Virus genome (UHGV): UHGV-0183637
DNA length: 36,660 nt
Source of the DNA: a virus
Strand: one strand, 5' to 3'
In this document: positions 1-36,660 of the stretch, one piece after another
Numbering within the stretch: position 1 is the first letter of the stretch
Layout of the letters: each line of letters opens with the position of its first letter
Made by a program: the position numbers and the translations under genes
Notes under the pieces: generated by a model
Databases searched by the model: none
Told to the model about the DNA's origin: nothing
The model's input: the letters and a program-made list of their open reading frames with translations, nothing else

Positions 1-491
1 TCATGGGAGATACCTTCCATCAGGCAACCATCACCCATAAACACATAAGTGAAGTGATCGACAATCTCATGATCCGGCTGGTTAAACTGCGCCGCCAGCG
101 TGCGTTCTGCTATCGCCAGTCCGACTGCGTTCGCCAGCCCCTGACCCAGCGGCCCCGTGGTGGTTTCCACACCCGGCGTATAGCCAATCTCCGGGTGACC
201 TGGTGTTTTTGAATGTAGCTGACGGAAGTTCTTCAGCTCTTCCAGCGGCAGGTCATAACCGGTCAGATGCAGCAAACTGTAGAGCAGCATCGATGCGTGA
301 CCGTTAGAGAGAATAAAGCGGTCGCGATCATACCAGGTCGGGTCGGTGGGGTTATGTTTAAGAAAATCGTTCCACAACACTTCGGCAATATCGGCCATGC
401 CCATCGGCGCGCCGGGATGACCAGAATTGGCTTTTTGCACCGCATCCATACTGAGCGCGCGAATCGCATTGGCAAGGTCTTTTCGGGACAT
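1..491 (-). CDS. tktB: Transketolase, N-terminal part (gene continues beyond window start)
   Basis: Minus-strand translation from ATG (complement of 489-491) reads [40 protein letters not shown]...[11 protein letters not shown], a recognisable transketolase N-terminus. Open to the window edge, so absent from the ORF track. Sits 19 bp downstream of the transaldolase gene, as in the talA-tktB operon. Confidence 0.85.
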
Positions 492-510
492 AGAACACTC
501 CGTGGCTGGT

Positions 511-1116
511 TTACAGTTTGGCGGCAAGAAGATCTTCCAGTTTGCGTTGATCGACAGCGAACAGGCGGATGCCTTCAGACAGTTTTTCTACCGCCATCGC
601 ATCCTGATTGTGTTCCCAACGAAATTCCGCTTCGCTCATAGGGGTAGGGCGCGGGAAATGCTGAGAAGGCGGGATTAATTTACGTACCACCGGCGAGACT
701 TTTTCCTGCAACTCTTTCAGCAAGTTCGGCGCGATGGTCAGACGGTCACAACCGGTTAAAGCGAGGATTTGCTCGGTACGGCGGAAACTTGCGCCCATCA
801 CGATGGTTTCGTAACGGTGCTGTTTATAGTAGTCGTAGATATTGCGTACTGATTTGACGCCCGGATCTTCTTCTACCACATATGGGTCCATTGGTTTGCG
901 CGCCTGATACCAGTCATAAATACGGCCCACAAACGGTGAAATCAGAAAAACGCCTGCTTCTGCGCAGGCTCGTGCCTGAGCAAAGGAAAACAGCAGCGTC
1001 AGATTGCAATTAATACCTTCTTTTTCCAGCTCTTCTGCCGCGCGAATTCCTTCCCATGTCGAAGCCAACTTGATCAGAATGCGTGACTTCTCAACGCCCT
1101 GCTGCTGGTACAAATC
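511..1116 (-). pseudogene. talA: Transaldolase, 5'-truncated by prophage insertion (C-terminal ~200 codons intact)
   Basis: Track ORF 511..1236 matches transaldolase from [43 protein letters not shown] to the C-terminal AAKL. The first ~40 residues of the ORF ([21 protein letters not shown]...) are not transaldolase-like and are read through the prophage end. Confidence 0.8.
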
Positions 1117-1125
1117 TGTGGGGTA

Positions 1126-1147
1126 GTGATCAATTCTGGGCGGAGTT
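1126..1147 (+). repeat. Putative transposase end-binding site, copy 1 (core TTCTGGGCGG)
   Basis: GTGATCAATTCTGGGCGGAGTT; core repeated at 1208 and 1259 in direct orientation, within 160 bp of the inferred prophage end. Confidence 0.45.
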
Positions 1148-1201
1148 CGTGCAGCCTGGTAGAACCTGCAAGCCTTGTGTGGCGCGGGGTGTGGTGATTT
1201 A

Positions 1202-1222
1202 GTGTGATTCTGGGCGGATTTG
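1202..1222 (+). repeat. Putative transposase end-binding site, copy 2
   Basis: GTGTGATTCTGGGCGGATTTG; core TTCTGGGCGG at 1208..1217. Confidence 0.45.
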
Positions 1223-1254
1223 TGAGAAATGACCAAAAACGCTTTTTTTTGCGC

Positions 1255-1274
1255 TTTTTTCTGGGCGCTTTTGA
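1255..1274 (+). repeat. Putative transposase end-binding site, copy 3 (degenerate)
   Basis: TTTTTTCTGGGCGCTTTTGA; core TTCTGGGCGC at 1259..1268. Confidence 0.35.
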
Positions 1275-1428
1275 TCTGGTTCTGCTACAAACTTAACGGG
1301 TTTTAAATGCTTTTAAAAAGTGTTTTATCCTTGCCCGTTTTCCTCAATTTGTTCTCATCTGTTGTGTTCGCTTTTGTTGTGGTTATTGCTGATTAGCTAA
1401 CAGCACACGCCCCGCCAAAACGAGGCGC

Positions 1429-2055
1429 TCATGCTGATTTCTTGTTTACAGGCTTAGTTTCTTGCTCCGGTGTGACGGGAACGCGATCACCTGGTGTTCC
1501 TGCTCGGATACAGGATTTGGCGCGTTGCAAAATCTCTTTGTCAGTTTCTTCATTACCAGCCAATGCCACGCAAATGGCCTCTTTTAGAGAGTCCCTTATG
1601 TTTAAGTTACGTATAACAGTTTCTATGTCTGTTTCTACTGACGTAGCCAGCCGATTCAAAATCCCTTTTACACCAATTTCTGATGCTGCTATCGCTAACG
1701 CTTTTCGATCCTTACTACTCACAAATCCTAACAATGAAACGATTAACGCAACAGAATCATCGTCGCAATCGAACTTTGGTTCGATTTTTTCATAATTATT
1801 CGAATCATTGCCTTGTGGTTGTTCTCCTGTCAGTAGCCACATAAGTGAAACACCACAGGCATCGGCAACCCTTGCTGCGCTATCAATGGTTGGGTAACTA
1901 TCTCCCCTTAGGTATTTCCTGACAGATGCTTCAGATAAGCCACTACGGCGAGCAATCTCACTTTTGTTTAGCCCCCCCATCGCTTTTTCCAGTCTTTCGC
2001 CAAAGCGTACTATTTGCTCATTATGAAAAGTACGATCATGTTTAATTGATGTCAT
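1429..2055 (-). CDS. Prophage repressor, XRE/lambda-CI-type HTH with uncharacterised C-terminal domain
   Basis: 208 aa. N-terminal HTH segment LNKSEIARRSGLSEASVRKYLRGDSYPTIDSAARVADACGVSLMWLLTGEQ. Leftward-transcribed and divergent from ner-A-B, the position of Mu c. GGGAGA RBS-like sequence upstream on the minus strand. No obvious S24 peptidase motif in the C-terminal half. Confidence 0.8.
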   Translation of the reverse strand: MTSIKHDRTFHNEQIVRFGERLEKAMGGLNKSEIARRSGLSEASVRKYLRGDSYPTIDSAARVADACGVSLMWLLTGEQPQGNDSNNYEKIEPKFDCDDDSVALIVSLLGFVSSKDRKALAIAASEIGVKGILNRLATSVETDIETVIRNLNIRDSLKEAICVALAGNEETDKEILQRAKSCIRAGTPGDRVPVTPEQETKPVNKKSA

Positions 2056-2237
2056 AGCGTACTATTCTCCCAATCTTGTTGATATACAAAGAAAATTTCA
2101 GTGAATCGTACTTTTGTGCTGATCTTAATAAAAGTACGATTATTTTCTTGACTTCGTACTTTGGTTCGATCTATCCTTTATCACATTCGATAATCGAATT
2201 TGATTATCGATTTCGATAAACGTGAGAGGATCACACA
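2056..2237. promoter_or_regulatory. Divergent early promoter/operator region between repressor and ner
   Basis: Perfect 12-bp inverted repeat AATCGTACTTTT (2104..2115) and AAAAGTACGATT (2130..2141) with 14-bp spacer. Further CGTACT(T/A)TT copies at 2058 and 2155 and AAAAGTACGAT at 2026 inside the repressor 5' coding region. Cluster of TCGAT-containing repeats at 2165..2217. Confidence 0.55.
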
Positions 2238-2507
2238 ATGCAGTTGTTGAGACAAGATCTAACCGACCTGTTTGTTCGTCGCGGTCATGACTGGTCAGCA
2301 ATGGCGATTCAAACGGCGTTAAAAAATAAAGGGATTGATTTACCCTCGCTGGAAAAAGCACAGGGATTGAAACCCGGTTCCATGCGGAATGTGTTTTATC
2401 GACCGTGCTCCAAATACGAACAGGTAATTGCCCAGGCTGTTGGCGTAACGCCTGATGTGATTTGGCCAAGTCGCTATTTGCATGAGACATCGCAAATAGC
2501 GGTGTAA
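2238..2507 (+). CDS. ner: Ner-like DNA-binding transcriptional regulator
   Basis: 89 aa ending ...GVTPDVIWPSRYLHE, matching the conserved VIWPSRY signature of Mu Ner and E. coli Nlp. GAGAGGA RBS 7 nt upstream. Sits directly upstream of the transposase gene. Confidence 0.85.
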   Translation: MQLLRQDLTDLFVRRGHDWSAMAIQTALKNKGIDLPSLEKAQGLKPGSMRNVFYRPCSKYEQVIAQAVGVTPDVIWPSRYLHETSQIAV

Positions 2508-2516
2508 GGTGGAATC

Positions 2517-4559
2517 GTGTGGTTTGTAGTGCGGGATTGCCTGGGATTATCCGGTTTTCCATCAGCAGAAAAAAACATCCGGGCACGTCTGGATCGTCTT
2601 GCTGAAAATAACCCGGAATGGAAGCGCAAGCGTGAAGGCACCAAAGCATTCGAGTATCGCATCGACTGCCTGCCCGCTGAAGCGCAGAAAGTTTTACGTA
2701 AGCGCCTGACCCATCAGGTCCTGGAAGATGCACAACTGCCCGCCGTAGTTGAGCAGAAAGCAGTTAAAAACGTCGCCGTTCGCGATGAACTGGAGGTGAT
2801 GGTCAAATGCCCGGAGCTGGCATTACGCGAAGTCCAGTCACTGACCGACAAGCAAAAGGCCATCGCTGATGCGCGGATATTGCTGGCTACTGAAGTGCAT
2901 AAGCTGCGCGAGTATGCCGGAATGACCAGGAAGGCCGCTTTAAAGCACATCGTTGATGGTGTGCGCATGGGGGCGTTACCTGACCGCATTATCGAAGCAG
3001 CGAATACTGCAAATGCACGTCAGGGAAAGCGAACCGGTGTCAGCACCGGCAGCCTGGATAGCTGGTACTCCAGCTGGGTGATGGCGCGCGGTGATGCCAA
3101 TCAGTTACTGGCGTTACTGGCTCCCGGTCATCATAAGGGAACACCGTGGGAGCAGGTCTGGTGGTTGAGCGATTTCTTTATGTTCTATCGCTCATGGAAG
3201 CGCCCGACCGTTGAATACGCGTATCGCGAGTTTTCAGCCTGGTGGCATGAAAAACACGCGAATGATGCGGGAATGCTGGCGGCACTGCCTTCAGTTCACG
3301 CAGTAAGACGGGTGTTAAGCAGCGTCCCGGTGATTGTTAAAGAGCGTTTCCGCTCCACCGGTTCAGCCTGGCGTTCGCTCAATCCCTTTGTGCGGCGCGA
3401 CTGGACATCGCTACCGGTTAATGCGGTATGGGTCGGAGATGGTCACTGTATGAAAATGACCGCGTTTAACCCCCTGACCGGCAATATTTTCCGGCCAGAA
3501 GTGACGCTGGTTATGGATGCGGGGCAGCGTTTTGTTGTGGGATGGTCACTGTCCCTGTCGGAGAACGTGATAGCTGTTGCTGATGCGTTGCGTTACGGCA
3601 TGGCGCAGCACGGGATACCGCTGATTTATTACTCCGATAACGGGGGCGGTGAAAAAAACCGGGTTCTTGATGCCGATATTACCGGGATTCTCCCCCGGCT
3701 GGGTGTGGAACATCACACGGGGATACCAGGTAACCCGCAGGGGCGCGGGGTGATTGAAAGGCTTAACAAGGAAATTCCCCGGGATGTGGCCCTGAGTTTC
3801 CAGACGTACTGCTCAAAGGGAGCAGACAAGGAAACCGTAATGATGCAGCAACGGATTATGCAGTCAGCCATTAAGGCCACCCACAAAGGGAAAGAACTGA
3901 CAAAACGGCAGGTTAAGGCGAGGGATGAAGTCCCCACCTTTGAGCAACTGATGGCAGCCATAGAACTGGAGGTCAGACGCTATAACAACCGGCCACACAG
4001 CAGCCTTCCCCGCAAAGAGGATGGCGAATATTACAGCCCGGCAGCGTATCGCCGGAAACTGATAAAAGAGCAGAATGTTGAAATTGATTTCCTGTCGCCG
4101 GAAGAACTGCATGAAATGTTCAGACCGGAAGTGACGCGCAAAACATTTCGCGGGGAAATTCAGTTATTCAACAATATTTATTACTCGTATGAGCTGGCCG
4201 CAGAGCACGGGAATGAAGTCAGGGTCAGTTACGATATTCATGATGCAAACAGCGTCATTGTCCGGCGGGCTGATGGCTCTTATATCTGCGATGCCATCTG
4301 GAACGGTAACAAGGTTGATGCCTTCGCTAAACCAGTTATCGAGCAAAAACTGGAGAAACGCGTCAGAGGCCGCATTGCACGGGCCGCGCAGAAAATCGAA
4401 GAGGCTAAACGCGAGCTTACCCCGGCTATTACGCAGAAGCCTGAGTTTAATCTGGGATATGGACTGGAACGCCAGGAGAAAAAGGAAAAAGAAGAACTTT
4501 ATTTATTCGCATCTGAACGCGAGCGCAATTTAAAGAAAAACGGCACAAACAACCGTTAA
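2517..4559 (+). CDS. Mu-type DDE transposase (MuA-like)
   Basis: 680 aa, GTG start after an AAGGTGGA RBS. N-terminus M-WFVVRDCLGLSGFP parallels MuA MELWVSPKECANLPGLP (enhancer/operator-binding domain). Central region WVGDGH...LVMDAGQRFVVGW...YYSDNGG is consistent with a Mu-family DDE core. Confidence 0.9.
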   Translation: MWFVVRDCLGLSGFPSAEKNIRARLDRLAENNPEWKRKREGTKAFEYRIDCLPAEAQKVLRKRLTHQVLEDAQLPAVVEQKAVKNVAVRDELEVMVKCPELALREVQSLTDKQKAIADARILLATEVHKLREYAGMTRKAALKHIVDGVRMGALPDRIIEAANTANARQGKRTGVSTGSLDSWYSSWVMARGDANQLLALLAPGHHKGTPWEQVWWLSDFFMFYRSWKRPTVEYAYREFSAWWHEKHANDAGMLAALPSVHAVRRVLSSVPVIVKERFRSTGSAWRSLNPFVRRDWTSLPVNAVWVGDGHCMKMTAFNPLTGNIFRPEVTLVMDAGQRFVVGWSLSLSENVIAVADALRYGMAQHGIPLIYYSDNGGGEKNRVLDADITGILPRLGVEHHTGIPGNPQGRGVIERLNKEIPRDVALSFQTYCSKGADKETVMMQQRIMQSAIKATHKGKELTKRQVKARDEVPTFEQLMAAIELEVRRYNNRPHSSLPRKEDGEYYSPAAYRRKLIKEQNVEIDFLSPEELHEMFRPEVTRKTFRGEIQLFNNIYYSYELAAEHGNEVRVSYDIHDANSVIVRRADGSYICDAIWNGNKVDAFAKPVIEQKLEKRVRGRIARAAQKIEEAKRELTPAITQKPEFNLGYGLERQEKKEKEELYLFASERERNLKKNGTNNR

Positions 4560-4577
4560 TTTAAAAGGTATTTAATT

Positions 4578-5471
4578 ATGAGTTTAATTACGCAATTAAA
4601 TGACGTAATGGCCCGTCGCGGCTATACGCAAACCCACGTCGCCCGTGCTATTGGTCGTAGCAGCGCCGTTATCAACCAGTATTTACAGGGTAAATATCAG
4701 GGCGATATGGCTGATATTGAAGAACGCATTTCTGCCTTTGTGACCCGTGAGCGGGAAAAGGAAAACAGCCGCCGTATTAAAGCGAAATTTGTTGCCACCG
4801 GTATGGCTGCCAAAGGACTGGAGGTGTTGGCCTATGCTCACCTGGAATGTGAAATCTGCGTACTGTATGGCGCGGCAGGTCTTGGCAAAACAATGATTCT
4901 GCGTGAATACGCCGCCAGAAACCGGGATGCGGTCCTGATTGAAGCCGACCCGGGCTATACAGCCAGAACACTGCTTGAGGAGTTGTGCCGCCAGCTGGGG
5001 GTAAAGGTTCGCGGCAACATTCACGAACTGATAGATGCCTGTGTGCGCGAACTGCGTGATTCCGGTCGCCTGCTGATGGTGGACGAGGCTGAACTGCTCC
5101 CCTATCGCGCACTGGAGGTTCTGCGTCGTCTGCATGACAAAGCGGGTATCGGGGTTGTCCTGGCGGGTATGCCTCGTCTTCTGATTAACCTTAAGGGGCG
5201 TCGTGGTGAGTTCGCCCAGTTATACAGCCGTGTGGCGCTGGCGCTTAACCTGGGCGATACGTTGTCGCAGGAAGATTTTAACCAGATAGCTACCGGGTTG
5301 ATGCCGGAAGCAGCAGAACCGGAAATCAGCGAGGCGCTTTACGCACGCTCGCTGGGTAATGCCCGCCGCCTCTTCAAACTGGCGCGCGGTGTGTACCGGA
5401 TTTGTGATATCAGCGATGCACCGGTCAGTGTGCAGGCCATTGATAAATTCGCAGAAATGTTAATTCACTGA
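4578..5471 (+). CDS. Transposition ATPase / target DNA activator (MuB-like AAA+)
   Basis: 297 aa. N-terminal HTH-like segment (GYTQTHVARAIGRSSAVINQY), Walker A GAAGLGKT, Walker B LLMVDEAE. Immediately downstream of the transposase gene. Confidence 0.85.
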   Translation: MSLITQLNDVMARRGYTQTHVARAIGRSSAVINQYLQGKYQGDMADIEERISAFVTREREKENSRRIKAKFVATGMAAKGLEVLAYAHLECEICVLYGAAGLGKTMILREYAARNRDAVLIEADPGYTARTLLEELCRQLGVKVRGNIHELIDACVRELRDSGRLLMVDEAELLPYRALEVLRRLHDKAGIGVVLAGMPRLLINLKGRRGEFAQLYSRVALALNLGDTLSQEDFNQIATGLMPEAAEPEISEALYARSLGNARRLFKLARGVYRICDISDAPVSVQAIDKFAEMLIH

Positions 5472-5710
5472 TGGAGAACAAGACGATGGACAAGCAGACC
5501 ATTAACGCCGTCCGTTCCCGTGCCCGTGTGGCCATCCACACCACCGGCGGTCGTGTAACGGGGCAACATCACCGTTTACCTGTGGTTTATGCCTGCCCAC
5601 CTGTGGGTGGTCCTGTATGGCCGGTAACGGAAATCATCCAGACATTCAGTGGCCTGCGTCGTGTGGTTAAAACGTCCTGTATCGACGGCTGCACCGTCGT
5701 ATGGCAGTAA
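5471..5710 (+). CDS. Hypothetical early protein
   Basis: 79 aa; start overlaps the B stop (TGATG), suggesting translational coupling. No recognisable motif. Confidence 0.45.
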   Translation: MENKTMDKQTINAVRSRARVAIHTTGGRVTGQHHRLPVVYACPPVGGPVWPVTEIIQTFSGLRRVVKTSCIDGCTVVWQ

Positions 5711-5725
5711 AACGAGGAACTTAAA

Positions 5726-5881
5726 ATGTCATTAGAGCTTGAGTTAACTTTCAGCCTGGACAGGCCAGGTAAACCGGAGAAAACCGTCGCGACGTATCAG
5801 TTGCCGCCTGATGTCACGGGAGAGCAGGTTTTCCGACATTATCATAAAAACTCACTGTTTTATGAACGAAATTATTTTTAA
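5726..5881 (+). CDS. Hypothetical small protein (51 aa)
   Basis: ATG at 5726, stop TAA at 5879..5881; MSLELELTFSLDRPGKPEKTVATYQLPPDVTGEQVFRHYHKNSLFYERNYF. Fills an otherwise uncovered gap on the coding strand; below the ORF-track length cut-off. Confidence 0.3.
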   Translation: MSLELELTFSLDRPGKPEKTVATYQLPPDVTGEQVFRHYHKNSLFYERNYF

Positions 5882-5907
5882 ATCGTTTGATTTCAAAGGA
5901 GAAAAAC

Positions 5908-6123
5908 ATGGCGGTTAAGTTAGAAGTAATTATCTATACCAATGAAAAAGGCGCGACTTTTACCCGGATTACAGGGAGTTATTCGAAGGATGGCGCTTCC
6001 AAAAGGGAGCTTCAGGTGGCAACAGGATTACATGATGTTATCAAGGAAGCACTGAGAAATGACTATAACGGCGTGAATCTTTTTTCTGAAAACGTTGCGC
6101 CTCGCGCACATAACACAAATTAA
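5908..6123 (+). CDS. Hypothetical early protein
   Basis: ATG at 5908 preceded by AAGGAG (the track's TTG start at 5887 is less likely); 71 aa. Confidence 0.5.
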   Translation: MAVKLEVIIYTNEKGATFTRITGSYSKDGASKRELQVATGLHDVIKEALRNDYNGVNLFSENVAPRAHNTN

Positions 6124-6152
6124 TCTGTAAATATCACTGAGGTAATTTAATT

Positions 6153-6797
6153 ATGACGACTGAAAATAAAGTTAAGCAATATACAAAAAATAAAGTGCAG
6201 GAAGGCTACTGGGTTGATGCCCGTGGTGTGATGACGCCTGAAAGTCTTATCAAAGATATTGACCGCGACCGTGAGCAGTTGGTCGGTGAGCTTGTGGAGA
6301 TGGTGATTGCTGCCTCCGCCTCACTGCGTGAACTGAAACTGCGTGCGTTTGGTGATATTCAGGCATTTATTGACCTGTCAGCGGAGAAATACGGCGCTGT
6401 GAAAGGCGGTAAAAAAGGGAATATCACGCTTTACAGCTTTGACGGGCGTTACAAGATTCAGCGCGCCATGCAGGACCGTATTGCGCTTGATGAACGCATT
6501 CAGACCGCGAAGGCACTGATTGATGACTGCCTGGCTGACTGGACGGAAGGTGCACGCCCAGAAATCAAAGCCATCATCAGTGAGGCATTCAGCACGGACA
6601 AGGAAGGCAACATTAACACCGGGCGCGTTCTGGCTCTGCGTCGCCTCGAAATTGAGGACGAACGCTGGAATAACGCCATGACGCTGATTGGTGAAGCCGT
6701 CCAGGTAATTGGCAGCAGAAGTTATATCCGCGTGTATGAGCGCGTCGGTGATTCTGCTGAATACCGCGCAATCCCGCTTGATATTGCAGGGGTCTAA
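6153..6797 (+). CDS. Conserved Mu-like early-region protein (possibly DUF3164-like)
   Basis: 214 aa, balanced composition, same strand and position as Mu semi-essential early genes. Family assignment is from memory only and is tentative. Confidence 0.65.
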   Translation: MTTENKVKQYTKNKVQEGYWVDARGVMTPESLIKDIDRDREQLVGELVEMVIAASASLRELKLRAFGDIQAFIDLSAEKYGAVKGGKKGNITLYSFDGRYKIQRAMQDRIALDERIQTAKALIDDCLADWTEGARPEIKAIISEAFSTDKEGNINTGRVLALRRLEIEDERWNNAMTLIGEAVQVIGSRSYIRVYERVGDSAEYRAIPLDIAGV

Positions 6798-6798
6798 C

Positions 6799-7032
6799 AT
6801 GCATCAGGATATCAAAGAGTACAGAGCCGGGAACCGTTGCGCGGCGTATTCGCTGGGCGCGTCCAGAGCAGAACAACGCGGCGATTATGCCGAGGCTGAA
6901 AAGCTGTGGCGTAAGGCAGCGCAAAGTCCATGTAGTACCCTGCGCCGCATCTGGGCGGAACATCGTGCAGAGTTCTGTGCTAATGCTCACCTGAAAGGAT
7001 GGAAGCCGATTCATGAACGCGAAACGCTTTAA
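6799..7032 (+). CDS. Hypothetical small protein
   Basis: ATG at 6799 directly after the stop of the previous gene; MHQDIKEYRAGNRCAAYSLGASRAEQRGDYAEAEKLWRKAAQ... The track ORF 6709..7032 extends upstream through the previous gene in another frame. Confidence 0.5.
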   Translation: MHQDIKEYRAGNRCAAYSLGASRAEQRGDYAEAEKLWRKAAQSPCSTLRRIWAEHRAEFCANAHLKGWKPIHERETL

Positions 7033-7204
7033 TCAGTTATATCCGCCTGGTACTCGTTTCATGCACATTGCACATCAGGCGGTGCGTGGTGGTCGGGTGG
7101 TAAAAACTGTTGCACCGGCCAGAGATTTTAAATGTGGTTGTGTGGTTGAAATTAATGTCGAGCCTTATTTCGTTAAAGTCGAGACACTGAAAGCAGCGCA
7201 TTAA
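7013..7204 (+). CDS. Hypothetical small protein
   Basis: 63 aa; overlaps the previous ORF by 20 nt. Confidence 0.4.
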   Translation: MNAKRFNQLYPPGTRFMHIAHQAVRGGRVVKTVAPARDFKCGCVVEINVEPYFVKVETLKAAH

Positions 7205-7234
7205 TTTAATTCAATTTTAATTGTTATTTAAAAC

Positions 7235-7267
7235 AGGCGTAAACCCGCCGGGGCTGACTTACGCCTG
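7235..7267 (+). repeat. Conserved intergenic stem-loop H1 (GGCGTAA...TTACGCC) followed by TGAAT
   Basis: CAGGCGTAAacccgccggggctgacTTACGCCTG then TGAATCTGGAG and the start codon. Near-identical copy at 8311, structurally equivalent copy at 7693. Confidence 0.55.
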
Positions 7268-7284
7268 AATCTGGAGAAATGAAA

Positions 7285-7671
7285 ATGAGTGTTACCGTTA
7301 TCAATGAAATGCTCGGGCGTACATTTAAAGAAGTAGTTAAGACTGAAAACGATGAACTTGTTTTTCGTGGTGATTATTCCCGGGGAGTATGGGGAACCGT
7401 GTTTACATTTTTCCACTTTCAGGAAGGCTGCGAAAAAGTCTGGATTGAGGACATCGTCGGAGACCTTGACGACCTGAAAGATGAACCGCTGACAGAGGCT
7501 GAAGTGGTTACCGAAGAATGTGATGTCGGGGAAGGTCATCAGACATGGAGTTTCTTTAAGTTCGGCACATCAAAAGGCTGTGTAGTCGTCAGATGGTGCG
7601 GTGAGAGCGAGGGCTTTTATTCTGAGTGCGTTTCACTGAAGCGGGAATTAACTGACGTCTTCGATTTTTAA
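7285..7671 (+). CDS. Hypothetical protein, AT-rich accessory gene
   Basis: ATG at 7285 (alternative 7279), 8 nt after GGAG; 128 aa; lower GC than the surrounding phage genes; no recognisable family. Confidence 0.6.
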   Translation: MSVTVINEMLGRTFKEVVKTENDELVFRGDYSRGVWGTVFTFFHFQEGCEKVWIEDIVGDLDDLKDEPLTEAEVVTEECDVGEGHQTWSFFKFGTSKGCVVVRWCGESEGFYSECVSLKRELTDVFDF

Positions 7672-7692
7672 CTCTGACTTCGTTTTTTTATG

Positions 7693-7715
7693 GCGCAGGT
7701 AAACAGGTCTGCGCC
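7693..7715 (+). repeat. Conserved intergenic stem-loop H2 (GGCGCAG...CTGCGCC) followed by TGAAT
   Basis: GGCGCAGgtaaacaggtCTGCGCC then TGAATTAAGGGGA and ATG at 7736; stem sequence differs from H1/H3 but pairing is preserved. Confidence 0.5.
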
Positions 7716-7735
7716 TGAATTAAGGGGATTTGTAT

Positions 7736-8281
7736 ATGAAAGATAAAGTCTGGGAATTTATTGTTACTCCTGAAGGTTTTGCTGTCCGTTCATCTGGGAA
7801 GTTAACCAATGTAACGTTATGGGCGTCATCATTGCTGGGCCATCTGGGTGCACCTGGCGATTTTATGTATGTGGTACTTGATGCGCAGATTGCCGGGAAT
7901 GCTATGGCCAGTAAGGGGGCTTATATTCAGGGGGATTTGTTCGCCATGATGGCGAATGACACAGCCGCGCTGTATATCGCCACACGGAACATACTGACAA
8001 GAATATCCATGATGTCTGACTGTAAGGATATGGTAGACCTTGCATACATCCTTGAAGATGATTTGCTCACTATTTCAGGCGTGCAGGAATCCCTCCCGCG
8101 TCAGCTGCGGTTTATTGACCTGATGGAGTCATATAAAGATAAGCCTGATTTTTTTCAGATTCGATTCAGCGGGATGGAACTGCTGGATGAATATTATCCG
8201 CTGGATTCGATTGCCCGTGATGTGAAGGCGTTCGTAAAGTCTGTTGACCGTCATTACCGGAAAGCTGAACGTCGTAGTTAA
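7736..8281 (+). CDS. Hypothetical protein, AT-rich accessory gene
   Basis: ATG at 7736, 7 nt after AAGGGGA (track TTG start 7730); 181 aa; no recognisable family. Confidence 0.6.
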   Translation: MKDKVWEFIVTPEGFAVRSSGKLTNVTLWASSLLGHLGAPGDFMYVVLDAQIAGNAMASKGAYIQGDLFAMMANDTAALYIATRNILTRISMMSDCKDMVDLAYILEDDLLTISGVQESLPRQLRFIDLMESYKDKPDFFQIRFSGMELLDEYYPLDSIARDVKAFVKSVDRHYRKAERRS

Positions 8282-8310
8282 TAAGTCTGTTTTTAATTTT
8301 ATTTGTATAT

Positions 8311-8340
8311 GGCGTAAACCCGCCAGGGCTGGCTTACGCC
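8311..8340 (+). repeat. Conserved intergenic stem-loop H3 (GGCGTAA...TTACGCC) followed by TGAAT
   Basis: GGCGTAAacccgccagggctggcTTACGCC then TGAATCTGAGGAAG; near-identical to H1. Confidence 0.55.
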
Positions 8341-8419
8341 TGAATCTGAGGAAGTTTATTTATGAATATCGCCAAGCAAAAAAAATTCGCCCGCGAAATT
8401 AATCTGACAATCGTTTGTT

Positions 8420-8638
8420 TTAATCGTCTTGCGACCAGTTTTCAATCGACAGCAGATGTTCATCCAGCGCCGCAGCCAGAACGAACTCCCCACGTTCCTG
8501 AAGGCCGTGCTGGAAGTTGCGTAATTCAGAATCCAGGGCGCTGAGGTTCAGACAGCCATTTTCTGAAAGCTGTTTAACCAGAAAGCTCCACGCAGCTTTG
8601 TTAGCAGTAATTGCTGCCGCAATTTCATCATCAATCAT
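8420..8638 (-). CDS. Small acidic protein on the opposite strand (72 aa)
   Basis: Minus-strand ORF with AGGAG RBS about 7 nt upstream and host-like codon usage (CTG, GAA, GCG rich). 13 Asp/Glu versus 4 Lys/Arg, C-terminal ...IENWSQDD. One of only two minus-strand genes inside the prophage. Confidence 0.6.
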   Translation of the reverse strand: MIDDEIAAAITANKAAWSFLVKQLSENGCLNLSALDSELRNFQHGLQERGEFVLAAALDEHLLSIENWSQDD

Positions 8639-8726
8639 TTTTTAACTCCTGATTGGGCATGTTGGGGCAGCGATTATGACAAGTGTCTTGCGGTTATAAG
8701 TTGATCAAAAACAATGAGTTACAACC

Positions 8727-9437
8727 ATGAAAGATAAATACATTGCCAAAATCAAAAAACTGTTACGCCTTGCCAGAGGAACATCAAGCCCGGAAGAAGC
8801 CGCTAACGCTATTGCAAAAGCCCAGGCCTACATGCGCCAGCATGGCATCAGCGAAAACGACGCGGAATTGTTCGACATTCAGGAAGCTGCCAGCGCGGGT
8901 GCGCCGAGTGATGCCAGTACGCCGCCGCGTTATATGCACATCCTGTGTGACCTGGTCTGTAAAGCCTTCGGTGTCGAGTGTTACATCTCCGGCGAATACC
9001 GGGCTTCTGGTTCACTCAAACGTTACGTGCGTTTTTATGGTCCTGACAGCCGCCCGGAGATTGCGGCCTACGCGTTTGATGTGCTTTCCCGTCAGATGAT
9101 GGCTGAACGTAAAAAATATCAGGATAAACACTGCAAACGTTGTGGTCCGTCCACGCGGGTAGCCCGTGGCGACCAGTTCTGCGAAGGCTGGGTCTTTGGT
9201 GCCCGTGATGTCATTGCGGTGTATGACGTCTCCCCGGAAGAAAAAAGCCGCCTTGAGCTTTACAGAAAGAACCTGCACAGCACTAAGGGGTTGCGCGACG
9301 GGGATATGCGCACAGCTAAAGCGTGCCGGGGTGCAGAGTTTGCCGCTACAGCCGGTTTTATCGCCGGGAAAAACGCCAGGCTGCATCAGGGGGTTAATGG
9401 TCAGAGCAACAGACCGCTGGCACTGGGGAGGGTGTAA
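8727..9437 (+). CDS. DUF2786-like phage protein
   Basis: 236 aa; N-terminus KIKKLLRLARGTSSPEEAANAIAKAQAYMRQHGI resembles the conserved N-terminal helix of DUF2786-family phage proteins (from memory). Confidence 0.65.
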   Translation: MKDKYIAKIKKLLRLARGTSSPEEAANAIAKAQAYMRQHGISENDAELFDIQEAASAGAPSDASTPPRYMHILCDLVCKAFGVECYISGEYRASGSLKRYVRFYGPDSRPEIAAYAFDVLSRQMMAERKKYQDKHCKRCGPSTRVARGDQFCEGWVFGARDVIAVYDVSPEEKSRLELYRKNLHSTKGLRDGDMRTAKACRGAEFAATAGFIAGKNARLHQGVNGQSNRPLALGRV

Positions 9438-9439
9438 CG

Positions 9440-9667
9440 ATGGCTTTTAAACTTCTCAGTGTTACCGAAGCAATATACCAGCCGCCCGGAGAACGCCACG
9501 AATACAGGATGAATGACGGTAGCGCGGTGGTTGAGTTCCCCGGATATCCGGGGGCTTCCCGGTGGCGGTTCTATGACAGTGCGGGACGCCGGATTATTAA
9601 AAGAACCGTGCACAACGCCATGAAAGCCGCTGTAGAACGTCACAAAAGAAGGTTTAACTGCAAATGA
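9440..9667 (+). CDS. Hypothetical small protein
   Basis: 75 aa; GGGAGGG RBS upstream; first of four tightly coupled small ORFs. Confidence 0.55.
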   Translation: MAFKLLSVTEAIYQPPGERHEYRMNDGSAVVEFPGYPGASRWRFYDSAGRRIIKRTVHNAMKAAVERHKRRFNCK

Positions 9668-9888
9668 ATATTGAATTTTATGACTACGGAGTCACCGCAA
9701 AAATCATTGTTACCTGCTGGTTCTGGGAGTTCCGCCGCTATTGCCGGGTTGTGGATGCGACGCTGTTTGTGGCTCCTGAAGTGCGCCACCAGAGTGGCGG
9801 TGGCCTTTTAATGAAAACCGTCATCACCGGTAAAACGGTTCCGATGTTACGGGCGTTTAAAGTGGCAAAACAGGAGGCTGCACAATGA
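9664..9888 (+). CDS. Hypothetical small protein
   Basis: 74 aa; ATGA start/stop overlap with the preceding ORF. Confidence 0.5.
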   Translation: MNIEFYDYGVTAKIIVTCWFWEFRRYCRVVDATLFVAPEVRHQSGGGLLMKTVITGKTVPMLRAFKVAKQEAAQ

Positions 9889-10076
9889 GTAACGAGCACA
9901 TCCATCATTATCAGCGTGATGGGTCAATTTTCATATGCCAGCGTTGCGGCACAGCAAAGCATCGTAATGGTAAATACTGGTGGGCCGGTCGCTATTCAGA
10001 ATCTGAACCACCATGTGGTGATGATGTTGTGGGGCAGGATGCGTGGTTTGAAACTGCAAAAAGCGAGGAAGGATGA
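9885..10076 (+). CDS. Hypothetical small Cys-containing protein
   Basis: 63 aa; ATGA overlap with the preceding ORF; CQRCG plus a further Cys suggest a possible zinc-ribbon. Confidence 0.5.
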   Translation: MSNEHIHHYQRDGSIFICQRCGTAKHRNGKYWWAGRYSESEPPCGDDVVGQDAWFETAKSEEG

Positions 10077-10077
10077 G

Positions 10078-10257
10078 ATGAAAAACCGTAAAGCAAGACT
10101 GCTGATAGCAAAGCCAGGGCAGCGTATCCGTATCTCAAACAGGCTTGTTATTCGTTATGCGCCTTCTGGCCTTGCACGATGGTTACCAACGCATTTTTAC
10201 GGTGCCGGGCGACGTAGAAGTGCAGCACAAAACCGCTGGAAAAATCACGGTATGTAA
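10078..10257 (+). CDS. Hypothetical small basic protein
   Basis: ATG at 10078 after AGGAAGGA, immediately after the previous stop; 59 aa, Arg/Lys rich. The track ORF 9916..10257 is the same frame extended upstream. Confidence 0.45.
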   Translation: MKNRKARLLIAKPGQRIRISNRLVIRYAPSGLARWLPTHFYGAGRRRSAAQNRWKNHGM

Positions 10258-10269
10258 AGGCGGTACCAG

Positions 10270-10680
10270 GTGAAGAAAATGATTTTTGTGGCGGCATTGC
10301 TGACCATTACCCAACAGGCGCAGGCTTCAGCAGTTATTGTGGCATCTACTGCTGCGACCACTGCTGCCGCAGCTGCTGCGAACTCTGCGAATATCGCAAA
10401 CCAACAGGCACAGCGTGCTGCTAATGCATCAGCCAGTGCTCTCCCGATTTCTGTTAAGGACAGTAAGCAAAATCTGGGGTTCATAACGTGCGGTAAGCGT
10501 TCTTCTGAAGCTGTAGGCTCACTGGGATGTACGGTATATGGCGACAGTGAGAGCAGAGAAATTCCATGGAAAACGTGGCCCGGATACGTTCTTGGCTCGA
10601 AGCTCCCGGCCAGTTATGAGGTAAACGCTGTGTCGTTTGACCACTATAACGGTGTGGCAACTGTCTATTTCACATACTGA
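10270..10680 (+). CDS. Secreted alanine-rich protein (signal peptide)
   Basis: N-terminus MKKMIFVAALLTITQQAQA then ASAV...; low-complexity Ala/Thr/Asn stretch; C-terminal half has two Cys. Confidence 0.6.
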   Translation: MKKMIFVAALLTITQQAQASAVIVASTAATTAAAAAANSANIANQQAQRAANASASALPISVKDSKQNLGFITCGKRSSEAVGSLGCTVYGDSESREIPWKTWPGYVLGSKLPASYEVNAVSFDHYNGVATVYFTY

Positions 10681-10779
10681 GTCCCGGCATGAAATTTTCT
10701 GAATCACGGAGTAACAACTCGATGAAAACTATCACCGTAACGGTTGAAATCGACGTTCCTGATAACGCGGGGTGAAAAT

Positions 10780-11031
10780 ATGAGATGGGTTGACCTTTTT
10801 ATTATCGCTCTGATTGTTACGGGTATTGCGCTTTGTGTGACAACTAACAAGGCTTCTGATGATGCGAAAAATGGGCATTGCGTGGTAAAGAGAAATTTCA
10901 TCAAAACCATTACGCATTGTGATGATGGAAGCGCCACCATGACCGACGGAGATAAGTTTATTTATTGCTCTGCGGGGAAAAATGGCACGCCATCCTGTCA
11001 TGAAGTGACGCTCGGTGATGGTGATAAATAA
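10780..11031 (+). CDS. Small membrane-anchored Cys-rich protein
   Basis: ATG at 10780 (MRWVDLFIIALIVTGIALCVTTNK...), N-terminal hydrophobic anchor then a soluble part with five Cys. Confidence 0.55.
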   Translation: MRWVDLFIIALIVTGIALCVTTNKASDDAKNGHCVVKRNFIKTITHCDDGSATMTDGDKFIYCSAGKNGTPSCHEVTLGDGDK

Positions 11032-11064
11032 TTCACCATATTGAGTAGATAATAACCATGTGTA

Positions 11065-11108
11065 GACCAAAACATATGTTTTGGTCTGCCAAAAGTAATG
11101 TTTTGGTC
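11065..11108. promoter_or_regulatory. Tandem dyad operator-like sites (perfect 22-bp palindrome plus half-site repeat)
   Basis: GACCAAAACATATGTTTTGGTC (11065..11086) is a perfect palindrome; second imperfect site gCCAAAAGtaATGTTTTGGTC (11088..11108) about 22 bp centre to centre; immediately upstream of ATG 11112. Confidence 0.5.
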
Positions 11109-11111
11109 ATT

Positions 11112-11390
11112 ATGAAAATTGAACAAATCGGAATGGCAGCCTTCCGGCAGCAGGCTGAAAGCGGTGGCGTGGATGAGTTCGTCGTGCAGCGGTTCGGTGG
11201 TGTGTATCACCTCTTCGCTGTGAATCGCCACGCCGGGGTGTCCTATTTTCTACAGGAACGCCGTGGCGATTACAAGACGTGGCTGTCTCTTGACCGTGCC
11301 GCCGCGTTCCTGTCGGGGATTGGTGTTTCACGTTTTACCGTGCGTTTTGAGGATAACAAACATGCTGAAAAAGATGATCGGAGCCATTAA
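11112..11390 (+). CDS. Hypothetical protein
   Basis: ATG at 11112 directly downstream of the palindromic sites; 92 aa; weak RBS; overlaps the GemA-like start by 29 nt. Confidence 0.45.
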   Translation: MKIEQIGMAAFRQQAESGGVDEFVVQRFGGVYHLFAVNRHAGVSYFLQERRGDYKTWLSLDRAAAFLSGIGVSRFTVRFEDNKHAEKDDRSH

Positions 11391-11760
11391 AGCCGGTCAG
11401 GCGTATCTGGGGTGGGATGATGCCCTTTATCGTCAGACGCTGGCCCGCCTGACCGGTAAAACCAGCACCACACGCTGCAACCTCGATGAACTGCGCATCA
11501 TCCGGGAATACATGCATGAACAGGGATTTCCGCGTAAGGCACCCGCCGGTAAAGGTCGCCGCCCCCGTGTTGCAATGAGCAGAAAATCGATATTATCCAA
11601 AATTGAAGCGTTGCTGGCTGATGCCGGTCGTTCCTGGGCGTATGCAGAAGGACTGGCATCTCACATGTATAAGCAACATGTGATCGAATGGCTGACAGAT
11701 GATCAACTGTTTGGGGTGATGGTGGCGCTGGTTAAAGATTCAAGAAGGAGAAATCAATGA
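11362..11760 (+). CDS. GemA-like regulatory protein (Mu gp16 family)
   Basis: ATG at 11362 after GAGGA; MLKKMIGAIKAGQAYLGWDDALYRQTLARLTGKTSTTRCNLDELRIIREYMHEQGF resembles the GemA family and sits upstream of the Mor/C-family gene, as in Mu. Confidence 0.7.
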   Translation: MLKKMIGAIKAGQAYLGWDDALYRQTLARLTGKTSTTRCNLDELRIIREYMHEQGFPRKAPAGKGRRPRVAMSRKSILSKIEALLADAGRSWAYAEGLASHMYKQHVIEWLTDDQLFGVMVALVKDSRRRNQ

Positions 11761-12233
11761 TGAAAAAATGGTTGTTTTGTTTAGTAGGAGTTATTTTCTC
11801 TTGTTCTGCGCTGGCTCAGACAGAGGAACAGGCGCAAAAAGAACTGAAACGTTATCAGGATATGAAGCCATTGGCTGAACAGATGCTTCGGGAAAGTGGA
11901 AAACTTTATTACGCTATGCCAGCGGCAGCATCGCAGTACCAGCAGGGGAATATTGAAGAGTGGAAGAATATCAAAAAAGGACTAAAACAACTGGATGAAC
12001 AGGCCAGTAAACTGGGGGACGACCCGCTTGATCCTGTGTATGGTTCCTGCATAAAAATGAAAAACCAGCTACAGGATTACTGGTCTAACGTTATCAGGGA
12101 TGACAGGCAGTTTCTGGAACGTTCAAGAAATCAGTTTAAAGAATATCGTATGGATTGTTTTGATTCGTTTGTTTTTGGTAAAGAGCAAATAGAATCAAGA
12201 AAAGGCCTGGTTATTCTAGACCTGACTAAATAA
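11757..12233 (+). CDS. Secreted (periplasmic) protein of unknown function
   Basis: ATGA overlap with the GemA-like stop; signal peptide MMKKWLFCLVGVIFSCSALA then QTEE; AT-rich codon usage; followed by a rho-independent terminator. Confidence 0.65.
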   Translation: MMKKWLFCLVGVIFSCSALAQTEEQAQKELKRYQDMKPLAEQMLRESGKLYYAMPAAASQYQQGNIEEWKNIKKGLKQLDEQASKLGDDPLDPVYGSCIKMKNQLQDYWSNVIRDDRQFLERSRNQFKEYRMDCFDSFVFGKEQIESRKGLVILDLTK

Positions 12234-12245
12234 GACTTAGTTTAG

Positions 12246-12270
12246 CCCCTGCCATGCAGGGGATTTTTTT
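12246..12270 (+). terminator. Rho-independent terminator
   Basis: CCCCTGC-cat-GCAGGGG stem-loop followed by ATTTTTTT. Confidence 0.7.
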
Positions 12271-12275
12271 GTGGT

Positions 12276-12304
12276 CTGTACAGGCGATCATGTATGGCTA
12301 TAAT
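12276..12304 (+). promoter_or_regulatory. Putative promoter of the Mor/C-family gene (-10 TATAAT at 12299..12304, weak -35)
   Basis: Perfect TATAAT hexamer 30 nt upstream of the start codon; no good TTGACA 17 bp upstream, consistent with an activator-dependent promoter. Confidence 0.35.
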
Positions 12305-12333
12305 AACAGTAAGTTACTACCGGAGACGCCATC

Positions 12334-12801
12334 ATGCAGACCTTCAGTGAAACAGATCTTCGCGATGCGCAGGCACTGCTGCCCGATTCCGTGCAGCAAC
12401 TGATTAGCGTGATTGGCTTCCCCGCCCTGACCCGGTTAATCCGTTCTTTTGGTGGCGTGACGTTAAGCGGTAAAACCGGCGCACACGCCGAACGAACCGG
12501 CGGTGTCCATGCCCTGTTACATGATGTGCTGACCGAAGACGAAATCAACAAACTGATCCGCTTTCTTGGCGGTGCACCGTTTTACATTCCCCGTTGCGAT
12601 CATGCGTTACGTGCCCTGCGTAACACCCGTTTTATGGCTGATTTACAGCAGCATGTAAAAGACGGATGCTCACACCGGCAGGCGCTGGCACTGCTCTGTC
12701 CCCGTTACGGGATTTCAGACCGGTATGCATGGCAACTGATACACCGACGACAAAAACAGACTTCGCTGAAAAGCCCCACCCAGGTGGGGCTTTTTGATTA
12801 A
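12334..12801 (+). CDS. Mor/C-family transcriptional activator
   Basis: 155 aa; FLGGAPFYIPRCDHALRALRN matches the GG..YIPR signature of Mu Mor/C, with a C-terminal HTH (YGISDRYAWQLIHRR). GGAGA RBS 7 nt upstream. A GC-rich stem-loop plus T-run overlaps the 3' end. Confidence 0.8.
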   Translation: MQTFSETDLRDAQALLPDSVQQLISVIGFPALTRLIRSFGGVTLSGKTGAHAERTGGVHALLHDVLTEDEINKLIRFLGGAPFYIPRCDHALRALRNTRFMADLQQHVKDGCSHRQALALLCPRYGISDRYAWQLIHRRQKQTSLKSPTQVGLFD

Positions 12802-12828
12802 TGAGACTAAGAAAAAAGGAGGCACGAA

Positions 12829-13116
12829 ATGATGAGTTCTGACACCAATATCGACTACGCAGCACTCGGTGAATATACCGCATTTTCAGACAAGGCCCGG
12901 GATGCAGCCCGTCGCCGACATGCTGAGATGTGTAATTTATCCAGTTATCTGGCGAGACAGGCCCAAAGCCCGGAGTCAGAAACGAATCATAATGAAGTGC
13001 TGTCAGCCGTAAACAGAATGATTGACGCAGAACGGGAAATGCGTAATGCCGTGGAAAGAGCTAACCTGCTGGCGCGGGCATGTTATAAGCCACCATTAAA
13101 ACTCGCTTCTCTTTAA
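12829..13116 (+). CDS. Hypothetical protein
   Basis: Strong RBS AAGGAGG; 95 aa; charged, probably helical. Confidence 0.55.
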   Translation: MMSSDTNIDYAALGEYTAFSDKARDAARRRHAEMCNLSSYLARQAQSPESETNHNEVLSAVNRMIDAEREMRNAVERANLLARACYKPPLKLASL

Positions 13117-13143
13117 CCCATCCAGATAATCAACCTGCCGGGG

Positions 13144-13156
13144 GTGCTGAACACCC
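13144..13156 (+). promoter_or_regulatory. Conserved 13-mer GTGCTGAACACCC, copy A (putative late promoter/activator site upstream of the lysis genes)
   Basis: Exact 13-mer shared with 20702 and 32651; the extended dyad GGGTG-CTGAA-CACCC and following CAGCAGTACCC resemble copy B. Confidence 0.5.
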
Positions 13157-13303
13157 CCAGCAGTACCCACCACACCAGACCGTTTACCCTGTCCACTCAG
13201 ACCACAAGGCACCTTAAGGGATAGCGCCCTGCAAAAGGCTTTTGTGCCTTTGACAGGGTGTTATTTACGGGCCGTCAGTGGCTCAGATTTACAGGAGAAA
13301 CTC

Positions 13304-13717
13304 ATGTCTGAACCCTTATCAGGCGGCGGAGCTGTGGCAGTCACCATCGGTGGTGCCAGTGTGTTTGGTCTTCTCACCAATACCGATTTCGGGGTTGTGG
13401 TGGGCGCGTTTGCCGGGGCGCTTTTTGTTGTCACGCAGCAGAAAGAAATCCCGGTATGGCGAATGGCTATTCACCTGCTCGTCGCGTTTGTGGTTGGCGT
13501 TCTGGGGGCTGGCGTGGCTGCGTCACTGATGCAGTGGCTGACCCACTACAACGACAAGCCGCTCGATGCATTGTGTGCGGTCGGTGTCTCGGCATTATCC
13601 ATCAAGATACTGACCTTTTTTTATCAGCAGGAAATCAAAGTCCTGCTCGGTATGTTCTCAAAACTGTTCAACCTCGTATCAAAGTTGTGCGGTGGAGGGG
13701 GTGAAAATGGAAAGTAG
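13304..13717 (+). CDS. Holin-like multi-pass membrane protein
   Basis: ATG at 13304 after CAGGAGA; 137 aa with several Gly/Ala/Val-rich hydrophobic segments; first gene of the lysis cluster. Confidence 0.55.
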   Translation: MSEPLSGGGAVAVTIGGASVFGLLTNTDFGVVVGAFAGALFVVTQQKEIPVWRMAIHLLVAFVVGVLGAGVAASLMQWLTHYNDKPLDALCAVGVSALSIKILTFFYQQEIKVLLGMFSKLFNLVSKLCGGGGENGK

Positions 13718-14003
13718 CTTTGCCGGTATTGTGAACGTCTGGCTGTGTCTCGCCATTGTGCTGGGGTTGTTTATGTATCGCCGCCACGGCGCAGCGCATA
13801 AACCAATGATTACCTGGCTGGCGTACTGGCTGATGCTCGGCTACGGCGTCATCCCGCTCCTCTGGCTGACGGGGTCACATACGCACTCCAGCTGGCTGGC
13901 GGTGGCACTGAATCTGGTTTTCTGTGCGCTTATCGTGTGGGCGCGCGGGAATTTGTCAAAAATCCTTTCGTTACTGAGGCATCCACATGAAATCAAAAGA
14001 TGA
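13707..14003 (+). CDS. Small membrane protein (holin/antiholin-like)
   Basis: ATG at 13707 after GGAGGGGG; 98 aa with about three predicted transmembrane segments; overlaps the endolysin start. Confidence 0.55.
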   Translation: MESSFAGIVNVWLCLAIVLGLFMYRRHGAAHKPMITWLAYWLMLGYGVIPLLWLTGSHTHSSWLAVALNLVFCALIVWARGNLSKILSLLRHPHEIKR

Positions 14004-14532
14004 CATTTTTGATGAAGTCCTGGGCAAAGAAGGCGGTTACGTCAATCACCCGGATGATAAGGGCGGCCCGACCAAATGGGGCATTACGGAAAAAGTCGCC
14101 CGCGCCCACGGATACCGTGGCGATATGCGTGAGTTAACCCGCGAACAGGCGCTGGATATCCTTGAAGCCGATTACTGGTATGGCCCGCGATTTGACCAGG
14201 TCGCCGCATTATCCCCTGATATTGCCGCAGAGCTGTGTGATACTGGTGTGAATATGGGGCCAACCGTGGCGTCCAGAATGCTTCAGCGCTGGCTGAACGT
14301 TTTCAACCTGCGCGGCAGGCTGTACCCGGATATGGATACAGACGGACGCATCGGACCTCGCACCATCAGTGCATTGCGCGCCTTCCTGAATAATCGCGGT
14401 CAGGACGGTGAGCGGGTGATGCTGACGGCCCTGAACTGCACGCAGGGTGACCGCTATCTGGAACTGGCAGAGAAACGCGAGGCTAACGAATCGTTTGTTT
14501 ATGGCTGGCTGAAGGAGCGCGTGGCGGTATGA
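13987..14532 (+). CDS. Endolysin, GH108-type with peptidoglycan-binding domain
   Basis: N-terminus EGGYVNHPDDKGGPTKWGIT matches the GH108 signature as I recall it; 181 aa; located between membrane proteins and a small lipoprotein. Confidence 0.8.
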   Translation: MKSKDDIFDEVLGKEGGYVNHPDDKGGPTKWGITEKVARAHGYRGDMRELTREQALDILEADYWYGPRFDQVAALSPDIAAELCDTGVNMGPTVASRMLQRWLNVFNLRGRLYPDMDTDGRIGPRTISALRAFLNNRGQDGERVMLTALNCTQGDRYLELAEKREANESFVYGWLKERVAV

Positions 14533-14711
14533 CGCGTCAGCACTGGACACACAGAACGCCACGTAAAGCCGCGCGCTGTGTTCTGGCCCTGTTTCTGGTG
14601 ATGTTGCTTCCGGTGGGATGCACAGACATTAACAGGGCGGGCCAGCTGTTTGACGCGGCGGCGCAGGTCTGCCGGATTGTTGACGGCATCCGGCAGTGCT
14701 CACAGAACTGA
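14529..14711 (+). CDS. Small lipoprotein-like protein (possible spanin component)
   Basis: 60 aa; hydrophobic CVLALFLVMLLPVGC followed by a soluble tail; ATGA overlap with the endolysin stop. Confidence 0.4.
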   Translation: MTRQHWTHRTPRKAARCVLALFLVMLLPVGCTDINRAGQLFDAAAQVCRIVDGIRQCSQN

Positions 14712-14732
14712 TTTTTTTAAGGTTTTGCACAA

Positions 14733-15053
14733 ATGAAACAAAAAGAAAACACCGCGATTGCACTGGTGGAAGCCGCTGTTCCCGGGCGTCCCTTTAAGTT
14801 CGGACTGACGCAGGTTGTGGCTTTGCACGTCAGCGGAGAATGCGGGGAAATTAAAGCCCGTACCCAGTATGCAGATGGTGAAAACCGTTATCTGGTTTAT
14901 TACCAGGACGCCCGCAAGGCAGCACAGCTGAAATGGTTTGGCGAGTCCATGCTGGAAATGATTGAGGATATCCGCCATCCCGGAATGCCTGTATTTGCAG
15001 TCACCGAACTACCTGATGGCGCAACGGTTTCAGATACCCGGAAGGGCGTTTGA
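14733..15053 (+). CDS. Hypothetical protein
   Basis: 106 aa; between lysis and terminase genes. Confidence 0.55.
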   Translation: MKQKENTAIALVEAAVPGRPFKFGLTQVVALHVSGECGEIKARTQYADGENRYLVYYQDARKAAQLKWFGESMLEMIEDIRHPGMPVFAVTELPDGATVSDTRKGV

Positions 15054-15553
15054 TGGCGTGGTCACAGGATATCAGGGACAAAGTCCGTAACGGGTACATC
15101 TTTGACCAGCTTCCGCTGGATATCGTCGCCATGAAGTACGCCGTGCCGCACGACACCGCGCGGCGCTGGAAAACGCAGGCGATGAAGAACGGCGACGACT
15201 GGGACAAGCTGCGAGCCGCGCACGCGCTCGCCGGTGACGGGCTGGAAAGTGTCGCCCGCACCGTGCTTATCAGTCTGGTGGTGAAGTGTCAGACGACGCT
15301 TGAACGGCTGAACCAGAACCCGGACATCCCGCCGCAGGAGTCCGTCGAACTGCTGGCGAGTCTGTCTGACAGTCTCAGTAAGGCGGTGGCTAGCAGCAAA
15401 AAAATCCTGCCGGAAACCGACCGGCTCGCCACGGCACTGGAAGTGGTGCAGCGGCTCGGCGCGTTCATCAAGGAGCGTCACCCGGCACAGTATGCCCCGT
15501 TTCTTGAGGTGCTCGAAGGCTTCGCTAAAGAGCTTGAGGATAATTTCAGTTAA
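15050..15553 (+). CDS. Putative terminase small subunit (Mu gp27-like)
   Basis: 167 aa immediately upstream of the terminase large subunit; N-terminal region looks DNA-binding. Call is by position and size. Confidence 0.5.
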   Translation: MMAWSQDIRDKVRNGYIFDQLPLDIVAMKYAVPHDTARRWKTQAMKNGDDWDKLRAAHALAGDGLESVARTVLISLVVKCQTTLERLNQNPDIPPQESVELLASLSDSLSKAVASSKKILPETDRLATALEVVQRLGAFIKERHPAQYAPFLEVLEGFAKELEDNFS

Positions 15554-15605
15554 CCACAGCGGCCCGGTTTTCCGGGCCGTCTGATATTTGTATACCAGGT
15601 GTGAC

Positions 15606-17246
15606 GTGGCAAAACGTAAACTTTCCATTAAAGAGTTTCAGAGAAGCTTACAGGAGTACATCGCCAACCTCCGCCAGACCATTGAGGCTGAATGTCTGGG
15701 GTTCGATGTTAACCCGCAGGCCACACAGGCCCGCCGGGCGGCAGTCTGCGACCCGGTGACGGGCTACGATTATTTTGTCGAAAACTATTTCCCGCACTAC
15801 GTCCGCAACCCGGCAAAAAGCGAGCTGCATAAATACCTGTTCATCCGTCTGCCACAGGTTGTGGCAAGCCCGGACCCGGAGAACGACGCCATCGCCGCCC
15901 CCCGTGGTGAAGCAAAATCCACGCTGGTGACTCAGTTGTTTACCCTGTGGACCATTATCCGGGGTATTAAGCATTATCCGGTCATCATTATGGACAGTAT
16001 CGACCAGGCTTATCCGATGCTGGAAGCCATCAAGGCTGAACTGGAATTTAACCCCCGTTTAAAAAACGATTTCCCGGAAGTGTGCGGGCAGGGTCGCGTC
16101 TGGCGTATGGGGACCATCGTCACGGCCAACAATATCAAGGTGACGGTTGCCGGTAGTGGTAAAAAGCTGCGTGGCCTGCGCCACGGTCCGTACCGTCCTG
16201 ACCTGGTCATCCTCGACGACATCGAGAACGACGAGATGGTGCGTAACCCGGAGCAGCGCGACAAGCTGCATGACTGGCTCACCAAAACCGTGATGCCGCT
16301 GGGTGAGGCTGGCGGTAAAACCGATATTATTTATATCGGGACCATTCTGCATTACGACTCCGTACTGTCGCGCACACTCAATAACCCGATGTGGAAAACA
16401 GCCCGCTTTAAGGCCGTTATTCAGTGGCCTGCCAATATGAAGCTGTGGGACGAGTGGGAAGAACTCATCCGCAACAAACAGCCGGAAGCGGCGGAGGCAC
16501 TTTACCGGCAGAACGAAGCCGAGATGCTCGCCGGGTCGGTGGTGTCATGGGCGGCGCGCCCCCTGCTGGCACTGATGAAAATCCGTGTCCGTGACGGTCA
16601 CGACACCTTTGATTCTGAATACCAGAACGACCCGGTCAGCGGTGAAGACGCGCTGTTTGCGGGCTGCATTAAGTTCTGGGTTAACCGTCTTGATGAATGG
16701 GTGTTCTACGGCGCTGTTGACCCCAGTCTCGGGAAGAAGAATAAAAACCGCGACCCGTCGGCCATTCTCGTGGGGGGCTTTAACCGTTTTACCGGCATTC
16801 TGGATGTGGTTGAAGCCGATATCCGCCGACGTCTGCCGAATAAACTTATTGAAGACGTGATTAAGTATCAGCGGGAATACCACTGTCTGTGCTGGTCGTT
16901 TGAGTCCGTTCAGTTTCAGGAGTTTCTGCGTACCGTGCTGGTTGAGCGTTCGGCGGCGCTGGGCGTGCCGGTTCCGGCGCTGCCGGTCATCCCGCTGGAG
17001 GATAAGGCGCTGCGCATTGAGTCCCTTCAGCCGCATATGGCCAATGGCCTGATTCGTATCAGCCACACACATCAGACGCTGATTGACCAGCTGCGCCACT
17101 ACCCCAAAGCCGACCACGATGATGGCCCGGACTGTCTGCACATGCTGTGGACACTGGCGGTGTCGCGCAGCGCAAAATTTCAGATACACACCCCACGCAG
17201 CACCGGGCGTGACTGTGGCGGACGTTTTGGTTCAGGAGGATGGTAA
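15606..17246 (+). CDS. Terminase large subunit (Mu gp28-like)
   Basis: About 547 aa; GTG at 15606 after AGGTG (track TTG start 15588); size and position upstream of the portal gene; acidic motifs (LVILDDIEND) consistent with an ATPase/nuclease. Confidence 0.8.
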   Translation: MAKRKLSIKEFQRSLQEYIANLRQTIEAECLGFDVNPQATQARRAAVCDPVTGYDYFVENYFPHYVRNPAKSELHKYLFIRLPQVVASPDPENDAIAAPRGEAKSTLVTQLFTLWTIIRGIKHYPVIIMDSIDQAYPMLEAIKAELEFNPRLKNDFPEVCGQGRVWRMGTIVTANNIKVTVAGSGKKLRGLRHGPYRPDLVILDDIENDEMVRNPEQRDKLHDWLTKTVMPLGEAGGKTDIIYIGTILHYDSVLSRTLNNPMWKTARFKAVIQWPANMKLWDEWEELIRNKQPEAAEALYRQNEAEMLAGSVVSWAARPLLALMKIRVRDGHDTFDSEYQNDPVSGEDALFAGCIKFWVNRLDEWVFYGAVDPSLGKKNKNRDPSAILVGGFNRFTGILDVVEADIRRRLPNKLIEDVIKYQREYHCLCWSFESVQFQEFLRTVLVERSAALGVPVPALPVIPLEDKALRIESLQPHMANGLIRISHTHQTLIDQLRHYPKADHDDGPDCLHMLWTLAVSRSAKFQIHTPRSTGRDCGGRFGSGGW

Positions 17247-17249
17247 TTA

Positions 17250-18845
17250 ATGGCACAGCTTGTTGATATTTACGGACGCCCGCTGAAACGTGAGGCACTC
17301 AAAACCACGCAGTCGGTCAGAGTGGCGGAACGGCTGCGCATTTATCCAGACCACCCGTCGCGTGGTCTGAACATCAGAAAACTGCCGCGCATTCTGGAAG
17401 CTGCCGAACGCGGTTATCTTCCGGCGCAGGCGATGCTGTTTGCGGATATGGAAGAACGTGATGGCCATCTGTTCGCTGAAATGGAAAAGCGCAAAAAAGC
17501 GTTGCTGACGCTGGACTGGTCGGTGGAGCCGCCCCGCAATGCCTCGAAGGCAGAAAAGGAGCTGGCTGCCGCCGTGGATGAATGGCTGCACGGCATCCCG
17601 GACATGGAGGACATCATCCTCAACGGGATGAGCAGTGTCGGTTATGGCTTCAGTTGTCAGGAAATCAGCTGGGCGTTCGTGGATAAAACGTGGTTACCGG
17701 ATGCGGTGACGCTGCGACCGCATAACTGGTTTATTACCCTGCCGGAACACAATGACGAACTCCGGCTGGATGACGGCAATCGTGGGGAAGATGGTAAAGA
17801 CGGTTCCGCGCTGTGGCCGTTCGGCTGGCTGGTTCACCGTTACAACGCCCGGTCGGGGTTCCTGGGTTCGTCTGGTCTGTTTCGTGTACTGGTCTGGCCG
17901 TATCTGTTCAAAAACTTTGCGCTGCGTGATATGGCAGAATTTCTGGAGATTTACGGTCTTCCGGCGCGCATTGCTTACTATGCACAGGGCACCAGTGACG
18001 AGGACCGGGACAACATTCTTGAGGCGCTGGTCAATCTGGGGCATGAAGCGGTGGCAGCCCTGCCGCAGGGTAACGAAATTGAGTTCAAGGAGGCCGCATC
18101 CGGCGGACCGGAGGCGTTCATGTCGATGGTGGAATGGGCAGAGCGTACCACCTCAAAAGTGATTCTGGGCAGTACGCTGACCAGCCAGGCCGACGGTAAA
18201 ACCTCCACCAACGCGCTGGGTAATGTGCATAACGAGGTCAGGCACGACATTCTGGCCGCCGATGCGCGCCAGCTGTCCGGCATGTTCAGCAGCCTGATAC
18301 AGATGATGGCCAGCCTGAACGGCTGGCAGGATATCCCGCCACGCCGTCTGCCGCGTCTGGTGTTTGATGTGCAGCAGGAGGCCGACATTAAGGGCGTGGC
18401 GGAAGCCGTCAGCGTGCTGGTCAACAATGTGGGAATGAAGGATATCCCGGTGTCGTGGGTACGCAAAAAAACCGGTATCCCCACACCGAAAGACGGCGAA
18501 GAGGTACTGGTGCCGGTGGCACAGCGTCTCCCTGTGCAGGCGGGCCTCAGCCAGCTGCGTGAGCGGCTGAATGTTGCCGCGCTCAGTCAGCAGGACAACG
18601 GGGAGGACGACCCGGCACAGCGCGCCATCGACCGGGCAGAGCTTCCGGCAGAGGCCATCGCGCAGGGGATGAACGAACTGGTGGCCCCACTGGTGCAGGC
18701 CATACAGGAAGGCCGGGATGCAGACGAGGCCATGAACGTACTGGCGGAAGCCTGGCCGGAGCTGCCGGATGACACGCTGCGGCAGTTGCTGACGCAGGCA
18801 TTCTTTGTGGCGGATATCTGGGGGCGACTGAATGCCGACAGCTGA
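17250..18845 (+). CDS. Portal protein (Mu gp29-like)
   Basis: 531 aa directly after the terminase gene and before the F-like head morphogenesis gene. Confidence 0.8.
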   Translation: MAQLVDIYGRPLKREALKTTQSVRVAERLRIYPDHPSRGLNIRKLPRILEAAERGYLPAQAMLFADMEERDGHLFAEMEKRKKALLTLDWSVEPPRNASKAEKELAAAVDEWLHGIPDMEDIILNGMSSVGYGFSCQEISWAFVDKTWLPDAVTLRPHNWFITLPEHNDELRLDDGNRGEDGKDGSALWPFGWLVHRYNARSGFLGSSGLFRVLVWPYLFKNFALRDMAEFLEIYGLPARIAYYAQGTSDEDRDNILEALVNLGHEAVAALPQGNEIEFKEAASGGPEAFMSMVEWAERTTSKVILGSTLTSQADGKTSTNALGNVHNEVRHDILAADARQLSGMFSSLIQMMASLNGWQDIPPRRLPRLVFDVQQEADIKGVAEAVSVLVNNVGMKDIPVSWVRKKTGIPTPKDGEEVLVPVAQRLPVQAGLSQLRERLNVAALSQQDNGEDDPAQRAIDRAELPAEAIAQGMNELVAPLVQAIQEGRDADEAMNVLAEAWPELPDDTLRQLLTQAFFVADIWGRLNADS

Positions 18846-19998
18846 CGATGTTGACCTGGGTTATGCGTACACCCTGAAACCGGAAGAAGCGATTAAGTAT
18901 TTCGAAAGCAAGGGATACGTTATCGGCTTCCGCTGGCACGATGTGAAGGACATCGCACACGCCCGGGCGTTCACGGTGGCGGGCGTGCTGAAACTGGATG
19001 TGCTGAAGGATATCCGTGATGGCCTGACGGCGGCACTGGCTGACGGCGGGACGTTCCGGGAGTTTGCTGCACAACTGGAGCCACTGCTGGAATCAAAAGG
19101 CTGGCTGGGTAAACGGCTGATTGTGGACGAGGACACCGGCGAACTGCACGGCAGGCAGCTGATGCCGCGCCGGTTACGCACGATATTTGATACCAACATT
19201 CAGTCGTCATATAACGCCGGGCGTTATCAGCAGCAGATGGCGAACGTGGCCGACCGGCCTTATTTTGAGCGCGTGGCAGTGATGGACCTTCACACCCGCC
19301 CGAAACACGCCGCCCTGAACGGTTTTACCGCCCGGGCGGATGACCCGCTCTGGACGTATTTCTACGCGCCGGACGGATACGGATGCCGCTGCCGTATCCG
19401 GGCGCGTTCGGCGTCTGATGTGGAGAAATACGGCCTGACGGTGCAGAGCAGCGAGGGGCGACTGGTTGAGGTTGAGCAGGAATATGGCCAGCCAGGCCAG
19501 ACCATCAGAACAATGGGGCTGAAGATGCCGGACGGCTCCGTGTATACCGCTGACCCGGGCTTCGGTTTTAACCCCGGCAAAGTGGCATGGCAGCCGGAAC
19601 TGGAAAAATACGATTACCGCAGCGCCCGCCAGTATGTCACCGGCACCCTGACCGGGCCGGACTTTGCCCGGGGGCTGGCGAACGTCAGCGAACTGGATGC
19701 GCGCCAGCGGTATCCACTGGCCATCCGTTCGCCGGAACAGGTCGCCGCCACGGGCGCTGCACGACAGACGGTAAACCTTACGGCTGACGTCATGAAGCGC
19801 CTCAGTGCAACAGACACGCCCCCGACCGCCGCCGACTATGTGCTGATGCAGCAGACCATCGAACGGGCGGAGCATGTCACGCAGGACGGCAACGCGTGGC
19901 GATATGCGTTACAGTCGGGCGACAGCTGGTCAGTGGCGACGGTTGAGGATGACGTGCTGACAGACTGGGTTATGCAGGACACCCCGGAGGCATCATGA
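18832..19998 (+). CDS. Head morphogenesis protein (Mu F / gp30-like)
   Basis: 388 aa; overlaps the portal stop; position and size match Mu F. Confidence 0.8.
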   Translation: MPTADDVDLGYAYTLKPEEAIKYFESKGYVIGFRWHDVKDIAHARAFTVAGVLKLDVLKDIRDGLTAALADGGTFREFAAQLEPLLESKGWLGKRLIVDEDTGELHGRQLMPRRLRTIFDTNIQSSYNAGRYQQQMANVADRPYFERVAVMDLHTRPKHAALNGFTARADDPLWTYFYAPDGYGCRCRIRARSASDVEKYGLTVQSSEGRLVEVEQEYGQPGQTIRTMGLKMPDGSVYTADPGFGFNPGKVAWQPELEKYDYRSARQYVTGTLTGPDFARGLANVSELDARQRYPLAIRSPEQVAATGAARQTVNLTADVMKRLSATDTPPTAADYVLMQQTIERAEHVTQDGNAWRYALQSGDSWSVATVEDDVLTDWVMQDTPEAS

Positions 19999-20546
19999 GC
20001 AGCGGTAAACTGGATATTAAGATTGATTTAAGCGCGTATAACACCACGCTGGGGAAACTGATTAGTTCCGTGAAGGACCGGCGCGACCTGATGACGGCGC
20101 TTGCAGGCTCCATGCTGGATGCGGTTGAGACTAACTTTGAACAACAGGGTCGCCCGAAATGGATGGGCTGGAGTCCGGCTTATGCGAAGCGACGCGGCCC
20201 CGGGCAAATCCTTCAGAAGTCCGGGCGACTGGCTGCCAGTATCCGCTCTGCGGTTAACAATAACGAAGCCACGGTCGGGACAAACGTCCGTTATGCCCGT
20301 ATCCACAACGAAGGCGGCGAAATCCGCCATCAGGCACGGACGCAGAACCTGTATTTTAAACAGTACAAAAACGGCAGCGTCAGCAGCCGTTTTGTGAAAA
20401 AGCGCAACAGTAATTTTGTGCAGAGCGCAACGGTCGGAGCGTATACAGTCAACATGCCCGCGCGTCCCTTCCTTCAGCTTGTGCAGGACGACATCGACGA
20501 GCTGGAGAACACCGCAAACCGCTATTTTGCGCGTGTGATTGACTGA
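19995..20546 (+). CDS. Virion morphogenesis protein (Mu G-like)
   Basis: 183 aa; ATGA overlap with the F-like gene; Mu G position. Confidence 0.75.
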   Translation: MSSGKLDIKIDLSAYNTTLGKLISSVKDRRDLMTALAGSMLDAVETNFEQQGRPKWMGWSPAYAKRRGPGQILQKSGRLAASIRSAVNNNEATVGTNVRYARIHNEGGEIRHQARTQNLYFKQYKNGSVSSRFVKKRNSNFVQSATVGAYTVNMPARPFLQLVQDDIDELENTANRYFARVID

Positions 20547-20701
20547 ATGACCAGAAACGCGCTGTAATCGCCTGTGACAACATAAACGCCTCACGGATGA
20601 GGCATAACAGCACTGCACCCCGTAAATGCTGTCAGAATCGTTTTTAAAAGGGTTTTAAAAACGGTTTTATTTCCCCTTTTATCCTTTCGCGTTATGGCAG
20701 G

Positions 20702-20714
20702 GTGCTGAACACCC
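20702..20714 (+). promoter_or_regulatory. Conserved 13-mer GTGCTGAACACCC, copy B (putative late promoter upstream of the protease/scaffold gene)
   Basis: Exact 13-mer in a 200-bp intergenic gap inside the otherwise compact head operon, 33 bp upstream of ATG 20747. Confidence 0.5.
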
Positions 20715-20746
20715 TCCACAGTACCCCGTGCTCCCCTTCCGTCATC

Positions 20747-21871
20747 ATGCCGCGTATGAAGATGAACATTGCGGCATTAAGCCTCGAAATCACCAAAGCA
20801 ACCCACAGCGAAATCCAGCTGTTTCCGGCAGGCGAGTTCAGCGCAGTGGATGGTCGCCCACATACCGATGAAGTCGAAAGCGGTAAATGGGTGCTGACTG
20901 CCGAACTGGCCGCGCAGCTTGTCGCACAGGTGGCAGCCCGTACCACGCCTTTTGTCATTGATTACGAACATCAGACGCTGCGCGCCGTAAACAACGGCAA
21001 GCCCGCCCCGGCGGCGGGCTGGTTCAGCCAGGTGGAATGGCGTGAAGGTGTGGGCCTGTATGCCATCGGTGTGGAGTGGACGGAGAACGCGGCGGCCATG
21101 ATTGCCGCCGGTGAGTACAAATTTATTTCCCCTGTTTTTGCCTACAACAAGCGCGGCGAAGTGCTGGAGCTGTTACATGCTGCGCTGACCAATACCCCGG
21201 CGCTGGACGGTATGGACGCGGTCATGCTGGCTGCGGCCAGTCGTCTGGCGAGTCTGTCAACTGAAACGGAGACCACAACGGTGGATGAAGAACTGTTAAA
21301 CAATTTGCTTTCCGACCTGCGCTGGATGCTTAACCTCCCGGTGACCTCAACGGCGGAAGATATCAAAAACGAGCTGCAAAAGGTCGTTGACATGATTTCG
21401 AACGGTCAGGGAACGGCGGCGGCATCCGTCAGCCTGCTGGCCCTGCTGAATCAGAAAGACGAGCAAATCGCCAGCCTGTCAGCAAATGCCTATGACCCGA
21501 CGAAGCATATCCCTCTGACGGCATATGAAGAACTTCAGGGGCGTTATGCCGCACTGGCGCAACAGTCCGGTGAGGCCGAAGCCGGGGCACTGATTCAGGC
21601 GGCGCTGTCTGACGGACGCCTGCTTCCGGTACAGGAAGACTGGGCGAAAGATTACGCCAGCCGCGATATCAACGGTTTTAAAACATGGCTGGAAAAAGCG
21701 CCGAAAATTGACGCGCTCAGTCAGACCCAGACCGGCGGCAAGCCACCCAAAACGCCGTCGCCTGCCCCGGCGCAGATTAAAACCGGCGATGACGTCGATG
21801 TCGATATCGCCATTTGTTCAATGATGGGCGTCGATCCAGAGGATGTCGCCCGTTACGCAGGAGACGAGTAA
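20747..21871 (+). CDS. Head maturation protease/scaffold protein (Mu I-like)
   Basis: ATG at 20747 (the track's GTG at 20702 lies inside the promoter-like 13-mer); about 374 aa; position between G-like and major head genes. Confidence 0.75.
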   Translation: MPRMKMNIAALSLEITKATHSEIQLFPAGEFSAVDGRPHTDEVESGKWVLTAELAAQLVAQVAARTTPFVIDYEHQTLRAVNNGKPAPAAGWFSQVEWREGVGLYAIGVEWTENAAAMIAAGEYKFISPVFAYNKRGEVLELLHAALTNTPALDGMDAVMLAAASRLASLSTETETTTVDEELLNNLLSDLRWMLNLPVTSTAEDIKNELQKVVDMISNGQGTAAASVSLLALLNQKDEQIASLSANAYDPTKHIPLTAYEELQGRYAALAQQSGEAEAGALIQAALSDGRLLPVQEDWAKDYASRDINGFKTWLEKAPKIDALSQTQTGGKPPKTPSPAPAQIKTGDDVDVDIAICSMMGVDPEDVARYAGDE

Positions 21872-22267
21872 ATGGATCGCAATACCCCCTACCGTGACGG
21901 CGAACTGAATCCGGTGCCGGTTGCCGCTACGACCGAAATTTTTGGTGGTCATATGGTGGCCGTTAACGCATCCGGTTATGCCGTTCCGGCCAGTGCCACG
22001 GCCTCACAGATTACGCTGGGCGTGTCTGATGGCTGGGTGGATAACAGCAAGGGCAGCAATGGCGACGCCACCGTTCTGGTGCGTTGTGGCAAAGCCTTTC
22101 TGATGGCGAACAGTACCTCAGACCCGGTCACGCAATCGCAGGTTGGTCAGGAATGCTACGTGGAAGACAGCGTGACCGTGGCAAAAACCGACAACAGCAG
22201 CGCCCGTCCTGTCGCCGGGAAAGTGATCGGCATCGGTGACGATGGCGTCTGGATTCATTTCAGTTAA
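21872..22267 (+). CDS. Hypothetical head protein
   Basis: 131 aa between the I-like and major head genes. Confidence 0.6.
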   Translation: MDRNTPYRDGELNPVPVAATTEIFGGHMVAVNASGYAVPASATASQITLGVSDGWVDNSKGSNGDATVLVRCGKAFLMANSTSDPVTQSQVGQECYVEDSVTVAKTDNSSARPVAGKVIGIGDDGVWIHFS

Positions 22268-22277
22268 GGAGCAAAAC

Positions 22278-23186
22278 GTGTTAGTCAACGTTAAAAACGT
22301 CAAACAGATTTTTATCAATCTGAAGGCCACCTTCCAGAAAGCCTTCGACCAGTCACCAACTGACTGGCAGAAGGTGGCAATGGAAGTGCCATCAAACGGC
22401 AAGGAGAACGACTACAGCTGGTTAAGTCGTTTCCCGAAAATGCGCGAGTGGATTGGTGACAAGGTCGTCAAATCACTGGCGGCATTTAACTACACCATCC
22501 GTAACAAGGACTGGGAAGCCACGGTTGAAGTCGATCGTAACGACATCGAGGACGACCAGATTATGGGCTATGCCCTTCAGGCAAAAGGCGCCGGACAGTC
22601 GGCGGCAGAACTCCCGGCAGATATTGTGGCGTCCCTTATCAGTAACGGTTTTACCAATCCCTGTTACGACGGTCAGATGTTCTTTGATACCGACCACCTG
22701 GTCGCCGGTAAATCGGTGTCCAACAAAGGTACCAAAAAACTCAAAGTTGGCTCGCTTGCCGAGGCGAAAGCCTCCTACGGTGCCGCCCGTACGGCCATGC
22801 GTAGTCTGAAAGATGACGAAGGCGCATCCCTCAAAATTCGCCCGAATCTGCTGGTTGTGCCACCGGCGCTGGAGGATGACGCGAACTACCTGATGACCGC
22901 CGAGAAGTTCCCGGACGGCACGCCGAACCCGTACCGCAATACCGCCGAAGTGCTGGTGATGCCGGAGCTGGCGTCGGATTCTGCGTGGTTCCTGTTTGAC
23001 ACCACCAAACCGGTGAAACCGCTGATTTATCAGCTGCGTAAAAAGCCTGTTTTTGTGGAGCAGACGGACTACAACAGCGACAACGTGTTCAAGCGTAAGA
23101 AGTTCCTGTTTGGTGCCGAAGCGCGCTGTAACGGCGGTTACGGCTTCTGGCAGATGGCATTTGGTTCAGATGGTACGACGGAGTAA
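22278..23186 (+). CDS. Major head subunit (Mu T-like)
   Basis: GTG at 22278 after AAGGAG (track start 22236 is upstream in frame); about 302 aa; position and size of Mu T. Confidence 0.8.
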   Translation: MLVNVKNVKQIFINLKATFQKAFDQSPTDWQKVAMEVPSNGKENDYSWLSRFPKMREWIGDKVVKSLAAFNYTIRNKDWEATVEVDRNDIEDDQIMGYALQAKGAGQSAAELPADIVASLISNGFTNPCYDGQMFFDTDHLVAGKSVSNKGTKKLKVGSLAEAKASYGAARTAMRSLKDDEGASLKIRPNLLVVPPALEDDANYLMTAEKFPDGTPNPYRNTAEVLVMPELASDSAWFLFDTTKPVKPLIYQLRKKPVFVEQTDYNSDNVFKRKKFLFGAEARCNGGYGFWQMAFGSDGTTE

Positions 23187-23189
23187 TGC

Positions 23190-23531
23190 ATGGAAAAGGT
23201 GATTGAAATTACCGCCCGCCGTGAGGGTTTTCGCCGCTGCGGTGTGGCACACAGCGCAACCACGAAGGCATGGCCTGCGGATGCGTTCACCCCGGAACAG
23301 CTGGCGGTGCTGAAGGCTGACCCCATGCTGATTGTGGTGGAGCGTGATAAAGCGTCCGGCCAGAACGACGCGGACCAAAGTGATGAACTGGTCGCACAAC
23401 TGGATGCCGAACGCCAGAAAGTCAGCGAACTGACGGCGCAACTGGAAGAAGAACGCCAGAAAGTCAGTGAACTGACCGCACAGCTGAACGCCGCACAGAA
23501 AACACAAAAAGCGGACAAAAAGGAGAAGTAA
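23190..23531 (+). CDS. Hypothetical head-associated protein with coiled-coil C-terminus
   Basis: 113 aa; C-terminal half contains a tandemly duplicated 14-aa unit ERQKVSELTAQL(EE/NA). Confidence 0.6.
   Translation: MEKVIEITARREGFRRCGVAHSATTKAWPADAFTPEQLAVLKADPMLIVVERDKASGQNDADQSDELVAQLDAERQKVSELTAQLEEERQKVSELTAQLNAAQKTQKADKKEK
23409..23492 (+). repeat. Tandem direct duplication, 2 x 42 bp, inside a coding sequence
   Basis: GAACGCCAGAAAGTCAG(C/T)GAACTGAC(G/C)GC(G/A)CA(A/G)CTG... appears twice back to back with a few substitutions. Confidence 0.6.
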
Positions 23532-23534
23532 CCC

Positions 23535-23966
23535 ATGTCTTACGCCACACCGGAACAGTTCATCAGGGCGTTCAGTGAACGAGAGGCACGCACACTGACG
23601 GATGAAGACATGACGGGATTCATCGACGAAGAAAAGCTGGCCTCCGCGCTTGCGCGCGCCAGTGCCCAGATTGATGGCTATCTGGTGGGGCGTTACCGGA
23701 CCCCGTGGCCTGACAGCCCGGGGATTCTGGTGGGTTACTGCTGCGATATCGCCCGTTACCACCTGGCGACCGATTACCGTATCTGCTCAGAAGAAATTCA
23801 GATGCGCTACCGGGACGCCATCCGCTTTCTGGAGAAAGTCGCGGCAGGACAAATCAACCTCGGGCGGGATACGTCCGGCAGCGTGATCCAGTCATCGTCA
23901 CAGGTGCGTATCCGCTCCGGCTCCCGTCAGTTCGGGCGTGAGTCCACGCGGGGAGGTGCATTCTGA
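23535..23966 (+). CDS. Mu gp36-like protein (DUF1320)
   Basis: 143 aa; position after the major head gene; resembles the gp36 family (from memory). Confidence 0.65.
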   Translation: MSYATPEQFIRAFSEREARTLTDEDMTGFIDEEKLASALARASAQIDGYLVGRYRTPWPDSPGILVGYCCDIARYHLATDYRICSEEIQMRYRDAIRFLEKVAAGQINLGRDTSGSVIQSSSQVRIRSGSRQFGRESTRGGAF

Positions 23967-24616
23967 TTACTGACATTGAACGGGCGCTGGTTGAGCGTCT
24001 GCGCTGTGGTCTGGGGCATATGGTGCAGGATGTCCGCACCTATGCCGGTGAACTGGATGAAGACCCGGGCCGGATTGTTCGCAGCCTTCCGGCAGCCTGG
24101 GTGACGTTCGGCGGCATCGTGAAAACCGAACGCTATTCCACGTCACGCCGGAAATACATTGCCACCGGACGCTTTGTGGTTGTGGTGGGTGATTACAACA
24201 CCCGCAGCGAACAGAGCGCCAGACAGGGAGGCACCGTCCGGGATGAGGTCGGTACAAACCTGCTGGTTGAATCCGTCCGTCGCCTGCTGACCGGTCAGGA
24301 TTTGGGGCTGGAGATTGATTATTTCGAACCCGGGCGGGTCAGGACGCTGTTTAACACCGGCGTGGCAGAGCGGGCAATGTCCGTGTTTGCCTGTGAGTTC
24401 GATACCCGCTGGGTGGAGCACGCGCTGGAGAATGGCAAATGGCCGGAGCGCGGCGCAGAAGCGGATCGTCTCTTCAACCGCTACCACGGCAGGCTGTCAG
24501 ACCCTGACCCGGAACTGCTGAACCTTGGCATCCGGTACCAGATGCAGGACAGCGACGCTGAAATATCAGGGCTGACTGAATTAAGAGAGCAACAGCATGA
24601 ACAAAATGAAGGTTAA
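23966..24616 (+). CDS. Mu gp37-like protein (DUF1834); start codon uncertain
   Basis: The track ORF starts at ATG 24020, but the frame is open and protein-like (ITDIERALVERLRCGLGH) back to the stop of the previous gene, with only ATT/CTG as possible starts there. Confidence 0.65.
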   Translation: MTDIERALVERLRCGLGHMVQDVRTYAGELDEDPGRIVRSLPAAWVTFGGIVKTERYSTSRRKYIATGRFVVVVGDYNTRSEQSARQGGTVRDEVGTNLLVESVRRLLTGQDLGLEIDYFEPGRVRTLFNTGVAERAMSVFACEFDTRWVEHALENGKWPERGAEADRLFNRYHGRLSDPDPELLNLGIRYQMQDSDAEISGLTELREQQHEQNEG

Positions 24617-24839
24617 GGCGGCTTCCGGGATGAAGTTCCCGATGGAGGATAACGCCCGGAAATACATCACCACGGAAGCGGTGACTGTTGAGAACACCGC
24701 TTATTACCGGCGCGCCGTTCAGGACGGTGACCTGATTCTGGTGAAGGATGAACCTGAAGCCACCGAGGTGGCTGAACAGGACGCCGTGCAGGTAAAAGCG
24801 AAGGCGAAGAAAGAGAAACAGGTGGGTTCCAATGAGTGA
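24597..24839 (+). CDS. Hypothetical small protein (Mu gp38 position)
   Basis: 80 aa immediately upstream of the sheath gene, overlapping it by 8 nt. Confidence 0.6.
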   Translation: MNKMKVKAASGMKFPMEDNARKYITTEAVTVENTAYYRRAVQDGDLILVKDEPEATEVAEQDAVQVKAKAKKEKQVGSNE

Positions 24840-34709: not shown

Positions 34710-35590
34710 TGCAGAATTTAATGACTCCGGTTAATACACCGGACAAGTTATTTCATGATGGTGACCCGACTCAGGGGATAGAGGGAACCATTGTTACCGC
34801 TGAATATATGAATAATCATCAGGAAGCAACGCGCGATTTGCAGCAGGAGGTGATTAACGTCCTTAAAGAGGCTGGCGTAACCCCGGATCCGAAAAAACAA
34901 AACCAGCTGGTTGAGGCGCTGACCTCGTTTATTGGCCAGAAAGTCCCGGATGCATCGCTGACGCAAAAAGGCGTAGTGCAGCTTAACAGTGCTGTTAACA
35001 GTGAATCAGAAACAGAAGCAGCCACGCCCAAAGCGGTAAAAATTGCGATGGATAACGCAAATGCCAGACTGGCAAAAGACCGTAACGGCGCAGATATCCC
35101 GAATAAACAATTGTTTCTGGATAACATCAGCGGTGTGCCGAAAGCGCGTAAGGTCAACGGCATGGCCCTGACTTCGGATATCACCATCAACAGCATCAGC
35201 GGCAACGCCGGAACGGCAACCCGCCTTCAGACGGCCCGCAGGATTAATAATGTGCTCTTTGACGGCTCCGGCGATATCACGATTTCTGCGGGAATGTCAC
35301 AAACTGAAGGTGACAACCGTTACCAGCAAAAAAACACGGCGTCAAAAGCCGGTAATGGCTGGTTTAAGGACACGTCCACCGGGGTGATTATTCAGTGGGG
35401 GTATCTCGGCAATGCCGGTGCCGGGCTGACGTTTCCGATATCATTTCCGTCAGCATGTACCAGCATCACTATTACCAACGCATATACCCGTGCTGATTAC
35501 TCTATTTCCCTGAAATCATTATCAGCAGCAGGTGCGACATTCAACAGCGAGAATAACGGCGTTATGTACTGGACAGCGATAGGGTATTAA
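34709..35590 (+). CDS. Tail fibre protein
   Basis: 293 aa; contains ...SETEAATPKAVKIAMD..., the ATPKAVK-type motif common in enterobacterial phage tail fibres. Confidence 0.8.
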   Translation: MQNLMTPVNTPDKLFHDGDPTQGIEGTIVTAEYMNNHQEATRDLQQEVINVLKEAGVTPDPKKQNQLVEALTSFIGQKVPDASLTQKGVVQLNSAVNSESETEAATPKAVKIAMDNANARLAKDRNGADIPNKQLFLDNISGVPKARKVNGMALTSDITINSISGNAGTATRLQTARRINNVLFDGSGDITISAGMSQTEGDNRYQQKNTASKAGNGWFKDTSTGVIIQWGYLGNAGAGLTFPISFPSACTSITITNAYTRADYSISLKSLSAAGATFNSENNGVMYWTAIGY

Positions 35591-36024
35591 TGATGACTAT
35601 TTATTTCAGCCCATCAACAAACGGTTTTTATCATTCTGACCTTCAGAATGATTATGAAAATGCGGGAACGTGGCCTGGTGATTTACAGAAAATCACGGAT
35701 GAAGAATATCAGAGACTGTTACAGGGTCAGACTGACGGTTTTATTATTGTATCCGGCGAAAACGGATATCCGGTATTAAAAGAACCCGTAATTAACTGGC
35801 AGCAGAAAGCGGAAACGCAACGCCAGCACCTGCTGGCTGAAGCAAGGGAAATCACCTCCGACTGGAAAATCGAGCTGGAGCTGGGCACCATCAGCGATGC
35901 AGACAAGGGACGCCTGACACAGTGGATGATGTATATCAGGGAGGTAAAGGCGCTGGATTTAAGTCAGGTCAGTGATAAATCTTCCTTTGATTTAATTCAG
36001 TGGCCGGAAAAACCTGACGTGTAA
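35590..36024 (+). CDS. Tail fibre assembly protein
   Basis: 144 aa; start overlaps the fibre stop; N-terminus MMTIYFSPSTNGFY typical of fibre assembly chaperones. Confidence 0.8.
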   Translation: MMTIYFSPSTNGFYHSDLQNDYENAGTWPGDLQKITDEEYQRLLQGQTDGFIIVSGENGYPVLKEPVINWQQKAETQRQHLLAEAREITSDWKIELELGTISDADKGRLTQWMMYIREVKALDLSQVSDKSSFDLIQWPEKPDV

Positions 36025-36032
36025 AACAATAA

Positions 36033-36058
36033 CGGTCGCTTTCTGGCGACCGTTTTCA
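36033..36058 (+). terminator. Rho-independent terminator
   Basis: CGGTCGC-tttctg-GCGACCG followed by TTTTCAGTT. Confidence 0.6.
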
Positions 36059-36071
36059 GTTCAGAGGTTTT

Positions 36072-36660
36072 ATGTCTGTATTGATCTCAGGGGCGCTTAT
36101 TAATGGCGCTGGCGTTCCGATGGCGGAATGCAAAATTTATTTAGATGCACTGGTTAATACCAGTGAAGTGGTTATTGAATCATTTGCGGTTATTGAAACC
36201 GATGCGGCGGGACAGTATGCCTTTGAGGCGCAAAAAGGCAAATACACCGTACACATCAAGCAAAAGAACGGCCCCAAGTGCTGTGTGGGTGACATTTCGA
36301 TTTACGACGATTCAAAGCCCGGCACACTGAATGATTTTCTGACCGCCCCCGATGAAGGCGACCTCAAACCCGACGTGGTGAAACGCTTCGAGGAAATGGT
36401 GGCGCAGGCGCAGCAGAGCGCGGAAGCGGCAGCGGAAAGCGAGCGGCTGGCAGAACAGCACGTTACTGATGCGCAGAAGATTAAGGATGACTGTCAGACG
36501 CTGGCGAATAACGTACAGCAGAATGCAGAGGCCGTTGCCGAAGACAAAAAGCAGGTGGCGTTACTGGCATCATCAGCTTCGCAGGATGCGGCCCGCGCAG
36601 AGCAGGCCGTTAAGGACGCAGACAAAATCGTCGATAAGGCTGTTGATAAACTCGGTGAAG
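36072..36660 (+). CDS. Side tail fibre protein, N-terminal part (lambda Stf-like; continues beyond window end)
   Basis: ATG 36072, open to the window end; MSVLISGALINGAGVPMAECKIYLDALVNTSEVV...IYDDSKPGTLNDFL parallels the lambda Stf N-terminus, followed by an Ala/Gln/Glu-rich repetitive region. Absent from the ORF track because no stop lies in the window. Confidence 0.8.
   Translation, partial: MSVLISGALINGAGVPMAECKIYLDALVNTSEVVIESFAVIETDAAGQYAFEAQKGKYTVHIKQKNGPKCCVGDISIYDDSKPGTLNDFLTAPDEGDLKPDVVKRFEEMVAQAQQSAEAAAESERLAEQHVTDAQKIKDDCQTLANNVQQNAEAVAEDKKQVALLASSASQDAARAEQAVKDADKIVDKAVDKLGE

Follow-up and report, generated by a model that had tools for sequence, protein, structure and literature searches.

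The stretch of DNA analysed here (the window, 36,660 nucleotides of the virus genome UHGV-0183637, read on one strand) starts in bacterial genes, continues into phage genes, and contains a transaldolase gene that is broken where the two meet. The locus therefore raises the question of what kind of element has entered the gene, at which base, and by what mechanism. The junction and its surroundings comprise the following features.

1-491, minus strand: tktB (transketolase 2), of which the window holds the 3' part; 91% identity to the E. coli tkt downstream of tal
511-1116, minus strand: talA 3' fragment, codons 116-316 plus stop, from translation and alignment to intact talA
1113-1116: predicted left copy of the target duplication, AATC, from the 4-bp rule in 13/13 relatives (see below)
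1117-1280, plus strand: prophage left end, a 5'-TG terminus with three direct TTCTGGGC repeats, candidate transposase-binding sites
1117-36660, plus strand: Mu-like prophage, left ~35.5 kb; the ~3 kb beyond the window would hold the rest of a tail fibre gene, a DUF4376 chaperone gene and the right end

The minus-strand translation of 511-1116 is the C-terminal part of TalA, ending ...AAKL*. The open reading frame runs on to 1236, and the 40 residues upstream of the talA part show no similarity to TalA in translation, as a preliminary description of this locus had stated. The same description placed the end of the transaldolase similarity at about 1117 and proposed alignment to an uninterrupted talA; with the intact genes of E. 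coli and E. ruysiae the break can be fixed to the base. Intact E. coli talA is collinear with the window in a base-by-base alignment up to 1116 (...GGTACAAATC), and from 1117 the two are unrelated, the window reading TGTGGGG where E. coli reads CACCAGA. Intact talA of E. ruysiae reads ...GGTACAAATC|CACCAGATGACG..., with the break at 1116|1117. Window positions 1-1113/1116 are matched at ~91% identity in 5426 of 5426 complete E. coli genomes (in genes annotated tal and tkt), and in 0 of the 5426 does the match continue past 1116. An intact talA 5' region contiguous with 1117-1236, which had been named as an observation that would count against an insertion, is absent from these genomes, and none of them carries this element inside talA. 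For the truncated gene, gene callers report a 200-aa TAL_FSA protein with a TTG start at 1113, which is carried by only 4-5 contigs; a 241-aa gene call is not on record by exact protein look-up. In two loci that are 100% identical to the window (L018 and L020), a full 667-aa transketolase is called beside the truncated talA. talA lies upstream of tktB in the window, and both sequence identity and position fit an Escherichia talA whose residues 1-115 fall outside the window.

Base 1117 is the left terminus of the element (5'-TGTGGGGTAG...), from which the plus strand reads TGTGGGGTAGTGATCAATTCTGGGCGG and then enters Mu-type genes. The start 5'-TGTGGGG at 1117, followed by phage genes, had been proposed from the letters alone and is upheld; the genes encode a repressor, a Ner-like protein, a transposase and a MuB-like ATPase. 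Direct repeats of TTCTGGGC occur at 1134, 1208 and 1259, and the motif appears only twice more in the other 35 kb of the window. Counted from the terminus, the motif starts at nucleotide 18 on the left, and in relatives it recurs, inverted and at the same spacing, at the right end. This layout is as expected for end-binding sites of a transposase, a role that the repeats may well have. The right terminus in relatives is ...CGCGAAGTTACA-3' (ending ...GTTACA, with the motif inverted). A right end in ...CA-3', as anticipated in the preliminary description, is therefore found in the relatives and not for the window copy, whose right end lies outside the window. A weak terminator-like hairpin (1258-1235, minus strand) is located between the repressor gene and the left end.

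The phage portion of the window carries the following genes and regions.

1429-2055, minus strand: repressor (c-like), transcribed towards the left end; Pfam HTH_3 and Phage_CI_repr
2056-2237: putative divergent regulatory region between the repressor and ner genes, with AAAAGTACGAT and TTATCGA repeats (D1, D4, I2, I7)
2238-2507, plus strand: Ner-like DNA-binding protein; Pfam HTH_35, 70.6 bits
2517-4559, plus strand: Mu-type DDE transposase (A), 680 aa; Pfam Mu-transpos_C and HTH_Tnp_Mu_1
4578-5471, plus strand: MuB-like AAA+ ATPase (B); Pfam AAA_22, 81.5 bits, and TniB, 29.9 bits
11263-11760, plus strand: GemA-like protein; Pfam GemA, 67.7 bits
12334-12801, plus strand: Mor-type middle/late transcription activator; Pfam Mor, 29.1 bits
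13244-14532, plus strand: lysis cassette of two holin-family genes and a GH108 endolysin, by synteny with annotated E. coli relatives (L011, L013)
15588-23186, plus strand: head genes (large terminase, portal, head morphogenesis, protease, gpT), from Pfam and the annotation of relatives
17250-18845, plus strand: Mu-type portal; Pfam Portal_Mu, 321 bits
22236-23186, plus strand: major head protein gpT; Pfam Mu-like_gpT, 318 bits
24832-36024, plus strand: contractile tail and baseplate, from Pfam families of 100% identical loci (L004, L006)
35590-36024, plus strand: Caudo_TAP chaperone; Pfam, via L004 and L006
36073-36660, plus strand: second, long tail-fibre gene, of which the window holds the 5' part; it continues in L004 and L006

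The transposase scores 61.6 bits against Mu-transpos_C (cut-off 21.7) and 30.2 bits against HTH_Tnp_Mu_1 (cut-off 23.3), with a weak rve match; among solved structures it weakly matches the MuA core (1bcm/4fcy, E about 4e-4). The MuB-like ATPase gene follows directly downstream, and a DUF3164 gene is listed between it and GemA. The tail and baseplate genes encode a sheath, a tape measure, a DNA circularization protein, Mu gp44-48 homologues, a tail fibre and the Caudo_TAP chaperone. Together, the Mu-type transposase, the MuB-like ATPase and the Mu portal and gpT bear out the original reading of a Mu-type transposable prophage that interrupts talA with its left end at 1117. Between 2001 and 2237, AAAAGTACGAT is present in several copies in both orientations, some of them just inside the repressor gene, and three TTATCGA-type repeats spaced by 13 nt form a 29-nt imperfect palindrome; a promoter-like site lies at 2148-2177. 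Both kinds of repeat are, to judge from sequence, likely operator sites. The total length of the element is estimated at ~38.5 kb by combining the L004 extension with the right ends of two relatives (L002, L011), and by analogy with L002 and L014 its right end is expected ~80 bp after the DUF4376 gene. In E. coli relatives a DNA methyltransferase gene separates the DUF1804 gene from terL (L011 15494-16234). The window seems to lack it, as the terL ORF (15588) comes right after ORF 15050-15553 in the ORF list (window 15050-15590).

Related prophages occur in 60 of the 5426 complete E. coli genomes, with 85-97% identity over the first 3.9 kb, and a few chance flank matches apart, the similarity in those 60 starts at window position 1117. 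Counting E. coli genomes and draft assemblies, the same terminus is present at at least 30 distinct, unrelated host flanks. The 27-nt terminus TGTGGGGTAGTGATCAATTCTGGGCGG is identical in the host genes aslB, tktB, eutC, ypdF, yfcC and fliH, in a TonB-receptor gene and in a PAAR/Rhs gene, and the same terminus is also found at the intergenic positions yeiP-yeiQ and yjfJ-yjfK and in genes of other prophages. Exact look-up of the repressor protein leads to prophages in draft assemblies that encode the identical protein and share the terminus at eight further host contexts. At aslB, tktB, eutC, ypdF and fliH the two halves of the interrupted gene flank the element of the relative as pseudogene fragments in the NCBI annotation. 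Because the same terminus abuts many unrelated sites, the element transposes without a fixed attachment site, in agreement with the near-random insertion previously suggested for it, and the lineage has been mobile recently.

E. coli prophages with both ends cover 82-92% of the window prophage at 94-95% identity, and the mosaic gaps relative to them fall in the early region and the fibres. In one relative, SA53-3, just 13.5 kb separate the left end from the right, evidence that the lineage undergoes internal deletions. One E. coli insertion lies in tktB, adjoining talA (L015, E. coli AH19B041, a blood isolate, NZ_CP196316.1, 5447-42977), and another lies in eutC (E2348/69, NC_011601.1, 2715935-2751670). 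As to the distribution of sites, eutC is roughly 20 kb from the talA target on the K-12 map, and once the flanking genes are placed on K-12, some 11 of the 19 sites mapped lie in the interval from about 1.8 to 2.6 Mb. Such clustering could reflect a regional bias of insertion or survival, or chance.

Both junctions are readable in 13 family members, and all 13 have a 4-bp target duplication. The duplicated bases are AGAT (aslB), CTGA (yeiP/yeiQ), AAAG (yjfJ/yjfK), ATAT (tktB), CGCT (ypdF), CATT (TonB-receptor gene), CACT (eutC), GACA (yfcC), AGTA (PAAR gene) and ATTG (fliH), together with GGAG, ACTT and CTGG. For 8 of the 13, neither side allows a fifth matching base; in the remaining 5 an apparent fifth match arises only if the terminal A of the phage itself is counted. 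Empty sites read accordingly: intact tktB has a single ATAT (CAACATATTTGTACC), and aslB rebuilt with a single AGAT matches intact aslB of many genomes at 140 of 140 bases. Given the 4 bp of all 13 relatives, the expected repeat at talA is AATC (1113-1116), and the 5-bp repeat AAATC (1112-1116) predicted in the preliminary description has to be given up.

The scars recognised for such phages measure 5 bp in Mu and 6 bp in B3 (PMC8705779). Text searches of the literature yielded no publication in which a 4-bp duplication is tied to Mu-like phages; the records of it that were found are GenBank feature annotations. In two records of Stx phages with an inserted Sp18-like Mu phage (LC727895.1 and LC727881.1), a 4-bp 'duplication due to insertion' is annotated by the depositors. 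Inspection confirmed these duplications as AGAG and CATC, with termini TGTAACC...GCTATA. The 4-bp duplication is therefore not new, since depositors had already annotated it for a related E. coli Mu-like lineage. The balance of evidence leans somewhat towards a large Escherichia Mu-like clade, comprising the window lineage and the Sp18-like phages, that transposes with a 4-bp stagger, as opposed to the 5 bp of Mu and the 6 bp of B3.

Identity of the host segment is 91.1% to E. coli and 92.4% to the E. ruysiae representative, which sets the host apart from both species. When an E. coli-type TalA N-terminus is placed before the C-terminal 201 residues of the window, the result matches exactly a transaldolase of Escherichia marmotae (P0335), which is present on 293 contigs. 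On this match the host of the prophage is assigned to a gut strain of E. marmotae. The left junction and 12 kb are 100% identical in a contig held by ENA and NCBI (ERZ1304533 NODE_26, 149,706 bp) and in JGI contig 3300056420, and gene calls place it also in a contig that Logan assembled from run ERR260238. The junction is 100% identical across four public assemblies (ENA, NCBI, JGI and Logan). The last 11 kb of the window are 100% identical in an ENA scaffold named KARL13-1, and NODE_26 is computed to end within a few tens of bases of the last base of the window. Judging by their names, the assemblies with the junction probably all derive from one human-gut sample or metagenome that was assembled several times. 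ENA assemblies ERZ1304533 and ERZ28599375 are ascribed to that sample. Since a single sample is probable, the junction is replicated across assemblers and not across biological samples.

Rightward extension does not reach the other end of the element. Contigs that are 100% identical to the window (L004 from ENA, L006 from JGI and L008 from Logan) stop 1-3 kb after the window end, in the fibre/DUF4376 region, and the right junction and the talA 5' part were found neither in the window nor in any matching contig. The pattern AACGCGAAGTTACA-N0-12-CACCAGATG gave 0 matches in JGI metagenome contigs and 0 in IMG/VR, the looser pattern CGCGAAGTTACA-N0-1-AATCNACNAGNTG gave 0 in JGI metagenome contigs, and the left junction pattern gave 0 in IMG/VR. 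A JGI assembly does hold the left junction, and the JGI collection that was scanned may or may not include that sample. TalA residues 1-117, used as a query for homologues, retrieved only fragments that were frameshifted or lay at contig ends, and no cluster representative was a junction product. Nor did the searches with TalA 1-117, DUF4376 and full-length TalA lead to a junction contig, the full-length query yielding only 90% cluster representatives.

The proteins expected from the interrupted 5' part differ between a 4-bp and a 5-bp duplication. With 4 bp, the 5' fragment would read ...CAT CTG GTG GAT TTG TAA and give a 117-residue product ending HLVDL; with 5 bp, translation would continue as ...HLVDFVTSRFFLG and give 125-aa products. 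In a 15-billion-protein collection the exact 117-aa protein (P0201) is present on 46 contigs from Logan and ENA sources, and the six 125-aa variants looked up are all missing. The 117-aa product lacks specificity: the same protein would result from a nonsense mutation in codon 118 or where a contig ends, and P0201 occurs on more contigs than the left junction. P0201 is weakly indicative of the 4-bp model.

The DUF4376 chaperone at the end of L004 is identical to P0154 over 59 readable residues, and in a DUF4376 homologue search P0154 was the only fetched match to share these 59 N-terminal residues. In other E. marmotae, P0154 and a ~1040-aa tail-fibre gene belong to a prophage with a P2-type tail by the trp operon (L026-L035, 6858-10579). 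The fibre/DUF4376 module is probably repeated within the genome of the present strain, and its sharing with another resident prophage is the probable reason why the assemblies stop in the fibre region. By comparison with the 13 relatives, the talA 5' part should lie just beyond the right end. A 78-nt right-end-like sequence has matches in 628 of the 5426 E. coli genomes, mostly at 80-90% identity. In O157:H7 PV15-279 a degenerate right-end copy (...AACGAAAAAGTTACA) lies just after a DUF4376 remnant (L054, 43400-43495). The 44-kb O157:H7 segment that contains it was considered as Sp18 and rejected; it is a lambdoid prophage at ompW with a right-end relic at its end. Such an arrangement suggests past movement of the fibre-chaperone module, along with a Mu-like right end, from one type of prophage to another.

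The locus is very probably the product of insertion by DDE transposition, with a 4-bp stagger, of a Mu-like temperate phage into talA of E. marmotae. A member of a lineage widespread as Escherichia prophages would have entered at codon 116/117. If the chemistry follows that of Mu, the 680-aa transposase would bind the TTCTGGGC repeats at both ends and expose the 3'-OH of the terminal ...CA on each strand, while the adjacent MuB-like ATPase would capture the target DNA. Joining of both ends to target phosphates staggered by 4 bp, followed by gap repair, would leave the direct repeat AATC, its left copy occupying 1113-1116 and its right copy following ...CGCGAAGTTACA, ~3 kb past the end of the window. 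The right junction would then read ...CCAGAAAAAAACGCGAAGTTACA or ...GAAGTTACA, followed by AATC and CACCAGATG..., and lead into the 5' codons of talA and then maeB. The leftward-transcribed repressor would keep the prophage silent, and talA would be broken into two pieces, with 117 codons on the 5' side and 201 on the 3' side.

An arrangement in which the right end no longer adjoins the talA 5' part, which would be lost or located elsewhere, is improbable. It could arise by replicative transposition, or by recombination between two prophage copies or via the shared tail-fibre module, with deletion or inversion of adjoining DNA. The internal deletion in SA53-3 and the second prophage type near trp, whose fibre/DUF4376 module would be a substrate for recombination if the strain carries it, lend this reading some weight, as does the right junction that none of the scans of JGI metagenome contigs and IMG/VR returned. 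However, those negative scans may only reflect what the collections contain, and an assembly break induced by the repeat accounts by itself for the missing contiguity. Moreover, every one of the 13 relatives examined at both ends retains the two halves of its target and shows a clean 4-bp duplication.

A chimeric join made during metagenome assembly, with talA intact in the real genome, is far less probable still and was rejected. The source does appear to be a metagenome or MAG, and all carriers of the junction may be one sample, but the identical junction is present in four different assemblies, in a contig where more than 100 kb of host DNA leads up to it and 35 kb of phage DNA follows. The join also falls exactly at the first base of a terminus that recurs in over 20 independent insertions, a position that a random misjoin would not hit. 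Least credible of all is site-specific integration with talA as the attachment site. The position inside a gene is its one argument and there is nothing else, whereas the element has no integrase gene at either end and encodes a Mu-type transposase and a MuB-like ATPase. The same element also sits at dozens of unrelated sites, and 0 E. coli genomes have it in talA. This explanation was rejected, being refuted by the diversity of sites.

Insertion by a Mu-like phage being the preferred reading, its relation to Mu itself can be considered. The order of a leftward repressor, ner, A, B, a semi-essential region, GemA, Mor, lysis genes, a portal/gpT head and a gp44-48 tail is that of Mu. Further features common to both are TG...CA termini with several transposase-site repeats and occupation of many unrelated sites, including the inside of genes, with a short target duplication, the right end and the two copies of the duplication being seen in relatives only. 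In contrast, Mu duplicates 5 bp (PMC8705779) and the window lineage 4 bp. The invertible G segment, gin and mom of Mu were not seen in the relatives of the window lineage, in which the right end comes directly after the DUF4376 chaperone gene. The marks of Mu sensu stricto (Mu/D108/SfMu), namely a 5-bp duplication and similarity to Mu, were not found, while Mu-type morphogenesis genes (Portal_Mu, gpT, gp44-48) and a Mor/GemA regulatory module are present. The early region has no DNA-level match by megablast in a collection of 50,697 phage genomes. The closest transposases in that collection have 40-48% identity over >89% of their length, with none above 48%, and belong to VW-6B (Pseudomonas), ST405-OXA48phi1.1 (Klebsiella), vB_YpM_Tongde (Yersinia), Sp18-like phages, vB_MhM_3927AP2 (Mannheimia) and SuMu (Haemophilus). 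Those of D3112/B3-like Pseudomonas phages have about 30% identity, and the Mu transposase is absent among the 25 best matches listed. The element is thus Mu-like in architecture and family and no close relative of Mu, and its lineage is distinct from Mu, D108 and SfMu.

The prophage in eutC of E2348/69 (EPEC O127:H6) and about 50-60 similar ones in complete E. coli genomes belong to the same lineage as the window prophage. The E2348/69 element shares a 304-bp left end at 97% identity, the termini TGTGGGGTAG...CGCGAAGTTACA, a 4-bp duplication (CACT) and a split host gene; the E. coli prophages, that of E2348/69 included, differ in host species, target gene and the mosaic early region and tail fibres. 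The Sp18-like Mu-like phages of STEC (Mu_JNE122137 in Stx phage LC727895.1) are likewise transposable with a 4-bp duplication, but their transposase is 44% identical and their termini are TGTAACC...GCTATA, ending in TA as opposed to CA. Insertion sites of these phages are variable and include other prophages (PMC10132054). Two copies in Stx phages (L055 1594-40930 and L056 2678-42645) have 5'-TG...TA-3' ends and a 4-bp duplication. SuMu, 3927AP2, VW-6B, ST405-OXA48phi1.1 and Tongde are Mu-like myoviruses with the closest transposases among sequenced phages, although all of these are <50% identical to that of the window; the papers on SuMu and 3927AP2 hold no target-duplication data. The window prophage is an ordinary insertion of a known kind of element, whose lineage is already present in many sequenced E. 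coli genomes.

Within talA, the split falls before a conserved stretch of 11 residues that is kept in the 3' fragment. By homology to TalB, this stretch presumably holds the catalytic Schiff-base lysine, so neither talA fragment is expected to be functional. tktB is presumably also affected, being separated from the promoter upstream of talA that is presumed to drive both genes. The repressor gene points outward towards talA'-tktB, and read-out from it into these genes is uncertain because the weak hairpin at 1258-1235 intervenes. In E. coli, talA and tktB encode minor isozymes, TalB and TktA being the major ones. With TalB and TktA as the main isozymes, the insertion is probably close to neutral. 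Frameshifted TalA proteins of 127-128 aa with the same out-of-frame tail (...RRRAIWWTCISNKALRNHAF) are found in many public Escherichia datasets (P0009-P0076), one variant on 39 contigs, and talA appears to have been inactivated repeatedly in nature.

talA in this strain of E. marmotae is a pseudogene made by a mobile prophage, and annotation should treat the pair of talA fragments, with the ~38-kb element that separates them, as one insertion event. Such prophages are rarely assembled whole, as a tail-fibre module shared with resident prophages breaks contigs before the right end. Where prophage finders or curators look for Mu-like elements by 5 or 6 duplicated bases, they will set the ends of this common Escherichia lineage wrongly, as its scar is 4 bp. 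If the stagger is fixed in these distant relatives of MuA, they would offer a natural comparison for how the geometry of the transpososome sets the spacing of target sites.

Follow-up and report, generated by a model that had tools for sequence, protein, structure and literature searches.

Candidate transposase-binding repeats at the left end of a Mu-like Escherichia coli prophage

Introduction

Multiple transposase-binding sites at the ends of Mu-like elements have been textbook knowledge since 1984. The Mu transposase, MuA, recognizes a 22-bp consensus sequence, NGTTTCAYTNNAARYRCGAAAR, and its end-binding domain Iβ comprises residues 77-174 in the established domain map. Tn7 and CAST elements carry several ~22-bp sites per end, in an asymmetric arrangement. 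The MuA sites of Mu, L1 to L3 in attL and R1 to R3 in attR, were described by Craigie, Mizuuchi and Mizuuchi (1984) and are reviewed in PMC3145075. Six-site ends have also been predicted for the Mu-like prophages FluMu, Pnm1, and Sp18 (Morgan et al, 2002, cited in PMC2628397). As described in the citing paper, that prediction is of the same type as the one made here, leading from repeats at both ends to transposase sites, six per genome. On insertion, Mu duplicates 5 bp of target DNA and B3-type phages duplicate 6 bp (PMC8705779).

Here we analyze the left end of a prophage contained in UHGV virus genome UHGV-0183637. The whole stretch, which we call the window, is 36,660 nucleotides long. An earlier note on this DNA had pointed to three direct repeats at a prophage end as candidate transposase-binding sites. 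Our analysis indicates that positions 1117-1268 very probably constitute the attL of an E. coli Mu-like prophage that interrupts a transaldolase gene, with the three TTCTGGGCG repeats as its left-end transposase-binding sites. This reading draws on the positions and orientation of the repeat core, its symmetry with the right end, its conservation, its joint variation with the transposase, and protein homology. Such ends are a classical type of feature, seen here in a less-studied phage family, and we did not find their sequences in the literature searched.

The left terminus and its host flank

The exact repressor protein encoded at 1429-2055 (− strand) was looked up in public assemblies, which yielded ten loci with the same phage beside unrelated E. 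coli genes. The ten loci are identical from TGTGGGGTAGTGATCAATTCTGGGCGG onwards and divergent immediately upstream. At least nine independent insertions with unrelated host flanks were found, in each of which the prophage starts with TGTGGGGTAGTGATC, and insertions of the prophage family were found in more than 15 unrelated loci. Because the insertions are identical from this point and all differ upstream of it, the left terminus is placed at position 1117 and not at 1126. Positions 1-1116 of the window are therefore host DNA.

511-1116, − strand: host flank, holding the 3′ portion of a talA-like transaldolase gene that the prophage interrupts (a transketolase gene comes next), with transaldolase matches to window positions 1000-1083
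1117-1118, + strand: left terminus of the transposable prophage, 5′-TG; loci L009-L018 and L019-L023 are mutually divergent directly upstream of TGTGGGG

An identical transaldolase junction occurs in two public assemblies (L011 and L016), where the host side is annotated as PF00923 TAL_FSA followed by transketolase. The open reading frame at 511-1236 is a truncated host transaldolase gene that continues into phage DNA. Of 5426 complete E. coli genomes, 60 (~1%) carry this left end, among them that of EPEC E2348/69.

Three repeats in one orientation

Counting both strands, the 36,660 bp contain four exact copies of the 9-mer TTCTGGGCG, compared with 0.30 expected from dinucleotide-preserving shuffles, and three of the four fall within a stretch of 135 bp. 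As the earlier note had observed, these three have the same orientation: TTCTGGGCG(G/C) is found at 1134-1143, 1208-1217, and 1259-1268, always on the + strand, reading TTCTGGGCGG at 1134 and 1208 and TTCTGGGCGC at 1259. Counted from the left terminus, the first core begins at element nt 18 and the other two at nt 92 and 143, and the last one ends at element nt 152, which agrees with the earlier placement of the repeats within 160 bp of the inferred end. The flanks, previously described as conserved, are shared in part, with 'GGA' following two of the three cores and 'TTTG' likewise following two. The flanks read GTGATCAA-core-GGAGTTCG for L1, GTGTGA-core-GGATTTGTG for L2, and GCGCTTTT-core-GCTTTTGATC for L3.

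1122-1143, + strand: L1, terminal candidate transposase-binding site (element nt 6-27; core TTCTGGGC at 1134-1141)
1144-1195, + strand: L1-L2 spacer, containing CAAGCCTTG at 1169-1177
1196-1217, + strand: L2, candidate site (element nt 80-101; core 1208-1215)
1247-1268, + strand: L3, candidate site (element nt 131-152; core 1259-1266), overlapping a weak terminator-like hairpin

The 22-nt frames in this list are borrowed from Mu, and the data define only an 8-9-nt core. An alignment of eight E. coli left ends shows 17 of the 18 TTCTGG columns to be invariant, compared with 62 of 94 columns elsewhere in nt 1-160. Whole 22-nt frames were also considered as units of conservation and rejected: 41 of their 66 columns are invariant compared with 62 of the 94 spacer columns, and TTCTGG alone is more conserved than the spacers. 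The frames thus show no special conservation, which leaves the core as the one part that the data define. The register of L1 is the same in the Klebsiella phage Kp4852-3, and the start of the L1 core at nt 18 mirrors the position of the right-end core of relatives described below.

Two further matches lie far inside the element. The fourth TTCTGGGCG copy is at 6555-6563 (− strand) in a DUF3164 gene, and a site-like sequence, GTTAGCGGCTTCTTCCGGGCTTGATG, is at 8757-8782 (− strand) in a DUF2786 gene. Both are probably due to chance, because shuffled sequence reaches similar matrix scores. The L1-L2 spacer contains a small palindrome, CAAGCCTTG (1169-1177), and the GCCTTG within it is invariant in nine of nine aligned left ends, including that of the Klebsiella phage (alignment columns 56-61). 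Mu carries GCTTGCAAGCCTGT in its own L1-L2 spacer, where this prophage has CAAGCCTTG. The spacer sequence is possibly a bend, host-factor, or packaging element.

The right end in relatives

The window ends at 36,660 within a tail-fibre gene (36063-36660), ~1.7-3.2 kb before the right end, and contains no inverted core copies belonging to a right end. The right end was therefore taken from relatives of two kinds: contigs with an identical tail-fibre assembly protein, and finished E. coli genomes, which supplied six complete prophages. The closest full-length proxy, GCA_029102925.1 (L017 and L002), is 37.5 kb long and has an identical repressor and left end. Beyond the point corresponding to 36,660, relatives continue with a variable-length tail fibre and a DUF4376 gene before the right end is reached. 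Several public contigs break at the same tail-fibre point, which suggests a repeat common to other prophages.

Seven complete relatives, whose left ends are identical or nearly identical to that of the window, have the right terminus ...GAAGTTACA (...GTTACA-3′). Among complete relatives, the one in NZ_CP124372 has its right end near position 3326000 of that record. The right ends of all relatives finish in ...GCCCAGAAAAAAACGCGAAGTTACA-3′, which reads inwards as TGTAACTTCGCGTTTTTTTCTGGGCTAATTGACGCGCAATTCTGGGCGGAG...AAAAAGCCCAGAATTGA. In this inward direction the inverted core appears at nt 18 and again at nt 40, so that R2 follows R1 by 22 bp, and a third copy in the opposite orientation occupies nt 68-75. 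Inverted copies at the right end, which the earlier note had named as the check on its proposal, were thus found at the same 18-nt distance in the seven complete relatives, outside the window. The element accordingly has termini of the form 5′-TG...CA-3′ (left in the window, right from the seven relatives), with a motif repeated in inverted orientation at both ends and its terminal copies equidistant from them.

Other sources of right-end information were explored. In a scan of metagenomes, the right junction of the window's own insertion (...GTTACA followed by AATC) gave no matches, and a general right-end scan returned seven other junctions, none of them in the transaldolase gene. The Klebsiella phage ST405-OXA48phi1.1 (MK388859) was discarded as a source of ends, its record being trimmed at gene boundaries and lacking them. 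A weight matrix built from right ends only ranked L3 first and L1 third in the window and placed L2 outside the top eight; shuffled sequence scores similarly, and the matrix was set aside as too weak to serve as independent proof.

A 4-bp target-site duplication

The target duplication is 4 bp in all seven complete prophages: AGAT, CTGA, AAAG, ATTG, GAGA, GATG, and GGAG (junctions at L019-L023, L031, and L017/L002). The ATTG duplication was checked against an empty fliH site (L030), where GTGTGATTGCTTCG becomes ...GATTG-phage-ATTGCTT. Insertion in this family is nearly random, with a short duplication of 4 bp, and the rule from the seven prophages and the one empty site predicts the left copy in the window.

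1113-1116: predicted left copy of the 4-bp duplication, AATC

We found no report of a 4-bp duplication for a Mu-like phage in the literature searched.

Comparison with Mu and other elements

For a direct comparison, the Mu genome (NC_000929) was scanned with the 22-bp MuA consensus. The scan recovers Mu's own L1, L3, R1, R2, and R3 with 0-4 mismatches; for L2, the 3′ half AAACGCGAAAG alone is visible. The site frames of Mu and of the E. coli prophage family compare as follows, in nt from the terminus, with the prophage core at frame positions 13-20.

L1: Mu 6-27; E. coli prophage family 6-27
L2: Mu 111-132; E. coli prophage family 80-101
L3: Mu 151-172; E. coli prophage family 131-152
R1: Mu 6-27; E. 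coli prophage family 6-27
R2: Mu 28-49; E. coli prophage family 28-49
R3, inverted in both: Mu 56-77; E. coli prophage family 66-87

The likeness to Mu L1-L3 that had been proposed earlier is borne out qualitatively. Both left ends have a terminal site, a gap, and two sites closer together, with frames starting at 6, 80, and 131 in the prophage and at 6, 111, and 151 in Mu. L2 and L3 of the prophage are 31 and 20 bp nearer the terminus than in Mu. The right ends agree almost exactly in the frames of R1 and R2 and in the inversion of R3, which lies 10 bp further in than in Mu. Like Mu, the prophage has TG...CA termini, three sites per end, and a terminal site in an equal frame at both ends, and its genes for A (DDE transposase), B (AAA+ ATPase), Ner, and a repressor follow the Mu order. 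In contrast with Mu, its repressor is of the CI type rather than the Mu c type, and its target duplication is 4 bp instead of 5 bp. The repeats also do not match the MuA consensus, as had been noted before: the best match in 1117-1316 is mismatched at 7 of 17 specified positions, and the two site sequences are unrelated.

Kp4852-3 (OK490409, an unannotated record) offers a second comparison. It starts with TGTGGGG.GGTGATC (TGTGGGGAGGTGATC), and ends in ...CTACA. Its left end carries TT(C/T)TGCA (TTYTGCA) at nt 19, 93, and 144, and its right end has the motif at nt 19 and 41, together with an inverted copy at 72-77. Five of its six repeat positions are as in the E. coli prophage family, the exception being the inverted R3, which is displaced inwards by 3 nt. 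It differs in having the core TT(C/T)TGCA rather than TTCTGGGC and a transposase that is 42% identical. Another Klebsiella phage, Kp4866-3 (L026), has a third motif, (T/A)TTGATAC, three times per end in a similar layout, in an unverified record with uncertain termini, and was taken as no more than a hint; its three right-end copies all seem to have the same orientation. The TnsB transposases of Tn7 and CAST share a related fold, being next to Mu among the fold matches below, but the element type, accessory proteins, and site sequences all differ, and the prophage is not Tn7-like.

The transposase as the presumed reader of the core

The proteins that could act on the left end are encoded just inside it.

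1429-2055, − strand: CI-type repressor (Pfam HTH_3), directed towards the left end
2238-2507, + strand: Ner-like early regulator (Pfam HTH_35)
2517-4559, + strand: MuA-family DDE transposase, 680 aa (Pfam HTH_Tnp_Mu_1, rve, Mu-transpos_C)
2916-3086, + strand: codons for transposase residues 134-190, a candidate end-recognition region comparable with MuA Iβ
4578-5471, + strand: MuB-like AAA+ transposition ATPase (Pfam AAA_22, TniB)

Genes for a MuA-family transposase and a MuB-like ATPase thus lie next to each other. A phmmer search of the transposase against solved structures gave a marginal match to MuA (E 4e-4), so that profile and fold comparison were needed. A profile of 22 transposase sequences aligned to MuA by hhalign with 98.4% probability over MuA residues 3-558, at ~24% identity. 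In a fold comparison, an AlphaFold model of the transposase (mean pLDDT 69) matched the Mu transpososome best (4FCY, E 1e-13), with TnsB structures next. Judged by profile and predicted fold, 2517-4559 encodes a distant homologue of MuA, which belongs to a cluster of about 1900 homologues.

A second E. coli lineage, consisting of UMNF18 and four other genomes (L031 3658-3830 and 40640-40743; L033-L036), carries TTCTGGA(C/T) at the three left sites in five of five members. Its L1-L3 read TTCTGGACT, TTCTGGATC, and (T/A)TCTGGACT. UMNF18, the sole member of this GGA lineage with its right end in hand, has TTCTGGAC at R1-R3, giving TTCTGGA(C/T) at six of six sites. The three bases after TTCTGG switch together between the lineages. 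GGA-type right ends were also found unpaired (L001, L038, L039, and L043), and one metagenomic right end (L037) is a hybrid, with R1 and R2 of the GGG type and R3 of the GGA type; because of this hybrid, the two types may not be strictly incompatible.

Transposases from ten GGG-type and five GGA-type phages were compared, with identities to the window's protein of 86% to 98% in both groups. Only six of the 680 columns separate GGG from GGA: K139T, L142I/V, D181Q, S/G182E, S186A/T, and V188L. The window transposase has K139, L142, D181, S182, S186, and V188, and all six positions fall within residues 139-188, on predicted helices 138-151 and 177-190 of the AlphaFold model. In a local residue mapping of low confidence, residues 134-190 correspond to MuA residues 123-153, and the six diagnostic residues align with 128-153 (K128, F131, R146, D147, Q151, and neighbours), inside domain Iβ. 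Sequences within each group are closely related, and the six-residue association therefore rests on few independent events. Site type and transposase residues change together, which supports the earlier suggestion that this transposase would have a distinct end specificity.

The other candidate DNA-binding proteins do not follow the end type. An identical Ner (WP_000989761.1) occurs with both GGG and GGA ends, as does an identical B protein. Repressors are 80% similar across end types and 54% similar within one type, and at least three repressor types accompany GGG ends. Because Ner, B, and the repressor do not track the end type whereas the six residues do, the comparison points to the transposase, and to its Iβ-like region, as the reader of the core.

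Variation of another kind affects the start of the protein. Residues 1-32 of the transposase (window 2517-2612) are replaced as a block in prophages with another Ner/immunity region (L023 and L031), and identity over the rest of the protein is 88-92%. Such a pattern would be expected of an N-terminal domain that, like those of Mu and D108, binds to an enhancer within the operator region. The repressor-ner intergenic region (2100-2225) contains three copies of CGTACTTT/AAAGTACG, at about 2107, 2133, and 2155 (span 2106-2163), and several TCGATAA/TTATCGA repeats at 2188-2220. These repeats are candidate operators and perhaps a transposition enhancer too. Scans of 900-2600 for Rfam families, promoters, and terminators returned nothing meaningful apart from the weak hairpin at L3.

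Alternative explanations

The repeats could instead be operators for the CI-type repressor or Ner, or sites of another phage DNA-binding protein. They lie near regulatory genes, with the repressor gene ending ~160 bp from L3, and a weak interaction with the Mu ends is known for the Mu repressor. The motif is nonetheless found 18 nt from both termini, inverted and 35-38 kb apart, and this mirrored register argues for end recognition rather than gene control. The lack of correspondence between the end type and either repressor or Ner, described above, also speaks against operators, and the c-ner intergenic region has other repeats of its own, CGTACTTT and TCGATAA. We consider the operator explanation very unlikely. 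The same mirrored register bears on the proposal that the repeats are part of a packaging (pac) signal or are sites for the host factors HU or IHF. Mu has its pac site in the left end and HU acts in its L1-L2 spacer, and the conserved GCCTTG in the spacer of this prophage would suit such a role. However, a pac signal is needed at one end only, and the right end, too, carries three copies of the core, in mirrored register; furthermore, the motif changes in step with transposase residues. The spacer may well contain a pac or host-factor site in addition, but this would not explain the repeats, and as an account of the repeats themselves this proposal is highly improbable.

L3 (1251-1268) taken singly might be read as an intrinsic terminator that keeps transcription from entering or leaving the prophage, the likeness of the three copies being incidental. 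A pattern scan does flag GCGCTTTTTTCTGGGCGC followed by TTTTGATCTG, that is, GCGC-N10-GCGC and a run of T at 1251-1268. Against this, the stem consists of just four G-C pairs plus wobble pairs, the scanned region holds four such sites compared with 1.7 expected, the GGA lineage retains the core but not the stem (ACGCTTTATTCTGGACTAC), and L1 and L2 have no hairpin. L3 therefore does not hold a stable, conserved, G+C-rich terminator, and there is very little chance that termination accounts for it. Finally, the region is T-rich and has short tandem repeats (CGCTTTTTTTTG/CGCTTTTTTCTG), as would be expected if the repeats were a chance, low-complexity similarity in an intergenic region. With three copies within 135 bp where 0.30 are expected per window, mirror copies at the right end, and positions conserved across genera, coincidence is almost inconceivable. 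Recognition of the ends by the transposase is the reading that we develop below.

Model for end recognition and implications

Binding itself, the number of monomers per site, and the assignment of domains to half-sites are modelled here on the Mu system (PMC3145075). Each of L1, L2, and L3 would be occupied by a single monomer of the MuA-family transposase, as in Mu. Six subunits, on L1-L3 and on R1, R2, and the inverted R3, would then pair both ends into a transpososome. The subunits on L1 and R1 would bring their active sites to the terminal TG/CA dinucleotides, which lie 17 nt outward from each core; they would cut at the CA terminus and attach it to target DNA. The core would most likely be read by a helix-turn-helix-like part of the transposase comparable with MuA domain Iβ.

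A broader proposal, which we regard as evenly balanced between right and wrong, is that the family represents a distinct MuA-type branch in which a TTCTGGRC code is read by an Iβ-like helix-turn-helix, the natural GGG and GGA specificity alleles differ at only six transposase residues, and the target is cut with a 4-bp stagger. If this is true, the 4-bp cut, compared with 5 or 6 bp, implies another spacing of the two active sites on target DNA. The 4-bp duplication, if confirmed, would also widen the range known for transposable phages. With exact ends and candidate sites, prophages of this family, found in ~1% of complete E. coli genomes, can be delimited cleanly and mini-elements can be designed. 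The paired GGG and GGA variants, together with the six diagnostic residues, offer a compact system for the co-change of a MuA-type transposase and its end specificity.

Follow-up and report, generated by a model that had tools for sequence, protein, structure and literature searches.

The C-terminal tail of the phage Mu repressor, Repc, is a conditional ClpX recognition signal (PMC10584840, PMC3983244) that controls sensitivity to ClpXP (PMC10584840). Together with the C-terminus of MuA, this tail defines basic C-terminal ClpX signals (PMC3983244, PMC8138137), and the consensus for ClpX C-motif-2 is R/H-x-K/R-K-Φ (PMC3983244). Heteroimmunity of Mu and D108 has been attributed to exchange of a cassette in which the transposase N-terminus is replaced too (Mizuuchi 1986, as cited in PMC3820752). 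Sequence data have already revealed CI-like repressor heads in transposable phages, namely in Sp18 and in the D3112 group. Sp18, a relative of the element described here, is reportedly not inducible by mitomycin C (PMC2669165).

The locus that we describe, positions 1429–2237 of a 36,660-nt stretch of DNA (the window), forms the immunity switch, repressor plus operator, of an E. coli prophage that is transposable and Mu-like. As a system, it is a modular variant of a switch already known. The first part of the window consists of E. coli chromosomal genes, with the start of a transketolase gene and a transaldolase gene that is truncated at 1116, and the prophage begins at 1117. In further complete E. 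coli genomes, homologous elements start at exactly the position equivalent to 1117. Their neighbours are unrelated genes (aslB, ytfQ, araJ, melR and fliH), as random transposition predicts. In the window, the prophage splits the transaldolase gene, upstream of the transketolase gene (1–1116), and the interrupted pair is probably talA-tktB. The open reading frame at 511–1236 on the minus strand is a chimera, in which tal coding sequence is fused to the left end of the prophage.

The repressor gene, equivalent to Mu c (1429–2055, minus strand; 208 amino acids plus a stop codon), lies at the left end of the element and is divergent from ner (2238–2507), the transposase gene A (2517–4559) and B (4578–5471), all on the plus strand. 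Mu has the same layout. The early genes are of Mu type, as a preliminary description of this DNA had claimed: ner, a Cro-like early regulator, matches PF13693 (E = 1e-19) and phrog_769 and aligns with Mu Ner; the transposase has a Mu-transpos_C domain and, at residues 8–140, the Mu DNA-binding domain PF02316; and B matches AAA_22. Megablast of the region against a phage collection gave no match. With tblastn against phages, only head-domain matches and one Klebsiella Mu-like phage, at 31% identity, were obtained. In RefSeq, the repressor gene is already labelled as encoding an HTH protein.

Two further features of the element concern its transposase. Immediately inside the left end is a pair of near-identical 15-mers, ATTCTGGGCGGAGTT (1133–1147) and ATTCTGGGCGGATTT (1207–1221), spaced by 74 bp, and tandem CGCTTTTTT(T/C)TG units follow at 1240–1275. 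These sequences are unlike the operator motif described below, and they are candidate transposase end-binding sites resembling L1 and L2. The transposase itself ends in ...NLKKNGTNNR (4525–4559), as compared with the RRKKAI-type ClpX tag of MuA. Since such a tag is missing, remodelling of this element's transpososome by ClpX may rely on a signal different from that of MuA.

Architecture and kinship of the repressor

The 208-aa repressor was expected to have an XRE/CI-type head in place of the Mu c DNA-binding domain, and a C-terminal half without an S24 peptidase. Both expectations are borne out. The protein matches HTH_3 (PF01381) at residues 27–74 (E = 4.9e-9, above the gathering score) and Phage_CI_repr at residues 20–79 (E = 8.8e-6). 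Neither PF02316 nor any S24 model matches it, even at E ≤ 1, and a BLASTP comparison with Mu Repc found nothing. Among structures in the PDB, the family profile matches the N-terminal domains of P22 C2 and of the 434 and 186 CI proteins. The full-length AF2 model (mean pLDDT 64.5) consists of the HTH, a linker that is disordered at residues 81–97, helices only thereafter, and a disordered tail from residue 186. The five-helix HTH occupies residues 18–76 (1828–2004, minus strand, as for all repressor segments given here), with helices at 18–26, 31–38, 42–50, 57–67 and 71–76 and pLDDT values of 85–89. Met26 was considered as an alternative start and rejected because HTH helix 1 would be lost. 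The linker, residues 77–100 (1756–1827), has pLDDT values of about 40–45 and differs in length and sequence among homologues.

The C-terminal half comprises an all-helical domain, residues 101–185 (1501–1755), and a disordered tail, residues 186–208 (1432–1500; pLDDT <50), that ends in ...TPEQETKPVNKKSA. An AF2 model of residues 97–208, built on a 42-sequence alignment, has a pLDDT of 80 and contains four helices, including one of 36 residues, again with the tail disordered. Pfam and NCBIfam have no model for this half of the protein, and domain searches and AF2 models agree on the absence of an S24 beta fold and of a Ser-Lys dyad. The preliminary description had named a confident S24 fold with an intact Ser-Lys dyad as the observation that would refute it; neither the profiles nor the predicted structures show one, and the non-peptidase assignment thus survives.

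The last ~110 residues are a mobile module among homologues, attached to differing heads. The module is marked by the motifs IGIKGVL, IRxLNIRESLKDAIC and AGNEETDKEIL and by a tail of the form ...TPEQETKPVxKKSA. A search of 1.84 billion representative proteins with the module profile retrieved only 47 clusters at 50% identity. In the 42 members that were scanned, the head matches HTH_3 in 22, Phage_CI_repr in 20 and PF02316 in five, the first two counts overlapping because both models can match one member. One member with a PF02316 head (P0043) is encoded next to ner, A and B, at the left end of its element, and between this head and Mu Repc the identity is 33%. Hence, the module is positionally equivalent to the C-terminal half of Repc.

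Profile comparisons point in the same direction. The repressor matches phrog_3037, annotated as “transcriptional repressor”, over residues 7–198 and profile positions 16–186 of 189 (E = 3.8e-34), and its C-terminal 112 residues alone match the C-terminal half of that profile (E = 1.1e-12). The Sp18 repressor matches phrog_3037 at 1e-62 and, at 2e-10, the C-terminal half of phrog_7148, the family of Mu Repc. The Mu protein in turn matches the C-terminal half of phrog_3037 at 1e-4. With hhalign, the module aligns with a Repc-family alignment over 93 colinear columns that reach both C-termini (E = 9.6e-5; also 3.3e-4). The score of this alignment, 27.5, exceeds the maxima of 18.5 and 20.1 obtained in 600 shuffles (300 column shuffles and 300 block shuffles). 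A broader C-domain profile of 37 sequences weakens the hhalign match, which is then confined to the first 39 columns, corresponding to the first helix pair (E = 0.002). A HMMER search with the C-terminal module does not reach Mu Repc, so the relationship rests on profile-profile and transitive evidence. We conclude that, at the profile level only, the C-terminal halves of the two repressors are homologous. By the same sequence evidence, the repressor is a full-length member of the Sp18-type family phrog_3037, and a domain-swapped relative of Mu Repc. The helical domain presumably serves oligomerisation and regulation. The preliminary description had seen no lead as to how induction is triggered; the PHROG links, the hhalign result and the Mu-type heads in sister prophages now supply one.

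Operator, early promoter and immunity cassette

Upstream of the repressor gene, the perfect 12-bp inverted repeat reported previously is exact: AATCGTACTTTT (2104–2115) and AAAAGTACGATT (2130–2141) are 100% complementary and lie 14 nt apart. The motif that it contains, CGTACTWTT, has five copies in the whole window of 36,660 nt, at 2006, 2026 (minus strand), 2058, 2107 and 2130 (minus strand), that is, only within 2006–2138. Shuffling gives an expectation of 0.29 copies, and none of 100 shuffles reaches five. A sixth copy, CGTACTTTG, lies at 2155–2163. Additional copies beyond the inverted repeat had been reported and are present, but where one had been placed inside the repressor coding sequence there are two, at codons 7–10 (DRTF) and 15–18 (IVRF), and a third falls between the Shine-Dalgarno sequence and the ATG. 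We number the sites accordingly. Within repressor codons 7–18 lie sites 1 (AAGCGTACTATT, 2003–2014) and 2 (an inverted site of the AATCGTACTTTT type, 2026–2037). Site 3 (TAGCGTACTATT, 2055–2066, plus strand) separates the Shine-Dalgarno sequence from the start codon, sites 4 and 5 form the inverted repeat (2104–2141), and site 6 is CTTCGTACTTTG (2152–2163, plus strand).

We aligned the window with four loci whose repressors are 49–70% identical to that of the window: a second E. coli element (L003) and elements from Yersinia (L008), Citrobacter (L009) and Edwardsiella (L007). In these five loci, which represent four genera, the invariant columns gather on GTAC-centred sites, five or six of them and in matching positions; further invariant clusters mark a −35 hexamer and a block upstream of ner. 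Sites 1 and 2 are invariant in all five loci, including at synonymous codon positions, a rare ATA isoleucine codon among them. This argues for constraint at the DNA level, and part of the conservation could be due to protein-coding constraint. Sites 4 and 5 are conserved in place in all five loci with a diverged spacer between the arms, and site 3 is retained in the Citrobacter and Edwardsiella loci and degenerate in the other two. Enrichment of the GTAC-centred repeats, and their retention in position over four genera, argue that they constitute a real operator. The ~40-bp spacer between the two clusters of sites is not conserved, and the IHF consensus (WATCAANNNNTTR) has no match in the window; a Mu-like IHF site is therefore not supported.

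Two of the aligned elements look defective. The Citrobacter element lacks A, B and the early region: downstream of its ner come ~660 bp without called genes, and next the genes for holin and lysozyme. In the Edwardsiella element, the transposase region is broken into open reading frames of 325 and 213 amino acids. The repressor-operator-ner unit is intact in both.

A promoter scan identified a single good σ70 match, TTGACT-18-TATCCT at 2148–2177 on the plus strand, which points toward ner and is our candidate early promoter, Pe. Site 6 lies in its spacer. The −35 hexamer together with CGTACTTT is invariant in the five loci, and the Citrobacter version of site 6 forms a perfect palindrome, ATCGTAC-TTTG-GTACGAT. 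The same scan found no convincing leftward promoter for the repressor gene (Pc). Between Pe and ner, at 2178–2222, is a block of TTATC/GATAA repeats, with direct repeats at 13-bp spacing and a 29-nt inverted repeat. This block is almost invariant among loci that have the same ner. In an element with a different ner (L002, positions 5580–5640), it is replaced by GGATAACAC...GTGTTATCC...GGATAAC repeats. The block is likely to be the operator for Ner, and it could also hold enhancer sites for the transposase.

A separate palindrome, perfect and with 8-bp arms (AATCGAAC-TTTG-GTTCGATT, 1767–1786), lies within the linker codons of the repressor gene. Over 28 nt, its region is 79% identical to the site 6/Pe region (2154–2181), with GAAC replacing GTAC. 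The palindrome may have arisen by chance, or it may act as an additional weak operator or as a terminator-like hairpin.

How is this control region inherited? Heteroimmune E. coli relatives share with the window the DNA from 1117 to 1602, at 94% identity, a stretch that takes in the left end and the final 57 codons of the repressor gene; homology to one such relative, L002, resumes at 2611. The swapped cassette of ~1 kb thus consists of repressor residues 1–151, the operator, ner and the first ~31 transposase codons. Breakpoints relative to L002 and L005 recur at about 1602–1604, in the conserved IRxLNIRESLK codons, and at 2611–2685, in the transposase N-terminal domain. The ~31-codon N-terminus of the transposase (2517–2610, plus strand) is the start of the Mu-type winged-helix, enhancer-binding domain; it differs between heteroimmune elements, and the sequence beyond it is the same. 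Elements with the CGTACTWTT operator, including the Yersinia element, have a transposase N-terminus of the type FPSAEKNIRA...PEWKRKR, and elements with other repressor heads carry other N-termini. The repressor gene itself can be further divided. The second E. coli element, L003, shares head, operator, ner, transposase and tail with the window element, and the middle of its repressor (L003 positions 4009–4248, window positions 1625–1834, about residues 74–143) is unrelated at the DNA level. Hence, the repressor is itself mosaic, built of three parts (head, middle and tail).

On a reading that we consider less likely than not, two unrelated folds, the XRE HTH of the repressor and the Mu-type winged helix of the transposase, have co-evolved to recognise the same control region of ~160 bp. 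Because the winged-helix head co-varies with the cassette, it would still have to read the operator region, part of which would be encoded in the first 18 repressor codons. Such an arrangement would break the rule of Mu, in which repressor and transposase compete for operator and enhancer through homologous DNA-binding domains.

Route of induction

What triggers derepression when the repressor is not a peptidase? Since the protein lacks an S24 domain, a beta fold and a Ser-Lys dyad, RecA-mediated autocleavage is not expected, and we consider it unlikely. The homology of the C-terminal half to that of Mu Repc indicates Mu-like, non-SOS control. Furthermore, the reported failure of mitomycin C to induce Sp18 and the absence of a LexA box from the 36.6-kb window, beyond which the right end of the prophage (~2–3 kb) extends, both fit a non-SOS route. 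The tail is invariant in 21 homologues at G189, T195, P196, K205 and K206, despite its predicted disorder. In the hhalign comparison it aligns, as ...NKKSA, with the Mu Repc tail ...PSQEPQEVKKAV (...QEPQEVKKAV). It ends in KKSA, without the terminal hydrophobic residue of the C-motif-2 consensus. We regard it as a candidate conditional ClpX degron.

We propose the following model. The helical domain would hold repressor oligomers together, and these would bind the six GTAC-centred sites cooperatively, in two clusters: sites 1–3 over the 5ʹ end of the repressor gene and sites 4–6 over Pe. Bound repressor would block Pe and silence ner-A-B, and sites 1–3 would probably serve autoregulation of the repressor. 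The TTATC/GATAA block that immediately follows Pe would be the binding site for Ner. By homology to Mu Repc, derepression would most likely follow from conditional exposure of the ...KKSA tail to ClpXP, possibly with Lon, giving induction that depends on stress or stationary phase or is spontaneous. We infer the oligomerisation, the sites bound and by what, and the protease route. As a whole, with its modular repressor, six-site operator and Mu-like derepression, the model is in our judgement probably correct, a view that we hold with moderate confidence; for the ClpXP step taken by itself, the chances for and against seem roughly even.

Several other routes can be envisaged. The C-terminal half might serve oligomerisation only, with the switch flipping stochastically through competition between Ner and repressor and through dilution, and with the tail modulating DNA binding rather than proteolysis. 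The presence of invariant residues in a disordered tail favours instead a linear motif that is recognised, and the homologous tail in Mu controls sensitivity to ClpXP (PMC10584840); we therefore consider a purely stochastic flip unlikely. A different possibility is that a separate antirepressor, controlled by LexA or by another stress response, inactivates the repressor, the helical domain being its docking or oligomerisation surface. That domain has no assigned fold, and XRE-type repressors without S24 commonly use antirepressors. Indeed, the non-cleavable XRE repressors of coliphage 186 (Tum) and of the Gifsy phages are antirepressor-controlled. The right ~2–3 kb of the prophage, beyond the window, could hold an SOS-controlled gene of this kind; within the 36.6 kb of the window, no LexA box occurs. 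Control by an antirepressor seems to us distinctly improbable.

The CI-like N-terminal domain also raises the question of whether the repressor could be a cryptic autocleaving protein like LexA or lambda CI, with an S24 domain too diverged for detection. The D3112-type transposable phages of Pseudomonas, which share this type of head, have repressors annotated as CI-like or S24. However, no S24 model matches even at the permissive threshold given above, and the AF2 models are helical throughout, which makes such an explanation barely credible. Mu-like derepression through the C-terminal module is the reading that we prefer, and it provides a testable answer, other than SOS, to how such prophages are induced. 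Prophages of this type are frequently found in E. coli, Salmonella, Citrobacter and Yersinia; relatives of the O157 prophage Sp18 are among them.

Comparison with known systems

The repressor shares with 186 CI an XRE head on an all-helical, non-catalytic C-terminal domain, and in both cases the operator has multiple sites. The C-terminal domains of the two proteins have no detectable similarity in sequence or fold, and a LexA-controlled antirepressor like Tum is not seen in the window, which stops short of the right end of the prophage. With the lambda CI/LexA type, including the CI-like repressors of D3112 and DMS3, the resemblance is in the HTH head, which is 36% identical to the D3112 group over residues 15–97. 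Unlike those proteins, the window repressor lacks the S24 domain, the beta fold and the context of a Ser-Lys dyad.

A closer counterpart is the Sp18-type repressor of E. coli O157:H7 Sakai (ECs_4943, phrog_3037). It too has a CI/XRE head, a helical C-terminal domain and a short basic tail, and its gene, divergent from ner-A-B, occupies the left end of a Mu-like element. In contrast to Sp18, the window repressor has a head of another HTH subtype (one that matches HTH_3 and not Phage_CI_repr alone), an extra conserved segment in the C-terminal domain (IRxLNIRESLKDAIC..AGNEETDKEIL) and a longer tail. The operator sequences differ, and there is no DNA similarity at the level of megablast.

Three aspects of the locus appear not to have been described previously: a Mu-type C-terminal module that occurs across three head classes, operator sites embedded in the repressor coding sequence, and a transposase N-terminus that co-varies with an unrelated repressor head. 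Our analysis defines a compact repressor C-terminal domain that has no Pfam or NCBIfam entry and is joined to at least three kinds of DNA-binding head. Head-swapped repressors, with their matched transposase N-termini, form a natural set for studying the coupling of operator and transpositional enhancer.

A further counterpart is the c repressor of Mu and D108 (Repc, phrog_7148). The window repressor has the same genomic role and position, a C-terminal half that is homologous at the profile level, and a tail of the form KK-[A/S]-x, and in both systems heteroimmunity involves exchange of a cassette that includes the transposase N-terminus. The head of Mu Repc is a PF02316 winged helix that has a homologue in the enhancer-binding domain of the Mu transposase, whereas the head of the window repressor is an unrelated XRE HTH. 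Hence, in this element the repressor and the transposase no longer share a DNA-binding domain.

Follow-up and report, generated by a model that had tools for sequence, protein, structure and literature searches.

Fixed-length gene cassettes, each with a GC-rich hairpin and then CGCCTGAAT at its end, were found in the early region of a Mu-like prophage, and it is this anatomy that is new. We are confident that the architecture is modular, with cassettes bounded by the hairpin and CGCCTGAAT and joined at exact junctions. The fuller account, in which a backbone early operon carries one slot of such cassettes and in which we infer recombination, expression, RNA and protein roles, is probably correct as a whole. 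The backbone consists of a Kil-like protein, o3, DUF3164, a small regulator of the ANR family and o6, with the single insertion slot lying directly after o6.

The early operon and its backbone genes

The window (the whole stretch of DNA that was analysed, 36,660 nt) represents a Mu-like (transposable) prophage with its accessory early region at 5471-8300, as the preliminary description had proposed; this was borne out by c, ner, A and B on the upstream side and by GemA, Mor and the Mu-type late genes, a standard Mu-like late region, on the downstream side. The accessory ('semi-essential') portion of the early operon spans 5471-8726. Pfam scans, which took in 44 ORFs of the window (beyond 12.2 kb, those of at least 140 aa other than 13244-13717), gave MuA/B and Mu-type structural proteins only; MuA was the sole recombinase seen, and no tyrosine or serine recombinase or integrase was found among these ORFs.

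Eight co-oriented + strand ORFs do follow B (the six listed below, 7285-7671 and 7736-8281), and a ninth, 8362-8544, lies past 8300, where the region had been taken to end. The coordinates 7285..7671 and 7736..8281 agree with CDS lengths in RefSeq relatives (387 and 546 nt). All ORFs were intact in every allele found, with pN/pS of 0.06-0.47, indicating that they are real genes and not chance ORFs. The view that they are all orphans with no recognisable motifs was wrong: ORF1, ORF4, ORF5 and ORF7 match Kil, DUF3164, ANR and DUF7448, respectively, and PHROG families were found for all eight. The genes between B and the slot are:

ORF1, 5471..5710, + strand: 79 aa, basic (pI 10.1), first gene after B, putative distant Kil homologue, conserved backbone
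ORF2 (o2), 5726..5881, + strand: 51 aa, 42.9% GC, phrog_38867 (E 8e-23), variable
ORF3 (o3), 5908..6123, + strand: 71 aa, 42.1% GC, phrog_7438 (E 1.4e-45), pN/pS 0.47
ORF4, 6153..6797, + strand: 214 aa, DUF3164 (PF11363, E 1.2e-79), pN/pS 0.11, conserved backbone
ORF5, 6799..7032, + strand: 77 aa, ANR (AraC negative regulator) family, pN/pS 0.10, conserved backbone
ORF6 (o6), 7013..7204, + strand: 63 aa, basic, phrog_5591 (E 8e-41), pN/pS 0.22

Backbone and cargo were sorted by comparing about 21 close loci. As anticipated, the relatives revealed variable cargo, namely the two AT-rich genes (7285-7671 and 7736-8281) and o2, but kil, DUF3164, ANR and o6 belong to the backbone, being present in every close relative. 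ORF1 overlaps the stop codon of B, is close in length to Mu Kil (79 versus 74 aa) and matches phrog_2679 'Kil' over its full length (E 8.4e-38). Compared directly with Mu Kil, it shows 36% identity over the C-terminal 25 aa only (E 3.7e-4 by BLASTP and 3.7e-5 by phmmer, in a database of only 13 Mu proteins), and tblastn gave no match in 50,697 phage records; ORF1 occurs in all close relatives, with pN/pS of 0.06. ORF2 is missing from many relatives and is 65-75% identical where present; the ORF3 position is always filled, by divergent alleles of about 46% to more than 90% amino acid identity. DUF3164, also found in BcepMu-like and Pseudomonas Mu-like phages, is the one stretch of the region for which phage records gave DNA matches, and no solved relative was found. 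The o6 gene, the conserved partner of ANR, occurs in all relatives and keeps its synteny in divergent lineages.

The position between B and GemA/Mor, the strand, the tight packing of small genes and the putative Kil homologue directly after B recall the semi-essential early region of Mu (kil, gp6-gp15, gam, gemA). However, only Kil (distantly) and GemA resemble Mu early proteins, there is no Gam here, and gene content varies among relatives, so that neither general homology of the ORFs to Mu early proteins nor identical content in related prophages was found.

ORF5 passes the curated NCBIfam model NF033650 (ANR_neg_reg; 56.9 bits, curated cutoff 32), with residues 14-64 aligned to profile positions 2-52 of 54, and its counterparts in RefSeq relatives are annotated ANR. 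At 77 aa, and below 10 kDa, it is similar in size to Aar (63 aa), one of the known members (Aar, Rnr, Cnr). Known ANRs go with AraC/XylS virulence regulators (PMC4983702) and Aar binds AggR and H-NS (PMC5570504); phage-borne ANRs are not discussed in either paper. ORF5, in contrast, belongs to the core early genes of a transposable phage and has DUF3164 and o6 as its neighbours, and no AraC/XylS domain was found in the 44 ORFs scanned across the window. By analogy with the known members, it may antagonise H-NS or an AraC-type regulator.

The two genes at 7285-7671 and 7736-8281 had been singled out as more AT-rich than the phage core. They are (45.2% and 46.2% GC, against 53.7% for the prophage, 52.7% for A and 54.0% for B), but the difference is modest, about 1.5 sd under the mean of 400-nt windows and near the 10th percentile. 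Nor is it peculiar to these two: equal or stronger AT-richness is seen in o2, o3 and o6 (42.9%, 42.1% and 45.3%) and, outside the region, at 10744-11031 (43.4%) and 11757-12233 (40.7%). Prophage accessory slots often carry defence genes, and the low GC, variability and accessory nature of the two genes would also suit lysogenic-conversion or defence 'morons', which the repressed prophage would express to the benefit of the host. This is very improbable, given that both are co-oriented and tightly packed in the early operon, that neither a + strand promoter-like site (5400-9000) nor a terminator was found, that PADLOC gave no matches of note, and that DUF7448 is known from lytic phages, giant viruses and replication modules. 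We favour promoterless cassettes, which would be transcribed from the early promoter in lytic growth.

Anatomy of the slot

The slot and its downstream anchor contain the following features:

Module copy 1, 7205..7270, + strand: 66-nt leader with an AT-rich run, a hairpin and the core CGCCTGAAT (7262-7270)
Cassette A, 7271..7720, + strand: 450 nt, with Shine-Dalgarno (SD) leader, DUF7448 gene (ORF7, 7285-7671), AT-rich run, type-2 hairpin and CGCCTGAAT at 7712-7720
Cassette B, 7721..8345, + strand: 625 nt, with SD leader, orphan gene 7736-8281 (181 aa), AT-rich run, hairpin and CGCCTGAAT at 8337-8345
Terminal segment, long form, 8346..8726, unstranded: 60-aa + strand ORF (8362-8544) behind a module-type leader, overlapped by a 72-aa minus strand ORF (8420-8638)
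DUF2786/DUF7168 gene, 8727..9437, + strand: PF10979 and PF23771, conserved downstream anchor of the slot

Each cargo gene follows the same plan, in which an SD leader and the ORF are succeeded by an AT-rich run, the GC-rich hairpin and CGCCTGAAT. The stem of module copy 1 is formed by GGCGTAA (7236-7242) and TTACGCC (7259-7265), and can be extended to 7234-7267, and this module copy matches the covariance model with 70.4 bits; the type-2 hairpin of cassette A pairs GGCGCAG (7692-7698) with CTGCGCC (7709-7715), and the arms of the cassette B hairpin lie at 8311-8317 and 8334-8340. Module copy 1 sits in one arm of a 72-nt direct repeat (7207-7278 and 8282-8353, 79% identical). The window holds exactly three + strand module copies, each followed by a start codon at a distance of 8-17 nt and with leaders related to one another. 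The GGCGTAA...TTACGCC hairpin is absent from the first 11 kb of Mu.

Slots were compared in 26 loci, where they range from 86 to 1522 nt. All segment boundaries fall directly after CGCCTGAAT in 24 of the 26, the other two (L013 and L019) having the variant CGCCTGAGT; in the 24 loci with the exact core motif the slot leader is 66 nt long (65 in two of them), and the gene upstream of the module is always o6. Cassette A is a fixed unit of 450 nt (443 nt in L018) and cassette B one of 625 nt (613-624 nt in some alleles), both present or absent whole. Four alternatives of the terminal segment, of 23, 215, 373 and 384 nt, occur in relatives, and in minimal relatives the DUF2786 gene directly follows the module. 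The fullest array seen is that of the window, with cassette A, cassette B and the long terminal segment. In loci with B only, B's own leader is joined to a type-1 hairpin, and in loci with A only, A retains its type-2 hairpin; CGCCTGAAT is the only sequence common to type-1 and type-2 modules.

Distribution of the cassettes and readings of the hairpin boundary

Among 58 related E. coli prophages both cassettes were present in 10, B only in 18, A (DUF7448) only in 5 and neither in 25, in a census that is non-INDEPENDENCE, many of the genomes being clonal (8 OkiPb strains, 4 E2348/69 records, STEC306-308). The 'two-gene block' of the preliminary description is not a unit but two independent cassettes, each found without the other in relatives. 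Their order is fixed; A always stands before B, and the four states could therefore stem from deletions of one A+B ancestor, with zero insertions. Cassette A was shown to be much less diverged than its flanks, with 99.1-99.6% nucleotide identity in loci where the adjacent o6 is 86.5-88.5% identical.

The module is also syntenic after the ANR-o6 pair in divergent Mu-like lineages of Enterobacterales. Identity of the B protein is only 26-59% in these, and the cargo behind the module is other and unrelated (85, 78, 125 and 172 aa); in further contigs a module match was found ahead of a 55-aa membrane protein. A Salmonella-type lineage likewise has three modules, with DUF7448 and another gene between them. 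Lineages whose flanking proteins are only 33-60% identical have the same stem and core. The module is not universal, as distant Mu-like lineages have DUF2786 without any hairpin.

We lean slightly towards recombination at the module, in which phage copies would gain or lose cassettes by ordinary homologous or microhomology recombination with one another, the repeated module being the substrate. The same boundaries could mark a dedicated recombination site, similar to integron attC, at which a specific enzyme would cut and rejoin the DNA, or which would be used as folded single-stranded DNA in replicative transposition, with active capture and excision of cassettes. As in integron arrays of varying length, each ORF is followed on its 3' side by its own imperfect inverted repeat and all junctions lie at one short conserved core; the identity of stem and core between such diverged flanks and the recent spread of cassette A relative to its own flanks would fit as well. 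In contrast to integrons, however, no integrase was found in the ORFs scanned, MuA being the only recombinase in the 44, the order is invariably A then B, and the array lies inside a phage early operon. Moreover, ordinary recombination would also put the junction at CGCCTGAAT, the sole sequence that both module types share, and we consider a dedicated site improbable. On sequence inspection the stems (GGCGTAA/TTACGCC or GGCGCAG/CTGCGCC, boundary CGCCTGAAT) are unlike the attC core consensus RYYYAAC...GTTRRRY, GTTRRRY itself being absent. There is a similarly small chance that the hairpin (GGCGTAA...TTACGCC then TGAAT) after ANR-o6 is an active recombination site in an undescribed, integrase-independent cassette system of Enterobacterales Mu-like phages. 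The site would act as single-stranded DNA folded in replicative transposition or be bound by a phage protein, e.g. the small basic o6, and through it the early operon would take up exchangeable cargo directed against the host, among it the acidic, DNA-mimic-like DUF7448 protein.

On RNA, the hairpin before each SD may act as an intercistronic element in processing, stability or translation, a role that we propose only tentatively. The fold z-scores calculated with flanks (-2.7, -1.8 and -0.6) give the hairpin modest support, and covariation is limited to two base pairs, both in the single type-2 stem. The stem sequence itself is conserved, beyond mere pairing ability, but in the wider module set, which was retrieved by a pattern fixing the stem sequence, this 'conservation' is partly ascertainment. 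Classical precedents are found in the T7 early transcript, with its intercistronic RNase III hairpins, and in the REP hairpins that stabilise upstream mRNA. Together with the constant placement 8-17 nt upstream of SD and ATG, the related leaders and the conserved stem sequence, they would suit a hairpin that serves solely to regulate or stabilise the early transcript, or to bind a protein as DNA, and whose coincidence with the boundaries is that of an intergenic marker, the variation arising from unrelated deletions and ordinary mosaicism. Such deletions would not be expected to give nucleotide-identical junctions in 24/26 loci and in a second lineage; furthermore, the hairpin had no Rfam match, no module showed a terminator-like site or U-tract (hairpin then T-run), and DUF2786 needs no hairpin in distant lineages. 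This reading is unlikely.

Among known systems, the PeSL-mediated shuffling of T4-type phages comes closest. There, too, short repeated intergenic stem-loop motifs flank variable non-essential orphan genes in plastic regions, and the differences that separate close relatives map to the motifs, between which exchanges occur (Arbiol et al. 2010, PMC2839356; PMC4122927). PeSLs, however, comprise a strong sigma-70 promoter and a functional terminator (PMC2839356; PMC4122927), whereas the module described here has no promoter-like site or U-tract, combines a hairpin with an SD within one operon and is confined to a single slot. In Pseudomonas Mu-like phages variable short ORFs are limited to specific loci of otherwise collinear genomes, and the authors speculated on a mechanism that directs newly gained genes to fixed positions (Cazares et al. 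2014, PMC4378225); in the different phage group studied here, a concrete boundary motif was identified.

Cargo proteins and the terminal segment

ORF7 encodes 128 aa with a net charge of -15 (pN/pS 0.23) and matches PF24240 (DUF7448) at profile positions 2-103 of 104 (E 1.4e-15, 58 bits against a gathering cutoff of 27). The family is very large, viral and uniformly acidic, with at least 8000 members from the profile search, and occurs in lytic phages, giant viruses and replication modules. Identity among its members is 40-50% even between phyla, and H, C, E, S and Y residues are conserved, which would be as compatible with an enzyme or a ligand binder. The predicted fold may resemble that of PIM7, the immunity protein of the DNase toxin PT7 (PDB 8owu). 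On the other hand, identity is 12%, a profile search of PDB sequences gave no match to PIM7, Foldseek against PDB returned nothing below E 0.04, and no toxin gene adjoins DUF7448, the upstream gene being o6; no toxin domain was found. DUF7448 is also far more conserved across phyla than is usual for immunity proteins, and PIM7 itself failed to block PT7 activity in vitro (bioRxiv 10.1101/2021.10.19.465003). DUF7448 might be an acidic protein that binds and inhibits a host enzyme acting on DNA, e.g. a nuclease; an inhibitor activity of this kind we regard as rather doubtful. For the host-takeover or anti-defence functions that the preliminary description had suggested for the region, the acidity of DUF7448 and its possible likeness in fold to a DNase-immunity protein would be an indirect lead at most.

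The 181-aa protein of cassette B belongs to phrog_7741 (E 4e-119; pN/pS 0.46). Its relatives come from E. coli only and are all at least 83% identical, and no remote homologues were found among 1.84 billion representatives; judged by its sequence, it is an E. coli-restricted orphan.

The minus strand ORF of the terminal segment, an annotated gene in E2348/69, has AGGAG 7 nt ahead of its ATG. Its pN/pS is 0.93, compared with 0.34 for the + strand frame, the N-terminal part of which has a value of 0.09.

Gene content of the early accessory region

The ORF calls and domain scans indicated that the window is almost wholly occupied by a Mu-like transposable prophage, whose landmark genes are the following (strand where assigned):

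1429-2055, minus strand: CI-type repressor
2238-2507: Ner
2517-4559: transposase A
4578-5471: AAA+ protein B
6799-7032, plus strand: ORF5, ANR homologue
7285-7671, plus strand: ORF7, DUF7448 gene
7736-8281, plus strand: ORF8, gene of the 181-aa orphan protein p183
11362-11760: GemA
12334-12801: Mor
15050-15553: DUF1804 gene of the late region
Other late genes: GH108 endolysin, Portal_Mu, Mu F, Mu I protease, gpT, Gp36/37, sheath, tape measure, and the baseplate proteins P, Gp45, J and Gp48

The B gene is followed by about 7 kb of small plus-strand ORFs, up to GemA and Mor, and 3ʹ of Mor lies a lysis, head and tail region of the standard Mu type. This gene order (c/ner/A/B, GemA/Mor, Mu-type late genes) identifies 5471-8300 as the proximal accessory early region, as the preliminary description had proposed; the region is of an ordinary kind, a Mu-like accessory early operon. 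To the left of the prophage, a minus-strand ORF (511-1236) has a C-terminal part that reads like transaldolase A and an unrelated N-terminus, and thus talA appears to be the insertion site of the prophage, with a phage end that seems to begin at a TG near position 1117.

Eight co-oriented ORFs (ORF1-ORF8) were found after B, where eight or nine had been described, and the coordinates of the last two agree with the RefSeq CDS lengths in relatives. For the DUF7448 gene, the position of GGAG (7273-7276) makes the ATG at 7285 a likelier start than that at 7279. The ORFs had been described as lacking recognisable motifs; in fact, all eight fall into PHROG families and four match named families: ORF1 a PHROG labelled Kil (E 8e-38), ORF4 DUF3164 (E 1e-79), ORF5 the curated NCBIfam ANR model (56.9 bits, cutoff 32) and ORF7 DUF7448 (58 bits, cutoff 27). 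The only PADLOC match, a marginal one of the 51-aa ORF to NsnC (E 0.0055), was dismissed. In the direct comparison with phage Mu, only Kil and GemA were related to early proteins of the window, Mu Kil sharing 36% identity with ORF1 over the C-terminal 25 residues as well as size and position, and no counterparts of Mu gp6-gp15 and Gam were found among these proteins. The early ORFs are real genes: all alleles recovered from relatives were intact, and pairwise pN/pS was 0.06 for ORF1, 0.47 for ORF3, 0.11 for ORF4, 0.10 for ORF5, 0.22 for ORF6, 0.23 for ORF7 and 0.46 for ORF8. Constraint on ORF3 and ORF8 is relaxed or diversifying.

The AT-richness ascribed to ORF7 and ORF8 is real but modest (45.2% and 46.2% GC vs 53.7% for the prophage, about the 10th percentile of 400-nt windows), and it is not peculiar to these two, as ORF2, ORF3, ORF6 and two ORFs further downstream have equal or higher AT content. 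Over the early region, low GC follows the variable or fast-evolving genes fairly well, so that composition was a useful, though unspecific, cue.

A variable slot between o6 and the DUF2786 gene

A related prophage was present in 58 of 5,426 complete E. coli genomes, and about 21 loci from RefSeq and IMG/VR were compared closely. Constant in all of these close loci were kil, DUF3164, ANR, o6 (ORF6), and DUF2786 with the next two ORFs; the position of o3 (ORF3) was always filled, by divergent alleles, and ORF2 was found in some loci only. The interval from o6 to the DUF2786 gene, referred to here as the slot, ranged from 86 to 1522 nt, the slot of the window being the longest seen; in EPEC strain E2348/69 it is empty. 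In the 58 genomes, both cargo genes were found in 10, only the 181-aa gene in 18, only DUF7448 in 5 and neither in 25 (four of the latter matching the leader alone), and since several of the genomes are clonal these counts are not independent events. The four states indicate that the supposed two-gene block is in fact two genes, present or absent independently of each other. Variable cargo thus comprises the two AT-rich genes and ORF2, but not kil, DUF3164, ANR and o6, and the region is neither wholly Mu-like, with Kil and GemA as its only Mu-related products, nor identical in content among relatives. The preliminary observation was confirmed in part, and its interpretation found partial support, limited to the two cargo genes.

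Variation was also noticed elsewhere. At the B/kil junction (5471), some relatives (loci L010, L011, L013, L019, L021 and L035) carry about 375 extra nt that the window lacks, annotated in L035 as a 110-aa hypothetical protein. The kil-o3 interval differs by the presence of o2 (ORF2) and, in some relatives, of an extra 83-aa gene. In NZ_CP042298.1 (E. coli RM9088; matches H35 and H95), IS1A is inserted within the early accessory region of a related prophage, and the array of both cassettes is more diverged (88.7% identity), with DUF2786 directly after it. Further early ORFs are present in some relatives only (9885-10076, 10270-10680, 10744-11031 and 11757-12233); the last of these, at 40.7% GC the gene richest in AT, matched neither PHROG nor Pfam. 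The 136-aa and 158-aa products of this downstream cargo have signal-peptide-like starts (MKKMIFVAALLTITQQAQA and MMKKWLFCLVGVIFSCSALAQ, the latter with a lipobox-like motif). No hairpin of the kind described below flanks the cargo ORFs at 9885-11031 and 11757-12233.

Cassettes and the hairpin module

The block of both cargo genes is bracketed by a 72-nt direct repeat (7207-7278 and 8282-8353, 79% identical). The core of the repeat is an imperfect hairpin with the stem GGCGTAA/TTACGCC (type 1), followed by TGAAT, the SD and ATG, and a third hairpin, between the two genes, has another stem, GGCGCAG/CTGCGCC (type 2), followed by the same CCTGAAT. We refer to this leader hairpin with its core as the module. 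Splitting the slots of 26 loci at CGCCTGAAT gave one order of parts: a 66-nt leader, an optional DUF7448 unit (cassette A, 450 nt; 443 nt in L018), an optional orphan unit (cassette B, 625 nt, with some alleles of 613-624 nt) and a terminal segment, of which there are four (23, 215, 373 or 384 nt); two of the 26 loci stayed unsplit and have the variant CGCCTGAGT instead. Each cassette thus runs from a leader through the ORF and an AT-rich stretch to a hairpin of its own and CGCCTGAAT at the 3ʹ end. In loci with the orphan alone, the type-1 hairpin abuts the orphan's own leader (TAAGGGG...), and in DUF7448-only loci the type-2 hairpin is kept and abuts the DUF2786 leader. Loci in which the adjacent o6 is only 86.5-88.5% identical carry a cassette A with 99.1-99.6% identity to the copy of the window, which shows that the cassette was exchanged recently relative to its flanks. 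A 121-aa cargo gene in the close relatives L021 and L034 has the orphan's leader and first six codons in common. A single slot with cassettes delimited by a conserved hairpin/CGCCTGAAT module across Enterobacterales Mu-like lineages is, as a description, unreported.

The terminal segment of the window holds two overlapping ORFs without family matches. The plus-strand ORF (8362-8544, 60 aa) lies behind a module-type leader; the minus-strand ORF (8420-8638, 72 aa), annotated in E2348/69, is very acidic (net charge -9) and has AGGAG 7 nt 5ʹ of its ATG. A 169-nt deletion in most relatives removes the start of the minus-strand ORF and keeps the plus-strand one, and pN/pS favours the plus frame (0.34 vs 0.93).

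Several known elements were considered for the module. It is not a promoter, because no plus-strand sigma-70-like site was found in 5400-9000, nor, with no T-run after the hairpin, is it an intrinsic terminator; the plus strand has no U-tract, and a weak U-run was seen on the minus strand in copy 1 alone. Rfam gave zero matches at E up to 1. The module misfits the attC core consensus, and the ORFs scanned included no recombinase other than MuA. A loop GGA, as in CsrA-type leaders, occurs only in the lineage with a 55-aa membrane-protein cargo and is absent from the window copies. On reading the sequence, GTAAACC gave a superficial likeness to the Gin/Hin gix site, with misfitting half-site spacing. 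As to a host REP element, the module is unlike the E. coli REP consensus, and a scan of one genome per species was at about chance level (47 matches, with ~56 expected by our own calculation), apart from four Enterobacterales matches, in Morganella, Citrobacter, Kluyvera and Cedecea.

Statistical support for the hairpin fold is modest: the z-scores with flanks were -2.7, -1.8 and -0.6, and only two base pairs covaried, both via the type-2 stem, in an underpowered test. Stem identity across lineages is partly due to the search pattern; nevertheless, an exact 19-nt match beside genes whose proteins share 33-60% identity points to selection acting on the module sequence itself.

The pattern GGCGTAA(N10-22)TTACGCCTGAAT was found in 45 IMG/VR contigs. 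Ten loci of divergent lineages (eight IMG/VR contigs and, from the genome scan, those of Morganella and Citrobacter) were mapped, in which the identity to the window proteins is 26-59% for B, 37-54% for ANR and, in the loci that gave an o6 homologue, 33-80% for o6. In all ten the module occupies the same position, directly 3ʹ of ANR-o6 (of ANR alone in the two without an o6 homologue), and is followed by DUF2786 or by small genes of unknown function (85, 78, 125 and 172 aa); in contigs outside these ten it precedes the gene of the 55-aa membrane protein. A covariance model built from 16 variants found exactly three plus-strand copies in the window (70.4, 43.0 and 70.4 bits) and three in a Salmonella-type lineage, in which DUF7448 and another, different gene are the cargo between them. 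The model gave no matches in distant Mu-like lineages, which also have no hairpin upstream of DUF2786, or in unrelated DUF7448-bearing phages, and the module is absent from phage Mu. The 85-aa cargo protein, acidic-tailed and encoded behind the module in Morganella-type lineages (L042, L053, L074 and L090), weakly matches a PHROG for Mu Gam-like end protection (phrog_15896, E 1.2e-5); the early region of the window has no Gam homologue.

This architecture is observed directly, and the following mechanism is proposed from it. Cassettes would come and go through recombination of one module copy with another, be they in the same prophage or in co-resident or co-infecting relatives; CGCCTGAAT is the sole sequence common to type-1 and type-2 modules, so the junctions would fall there. 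The cassettes would lack promoters of their own and be read from Pe within the early transcript, and the hairpin before each SD may work on the RNA, by affecting its processing, its stability or its translation. The early transcript of T7 has intercistronic hairpins, to which such a role may be likened. The closest described analogue for the recombination is PeSL-mediated modular shuffling in T4-type phages (PMC2839356); however, the promoter and terminator which define a PeSL are absent from the window module. Cazares et al. speculated that Mu-like phages put acquired genes at specific loci (PMC4378225). The module is a concrete candidate landmark for such placement in enterobacterial Mu-like lineages.

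Accessory early genes of temperate phages are a main source of host-takeover and anti-defence proteins and are usually found singly; here, one phage lineage keeps them in one slot whose boundary motif can be recognised. The pattern can serve as a search key that already yields unrelated small cargo genes from Enterobacterales Mu-like prophages, a ready candidate list for functional screens. The slot is also a simple natural system for studying gain and loss of orphan genes in phages, as sequenced strains, including the well-studied E2348/69, offer variants with zero, one or two cassettes.

The ANR homologue and the cargo proteins

The most interpretable backbone gene is the ANR homologue, a conserved core gene of this transposable-phage lineage which is always paired with o6 and has no AraC-type gene as neighbour. 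Aar-type ANRs are helical proteins of ~63 aa that bind AraC-family activators and H-NS (PMC5570504, PMC4983702), and T7 gp5.5 has been cited as an H-NS-related phage precedent (PMC5570504); neither paper discusses phage-borne ANRs. By analogy with gp5.5, an early phage ANR protein antagonising H-NS would make sense. Its presence in a phage core raises the possibility that such "virulence" regulators originated in phages or play a part in them.

DUF7448 has no published function. A profile search gave at least 8,000 family members, and most of those listed, which range from Firmicutes to Proteobacteria, are stand-alone proteins of ~120 aa with 40-50% identity to the E. coli protein; in BFVD the fold occurs in Bacillus, Enterococcus, Providencia and Pseudomonas phages and in giant viruses. 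Its members are without exception strongly acidic (median net charge -15, maximum pI 4.96, 122 members), and the family lies in early/replication modules in the three contexts sampled, next to AAA_24, SNF2 helicase, primase, RusA, dNMP kinase, NT5C and Dam. One metagenomic member (P0106, 222 aa) is fused C-terminally to nucleotide pyrophosphohydrolase domains of the MazG type (PF03819, PF12643, PF01503), a possible hint of a nucleotide-related role. We therefore propose, very tentatively and as the less probable outcome, that DUF7448 could be an acidic inhibitor of a DNA-binding host enzyme, e.g. a nuclease; the strongly conserved motifs H, CC-E and GES-G-YSE fit a ligand-binding or a catalytic role equally well. 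With its size, its acidity and its spread across Mu-like prophages, Bacillus phages and giant viruses, the family is worth testing.

The p183 protein of cassette B is, by database searches, a true orphan. A word-indexed search of 5.8 billion sequences found relatives only in E. coli, all with at least 83% identity, and an exhaustive HMMER search of 1.84 billion representatives gave two real matches and no remote homologues; two weak matches, to a repetitive junk protein and a 1540-aa protein, were rejected. Profile searches against Pfam, NCBIfam, PADLOC and PDB gave no match. The predicted structure is all-helical and of low confidence (pLDDT 43.8), so the model was unusable for fold search; residues 91-100 form an indel-variable stretch. 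In one E. coli protein (P0021, 173 aa), about 55% of the orphan (83% identity) is joined to a DUF1804 domain. Since DUF1804 belongs to the late region here, a large internal deletion probably gave rise to this protein, in a prophage that has decayed.

Follow-up and report, generated by a model that had tools for sequence, protein, structure and literature searches.

The window, i.e., the whole 36.6-kb stretch of DNA analyzed here, is a Mu-like transposable prophage with a long plus-strand early operon, which a terminator scan closes at a canonical terminator at 12246-12262. Three hairpins (H1, H2, and H3) lie within this operon, consistent with the early-gene location given in the first-pass annotation of this DNA. 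The features are as follows.

7013-7204, plus strand: conserved 63-aa early gene (phrog_5591, no Pfam match); the primary hairpin copy is always 3' of it.
7205-7235, plus strand: AT-rich 5' flank of H1, TTTAATTCAATTTTAATTGTTATTTAAAACA; read from the sequence, with a family consensus of approximately CTTTTAAWTAT.
7236-7265, plus strand: H1, the primary copy; 7-bp lower stem GGCGTAA/TTACGCC, imperfect upper part, CGGG apex; 69.1 bits.
7266-7284, plus strand: TGAAT (7266-7270) and the RBS CTGGAGAAATGAAA of cassette gene 1; similarity among relatives breaks between CGCC and TGAAT.
7285-7671, plus strand: cassette gene 1, a DUF7448 protein of 128 aa from the ATG at 7285 (PF24240, E 1.4e-15); present or absent among relatives.
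7672-7691, plus strand: T-rich 5' flank of H2, read from the sequence.
7692-7715, plus strand: H2, a variant copy; stem GGCGCAG(G)/(T)CTGCGCC, loop TAAACAGG; 47.3 bits; travels with the upstream DUF7448 gene.
7716-7735, plus strand: TGAAT (7716-7720) and the RBS TAAGGGGATTTGTAT of cassette gene 2, read from the sequence.
7736-8281, plus strand: cassette gene 2, a 181-aa protein of unknown function (phrog_7741); present or absent among relatives.
8282-8310, plus strand: AT-rich 5' flank of H3, part of a 72-nt direct repeat in common with the H1 region.
8311-8340, plus strand: H3, a near-duplicate of H1 (28/30 positions identical); 67.8 bits.
8341-8361, plus strand: TGAAT (8341-8345) and the RBS CTGAGGAAGTTTATTT before the ATG at 8362, read from the sequence.
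8362-8544, plus strand: 60-aa ORF after H3, no family match; coding doubtful.
8727-9437, plus strand: DUF2786/DUF7168 gene, the next conserved early gene; directly after the hairpin in four related loci (L004, L016, L020, and L022).

The starts at 7285 and 7736 match the RefSeq starts of a 94.6% identical relative. A further in-frame ATG is found at 7279, upstream of the DUF7448 start. The coding status of the 60-aa ORF is doubtful because a better-looking minus-strand ORF overlaps it.

All three hairpins are seen in the window sequence as H1 (GGCGTAAACCCGCCGGGGCTGACTTACGCC), H2 (GGCGCAGGTAAACAGGTCTGCGCC), and H3 (GGCGTAAACCCGCCAGGGCTGGCTTACGCC), and a CA/TG extension brings H1 to 7234-7267 with a 9-bp stem. 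H1 and H3 are nearly identical, as had been noticed before, with mismatches at two of the 30 positions, and both lie within a direct repeat, D1 (7207-7278 and 8282-8353; 72 nt, 79% identical). In H2, two pairs are changed relative to both, from T-A to C-G and from A-T to G-C, in a compensatory way that preserves pairing. Each hairpin leads directly into TGAAT, a Shine-Dalgarno-like purine run, and an ATG 19-21 nt past the stem (7285, 7736, and 8362). RNAfold reproduces the expected stem-loops, with the RBS free of pairing in the minimum-free-energy structures; the lower stems are GC-rich, 7-9 bp long, at -12 to -17 kcal/mol, and the loops are CGGGGC, ACAGGU, and CAGGGC, none of which contains GGA. 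The first-pass annotation held that these are not intrinsic terminators, and indeed no U-run follows any of them, the 3' flank being TGAATC or TGAATT, and the terminator scan leaves all three unflagged. The consensus scan found no plus-strand promoter-like site at or beside the three hairpins; both promoter and terminator were ruled out by such scans. The consensus sequences of boxA/nut, RfaH ops, attC, dif, IHF, and LexA were compared by eye and dismissed.

As evidence that the hairpins exceed chance, folding energy would not suffice by itself: the RNAfold z-scores with flanks are modest (-2.3, -1.8, and -0.4). We consider them real and more than chance because of the specificity of a covariance model, the conservation in relatives, and the covariation of the stem. 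The covariance model, which was partly trained on the three window hairpins themselves, finds exactly three sites in the 36.6-kb window (69, 68, and 47 bits), the next plus-strand match scoring 12 bits; it finds no other hairpin copy in the operator region or the rest of the window. Rfam 15 gave no match at gathering thresholds anywhere in the window, and when relaxed to an E-value of 10, its best matches at 7000-8800 reached 20.3 and 17.4 bits, where the gathering thresholds are 105 and 56.3.

The hairpin is conserved among related prophages and phages, where the covariance-model matches are on the plus strand only and at a single syntenic position in at least 50 related loci. In each of the 53 loci that encode a 63-aa homologue, the hairpin lies 20-39 nt past the stop codon of that gene, and the same spacing is seen in 31 additional loci; every 63-aa homologue found (34-100% amino acid identity) has a hairpin copy 3' of it. 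The copy number in relatives is one, two, or three, and 120 of 137 loci retain the single primary copy with no array. A loose IUPAC pattern scan of viral contigs returned mostly chance matches within coding sequence; the true members were confined to matches preceded by an AT-rich 5' flank, each of them adjoining a 63-aa homologue. The DUF3164 protein was used as the query for a profile search of genome contigs. A near-identity search of 3.5 kb against sequenced phages gave no match, and a distant search with the H1 region gave weak matches only, probably by chance. BLAST of the H1 region against 5426 complete E. coli genomes placed it in 59, at one to four places each; these are the genomes carrying this prophage, and the element was found in none of the genomes without it. 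One carrier of the prophage is EPEC E2348/69 (NC_011601.1, near 2,721,835).

Phage Mu itself has a copy between gam and gene 11 (6368-6397; 38.9 bits), and D108, SfMu, and Yersinia Mu-like phages also carry the element. In Mu, it occupies the only sizeable non-coding gap of the early operon and is better conserved than the neighboring genes, and it is unannotated in the curated Mu record. Our literature search, which covered the older Mu literature thinly, turned up no account of the element for Mu or Mu-like phages. We consider this hairpin family of Mu-type phages previously undescribed.

The family, which includes H1, H2, and H3, has at least 39 sequence variants. Its members share an AT-rich 5' flank, a GGCG...CGCC lower stem of about 7 bp, an apical CRGG, and a TRAWT 3' flank, followed by an RBS that begins 5-12 nt past the hairpin end. 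All three window copies show every one of these features on the plus strand, in the early operon, and at a border of conserved and variable genes. The element is 24-31 nt long, and the stems are short, i.e., 7 bp plus 3-5 imperfect pairs, with -9 to -19 kcal/mol. The TGAAT noticed after each window hairpin does follow all three but is not universal in the family: it is present in 54 of 85 unique instances, the others having TGAAA, TAAAT, AAAAT, TGATT, and further variants.

The first-pass annotation also proposed selection on structure rather than sequence, and this is half of the picture. Pairing is selected, as indicated by the compensatory changes in H2 and in several other stem types. In the lower 7-bp stem, 92.6% of the cells are paired, against at most 44% when the partner is slid, and the observed covariation score was reached by none of 500 shuffles; stem pair 5, for example, occurs as U-A (14 sequences), C-G (10), and U-G (2). 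But much sequence is kept too (GGCG...CGCC, the apical CRGG with its constant offset, and the flanks, AT-rich on the 5' side and TRAWT on the 3' side), across phages whose neighboring proteins are only 34-66% identical. The hairpin is 87-97% nucleotide-identical where the surrounding 1.2 kb is 50-62% identical, and loci in which a single one of the 30 hairpin positions departs from H1 encode 63-aa proteins of only 34-36% identity. Please note that a strand-specific G-U signature of an RNA helix was sought in the stem changes of the family and was not found, since single-sided changes produce plus-strand G-U and A-C in about equal numbers (roughly 4 to 4) and the commonest hairpin type folds better as minus-strand RNA (-18.2 versus -13.9 kcal/mol).

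The genes flanked by hairpins in the window, DUF7448 and the 181-aa gene, are present/absent cassettes among relatives. With H as the hairpin, the architectures found are H-DUF7448-H-181aa-H, H-181aa-H, H-60aa, H-DUF2786, H-DUF7448-H-DUF2786, and H-181aa-H-other. One locus (L021) has a type-E hairpin after DUF7448 but a different gene next, and another (L124) has three copies in an independent array with different genes; the genes found 3' of the element belong to about 19 unrelated families. The cassette unit is seen as RBS, gene, AT-rich spacer, and hairpin, and it is present, absent, or swapped as such. In 486 of 522 pairs, the sequences cease to be similar at 0-9 nt from the 3' hairpin edge, and at the 5' edge, 121 of 121 pairs break over the same 0-9-nt range; these are 93-100% of the informative pairs, which are phylogenetically non-independent. 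In Mu versus SfMu, the Gam proteins are 94% identical and the genes after the hairpin unrelated. The hairpins are exactly the junctions of present/absent cassettes and mosaic breakpoints, and the primary copy marks the border in the early operon between conserved genes and the variable accessory region; this border lies after the 63-aa gene in this lineage and after gam in Mu proper.

An RNA processing, stability, or translational role, as suggested at first, is a plausible candidate function, and we rank it first. In the reading we prefer, to which we give nearly but not quite even weight, the element is a conserved intercistronic hairpin of Enterobacterales Mu-type phages that would serve as early-mRNA punctuation and as a patch for cassette crossover. 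On the plus-strand polycistronic early mRNA, it would act as an intercistronic processing/stability element, with A/U-rich single strands upstream (CUUUUAAUUAU) and downstream (URAAU). RNase E prefers A/U-rich single strands beside stem-loops, and the hairpin flanks resemble such sites. An endonuclease of the RNase E type may cut in these flanks, the resulting RNA end would be capped by the hairpin, and the conserved upstream message could have a stability and an expression level independent of those of the accessory cistron, whose RBS would stay unpaired. The same conservation would make the hairpin the crossover point for cassette exchange: because the element is a nearly identical 24-31-nt patch in otherwise diverged phages, it is probably a preferred crossover site, and recombination there would insert, delete, and exchange units of gene plus hairpin, leaving arrays bounded by direct repeats. 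At the DUF7448 cassette junction, H1 and H2 have only CGCCTGAAT (9 nt) in common, which is too short for ordinary RecA-dependent recombination.

Intercistronic processing and stability hairpins are known from papBA, the malEF REP, and the early RNase III sites of T7. Like these, the element is a stem-loop between cistrons beside A/U-rich RNA that probably does not terminate transcription, and by analogy, differential stability of the segments would be expected. An early T7 RNase III site has about two helical turns (~20 bp) of mostly paired dsRNA, a length that the element falls short of: its longest helices have 7-10 pairs in a row, or about 12 overall when mismatches are allowed. A host REP/BIME was ruled out because the element is confined to E. 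coli genomes carrying the prophage. Three points stand against the processing part of our preferred reading. A generic decay barrier would not need an apical CRGG conserved at a fixed offset, as the family here has; this motif points to a specific partner, which a processing/stability model does not name. The short stems would be weak as an exonuclease barrier. The stem changes, finally, show no strand-specific signature of an RNA helix, as described above.

The breakpoints exactly at the hairpin edges may also be read without any role in expression. The element would then be purely a recombination linker, as in the "linker sequence" idea of modular phage evolution, persisting as a patch of homology, or as a hairpin that provokes template switching or replication slippage, where co-resident Mu-like phages swap accessory genes. 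The arrays bounded by direct repeats, the identical hairpins beside very diverged genes (suggesting spread through exchange), and the wobble pairs without strand asymmetry agree with this. However, the compensatory stem changes are left unexplained by evolvability alone, and neither the apical motif, the fixed orientation, and the spacing of ~19-21 nt to the next start codon nor the retention of a lone primary copy in most loci is accounted for; we regard a pure linker as rather unlikely.

Two known systems bear on the crossover side. The closest analogue is the PeSL (promoter-early stem-loop) of T4-type phages, a strong sigma-70 early promoter plus a terminating stem-loop (PMC2839356, PMC4122927). 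As with PeSL, copies of a short conserved intergenic stem-loop motif separate small accessory genes in a plastic region, related phages differ by insertions, deletions, and replacements at the motif, and the proposed mechanism is recombination between copies. The window element is outside the PeSL family, though: the stem-loop is present but there is no promoter match and no U-run, and the copies sit inside one long operon, mostly as a single copy per phage, in an unrelated group, that of the transposable Mu-type phages. Integron attC cassettes also resemble it, being a promoterless ORF followed by an imperfect inverted repeat able to fold as a hairpin; the sequence differs among hairpins while structure and outer bases are kept, the crossover is at one edge (here between CGCC and TGAAT), and one to several cassettes have one orientation. 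Unlike attC, the base is GGCG...CGCC with no RYYYAAC/GTTRRRY core sites by inspection, arrays have at most three copies, and the hairpin measures 24-31 nt versus 57-141 nt. The RefSeq annotation of 17.8 kb around the array in the 94.6% identical relative lists no tyrosine recombinase or integrase; a Mu-type transposase, MuB ATPase, GemA, and Mor are annotated there.

The element could also be an RNA operator, at which a trans-acting protein (from the host, e.g., CsrA, Hfq, or ProQ, or a phage early protein) would recognize the G-rich apical loop on its covarying stem, possibly bridge to the nearby Shine-Dalgarno sequence, and control translation of the downstream accessory gene. Every hairpin type has CRGG at an offset of 12-13 nt relative to the 5' G, the GUC-AGGG/AGGA-GAY apex is kept in Mu, SfMu, and types B and D despite differing lower stems, and the hairpin ends shortly (5-12 nt) ahead of the RBS. 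CsrA sites contain GGA in the hairpin loop, plus a second GGA at or near the Shine-Dalgarno sequence. The loop GGA is found in Mu and some other variants (types B and D) but not in the three window loops; a GGA near the Shine-Dalgarno sequence is present in the window. The 63-aa protein, a candidate partner from its perfect co-occurrence with the hairpin, was weakened on two counts. It is not a universal partner because Mu, with its copy after gam, has no such gene, and the type of hairpin does not go with that of the protein (the proteins of L026 and L035 are similar, but their hairpins are of type A and type C). Its AlphaFold model, with a pLDDT of 66, is too uncertain for use. An operator of this kind is, in our judgment, unlikely.

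We think it very unlikely that the hairpin is a non-canonical transcription signal, either a pause or partial terminator that reduces transcription of the accessory genes or a block to antisense transcripts coming from minus-strand morons. The GC-rich stem does sit at the essential/accessory border of the operon, H3 is 80 nt downstream of a minus-strand ORF (8420-8638), and TGTTTTAAAT follows H1 on the minus strand. But the plus strand lacks a U-run, the minus-strand tails of H2 and H3 are A-rich or mixed, the terminator scan flags none of the hairpins, plus-strand genes run 4 kb more past them until the canonical terminator, and most loci have no nearby minus-strand gene. The lambda nut site (boxA plus boxB) is similar in that a short hairpin follows a U-rich boxA-like tract in an early operon, e.g., TGCTTTTTAAAT versus the rrn boxA TGCTCTTTAACAA; unlike in nut, this likeness is a matter of AT-rich sequence and is weak in the window copies, processive antitermination does not need a site repeated for every cassette, and we know of no N-like protein in Mu-like phages.

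Most improbable is a duplex-DNA binding site of a dimeric phage regulator with the inverted half-sites GGCGTAA and TTACGCC: the element is an inverted repeat with conserved outer bases (extended in one group to ATTCAGGCG...CGCCTGAAT), but the arms of the family are 10-17 nt apart, a range compatible with a folded single strand but not with a dimeric duplex-DNA site, changes in one half-site are compensated in the other around a conserved center, and there is no further copy in the operator region or elsewhere in the window.

A more novel reading is that Mu and Mu-like phages have a dedicated, so far undescribed cassette system, in which an activity that recognizes the folded hairpin would insert and excise units of gene plus hairpin at the CGCC-TGAAT crossover (a functional analogue of attC recombination or of the PeSL mini-circles), or that the hairpin is the operator of a specific RNA-binding regulator of accessory, possibly anti-defense, genes; we hold this to be quite unlikely. 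If the operator reading is true, such a regulator has been in phage Mu all along; Mu is among the best-studied phages, and yet the element is unannotated there and absent from Rfam. The accessory region tends to house host-takeover and anti-defense genes. The hairpin offers a testable handle on how this ("semi-essential") region is expressed apart from the transposition genes in transposable phages, and it suggests a route by which these phages gain and shuffle accessory genes. It is also a simple marker of the start of the accessory region and of cassette boundaries in Enterobacterales Mu-like prophages.

The first-pass annotation had placed three stem-loops ahead of early genes, each followed by TGAAT, an RBS and a start codon, and this is confirmed: all of these parts are present, with a purine-rich RBS and the ATG 19–21 nt past the stem.

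7236–7265, + strand: hairpin H1, by sequence inspection
7692–7715, + strand: hairpin H2, by sequence inspection
8311–8340, + strand: hairpin H3, by sequence inspection

An AT-rich tract starting at the stop codon of the preceding gene lies 5' of each hairpin, and a 72-nt direct repeat contains H1 and H3. RNAfold returns all three with the RBS unpaired, at modest z-scores (−2.3, −1.8 and −0.4 for H1, H2 and H3). When the 36.6-kb window was scanned with a covariance model built on 26 family variants, H1, H2 and H3 were the only + strand matches.

The nearest complete-genome relatives of the window are E. coli prophages (94.6% identity over 6900–8700), and their RefSeq gene order, i.e., repressor, Ner-like protein, Mu-type transposase, MuB-like ATPase, small ORFs, DUF3164, ANR-family protein, 63-aa protein, DUF7448, 181-aa protein, DUF2786, further genes, GemA, Mor, lysis genes and terminase, locates the hairpins in the + strand early operon. 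DUF3164 similarity puts phages of the BcepMu, phiE255 and B3 type, not Mu proper, closest among those sequenced. Elsewhere in the operon, neighboring genes are tightly spaced or overlap, so the hairpin spacers stand out. A canonical terminator-like hairpin (CCCCTGCCATGCAGGGG, then a seven-T run) lies at 12246–12262, followed within 12246–12304 by a good promoter-like site (TGTACA, 16 nt, TATAAT) just 5' of the mor homologue (12334–12801); the early operon probably ends and the middle transcript starts here, the counterparts in Mu being t9.2 and Pm. In the interval from H3 to the DUF2786 gene, a 72-aa ORF (8420–8638, − strand) runs antisense to the operon and overlaps a 60-aa + strand ORF (8362–8544); it has a strong AGGAG RBS, preceded by an extended −10-like sequence. 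The 72-aa ORF is annotated in the RefSeq relative (WP_000564495.1) and may be a moron with its own expression; other relatives have it in 5'-truncated form, and there the 60-aa + strand ORF is annotated instead. In the early region of one E. coli relative (L004), an IS1A insertion (1377–2074) separates the small ORFs from DUF3164.

The element is a conserved hairpin between cistrons and at the same time a boundary between modules; what is notable is its presence in Mu and the precision of its breakpoints. Among 80 viral contigs gathered via the DUF3164 protein (56–97% identity), the GGCGTAA...TTACGCC hairpin recurs on the + strand ~430 nt 3' of DUF3164 and is found in every contig with a homologue of the 63-aa gene that lies directly upstream of H1, down to ~56% DUF3164 identity. 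In 53/53 loci with that gene it lies 20–39 nt past the stop codon, a pattern repeated in another 31 loci, among them genomes of Morganella, Serratia, Pantoea and Erwinia; loci that lack the 63-aa gene (Pseudomonas- and Burkholderia-type relatives) lack the element. Few 30-nt windows of the region are as well conserved as the element (87–97% identity vs 50–62% overall); in three relatives (L026–L028) the hairpin matches H1 at all but 1 of 30 positions, while their 63-aa protein is ~35% identical to that of the window. Phage Mu has a copy at 6368–6397 (cttttaattatGGCGCGATACGTCAGGAGATTGCTCGCGCCtgaaac...GAGGAA...ATG), which carries no annotation in the curated Mu record and sits in the only large gap of the Mu early operon, between gam and gene 11. 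The element also occurs in D108, SfMu, Yersinia Mu-like phages and many Mu-type prophages, and in 59 of 5426 complete E. coli genomes, only those with the prophage. It has no Rfam match, and no description of it was found in the literature searched, a search to which the older Mu literature is external.

The family comprises 39 distinct hairpin sequences. An AT-rich 5' flank (~CTTTTAAWTAT) precedes a lower stem that begins GGCG and finishes CGCC, an imperfect upper stem and a G-rich apex with CRGG at a constant 12–13 nt from the 5' G (GUC-AGGG/AGGA-GAY in Mu and in hairpin types B and D); the 3' flank is TRAWT (TGAAT in 54 of 85 unique instances), then the RBS. Lower-stem pairs 5–7 covary, i.e., GGCGTAA/TTACGCC in the majority of variants, GGCGCAG/CTGCGCC in H2 and GGCGCGA/TCGCGCC in Mu. 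In a 26-sequence alignment, 92.6% of lower-stem cells are paired, vs 24–44% with a slid partner; none of 500 shuffles reaches the observed covariation score, and at pair 5, 14 sequences have U-A, 10 have C-G and two have U-G. RNAalifold independently predicts the GGCGY stem. We have little doubt that the element is a conserved, structure-selected family. The interpretation offered in the first-pass annotation holds in part: selection on structure is supported by the lower-stem covariation across the 26 sequences, and a role at the RNA level is plausible but tentative. The element is not an intrinsic terminator, in line with that annotation, and is neither a REP nor a T7-type RNase III site, and the window's own copies are not a CsrA site. 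As a separate observation, the 5' flank ends ATTCA in Morganella-type loci (L035, L037, L149, L161, L191, L204 and L205), so that TGAAT joins a longer 13-bp palindrome, ATTCAGGCGTAAA...TTTACGCCTGAAT, of which H1 keeps only CA/TG and H2 and H3 nothing.

The relatives display every combination of the hairpin-flanked genes.

Early-operon architectures in the window and related loci (L numbers); H, one hairpin copy
H-DUF7448-H-181aa-H: window, L001, L005, L009
H-DUF7448-H-181aa-H-DUF2786: L004
H-181aa-H: L002, L003, L012, L018, L019
H-60aa ORF: L006–L008, L011, L013–L015, L017
H-DUF2786: L016, L020, L022
H-DUF7448-H (type E variant)-DUF2786: L021
H-181aa-H-other gene: L010

In loci without DUF7448, an intact type-A hairpin is directly joined to TGAAT and the RBS of the 181-aa gene, which sets the junction at CGCC|TGAAT; the type-E hairpin goes with the upstream DUF7448 gene, independent of the gene 3' of it. 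In another locus (L124), a direct repeat of at least 65 nt encloses an independent array of three copies whose genes are in part different, and ~19 unrelated gene families are found 3' of the element. Where the upstream side is homologous and the downstream side unrelated, similarity stops 0–9 nt from the hairpin 3' edge in 486/522 pairs (median 3 nt), and in the reverse case 0–9 nt from the 5' edge in 121/121 pairs; please note that the pairs are non-independent events, and that their selection imposes no breakpoint at the hairpin edges. Mu and SfMu, with Gam 94% identical, have the hairpin in common, and the next two genes are unrelated. The element marks the point where the conserved part of the early operon meets the accessory part, cassettes are bounded by its copies, and it is very probably the cassette and mosaic junction. 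In L010, the gene after the second hairpin (3342–3800) has the RBS and first six codons (MKDKVW) of the 181-aa cassette gene and is then unrelated, i.e., this recombination junction is just within the coding region, not at the hairpin.

How the element works is a more tentative matter. It could serve as punctuation in the early mRNA, a stable stem-loop between A/U-rich single strands: an RNase E-type cut in these flanks would detach the accessory cistron from the conserved message, the newly made RNA end would be capped by the hairpin, and the conserved element would offer a crossover patch for exchange between co-resident phages. Intercistronic punctuation hairpins have known parallels in papBA, the malEF REP and the T7 early RNase III sites. 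The full statement, with RNA processing or stability included, seems to us possible, with doubt slightly prevailing. From the fixed orientation and the position in a heavily transcribed operon, we infer that the mRNA is the folded strand; this is not proven, since one-sided stem changes give + strand G-U and A-C about equally often and the commonest hairpin type is predicted to fold better as − strand RNA. Wobble pairs free of strand asymmetry speak against the punctuation model, as does the conservation of the apex, which hints at a specific partner. The identity at the DUF7448 junction, only 9 nt, is too short for RecA and also counts against this model. As rivals we keep a protein operator on the RNA, a pure recombination linker and a non-canonical transcriptional signal. 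A duplex-DNA site, the last rival kept, is disfavored in dimeric form, since the variable distance between the hairpin arms (10–17 nt) favors a folded single strand. The closest functional analogue is the PeSL of T4-type phages, a stem-loop motif conserved between genes where accessory genes shuffle (PMC2839356, PMC4122927). A PeSL combines promoter and terminator, whereas consensus scans of the window give the element neither. Integron attC cassettes resemble the element in their "ORF + 3' hairpin" unit and edge-specific crossover; membership was rejected, as the hairpins lack attC core sites and no integrase is annotated in the 17.8 kb around the array in the 94.6% identical relative.

Other hairpins occur in Mu and in further loci. 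Mu has a second one, aaattcaGGCGGTGTTGCAGCACCGCC, at 8193–8212, just 5' of the gemA RBS, with a family-like 5' flank and GGCG/CGCC ends; it lacks the apical CRGG and is unscored by the model. Three viral contigs (L298, L301 and L305; Gam ~62–64% identical to Mu Gam) have a different hairpin at the same post-gam position, with a conserved loop (TTAAACCTAG, TTAAATCTAG, TTAAACATAG) and covarying stems (TGGCG/CGCCA vs CAGCCCG/CGGGCTG), so a hairpin after gam may be more widespread, its loop differing between lineages. Two or three hairpins with a common stem, AGCCCCGC...GCGGGGCT, and differing loops, some directly 5' of an RBS and start codon, are present in the early regions of GC-rich, Pseudomonas-type loci (L077, L080 and L084), and these may be the counterpart, in another host group, of the repeated hairpin described here.

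What the first reader, a model, noticed from the sequence alone, without database searches (positions are those of the whole stretch)
8362..8638. Convergent acidic 72-aa protein gene opposing the early operon
A well-formed minus-strand gene (AGGAG RBS, host-like codon usage) encodes a strongly acidic small protein (net charge about -9) and lies antisense within the rightward early region. A short + strand ORF with its own stem-loop and RBS (ATG 8362) runs into its 3' end. Small acidic phage proteins are often DNA mimics or anti-defence or stress-response modulators; the convergent overlap also allows antisense regulation.
Basis: partly seen in the sequence, partly recalled or inferred. Interest (0 to 1): 0.6.

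Follow-up and report, generated by a model that had tools for sequence, protein, structure and literature searches.

The report
Antisense accessory gene in Mu-like prophage
A real but dispensable gene for a 72-residue acidic protein is read against the early operon of a Mu-like E. coli prophage and overlaps tail-to-tail with a short conserved early gene; it belongs to a small uncharacterised family whose function is still unknown.

Summary
Minus-strand ORF 8420-8638 encodes 72 aa with net charge -9 and has an AGGAG ribosome-binding site. It is a genuine gene. About 15 homologue clusters of 72-77 aa exist in Escherichia, Salmonella, Serratia and Trabulsiella. Substitutions follow its codon phase, and AlphaFold2 gives a confident three-helix bundle (pLDDT 88).

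The plus-strand ORF at 8362 is also real at its 5' end: the ribosome-binding site, ATG and first ~27 codons are conserved with codon periodicity. Its tail simply runs into the antisense gene until a chance stop.

The two ORFs form one optional ~390-nt cassette. It sits between a conserved hairpin, which acts as a module boundary in these Mu-like early operons, and a DUF2786/DUF7168 gene. Related phages join the hairpin directly to DUF2786.

Of 43 complete E. coli genomes carrying this segment, 35 have a 169-bp deletion that removes the promoter region, ribosome-binding site and first 26 codons. The gene is therefore dispensable.

No family, fold or defence library gives a function. Acidity is not conserved (-2 to -9), so a DNA-mimic reading is unsupported.

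Best reading: a moron-like accessory gene, probably expressed from the repressed prophage and silenced by convergent early transcription. It is a new small family of a known kind, of modest interest.

The parts
8420..8638 (-). Gene for a 72-aa acidic protein (net -9) predicted to fold as a three-helix bundle. Identical to RefSeq WP_000564495.1.
   Evidence: ORF and translation. Homologues of 72-77 aa. Codon-phase entropy 0.94/0.62/1.30 and dN/dS below 1. Best of six frames by codon usage. AF2 pLDDT 88.4.
8646..8650 (-). Shine-Dalgarno AGGAG, 7 nt upstream of the ATG.
   Evidence: Read from the sequence. A purine-rich SD sits at the same place in all homologous loci.
8673..8681 (-). Extended -10-like element TGTCATAAT, the candidate promoter of the acidic gene. 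It would give a ~27-nt 5' UTR.
   Evidence: Pattern match. A -10-like hexamer (CATAAT, TAGAAT, GATAAT or AATAAT) lies at the aligned position in 7 loci. The two-hexamer consensus scan called no promoter here, so this is inferred, not shown.
8701..8708 (.). TTGATCAA palindrome holding the invariant GATCA of the divergent intergenic region. Candidate operator or Dam site, about -42 to -35 relative to the putative -10.
   Evidence: GATCA is invariant in 7 aligned intergenic regions that are otherwise 57% identical. L010 and L011 have a second GATC 11 nt away.
8362..8544 (+). Short rightward ORF of 60 aa. The first ~27 codons (8362-8442) are conserved and coding-like. The remainder is an unconstrained tail read through the antisense gene.
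   Evidence: Conserved RBS and ATG in E. coli, Salmonella and Serratia loci. Entropy 0.97/0.58/1.19 over codons 2-17, permutation p = 1e-4. Codon score +0.33 for the first 27 codons and -0.58 for the tail. Length as expected by chance. Called as a 60-aa hypothetical protein in deletion-lineage genomes.
8348..8352 (+). GAGGA ribosome-binding site of the short rightward ORF, 9 nt before the ATG at 8362.
   Evidence: Read from the sequence. Conserved in other loci.
8311..8340 (.). Hairpin copy 2 (GGCGTAAACCCGCCAGGGCTGGCTTACGCC). Boundary element upstream of the cassette.
   Evidence: RNA fold is -19.7 kcal/mol (z = -4.05) on the minus strand and -15.1 (z = -0.43) on the plus strand. The same hairpin precedes unrelated genes in other Mu-like contigs.
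7236..7265 (.). Hairpin copy 1, downstream of the 63-aa gene phrog_5591. Together with copy 2 it brackets the DUF7448 and phrog_7741 genes.
   Evidence: Exact 14-mer match. Alignment of the two copies with E2348/69, which has a single copy and lacks the two bracketed genes.
8560..8728 (.). 169-bp segment missing in the common deletion lineage. It holds acidic-gene codons 1-26, the SD, the promoter-like element, the GATC motif and the DUF2786 RBS. CCAT microhomology lies at both ends.
   Evidence: Alignment with strain C5. 35 of 43 genomes cover only query positions 1-140 or 1-134. Offset from the short-ORF ATG to the DUF2786 ATG is 196 nt instead of 365 nt.
8727..9437 (+). DUF2786/DUF7168 early gene (phrog_421), the conserved divergent neighbour of the acidic gene.
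   Evidence: Pfam and PHROG hits. Same neighbour in Serratia, Salmonella and metagenomic Mu-like loci.

Best explanation
Positions 8341-8726 are an optional, moron-like accessory cassette in the early region of a Mu-like prophage. It sits between a conserved hairpin that punctuates these early operons and the DUF2786/DUF7168 gene.

The cassette has two convergent genes whose 3' ends overlap:
- a short rightward ORF translated as part of the early operon, of which only the first ~27 codons are under selection;
- a leftward gene with its own ribosome-binding site and promoter-like extended -10, encoding a soluble cytoplasmic three-helix-bundle protein.

Shown here: both are real coding sequences; the cassette is an indel among related phages; the leftward gene is dispensable; and the leftward gene can exist alone in unrelated contexts.

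Inferred: the leftward gene faces the strong early promoter and shares the orientation of the repressor gene. It is therefore most likely expressed from the repressed prophage. On induction it would be shut off by convergent early transcription through polymerase collision and sense/antisense RNA pairing across at least 219 nt.

The protein has no catalytic-looking conserved residues; its invariant positions are helix-packing positions. It therefore most likely acts by binding another protein, of the host or of an incoming phage, to the benefit of the lysogen.
For: The leftward gene is real:
- homologues in four genera;
- codon-phase entropy and dN/dS;
- codon usage;
- AF2 pLDDT 88.4 and pTM 0.72.

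The position is conserved. The gene lies antisense and divergent from DUF2786 in Serratia (L003, L014), Salmonella (L004, L005) and metagenomic Mu-like loci (L010, L011).

The cassette is optional:
- the hairpin is followed directly by DUF2786 in L019 and L118, and by other genes in L037, L047, L095, L099 and L101;
- there is no tblastn hit in 50,697 phage records or in plasmids.

The gene is dispensable: the 169-bp deletion is present in 35 of 43 genomes.

The gene is autonomous. The Serratia odorifera-type subfamily stands alone among IS elements, and only the coding sequence plus ~25 nt upstream is conserved.

Other moron-like traits:
- its own SD, and a positionally conserved -10-like element;
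- GC 48.9% against 53.7% for the window.

The rightward ORF is real at its 5' end only.
Against: - No expression data of any kind were available, so timing (lysogen or lytic) is pure inference.
- The consensus sigma-70 scan found no promoter in 7600-9400. The -35 region is poor.
- No canonical intrinsic terminator follows the gene. The hairpin lacks a U tract and is shared with phages that lack the gene.
- Conservation of the same position over 33-64% protein identity suggests an old, integrated component rather than a recently acquired moron.
- No partner, fold relative or phenotype is known, so 'binds a protein' is a default inference for a small helical bundle.
Confidence: 0.55

Rival explanations
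1. The acidic protein would be a DNA mimic or other anti-defence protein that blocks a host DNA-binding defence such as restriction, RecBCD or CRISPR.
For: The protein is small, cytoplasmic and strongly acidic in the Mu-like group (-5 to -9). It lies in the semi-essential early region, where Mu keeps accessory functions such as Gam (established knowledge). No alternative function is assigned.
Against: - Acidity is not a family trait: members range down to -2, and no acidic residue is invariant.
- An anti-defence gene needed on infection would be expected to lie with the early transcript, not against it.
- It has been lost in 35 of 43 genomes.
Confidence: 0.1
2. The main function would lie at the RNA or transcription level. 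Leftward transcription from the cassette would act as a roadblock or antisense attenuator that limits read-through of leaky early transcripts into DUF2786...GemA/Mor in the lysogen. Conversely it would be silenced on induction. The protein would be secondary. The closest analogy is lambda OOP RNA acting against cII.
For: - The convergent 3' overlap is conserved in all Mu-like loci.
- The boundary hairpin is much more stable in the leftward RNA (z = -4.05) than in the rightward RNA (z = -0.43).
- The cassette lies upstream of the middle-gene activator Mor.
- The short ORF's tail is unconstrained, as expected if only the act of translation or transcription matters.
Against: - The protein sequence itself is under purifying selection and folds confidently.
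- The gene survives alone, without any early operon, in the Serratia odorifera-type loci.
- Phages without the cassette and the deletion lineage do well.
Confidence: 0.15
3. The acidic protein would be a dedicated partner of a cassette-linked or neighbouring early protein, acting as an inhibitor or antidote. The partner would be either the basic N-terminal peptide of the short rightward ORF or the DUF2786/DUF7168 protein.
For: - It is always adjacent to and divergent from DUF2786/DUF7168 in Mu-like loci.
- It always co-occurs with the short ORF in one cassette.
- The charges are opposite: about +4 for the ORF's N-terminal 27 aa against -9 for the protein (read from the sequence).
Against: - DUF2786 occurs widely without it, in B3-like Pseudomonas phages, Ralstonia and Shewanella phages, L019 and L118.
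- The deletion lineage keeps both DUF2786 and the short ORF but lacks the acidic gene.
- The stand-alone subfamily has neither partner.
Confidence: 0.12
4. The minus ORF would not be a gene. Instead it would be an antisense shadow of a real rightward early gene, the 60-aa ORF.
For: All other early genes run rightward. Some annotations call the 60-aa plus ORF a gene.
Against: - In the overlap, variation follows the minus frame: plus-frame entropy is 0.88/1.12/0.63.
- The minus frame has the best codon score, and the plus tail scores -0.58.
- The most conserved minus-frame residues (8-24) lie outside the plus ORF.
- The plus ORF's length equals chance expectation.
- The AF2 model is confident.
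Confidence: 0.03

Closest known systems
Phage 'morons' (autonomous accessory transcription units between conserved phage genes, as defined for lambdoid phages by Hendrix and colleagues; cited from my own knowledge)
   Same: It is present in some phages and absent in otherwise related ones. It has its own SD and a promoter-like element. Its GC is lower than the surrounding prophage. It is dispensable. It was probably inserted at a module boundary.
   Different: It is oriented against the early operon and overlapped by a translated early ORF. It has no clear terminator of its own. It is kept at the same site across four genera at 33-64% protein identity, so it is not a recent pick-up.
Lambda OOP antisense RNA / cII 3' overlap, and 3'-overlapping convergent pairs such as Bacillus txpA/RatA (own knowledge)
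   Same: A leftward transcript converges on and overlaps the 3' end of a rightward early ORF in a temperate phage. That gives scope for RNase III-type or collision-based control.
   Different: Here the leftward transcript encodes a conserved folded protein. The rightward ORF's overlapped part is unconstrained. No RNA-level regulation has been shown. The rightward peptide is not a hydrophobic type I toxin.
Small acidic DNA-mimic proteins (T7 Ocr and Gp5.9, ArdA, Neisseria DMP19; own knowledge)
   Same: It is small, cytoplasmic and strongly acidic in this window (-9, pI 4.3) and is phage-borne.
   Different: There is no sequence or fold match. Acidity is not conserved in the family. The conserved residues are core residues, not surface carboxylates.
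YmgB/AriR (PDB 2oxl), a small three-helix regulator of E. coli
   Different: It is not among the top 60 hits with the better model. There is no Pfam hit. The resemblance is generic to helical bundles.
Accessory genes of the semi-essential early region of Mu (kil, gam and others; own knowledge)
   Same: It occupies the same genomic neighbourhood between transposase B and GemA/Mor. It is non-essential and variable between Mu-like phages.
   Different: Those genes are co-directional with the early operon and expressed from the early promoter. This one is antisense. It is absent from Mu, D108 and every isolated phage record searched.

Membership tests
Phage moron (autonomous accessory unit) | Present or absent polymorphism between otherwise related phage genomes | tested here: met
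   The hairpin is joined directly to DUF2786 in L019 and L118, and to other genes in five further contigs. The 169-bp deletion occurs in 35 of 43 genomes.
Phage moron (autonomous accessory unit) | Own promoter | tested here: inconclusive
   TGTCATAAT lies at 8673-8681, and a -10-like hexamer is positionally conserved in 7 loci. The consensus two-hexamer scan found no promoter.
Phage moron (autonomous accessory unit) | Own transcription terminator | tested here: inconclusive
   No terminator was called. The downstream hairpin is stable on the leftward RNA, but it lacks a U tract and also occurs in phages without the gene.
Phage moron (autonomous accessory unit) | Expression from the repressed prophage | not testable with these tools
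   This needs strand-specific RNA-seq or Ribo-seq of a lysogen.
DNA-mimic proteins (Ocr / ArdA / Gp5.9 type) | Conserved dense negative surface charge | tested here: not met
   Family net charge is -2 to -9. No acidic column is invariant.
DNA-mimic proteins (Ocr / ArdA / Gp5.9 type) | Sequence or structural similarity to a known mimic | tested here: not met
DNA-mimic proteins (Ocr / ArdA / Gp5.9 type) | Binds and inhibits a DNA-binding enzyme | not testable with these tools
   Biochemistry is required.
YmgB/AriR family (Pfam YmgB) | Match to the family profile | tested here: not met
   No Pfam hit for the window protein or for five homologues. hhalign probability is 0.13%.
Known anti-phage defence proteins (PADLOC) | Match to a defence-system model | tested here: not met
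   No PADLOC hit at E <= 1.
Toxin-antitoxin-like pair with DUF2786/DUF7168 or with the short ORF | Obligate co-occurrence of the two partners | tested here: not met
   DUF2786 and the short ORF persist without the acidic gene. The acidic gene persists without either.

The most novel reading that the evidence does not exclude
The cassette would be a previously unrecognised control module of Mu-like phages. A convergent, 3'-overlapping gene pair would use leftward transcription and its acidic protein to hold the distal early operon (DUF2786...GemA/Mor) or a host or competitor function in check during lysogeny. Early transcription would flip the module off at induction. Alternatively, the protein would found a new family of prophage-encoded inhibitors (anti-defence or superinfection exclusion) with no relative in current libraries.
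Probability: 0.12. Interest if true: 0.6.

Novelty: new member of a known kind. Interest (0 to 1): 0.33.

Why it matters
It adds a small, confidently folded protein family with about 15 clusters, confined to Enterobacterales. The family is missing from Pfam, PHROGs, NCBIfam and PADLOC. One member sits in the prophage of the reference EPEC strain E2348/69, so it can be tested directly.

Nature has also supplied the control. A widespread sister lineage carries a clean 169-bp knockout of the promoter and N-terminus. Comparing the two alleles would show whether the gene affects lysogen stability, induction or resistance to other phages.

The conserved hairpin that marks module boundaries in these early operons, and the tail-to-tail overlap with a translated early ORF, are useful examples of how accessory genes are slotted into transposable-phage genomes. 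If the gene proves to have no phenotype, the result is an ordinary accessory ORFan.

Tried and rejected
1. Family libraries. Pfam, PHROGs, NCBIfam and PADLOC gave no hit for either ORF.

2. Rfam on 7500-9500 gave nothing.

5. PDB sequence and profile search. The best hit was a designed retroaldolase at E = 0.0011, judged spurious.

6. Toxin-immunity idea for the Serratia odorifera-type copies, which lie downstream of large proteins. The two large proteins are unrelated and the flanks are not conserved.

7. Idea that the short ORF's N-terminus duplicates the DUF2786 N-terminus. hhalign probability was 0.2%.

8. Idea that the hairpin is the acidic gene's own terminator or the short ORF's own element. 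It occurs twice in the window and precedes unrelated genes elsewhere.

9. Idea that the length of the plus ORF is selected. It was rejected by synonymous recoding.

10. Scan of GTDB species-representative genomes for the family found no relative.

11. Literature searches (DUF2786; WP_000564495; E2348/69 with Mu-like; Mu-like prophage early region) returned nothing relevant.

12. Substitution counts within the close E. coli variants were too few to test selection.

Full report
**What is there.** The window is a Mu-like prophage of E. coli.
- The repressor-type HTH gene is on the minus strand (1429-2055).
- The rightward early operon holds ner, transposase A (2517-4559), the B ATPase (4578-5471), DUF3164 (6153-6797), an ANR regulator, a 63-aa gene (7013-7204), DUF7448 (7279-7671), phrog_7741 (7730-8281), DUF2786/DUF7168 (8727-9437) and further small genes, then GemA and Mor. 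Lysis and structural genes follow.
- The finding lies between phrog_7741 and DUF2786.
- On the minus strand, 8638->8420 encodes 72 aa with net charge -9 and pI 4.28. AGGAG lies 7 nt upstream of the ATG.
- On the plus strand, a 30-nt hairpin (8311-8340) is followed by GAGGA and an ATG at 8362. That ATG opens a 60-codon ORF ending at 8544, 125 nt inside the minus gene.

**The minus-strand ORF is a real gene.**
- RefSeq annotates the identical protein (WP_000564495.1) in STEC346 and in EPEC E2348/69, where it is E2348C_RS14150.
- A word-indexed search of 5.8 billion proteins found only near-identical copies and fragments.
- An exhaustive HMMER scan and a profile search then recovered about 15 clusters of 72-77 aa from Salmonella, Serratia fonticola, S. 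odorifera, Trabulsiella and metagenomes. They are 29-64% identical to the window protein, apart from a near-identical E. coli cluster (94%).
- Nine DNA homologues, codon-aligned, give position entropies of 0.94/0.62/1.30. dN/dS ranges from 0.009 to 0.54 in every pair where dS is computable.
- Scored with the codon usage of this prophage's long genes, the acidic frame is the best of six at +0.37 bits/codon, higher than most neighbouring early genes.
- AlphaFold2 with the 16-sequence alignment gives pLDDT 88.4 and pTM 0.72. Helices span residues 2-12 and 14-26 (one long kinked helix), 32-48 and 52-71, forming a three-helix bundle. The single-sequence model scored 71.6.
- The invariant residues (A8, A9, I10, A12, N13, A16, W17, L20, L24, A55) lie on packing faces of the helices.

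**The plus-strand ORF is real only at its 5' end.**
- In E. coli, Salmonella, Serratia and metagenomic loci, the same hairpin is followed by an RBS and an ATG. The ORF that opens there has a first ~27 residues that align, with consensus M-x-x-R-S-x-x-x-h-x-R-E-I-x-R-T-I-x-x-Y-x-R-L.
- Over codons 2-17, which lie outside the acidic coding sequence in every locus, entropy is 0.97/0.58/1.19. Column-label permutation gives p = 1e-4.
- Beyond codon ~28 the pattern inverts to 0.88/1.12/0.63, meaning it follows the minus gene's phase.
- Codon score is +0.33 for the first 27 codons and -0.58 for the tail.
- Synonymous recoding of the acidic gene yields plus ORFs as long as those observed in 22-83% of trials. 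The tail is therefore read-through to a chance stop.
- The arrangement is a conserved convergent pair with overlapping 3' ends, but only one partner is constrained in the overlap.

**The two ORFs form an optional cassette.**
- The hairpin is not private to the ORF. An exact second copy lies at 7236-7265, just after the 63-aa gene. The two copies bracket DUF7448 and phrog_7741, which E2348/69 lacks.
- In IMG/VR Mu-like contigs the same hairpin, with the same AT-rich leader, is followed by different genes after 8-20 nt. In L019 and L118 it is followed directly by DUF2786.
- The hairpin is thus a boundary element of these early operons. The ~390 nt from the short ORF's RBS to the DUF2786 RBS is an insertion relative to those phages.
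- The hairpin folds much better as leftward RNA (-19.7 kcal/mol, z = -4.05) than as rightward RNA (-15.1, z = -0.43). It has no U tract in either direction and was not called a terminator.

**Distribution and dispensability.**
- Of 5,426 complete E. coli genomes, 58 carry the 1.8-kb neighbourhood and 43 carry the cassette segment.
- Only 8 of the 43 have it full-length. Four of these are E2348/69 or O127:H6 assemblies.
- The other 35 share one 169-bp deletion (window 8560-8728) with CCAT microhomology at both ends. It removes codons 1-26, the SD, the promoter-like region and the intergenic spacer.
- In that lineage the short ORF stays open at 60 aa and ends 13 nt before the DUF2786 ATG. Gene callers annotate it as a hypothetical protein.
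- No isolated phage among 50,697 records and no PLSDB plasmid encodes the acidic protein.
- A diverged subfamily (P0016-P0019; S. odorifera and metagenomes) sits alone among IS elements. Only the coding sequence and ~25 nt upstream are conserved between loci, the flanking large proteins are unrelated, and there is no hairpin and no DUF2786.
- The gene is therefore autonomous and non-essential.

**Regulatory reading of the 88-nt divergent spacer (8639-8726).**
- The consensus scan found no sigma-70 promoter.
- Read directly, TGTCATAAT (8681-8673, minus strand) is an extended -10-like element 35 nt before the ATG. It is one of 11 such one-mismatch matches in the whole window.
- A -10-like hexamer occupies the aligned position in all seven loci compared.
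- Further upstream, GATCA is invariant (TTGATCAA at 8701-8708). L010 and L011 have a second GATC 11 nt away. This could be an operator or a Dam-sensitive site. I could not test it.

**Function.**
- Nothing in Pfam, PHROGs, NCBIfam, PADLOC or Rfam matches.
- Net charge across the family is -2 to -9, so acidity, the basis of the DNA-mimic idea, is not the conserved property.
- The neighbour DUF2786/DUF7168 is widespread in Mu-like phages of Pseudomonas (B3 group), Ralstonia and Shewanella without this gene. It has no literature.

**Most likely mechanism.** The gene is a moron-like accessory unit. It faces the early promoter and shares the repressor's orientation. I infer that it is transcribed in the lysogen from its own weak constitutive promoter and is silenced at induction when early transcription runs through it on the other strand. 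The short rightward ORF is translated on that early transcript. The protein is a compact helical bundle without catalytic-type conserved residues, so it most likely acts by binding a partner. I put about 0.55 on this overall picture. The anatomy is well supported; the expression timing and mode of action are inferred.

**Rivals.**
- RNA-level attenuator of read-through to Mor: 0.15.
- Dedicated partner of the short ORF peptide or of DUF2786: 0.12. The deletion lineage and the stand-alone copies argue against it.
- DNA mimic or anti-defence: 0.10.
- Not a gene: 0.03.

**Verdict.** This is a new small protein family of a familiar kind, a dispensable prophage accessory gene, in an unusual but conserved tail-to-tail overlap. 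It has a ready-made natural knockout for testing. Interest is modest.

Noticed in passing
window 7236-7265 and 8311-8340: Two copies of a 30-nt GC-rich hairpin (GGCGTAAACCCGCC...CTTACGCC). Each is preceded by an AT-rich TTAATT...ATTTAAA stretch and followed by an RBS and ATG. They bracket the DUF7448 and phrog_7741 genes, which E2348/69 lacks. The same element precedes unrelated genes in other Mu-like contigs, so it looks like a module-boundary or recombination element. It folds much better on the leftward RNA. It is absent from isolated phage records.
   Followed up: partly
window 8560-8728: A single 169-bp deletion with CCAT microhomology defines a widespread sister lineage of this prophage. 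It is found in 35 of 43 E. coli genomes, from chicken, cattle, mouse and human sources. It places the short ORF's stop 13 nt before the DUF2786 ATG, which suggests translational coupling.
   Followed up: yes
window 8701-8708; L010 and L011 intergenic regions: GATCA is invariant in the divergent spacer (TTGATCAA in the window). Two loci have a second GATC one helical turn away. This could be a Dam-sensitive or operator site.
   Followed up: no
L010 3730-3909 (minus strand); equivalent position in L011: An extra 59-aa Cys-rich ORF (CPCC...CHFC, zinc-ribbon-like) lies between the acidic gene and DUF2786 in two metagenomic Mu-like loci. It was not called by the gene caller.
   Followed up: no
window 10270-10680 (+): A 136-aa early-region protein (phrog_8805) has a signal-peptide-like N-terminus (MKKMIFVAALLTITQQAQA) and an Ala-rich low-complexity stretch. 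A probable secreted or envelope protein is unusual in a Mu-like early operon.
   Followed up: no
window 8378-8399 (minus-strand reading): Just after the acidic gene's stop, the leftward RNA reads UUCG-CGGG-CGAA followed by U8. This is a weak terminator-like site specific to the E. coli version. On the plus strand it encodes the KQKKFARE residues of the short ORF.
   Followed up: partly
L001 (STEC346) 1-2425: In STEC346 the related prophage is inserted in a PAAR-domain gene downstream of vgrG in a type VI secretion cluster, leaving that gene a pseudogene.
   Followed up: no
L003 3049-3576, L014 467-991, L004 3261-3671: Other leftward (antisense) genes of 136-175 aa sit near GemA/Mor in the Serratia and Salmonella relatives. 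Antisense accessory genes seem to recur in this phage group.
   Followed up: no

What the first reader, a model, noticed from the sequence alone, without database searches (positions are those of the whole stretch)
10270..11031. Two exported cysteine-containing proteins in the early region
A signal-peptide protein with an Ala/Thr/Asn low-complexity tract (10270..10680) and a small membrane-anchored protein with five Cys (10780..11031) are encoded in an operon that otherwise makes cytoplasmic DNA-handling proteins. Exported prophage proteins at such positions are candidates for superinfection exclusion or envelope modification.
Basis: inference. Interest (0 to 1): 0.45.

Follow-up and report, generated by a model that had tools for sequence, protein, structure and literature searches.

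The report
Two small exported early phage proteins
Two real but uncharacterised genes in the early operon of a Mu-like prophage encode small proteins that are sent out of the cytoplasm and held together by disulfide bonds; one of them belongs to a family shared by very different enterobacterial phages, and what either does is still unknown.

Summary
ORF1 (10270-10680, 136 aa) has a Sec-type signal peptide, an Ala/Thr/Asn linker and a conserved 70-aa domain with two invariant Cys. ORF2 (10780-11031, 83 aa) has one strongly hydrophobic N-terminal segment and a 60-aa domain with four invariant Cys; the fifth Cys lies in the membrane segment.

Both are under purifying selection and are called as genes elsewhere. 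They match only function-unknown families (PHROG 8805 and 8391), with no Pfam, NCBIfam, PADLOC or PDB match.

The window is a Mu-like transposable prophage. Both genes lie late in the early operon, between MuB and GemA/Mor.

ORF2 is independent of ORF1. It is a rare cassette that replaced a 61-aa gene, in 7 of 5426 E. coli genomes against 69 for ORF1.

Export is well supported; function is not. The genes have no promoter of their own, and both families also occur in virulent phages (ORF1's in lytic operons of several phage types). A role during lytic growth, most likely guarding the envelope against secondary phage attack, is therefore more plausible than an exclusion function expressed from the silent prophage. 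Moderate interest.

The parts
10270..10680 (+). ORF1: 136-aa exported protein of PHROG 8805 (function unknown)
10270..10326 (+). ORF1 signal peptide, aa 1-19 (MKKMIFVAALLTITQQAQA); predicted signal peptidase I cut after A19
   Evidence: A basic N-terminus followed by a hydrophobic core is kept in 31 of 31 relatives. The cut site is inferred from the -3/-1 rule; SignalP was not available.
10327..10446 (+). ORF1 Ala/Thr/Asn-rich linker, aa 20-59, containing a 12-nt periodic repeat at 10349-10388
   Evidence: The linker varies in length and sequence between relatives and is replaced by a short Pro-containing linker in the virulent-phage versions. It has low pLDDT in the full-length model.
10447..10677 (+). 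ORF1 conserved domain, aa 60-136, with invariant C74 and C87; predicted fold is four strands, a helix, then two strands
   Evidence: Alignment A4. AlphaFold2 domain model with pLDDT 87.8 and pTM 0.75.
10722..10775 (+). 17-codon remnant (MKTITVTVEIDVPDNAG*) of a 61-aa gene that is intact in a related prophage; left scar of the ORF2 cassette replacement
10769..11031 (+). ORF2 cassette: about 263 bp at 43% GC, carrying its own Shine-Dalgarno sequence, that replaces the body of the 61-aa gene
   Evidence: DNA alignment A8 shows homology to the other alleles ending near 10768 and resuming near 11031.
10780..11031 (+). ORF2: 83-aa protein of PHROG 8391 (function unknown), with an N-terminal membrane segment and a four-Cys domain
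10789..10845 (+). ORF2 hydrophobic segment, aa 4-22: a signal anchor, or a signal peptide with a poor cleavage site; contains the non-family-wide Cys19
   Evidence: The segment varies in sequence between relatives.
10846..11028 (+). ORF2 exported domain, aa 23-83, with invariant C34, C47, C63 and C73 (spacing C-x12-C-x15-C-x9-C)
   Evidence: Alignments A1 and A7
11757..12233 (+). Third protein with an export signal in the same operon (158 aa, MMKKWLFCLVGVIFSCSALA|QTEE); its start overlaps the gemA stop
   Evidence: No family match.
12246..12272 (+). Strongest terminator-like hairpin of the region (7-bp stem, 6 G-C pairs, T run), after the exported-protein genes and before mor

Best explanation
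Shown by tool results:
- The window is a Mu-like transposable prophage.
- ORF1 and ORF2 are two unrelated, independently acquired accessory genes near the end of its early operon.
- ORF1 has the features of a Sec signal peptide with an A-Q-A cut site, a flexible Ala/Thr/Asn linker, and a compact 70-residue alpha/beta domain with an invariant Cys pair.
- ORF2 has one N-terminal membrane segment followed by a 60-residue domain with four invariant Cys.

Inferred:
- ORF1 is released as a soluble periplasmic protein and its Cys pair forms one disulfide.
- ORF2 is oriented N-in/C-out, or is cleaved, and its four Cys form two disulfides in the periplasm.
- Both are made only after induction or infection, because they depend on the repressor-controlled early promoter.
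- Both act in the periplasm by binding a component of the enterobacterial envelope.

The mechanism I commit to is lytic-phase protection of the infected cell against secondary phage attack. This could be a block to DNA entry or to tail-associated cell-wall digestion. It resembles what T4 Sp/Imm and T5 Llp do early in infection, but uses unrelated proteins.

The target of ORF1 is probably not the phage's own receptor. Nearly the same protein is carried by phages that very likely use different receptors.
For: Context:
- HTH repressor 1429-2055 (-), MuA 2517-4559, MuB 4578-5471, DUF3164, DUF2786, GemA, Mor, holin and GH108 endolysin.
- The same gene order is annotated in related E. coli prophages.

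Export:
- Signal-peptide features of ORF1, kept in 31 of 31 relatives down to 34% identity.
- The annotators of Klebsiella phage KLB16 independently noted a signal peptide on its ORF1 homologue.
- ORF2 relatives Snook gp70, P0120 and KPN8_173 have signal peptides that look cleavable before the same four Cys. P0119 has KKVRR before its anchor, which implies N-in/C-out.
- Only 3 of 23 early genes have such N-terminal segments.

Cysteines:
- C74/C87 in ORF1 and C34/C47/C63/C73 in ORF2 are invariant.
- The flanking His residues of ORF2 are not conserved.

Lytic timing:
- No promoter-like site lies upstream of either gene. There is a Pe-like site at 2148-2177 and no outstanding terminator before 12246.
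- ORF1 homologues lie after cIII-kil-gam in a lambdoid PL operon.
- They lie among ead/Ea22 and DUF551 genes of P1-like plasmids.
- They also occur in virulent phages Av-05, KW1E_UTAR and KLB16/22.

Other support:
- Purifying selection on both genes.
- A confident fold for the ORF1 domain.
Against: - There is no functional evidence of any kind.
- Neither protein resembles a known exclusion, receptor-masking or defence protein.
- Promoter scans are crude, so a weak internal promoter active in lysogens cannot be excluded.
- SignalP and topology predictors were not available.
- The ORF2 topology rests on relatives, and the charge bias of its own flanks is weak.
- Disulfide formation is inferred, not modelled.
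- Sharing of ORF1 among phages with presumably different receptors argues against receptor masking, so the 'exclusion' label may be wrong even if the periplasmic location is right.
Confidence: 0.35

Rival explanations
1. Periplasmic host-takeover factors unrelated to exclusion. ORF1, ORF2 or both would bind and inhibit, or redirect, a host periplasmic enzyme or stress sensor during the latent period. Candidates include a peptidoglycan hydrolase or lysozyme, a protease, or an envelope-stress pathway. The effect would be to keep the envelope intact or to tune lysis timing.
For: - The evidence for export and early-lytic expression is the same as for the main explanation.
- ORF1 is shared by phages with unrelated virions, which fits a general host target better than a receptor.
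- Disulfide-clamped loops are typical of periplasmic inhibitors such as Ivy; this rests on established knowledge and was not tested here.
Against: - No similarity to the Ivy, PliC/MliC, Sp or RI families.
- The genes are not linked to the lysis cassette at 13244-14532.
Confidence: 0.2
2. One reading: lysogenic-conversion proteins expressed from the resident prophage, which exclude superinfecting phages or modify the envelope of the lysogen.
For: - ORF2 has lower GC (0.43, against 0.50-0.57 for its neighbours) and is a swapped-in cassette, both moron-like traits.
- One ORF1 subfamily on P1-like plasmids has a canonical lipobox (LSAC), as the lipoproteins Llp and Cor do.
Against: - There is no promoter-like site in front of either gene, and no terminator isolates them from the early operon.
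- ORF1 occurs in lambdoid PL operons and in virulent phages that never form lysogens.
Confidence: 0.12
3. The ORF1 domain is a divergent member of the enterobacterial DUF1471/YhcN family of small periplasmic stress and biofilm proteins (BhsA, McbA, YdgH, SrfN), captured by phages.
For: - Both are small, periplasmic and largely enterobacterial.
- They share a similar C-terminal hairpin motif, SY.V...AT.Y.
Against: - No Pfam PF07338 hit for any of 31 members, even at E <= 10.
- hhalign against six E. coli DUF1471 paralogues plus one PDB DUF1471 sequence gives probability 1-3%, over only 13-19 columns.
- ORF1 has three extra strands and a Cys pair that DUF1471 lacks.
Confidence: 0.1
4. ORF2 is oriented N-out/C-in, and its HC...HC...C...CH residues bind zinc in the cytoplasm. 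It would then be a membrane-tethered zinc-ribbon-like protein.
For: - In the close homologues, His residues flank three of the four Cys.
- The charge difference across the membrane segment is small.
Against: - The His residues are replaced by Tyr, Gln, Glu or Arg in distant relatives, while all four Cys are kept.
- Those relatives have signal peptides that look cleavable, or a KKVRR cluster before the anchor, which places the domain outside.
Confidence: 0.06
5. Chance ORFs or decaying pseudogenes with no function.
For: - A few truncated or frameshifted ORF1 copies exist, for example P0052 and P0055.
- ORF2 is rare, found in 7 of 5426 E. coli genomes.
Against: - dN/dS is well below 1 for both.
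- Full-length conservation holds across several phage types and genera.
- Both have Shine-Dalgarno sequences.
- The ORF1 domain gives a confident fold.
Confidence: 0.03

Closest known systems
T4 Sp (spackle) and Imm: early-expressed envelope proteins that exclude superinfecting T-even phages
   Same: Small phage proteins made early in lytic growth and sent to the periplasm or inner membrane by an N-terminal signal or anchor. This is the closest functional analogy for an exported protein encoded in an early lytic operon. The comparison rests on established knowledge.
   Different: No sequence, profile or fold similarity was found. Exclusion activity was not tested here. ORF1 is shared by phages with unrelated virions, whereas Sp and Imm are T-even specific.
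T5 Llp and the Cor proteins of phi80, N15 and T1: lipoproteins that mask the FhuA receptor
   Same: Small exported phage proteins containing Cys. One ORF1 subfamily on P1-like plasmids has a canonical lipobox, LSAC.
   Different: ORF1 in the window has no Cys before residue 74. ORF2 has Leu at position -1 of its only candidate lipobox (IALC), so neither is predicted to be a lipoprotein. There is no PHROG or Pfam match to the Llp or Cor families. A shared receptor is unlikely given the range of phages that carry ORF1.
DUF1471 / YhcN family (BhsA, McbA, YdgH, SrfN): small periplasmic proteins of Enterobacteriaceae
   Different: No Pfam match. hhalign probability is 1-3%. ORF1 has extra strands and a conserved Cys pair.
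Semi-essential early-region accessory genes of phage Mu (between B and gemA/mor)
   Same: The same position in the same kind of operon in a Mu-type genome. The genes are dispensable and mosaic: ORF2 is present, replaced or deleted in otherwise near-identical prophages.
   Different: The transposase is under 50% identical to that of any isolated phage in the phage collection. From memory only, none of the named Mu early functions (kil, gam, gemA and others) is an exported protein; this was not checked here.
PHROG 8805 and PHROG 8391 (function unknown); named 'prophage exported protein' in some UniRef and NCBI records
   Same: Full-length matches at E = 7e-84 and 1e-44. Some database records already name ORF1 relatives as exported prophage proteins.
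   Different: Neither family has an assigned function, structure or publication that I could find.

Membership tests
Sec-dependent secretory protein with a signal peptidase I site (ORF1) | Basic N-terminal region, a hydrophobic core of 7-15 residues, and small residues at -3/-1 about 5-6 residues after the core | tested here: met
   MKK / MIFVAALLTIT / QQAQA|S. The N-terminal basic region and hydrophobic core are kept in 31 of 31 relatives. SignalP was not available, so the cut site is by rule only.
Sec-dependent secretory protein with a signal peptidase I site (ORF1) | Experimental export and cleavage | not testable with these tools
   Needs PhoA or beta-lactamase fusions and N-terminal sequencing.
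Bitopic (N-in/C-out) or secreted mini-protein (ORF2) | A single N-terminal hydrophobic segment of about 19 residues, with the remainder of the protein outside the cytoplasm | tested here: met
   Residues 4-22 have a Kyte-Doolittle mean of 2.4-2.7. Relatives have signal peptides that look cleavable, or a KKVRR cluster before the anchor. The orientation of ORF2 itself is inferred.
Bacterial lipoproteins (the class that includes Llp and Cor) | Lipobox [LVI][ASTVI][GAS]C at the end of the signal peptide | tested here: not met
   ORF1 has no Cys before residue 74. ORF2 has I-A-L-C, with Leu at -1. The P0064/P0074 subfamily does have L-S-A-C.
Known superinfection-exclusion and anti-phage defence families (Sp, Imm, Sim, SieA/B, Llp, Cor, PADLOC systems) | A sequence or profile match to a described family | tested here: not met
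   Pfam, NCBIfam and PADLOC gave nothing relevant. PHROGs matched only function-unknown families.
Known superinfection-exclusion and anti-phage defence families (Sp, Imm, Sim, SieA/B, Llp, Cor, PADLOC systems) | Reduced plating or DNA entry of challenge phages when the gene is expressed | not testable with these tools
   An experiment is required.
DUF1471 / YhcN (PF07338) | Pfam profile match, or a significant profile-profile match | tested here: not met
   No hit for 31 members at E <= 10. hhalign probability 1.2% and 2.6%.
DUF1471 / YhcN (PF07338) | Shared fold | tested here: inconclusive
   [not shown]
Zinc ribbon or zinc finger (ORF2) | Conserved Cys/His ligand set in a cytoplasmic domain | tested here: not met
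   The His residues are not conserved, and the domain follows export signals in relatives. The four Cys are conserved, which is also what two disulfides would require.
Mu-type early-operon accessory gene | Located on the early strand between the transposition genes (A, B) and gemA/mor, with no promoter of its own | tested here: met
   Gene order. Promoter and terminator scans (crude consensus scans).

The most novel reading that the evidence does not exclude
ORF1 would define a new fold family of periplasm-acting early phage effectors. The family has spread by gene exchange among Mu-like, lambdoid and P1-like temperate phages and several virulent phages of Enterobacterales. It would hit a general envelope target rather than a specific receptor. 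For example, it could block periplasmic transit of incoming phage DNA, or a host envelope defence. ORF2 would be a second, unrelated disulfide mini-protein with a comparable role.
Probability: 0.2. Interest if true: 0.6.

Novelty: new member of a known kind. Interest (0 to 1): 0.35.

Why it matters
Small exported phage proteins are among the few tools a phage has for acting on the cell envelope from inside. The handful that are characterised (Sp, Imm, Llp, Cor, Sim, RI) have each revealed a distinct step of phage entry or lysis control.

A protein kept at 74-90% identity across a Mu-like prophage, lambdoid prophages, P1-like plasmids and a virulent myovirus, always among early genes, suggests a generally useful periplasmic activity that is still unknown. 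It is cheap to test: the genes are small and can be expressed in trans.

If it proved to be a broad block to phage entry, it would matter for phage therapy and host-range prediction. If not, it is one more pair of mosaic accessory genes.

Tried and rejected
- Pfam, NCBIfam and PADLOC scans of both proteins and their neighbours gave nothing relevant. Scanning all 31 ORF1 relatives at E <= 10 gave only scattered single hits.
- Profile searches of PDB sequences found nothing meaningful. The thymidylate synthase and chymase hits, at E about 1, are noise.
- A full HMMER scan of 1.84 billion representatives with the ORF2 profile returned four hits at E <= 0.001. One is the family's own representative, two are distant relatives, and one is a spurious repeat protein.
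- The structure-prediction quota went to ORF1, so ORF2 has no model. Its alignment is too shallow to expect a good one.
- The species-representative genome scan for ORF1 found one 3-kb contig, labelled as an actinomycete MAG at 91% identity, which is probably contamination.
- Rfam found no RNA element in 9000-13000.
- Literature searches found no paper on either family.
- A co-transferred partner of ORF1 was sought. The downstream gene is shared between a P1-like plasmid and Av-05 but is absent from the window, so it is not an obligate partner.

Full report
**Context**

The window is a Mu-like transposable prophage of an Escherichia-type host. Reading rightward from the left end, it encodes:
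- an HTH repressor on the minus strand (1429-2055);
- a small Ner-position gene (2238-2507);
- a Mu-type transposase (2517-4559: Mu DNA-binding, rve and Mu-transposase C-terminal domains);
- a MuB-like AAA ATPase (4578-5471);
- DUF3164, DUF7448 and DUF2786/DUF7168 proteins;
- GemA (ending at 11760) and Mor (12334-12801);
- a holin and a GH108 endolysin, followed by head and tail genes.

Related E. coli prophages have the same order in RefSeq annotation and in a metagenomic contig. The transposase is under 50% identical to that of any isolated phage in the phage collection. No phage record matches the local DNA.

**The observation**

ORF1 (10270-10680, 136 aa):
- It starts at GTG, behind an AAAGGCGG ribosome-binding sequence.
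- The N-terminus is MKKMIFVAALLTITQQAQA|SAV. This has two basic residues, an 11-residue hydrophobic core, and A-Q-A at -3/-1.
- Residues 20-57 are Ala/Thr/Asn-rich. The DNA there carries a 12-nt periodic repeat. This fits the 133 to 137-aa length variants among close homologues.

ORF2 (10780-11031, 83 aa):
- It starts at ATG, behind GGGGTGA.
- Residues 4-22 are the most hydrophobic stretch among 23 early-region genes.
- It has five Cys.

Evidence that both are real genes:
- NCBI's pipeline calls the same CDS in other genomes.
- Each matches a PHROG over its full length.
- dN/dS against homologues is 0.11-0.43 for ORF1, and 0.26 for ORF2 against its most divergent DNA homologue.

A third protein with an export signal (158 aa, 11757-12233) follows gemA.

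**ORF1 family**

The first search found 56 clusters at 72% identity or more, all from Escherichia, Salmonella, Shigella and Citrobacter. Most are named 'hypothetical', and a few 'prophage exported protein'.

tblastn against phage genomes showed the C-terminal 70 residues in virulent phages:
- Av-05 (Vequintavirinae), 74% identity, same 136-aa architecture;
- KW1E_UTAR and Klebsiella phages KLB16/KLB22, about 50% identity.

A profile that included these phage sequences reached 108 clusters, down to about 45% identity, adding Cronobacter and Rahnella.

In an alignment of 31 diverse members, every sequence keeps three parts:
- a basic N-terminus followed by a hydrophobic core;
- a linker of variable length and composition;
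- a conserved domain, GF[VI]TCG...GSLGC...P[WY]..[WY]PGY.LG..[LI]PASY.V..[VI]SFD.YN..AT[VI]YF.Y, with two invariant Cys.

One large subfamily (P0074, 540 contigs) has a canonical lipobox, LSAC, in its signal peptide.

**Where the ORF1 family sits**

- Mu-like prophages: the early operon.
- A lambdoid prophage: the leftward early operon, after cIII, kil and the anti-RecBCD gene and before ead/Ea22, DUF551 and int.
- 66 non-mobilizable plasmids of 85-100 kb. The P0074 subfamily's contigs carry theta-subunit (hot-type), S24-peptidase (humD-type) and, in one locus, Phd/Fic-Doc genes, that is, P1-like plasmid prophages. The homologues lie among ead/Ea22 and DUF551 genes.
- Virulent phages: among small early-type genes, or next to a cytosine methylase.

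In complete E. coli genomes it is found in 69 of 5426, at 47 chromosomal and 24 plasmid sites. The gene downstream of ORF1 is shared between a P1-like plasmid and Av-05, at 59% identity. So short blocks move between temperate and virulent phages.

**ORF1 structure**

The full-length AlphaFold2 model placed the signal peptide and linker in one long, low-confidence helix. The C-terminal domain scored pLDDT 89-95.

A domain-only model scored pLDDT 87.8 and pTM 0.75. Its topology is four strands, a helix, then two strands. The two Cys lie at the end of strand 1 and the start of strand 3. A disulfide between them is an inference.

Fold searches gave little:
- Foldseek against viral models found only a family member.

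- no Pfam hit for any of 31 members at E <= 10;
- hhalign against six E. coli DUF1471 paralogues plus one PDB DUF1471 sequence gave probability 1-3%, over only the C-terminal hairpin.

Membership is not supported, and the fold resemblance is inconclusive.

**ORF2 family**

This family is very rare:
- five clusters in the word-indexed search;
- four representatives among 1.84 billion in a full HMMER scan, one of them spurious;
- 7 of 5426 complete E. coli genomes, all chromosomal and all next to ORF1;
- twelve viral contigs.

Distant relatives exist in Klebsiella phages, including Snook, VLCpiD7b and RCIP0019 and the jumbo phages KPN8 and YC1.

Across the extended alignment, the four Cys of the C-terminal domain are invariant, with near-constant spacing (C-x12-C-x15/16-C-x9-C). 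Cys19, in the membrane segment, is kept only in close homologues. The His residues flanking the Cys are not conserved.

Several relatives have N-terminal signal peptides that look cleavable (AMA|ADNPHC and ARA|DD). One has KKVRR before its anchor. These features place the domain outside the cytoplasm and favour two disulfides over zinc binding.

ORF2's only candidate lipobox, IALC, has Leu at -1, so it is not predicted to be a lipoprotein.

**ORF2 is a swapped-in cassette**

A DNA alignment of four prophages shows homology breaking near 10768 and resuming near 11031. Three alleles occupy the slot: the ORF2 cassette, the 61-aa gene, and a deletion.

The cassette is 43% GC, against 50-57% for its neighbours. 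ORF1 and ORF2 are therefore not a functional pair by co-inheritance. No phage outside this prophage lineage was found to carry both.

**Expression timing (inferred)**

- A promoter-like site lies at 2148-2177, in front of the Ner-position gene.
- No promoter-like site precedes ORF1 or ORF2.
- None of the weak terminator-like matches between 2200 and 10270 stands out from shuffled controls.
- The strongest terminator, at 12246-12272, follows the third exported-protein gene.

By analogy with Mu, where the early operon is silenced by the repressor in lysogens (established knowledge), these proteins would be made only after induction or infection. That agrees with ORF1 homologues sitting in a lambda-type PL operon and in virulent phages.

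**Mechanism**

Shown by tool results:
- both are real genes with N-terminal export signals and conserved Cys;
- ORF1 has a confident compact domain;
- both lie in an early operon;
- their distribution is mosaic.

Inferred:
- Sec export, and signal peptidase cleavage of ORF1;
- periplasmic disulfides;
- expression only in the lytic phase.

My best guess, at about 0.35, is that they bind envelope components during the latent period and protect the infected cell from secondary phage attack. This works like T4 Sp/Imm or T5 Llp, but the proteins are not members of those families.

Because almost the same ORF1 is carried by phages with unrelated virions, masking of a specific receptor is unlikely. 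A general step or a general host target is more plausible.

Rivals:
- a periplasmic host-takeover or inhibitor role (0.2);
- a divergent DUF1471-like protein (0.1);
- a cytoplasmic zinc-binding ORF2 (0.06);
- non-functional ORFs (0.03).

**Novelty and verdict**

Both families are already catalogued as function-unknown PHROGs, and some records already call ORF1 relatives 'prophage exported protein'. The bare observation is therefore not new.

What this work adds:
- the cross-lifestyle distribution of ORF1 among early genes;
- a confident fold for ORF1 with no significant PDB neighbour;
- the cassette nature of ORF2;
- the argument that a lytic-phase role is likelier than lysogenic conversion.

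I found no paper on either family. Interest is moderate at 0.35. The genes are easy to test experimentally, but nothing here shows an unusual mechanism.

Noticed in passing
window 11757-12233: A third protein with an export signal (158 aa, MMKKWLFCLVGVIFSCSALA|QTEE, GC 0.41). Its start overlaps the gemA stop. It has no Pfam, NCBIfam, PHROG or PADLOC match and no tblastn hit in the phage collection, yet it is conserved next to gemA in related prophages.
   Followed up: partly
window 11065-11108: Two adjacent near-perfect palindromes (GACCAAAACATATGTTTTGGTC and CCAAAAGTAATGTTTTGGTC) just upstream of the 92-aa gene at 11112-11390. They are almost invariant in four related prophages, even where the neighbouring ORF2 slot differs. 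They look like a protein-binding site or operator.
   Followed up: no
window 12246-12304: The strongest terminator-like hairpin of the region (CCCCTGCCATGCAGGGG followed by a T run) lies directly after the 158-aa gene. A 10-of-12 promoter-like site (12277-12304) follows it, just upstream of mor. This suggests that mor starts a separate transcription unit here.
   Followed up: no
[not shown]
   Followed up: no
window 10722-10775; L006 3393-3578; L005 3140-3200: The slot between ORF1 and the 92-aa gene has three alleles in near-identical prophages: the ORF2 cassette, a 61-aa acidic protein (MKTITVTVEIDVPDNATDND...), or a deletion. The window keeps the first 16 codons of the 61-aa gene as a scar.
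   Followed up: yes
P0064/P0074 (loci L009-L012, gene at 6001-6405): The ORF1 subfamily on P1-like plasmid prophages has a canonical lipobox (MLSAC) inside its signal peptide, as well as a later SHA|S site. That subfamily may be lipid-anchored, while the window's version is predicted to be soluble.
   Followed up: no
L014 5246-5899 and L002 5243-5773: The gene immediately downstream of ORF1 (MKFSKF...VTIV.HSPG...) is 59% identical between a P1-like E. coli plasmid and the virulent phage Av-05. A two-gene block has therefore moved between a temperate and a virulent phage.
   Followed up: partly
L019 (JAFAFN010000164.1): The only hit for ORF1 in the species-representative genome collection is a 3.2-kb contig of a MAG labelled Actinomycetes, at 91% identity. 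This is almost certainly contamination or mis-binning from an enterobacterial phage.
   Followed up: no

Follow-up and report, generated by a model that had tools for sequence, protein, structure and literature searches.

A swappable slot between gemA and mor of a Mu-like prophage carries an accessory gene whose small product is predicted to be exported and helical

The DNA analyzed here (the window) is the 36,660-nucleotide sequence of virus genome UHGV-0183637, a Mu-like prophage. Toward the end of its early operon, a GemA-like gene (11362..11760, + strand; Pfam GemA, E = 1.2e-18; phrog_286, E = 4.7e-37) is followed by a gene for a 158-aa exported protein, here labelled X (11757..12233, +), an intrinsic terminator (12246..12270, +), a sigma-70-like promoter (12277..12304, +) and a Mor/C-family activator gene (12334..12801, +; Pfam Mor, E = 1.1e-6; phrog_836, E = 1.2e-42). 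The TGA stop of the GemA-like gene (11758..11760) overlaps the ATG of gene X (11757..11759) to give ATGA, and a Shine-Dalgarno sequence, AAGGAG (11745..11750, +), lies 6 nt 5' of this ATG within the 3' end of gemA. Judged by this arrangement, gene X is translationally coupled to gemA. The original prediction of a 158-aa signal-peptide reading frame joined to the GemA-like gene in this way was borne out, as was that of a single Mor/C-family gene: tblastn of the window found no second Mor-like gene.

Gene X had also been described as AT-rich, and its GC content is 40.7% (GC3 40.3%) compared with 51.6% for gemA, 54.1% for mor (52-54% in the neighbours) and 53.7% for the window as a whole. Pairwise dN/dS values in the gene X family are 0.06-0.15, a substitution pattern indicating purifying selection on the gene and speaking against a frame that is open by chance. 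Because homologues exist and dN/dS is this low, we regard gene X, which was defined from the list of open reading frames, as a genuine coding sequence.

The terminator was found by a scan and consists of a 7-bp stem (12246..12252 paired with 12256..12262) with six G-C pairs and a 3-nt loop, followed by an A and a run of seven T residues (12264..12270). Its free energy is -13.4 kcal/mol. Taken alone, the hairpin betters shuffled sequence only modestly (z = -2.0), but it is conserved across eight loci with compensatory changes at three of nine pairs. The promoter-like site before mor combines TGTACA (12277..12282), a 16-nt spacer and TATAAT (12299..12304) and matches at 10 of 12 positions in the promoter scan. 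CTGTACA and GGCTATAAT are invariant in eight loci whatever the slot between gemA and mor contains, the divergent L016 lineage included. In L003, a relative in which this slot is empty, gemA is followed directly by a nearly identical hairpin (CCCCTGCCTTGCAGGGG plus a T-run) and by an identical promoter and mor leader; terminator and promoter also recur in relatives that carry two unrelated cargo genes. This conservation indicates that the two elements are not part of a cargo insertion but belong to the phage backbone, where one closes the early operon and the other serves as promoter of mor. The original prediction had given the exported-protein gene its own terminator, followed by a separate promoter-like region ending in TATAAT. 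Both features exist, but the hairpin is not the cargo's own, being kept in empty-slot and other-cargo relatives, and the promoter is likewise backbone by conservation. For this phage group, the terminator and promoter between gemA and mor are thereby established as the backbone border that separates early operon from activator gene, which is useful for annotating such prophages.

Alignment with the empty-slot relative L003 delimits a polymorphic cargo slot at 11729..12243 (+): homology ends after position 11728, which falls within the last ~10 codons of gemA, and restarts at the terminator. Among 58 E. coli genomes with a gemA-mor region, the slot holds an X-family gene in 23, a 112-aa gene in 11 and a 174-aa gene in 5, the last two counts being assigned by insert length with one of each read; it is empty in 19 (L003 and 18 others), where only the terminator and promoter separate gemA and mor. 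Gene X is thus absent from 35 of the 58. The 112-aa and 174-aa genes are unrelated to it, and the one of each that was read also encodes a signal-peptide N-terminus. Within the 23 genomes, X comes as two alleles of ~70% protein identity, which reside in prophage backbones that are ~97% identical. The 5' ~110 nt of the two alleles are nearly identical, which argues for recombination within gene X, and truncated copies exist (P0010 and P0012), so the gene is dispensable. With three unrelated exported proteins and two X alleles, the slot resembles a site of diversifying exchange. Overall, gene X is genuine, occupies a swappable cargo slot of a Mu-like prophage as an accessory gene and encodes a small protein predicted to be exported and helical, and we hold this anatomical layer of our explanation with high confidence.

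Searched exhaustively, 1.84 billion representatives yielded 11 members of the X family. Homologues are found in E. coli, E. albertii, Salmonella and Yersinia, and some of the hosts are pathogenic, among them EPEC E2348/69, STEC strains and Yersinia enterocolitica. The E2348/69 prophage carries a 99%-identical copy. Every family context that was read is a Mu-like prophage with the gene placed just after GemA or Mor, members of only 23% identity included, and the family spans more than eight lineages with at least four endolysin types. X is a member of a small family confined to Mu-like prophages and not a one-off import. Comparison with relatives was the check proposed at the outset: X is not universal in Mu-like phages, nor does it have a known virion or replication role.

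Scans of the protein against Pfam, PHROG, NCBIfam and PADLOC yielded no match, and Pfam scans of 17 members gave nothing consistent. Megablast and tblastn of the window's gene X against 50,697 deposited phage records gave no match. A distant member as query reached only Klebsiella phage ST405-OXA48phi1.1, at E = 0.2, and the membership of this phage was confirmed by profile comparison. A PDB sequence profile search with X returned designed helical bundles only, a scan of one-genome-per-species contigs with the close-family alignment found no X member, and the literature on X protein accessions and on exported proteins beside gemA or mor yielded nothing specific.

Hydropathy and alignments predict a Sec signal peptide at residues 1-20, MMKKWLFCLVGVIFSCSALA (11757..11816, +), cleaved after A-L-A. 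The N-terminus reads MMKK-WLFCLVGVIFSCS-ALA/QTEE and combines a basic n-region, a 13-residue hydrophobic core (mean Kyte-Doolittle 2.7) and an A-x-A site, the cleavage position being placed by the -3/-1 rule. In line with the expectation of an exported cargo, which the presence of the gene in only some relatives at a fixed position also bears out, this pattern is kept in all 17 aligned family members despite their variable sequence. Reading 'IFSC' as the site of a lipoprotein was rejected because Cys16 is not conserved (P0003 and P0004 have Phe in its place, and distant members lack it) and the A-x-A site is conserved instead. The X family therefore lacks the conserved lipobox cysteine by which Cor/Llp-type lipoprotein exclusion factors are recognized.

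The mature protein (11817..12230, +) would have 138 aa, ~16.3 kDa and a pI of 6.6. Its AF2 model is a four-helix bundle (pLDDT 82.7, pTM 0.73), and the same four helices were obtained for P0018, a member of 23% identity that was modelled independently. The only invariant columns in the 17-member alignment are G64, C98, W109 and C134. In the predicted model, C98 (12048..12050) on helix 3 and C134 (12156..12158) on helix 4 are level with each other, and this helix register makes a disulfide staple between them plausible. Near the C-terminus lies a conserved hydrophobic tail motif (12207..12224, +), which is LVILDL here and LAIVNV, LAVVPV, LAIIDV or LGIIDF in relatives of the same alignment. The tail is modelled with low confidence (pLDDT <50 at residues 153-158 of X); in P0018, residues 137-150 are non-helical and pLDDT is <50 at 145-150. 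Mature X is thus predicted to be a soluble periplasmic four-helix bundle with a flexible tail.

When would such a protein be made? All genes from MuA (2517) through X lie on the + strand in the same direction, and the promoter scan found no promoter-like site between gemA and gene X. Lacking a promoter of its own and coupled to gemA in translation, gene X is most simply read as originally proposed, as expressed with the early operon. Gene X would then be the final gene expressed from the early lytic transcript that starts at ner/A/B, and from the gene layout we consider such early lytic timing probable.

An alternative is that X is a lysogenic-conversion factor, transcribed in the repressed prophage from an internal promoter upstream of orf94-gemA and yielding a periplasmic product that aids the host, for example by acting as an immunity protein or inhibitor against lysozyme, colicins or T6SS peptidoglycan hydrolases, or by promoting colonisation. 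Upstream of the orf94-gemA-X block there is indeed a promoter-like site, GTGACG-16-AATAAT (11005..11032), with a conserved 24-bp palindrome 3' of it that is a possible operator (both within 11005..11088), and together they could provide separate regulation of this block. However, the site is weak (9 of 12 positions), and sites of this grade are no commoner in this region than in shuffled sequence. A low-GC variable cargo gene for an exported protein is the classic profile of a conversion gene, and the pathogens named above are among the hosts. Against this stand the lack of an adjacent promoter and the coupling of X to an early lytic gene. Moreover, the family was not found outside Mu-like prophages and keeps its adjacency to GemA or Mor even in its most distant members, which fits a role in the phage cycle better than cargo of benefit to the host.

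Known periplasmic immunity and inhibitor families are also unmatched. None of the lysozyme-inhibitor Pfam families Ivy, MliC/PliC, PliG, PliI and LprI/DUF1311 matched any of the 17 members at E values up to 5, nor did the lysozyme-inhibitor families in NCBIfam match X. A remote kinship with DUF1311/LprI had been suspected from the motif 'F..yRmdC' and was unsupported by the profile scans. We therefore regard a conversion factor, with any of the host benefits listed, as unlikely.

Gene X also lies close to the lysis cassette, and it might regulate the timing of lysis by modulating a holin, endolysin or spanin, in the manner of an antiholin or of T4 RI, or by conditioning the envelope for lysis. 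T4 RI is a small secreted helical protein produced before lysis. In the lineages checked that have the order Mor-X, gene X precedes the lysis genes: it is directly 5' of the endolysin gene (L015 and the Klebsiella phage) or two genes 5' of a lysozyme gene (L023), while the short contig L025 shows Mor-X alone. In Mu, the non-essential membrane proteins gp19 and gp20 are encoded at a comparable position in the middle operon (PMC9239132). Yet the X family occurs alongside GH108, GH24-type Phage_lysozyme, Amidase_2 and GH19 endolysins and differing holin families. Identical holins (WP_001372993.1 and WP_000445983.1) occur both with allele A and with allele B, which is 70% identical to it, and the second of these holins also occurs beside an empty slot, so X does not co-vary with a lysis partner; moreover, 35 of the 58 close relatives do without X. 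The shared holins and the four endolysin types weaken the reading of X as an antiholin or endolysin partner, and we judge a lysis-timing role to be improbable.

More specifically, X could be an inner-membrane spanin subunit, with its N-terminus as an uncleaved anchor and its helical body as a periplasmic bridge to the 60-aa lipoprotein of a lipobox reading frame 3' of the endolysin gene (14529..14711, from the list of open reading frames). No inner-membrane spanin gene was recognized beside that frame, and X has the expected ~150 aa, N-terminal hydrophobic segment, helical body and conserved cysteines. Lambda Rz has a similar size and layout. But 35 of the 58 close relatives keep the same lysis cassette and lack X, and elsewhere X coexists with two-gene spanin-like pairs (LysC-like in L016 and L022; Phage_lysis in L023). 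The hydrophobic segment spans only ~13-16 residues before the conserved A-x-A, the predicted bundle is compact with no extended coiled coil, and gene X is not adjacent to the lipobox frame. This reading is largely refuted by the pattern of presence and absence and is extremely unlikely.

The signal peptide and the invariant cysteine pair would also suit an effector that enters the periplasm for oxidative folding, is freed by lysis and acts outside the cell, on competitors or an animal host, in the manner of Shiga toxin. The gene layout ties expression to the lytic cycle, and the family is found in enteric pathogens. On the other side, toxin and effector families are unmatched, a small neutral helical bundle in which only a glycine, a tryptophan and two cysteines are invariant offers no catalytic motif, and gene X is early, not late. 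A released effector is very unlikely.

What, then, might the slot select for? Enteric pathogens commonly carry Mu-like (transposable) prophages, whose small early genes mostly have no assigned function. Here, a single genomic point in otherwise near-identical prophages is occupied by genes for at least three exported proteins that are unrelated to one another, and by two alleles that have diverged. Elsewhere, such slot patterns mark competition genes, that is, genes for defence, counter-defence or exclusion. From the exchange pattern of the slot, we judge an envelope-level competition or protection factor of the early lytic phase to be the most likely role of X. The protein would be exported by Sec, cleaved after Ala20 and retained in the periplasm, where it would bind a periplasmic or incoming-phage component and so block superinfection or another attack on the envelope. 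We give this explanation as a whole, an operon-embedded accessory periplasmic protein made early in the lytic cycle for envelope competition or protection, a probability of about 45%. An X that is repressed in the lysogen could not protect it, and any benefit would thus be limited to the lytic cycle. Profile, phage-record and PDB searches found no homology to Spackle, to exclusion proteins or to lysozyme inhibitors, and an exclusion or protection function as such, drawn by analogy with T4 Spackle, is a tentative proposal; the lysozyme-inhibitor or exclusion activity raised at the outset is likewise speculative.

A broader and more doubtful extension is that the 3' slot of the early operon in enterobacterial Mu-like phages is a hotspot for exported weapons used between phages or against bacteriocins, with the X family as a new class of periplasmic superinfection-exclusion protein. 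The tail of X offers one conceivable mechanism. Its consensus, (D/E/N)-L-A-I/V-I/V-x-V/F with W next in some alleles, resembles the TonB-box motif found in TonB-dependent receptors and in group B colicins. X might dock by strand addition onto an energy-transducing protein of the periplasm, such as TonB or TolA, and thereby shut the entry of competing phages and colicins. If so, a lysogen would be harmed by such a block, and this would account for the tie of X to the early lytic transcript.

The family is small, is unannotated in the profile libraries tested and has a confident predicted fold, which makes it amenable to study as a candidate for a new mechanism of exclusion or protection in the periplasm. 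With its near-identical copy, the well-studied EPEC strain E2348/69 is a ready experimental system. Should X give no envelope-related phenotype, it would be merely another accessory reading frame.

Several known systems resemble X in part. The ligand-binding domains of Tar and Tsr and the sensor domains of NarQ, TorS and QseE are, like X, periplasmic up-down helical domains of ~140-160 aa. Foldseek matches of X to such domains lack statistical significance, with E values no better than 0.04, TM scores of 0.35-0.52 and identities of 4-14%, and they appear alongside talin and designed bundles; the structural similarity of the X model to four-helix-bundle sensors is therefore generic. Unlike these domains, X stands alone and is predicted to be soluble, without flanking TM helices, a signalling module or a Pfam match (4HB_MCP). 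Mu gp19 and gp20 share with X the targeting to the envelope and a position around the Mor/C regulators. In contrast to X, predicted to be soluble, secreted and encoded at the end of the early operon, they are membrane-embedded and are encoded in the middle operon after Pm, and X shows no sequence similarity to them, Mu giving no tblastn match.

T4 Spackle (Sp, gp61.3) is made early and exported by a signal peptide, forms a helical bundle with one disulfide and blocks the tail lysozyme of a superinfecting phage (PMC7677548). The likeness to X would be that of a pre-late phage gene for a small all-helical periplasmic bundle with a cleavable export signal and a single disulfide, all of which are predicted on the side of X. 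However, Spackle shows no sequence similarity to X (tblastn of the 50,697 phage records; PHROG; Pfam) and is missing from the listed fold matches of X. The mature X protein is about double its length (138 compared with 75 aa), and a tail lysozyme, the target of Spackle, is not known for Mu-like phages. The likeness is one of functional analogy only.

Gene X shares with morons, such as those of lambdoid phages, the presence or absence of a single gene between two genes that adjoin in relatives, and a deviant base composition. The classical moron of Juhala and Hendrix, however, brings its own promoter and terminator, and X has neither, using the early transcript and the backbone terminator. The Mu-like phages of Pseudomonas have fixed plasticity regions with accessory genes, and morons and these regions resemble the slot described here in a single gene that comes and goes at a fixed point, in its deviant base composition and in its unrelated alternatives (PMC4378225). 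In the transposable phage Fc02, an early-operon gene confers exclusion (PMC9936078).

ORF X (11757..12233, + strand) encodes a 158-aa protein and, judging by pairwise dN/dS of 0.06-0.15 in comparisons with E. coli, Yersinia and Salmonella homologues (dS ranging up to saturation), is a real gene. Its ATG at 11757 overlaps the gemA stop codon (TGA, 11758..11760) downstream of an AAGGAG (11745..11750), which bears out the predicted ATGA coupling to the GemA-like gene. By hydropathy, the N-terminus divides into the n-, h- and c-regions of a Sec signal peptide (MMKK, WLFCLVGVIFSCS and ALA/QTEE; slash, cleavage site). All 17 aligned family members share this pattern despite varying in sequence, in agreement with the original prediction of a signal-peptide protein. 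A lipobox reading of Cys16 ("IFSC") was rejected: the residue is Phe in two close homologues and missing in distant ones. Since Cys16 is not conserved, the conserved feature is predicted signal peptidase I cleavage after Ala20. The AT-rich codon usage was also confirmed (GC 40.7% and GC3 40.3% for X vs GC of 51.6% for gemA, 54.1% for mor and 53.7% for the window), and the remaining predicted features (ORF, hairpin and promoter-like site) were all found in place.

Bases 1..1116 of the window match every one of 5,426 complete E. coli genomes at ~90-95% identity and are therefore host flank. As identity is mostly only 90-95%, the host may not be typical E. coli itself but another, closely related Escherichia species or clade. 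A Mu-like transposable prophage makes up the window from ~1117 onward. It has a minus-strand CI-type repressor (1429..2055) and then, co-directional on the plus strand, Mu transposase A (2517..4559), a MuB-like ATPase (4578..5471), a DUF3164 gene, a DUF2786 gene and a row of small ORFs, the GemA-like gene (11362..11760) and ORF X. A Mor-family gene (12334..12801), two holins (13244..14003) and a GH108 endolysin (13987..14532) follow. The Mor-family gene is single, as proposed, and tblastn of the window detected no second Mor/C-like gene. A 60-aa ORF (14529..14711) overlaps the endolysin stop by ATGA and carries a lipobox (LLPVGC) and three further cysteines; its product looks like an outer-membrane spanin, and no adjoining inner-membrane spanin gene was recognised.

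Downstream of X lie a hairpin (12246..12262) followed by T7 (to 12270), with a folding energy of -13.4 kcal/mol, and a promoter-like TGTACA-16-TATAAT ending at 12304. The gemA-mor region was found in 58 of the 5,426 E. coli genomes. With the empty-slot junction as query, we read the state of the slot between the gemA stop and the terminator from the match span in each genome; one representative per slot class was inspected and the others were assigned from span and annotation. On this basis, the slot is empty in 19 genomes (461 bp), holds X in 23 (~920 bp), a 112-aa gene in 11 (~780 bp) and a 174-aa gene in 5 (~1,030 bp). The comparison with related Mu-like prophages that the original prediction called for thus gives X in 23/58 and an empty slot in 19/58. 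The same terminator and promoter elements follow the two unrelated genes in loci L020 and L021, and they can also be recognised in Yersinia, in Salmonella and in a more divergent lineage (locus L016). Across eight loci the hairpin pairing is kept, with compensatory changes at 3/9 positions and alternative stems (CCCCTGC/GCAGGGG, CCTCCGC/GCGGAGG and GCCCCGCC/GGCGGGGC). By this conservation, terminator and promoter are backbone elements: whether the slot is filled or not, the former ends the early operon and the latter serves mor. The elements themselves were thus correctly predicted, and the attribution to X of "its own" terminator was mistaken.

The other two slot occupants, a 174-aa gene (L020:571-1095, E. 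coli RSHH22) and a 112-aa gene (L021:519-857, E. coli STEC313; likewise coupled to gemA via an ATGA overlap), encode proteins that start with typical signal peptides (MKKLLLLILALCFTGISHA/SD and VKSKIINSIIIGSLLLSTPVFA/DW). No significant family match was obtained for either; the 112-aa protein matches the Sel1 repeat weakly (E = 0.022). If signal peptides are rare among phage proteins (a background rate estimated rather than computed), export signals in 3/3 unrelated occupants would be unlikely to arise by chance. X itself occurs in two alleles: 12 of the 23 copies are ~98% and 11 are ~76% identical in nucleotides to the window, and the two proteins are 70% identical within flanking gemA and mor DNA of ~97% identity. 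The first ~110 nt are nearly the same in both despite this divergence, which points to recombination within the gene.

A word-indexed search of 5.8 billion proteins returned 10 relatives, which come from E. coli, E. albertii, Salmonella enterica and Yersinia enterocolitica and are all annotated "hypothetical". When 1.84 billion cluster representatives were searched exhaustively by profile, 11 members were returned, down to 23% identity. Full-length members have 147-172 aa and a predicted signal peptide, share invariant G64, C98, W109 and C134, and mostly end in a hydrophobic motif (LVILDL, LAIVNVW, LAVVPVW, LAIIDV or LGIIDF). Two of the 11, from E. coli and metagenome records, are truncated or frameshifted (P0010, 106 aa; P0012, 66 aa), which suggests that X can be lost through occasional decay; one of them reads through into terminator sequence. 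Every member with readable context lies in a Mu-like prophage, either directly after GemA (the window group, P0011, P0013 and P0014) or after Mor (P0015, P0016 and P0018). Among deposited phages, Klebsiella phage ST405-OXA48phi1.1 encodes a member, QBA84959.1 (hhalign E = 1.4e-9, probability 96%), flanked by a Mor-like ORF, itself unannotated, and a GH19 endolysin. Given the breadth of this family beside GemA/Mor, we rejected a recent acquisition from bacteria; by its distribution, X is an old, optional part of the Mu-like phage gene pool, placed at the early/late boundary. In two loci with a member after Mor (L015:8455-8532 and L019:4482-4562), the endolysin gene is preceded by a short gap with two shared features, the motif CCACTGAA(C/G)CCC and a hairpin (ACACCA...TGGTGT) ending exactly at the endolysin start codon; either a late promoter or an element of translational control may lie here.

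Proximity to the lysis cassette, and the comparable position of Mu gp19 and gp20 (PMC9239132), would fit a lysis-timing factor. However, identical holins accompany alleles A and B, one of them also an empty slot, and four endolysin types (GH108, GH24-type, Amidase_2 and GH19) accompany the family. An inner-membrane spanin role for X is excluded by the presence/absence pattern in the 58 genomes.

AlphaFold2 on the close-family alignment (pLDDT 82.7, pTM 0.73) predicts helices at about 21-62, 67-86, 96-114 and 117-157 after the signal peptide. An independent model of the 23%-identical P0018 has the same four helices (all five models ~80), with signal peptide and C-terminal tail disordered. Because C98 and C134 lie on opposite sides of the helix 3-helix 4 turn, each ~18 residues from it, they should face each other, making a disulfide plausible. 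A BFVD structure search gave nothing significant, and the reading of X as a released effector lacks supporting similarity.

X is thus a coupled gene without a promoter that closes a long co-directional array of early genes. A conserved terminator follows it, and the X product has export signals. For an exported cargo expressed with the early operon, as originally predicted, layout and signals are in place; timing and export are what we infer. After induction or infection, X would be expressed together with the early lytic genes. Its export would be by Sec, with cleavage after Ala20 and oxidation in the periplasm, where it would act as a soluble 16-kDa bundle. Tentatively, at a probability of about 0.3, we propose that X acts at the envelope to guard the infected cell, either by exclusion of superinfecting phages or by a block to other periplasmic attack. 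This reading draws on (i) near-identical backbones that carry alternative exported cargos and divergent alleles, (ii) a close functional parallel in T4 Spackle, a helical bundle with a single disulfide that is made early and exported and inhibits the tail lysozyme of the incoming phage (PMC7677548), and (iii) precedents in early-operon exclusion genes of a transposable phage (PMC9936078) and fixed plasticity regions of Pseudomonas Mu-like phages (PMC4378225). X would gain interest if the slot were a dedicated site for envelope-level competition genes, or if the conserved tail were a strand that docks onto TonB, TolA or another such periplasmic machine.

Given an internal promoter, X could possibly be a conversion factor expressed in the lysogen, and a weak promoter-like site and a conserved 24-bp palindrome do lie upstream of orf94-gemA; however, confinement of the family to Mu-like phages and the GemA/Mor neighbourhood argues for a role in the phage cycle. 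The palindrome is perfect (AGACCAAAACATATGTTTTGGTCT), is followed by a partial repeat (GCCAAAAGTAATGTTTTGGTC; together 11065..11105) just upstream of the 94-aa ORF, and stays conserved among relatives from E. coli, Yersinia and Salmonella, with variable sequence on its left. Its role could be that of an operator; alternatively, it could form a hairpin at the left border of the conserved orf94-gemA block. Directly upstream, a low-GC stretch (41-44%, about 10700..11060) holds a 95-aa ORF (10744..11031, phrog_8391) and appears to be a second variable slot, since homology to most E. coli relatives begins only at ~11046..11064. Further upstream, ORF 10270..10680 (136 aa; phrog_8805, of unknown function) has a clear signal peptide (MKKMIFVAALLTITQQAQA/SAV) and an alanine/threonine-rich stretch after the cleavage site; thus the distal early region encodes more than one predicted exported protein.

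X resembles a moron or plasticity-region gene in distribution and base composition but departs from the moron definition in both promoter and terminator. It is similar to T4 Spackle in general design but not homologous. The X family is unannotated, yet exported accessory proteins that are optional in a temperate phage are a familiar kind.
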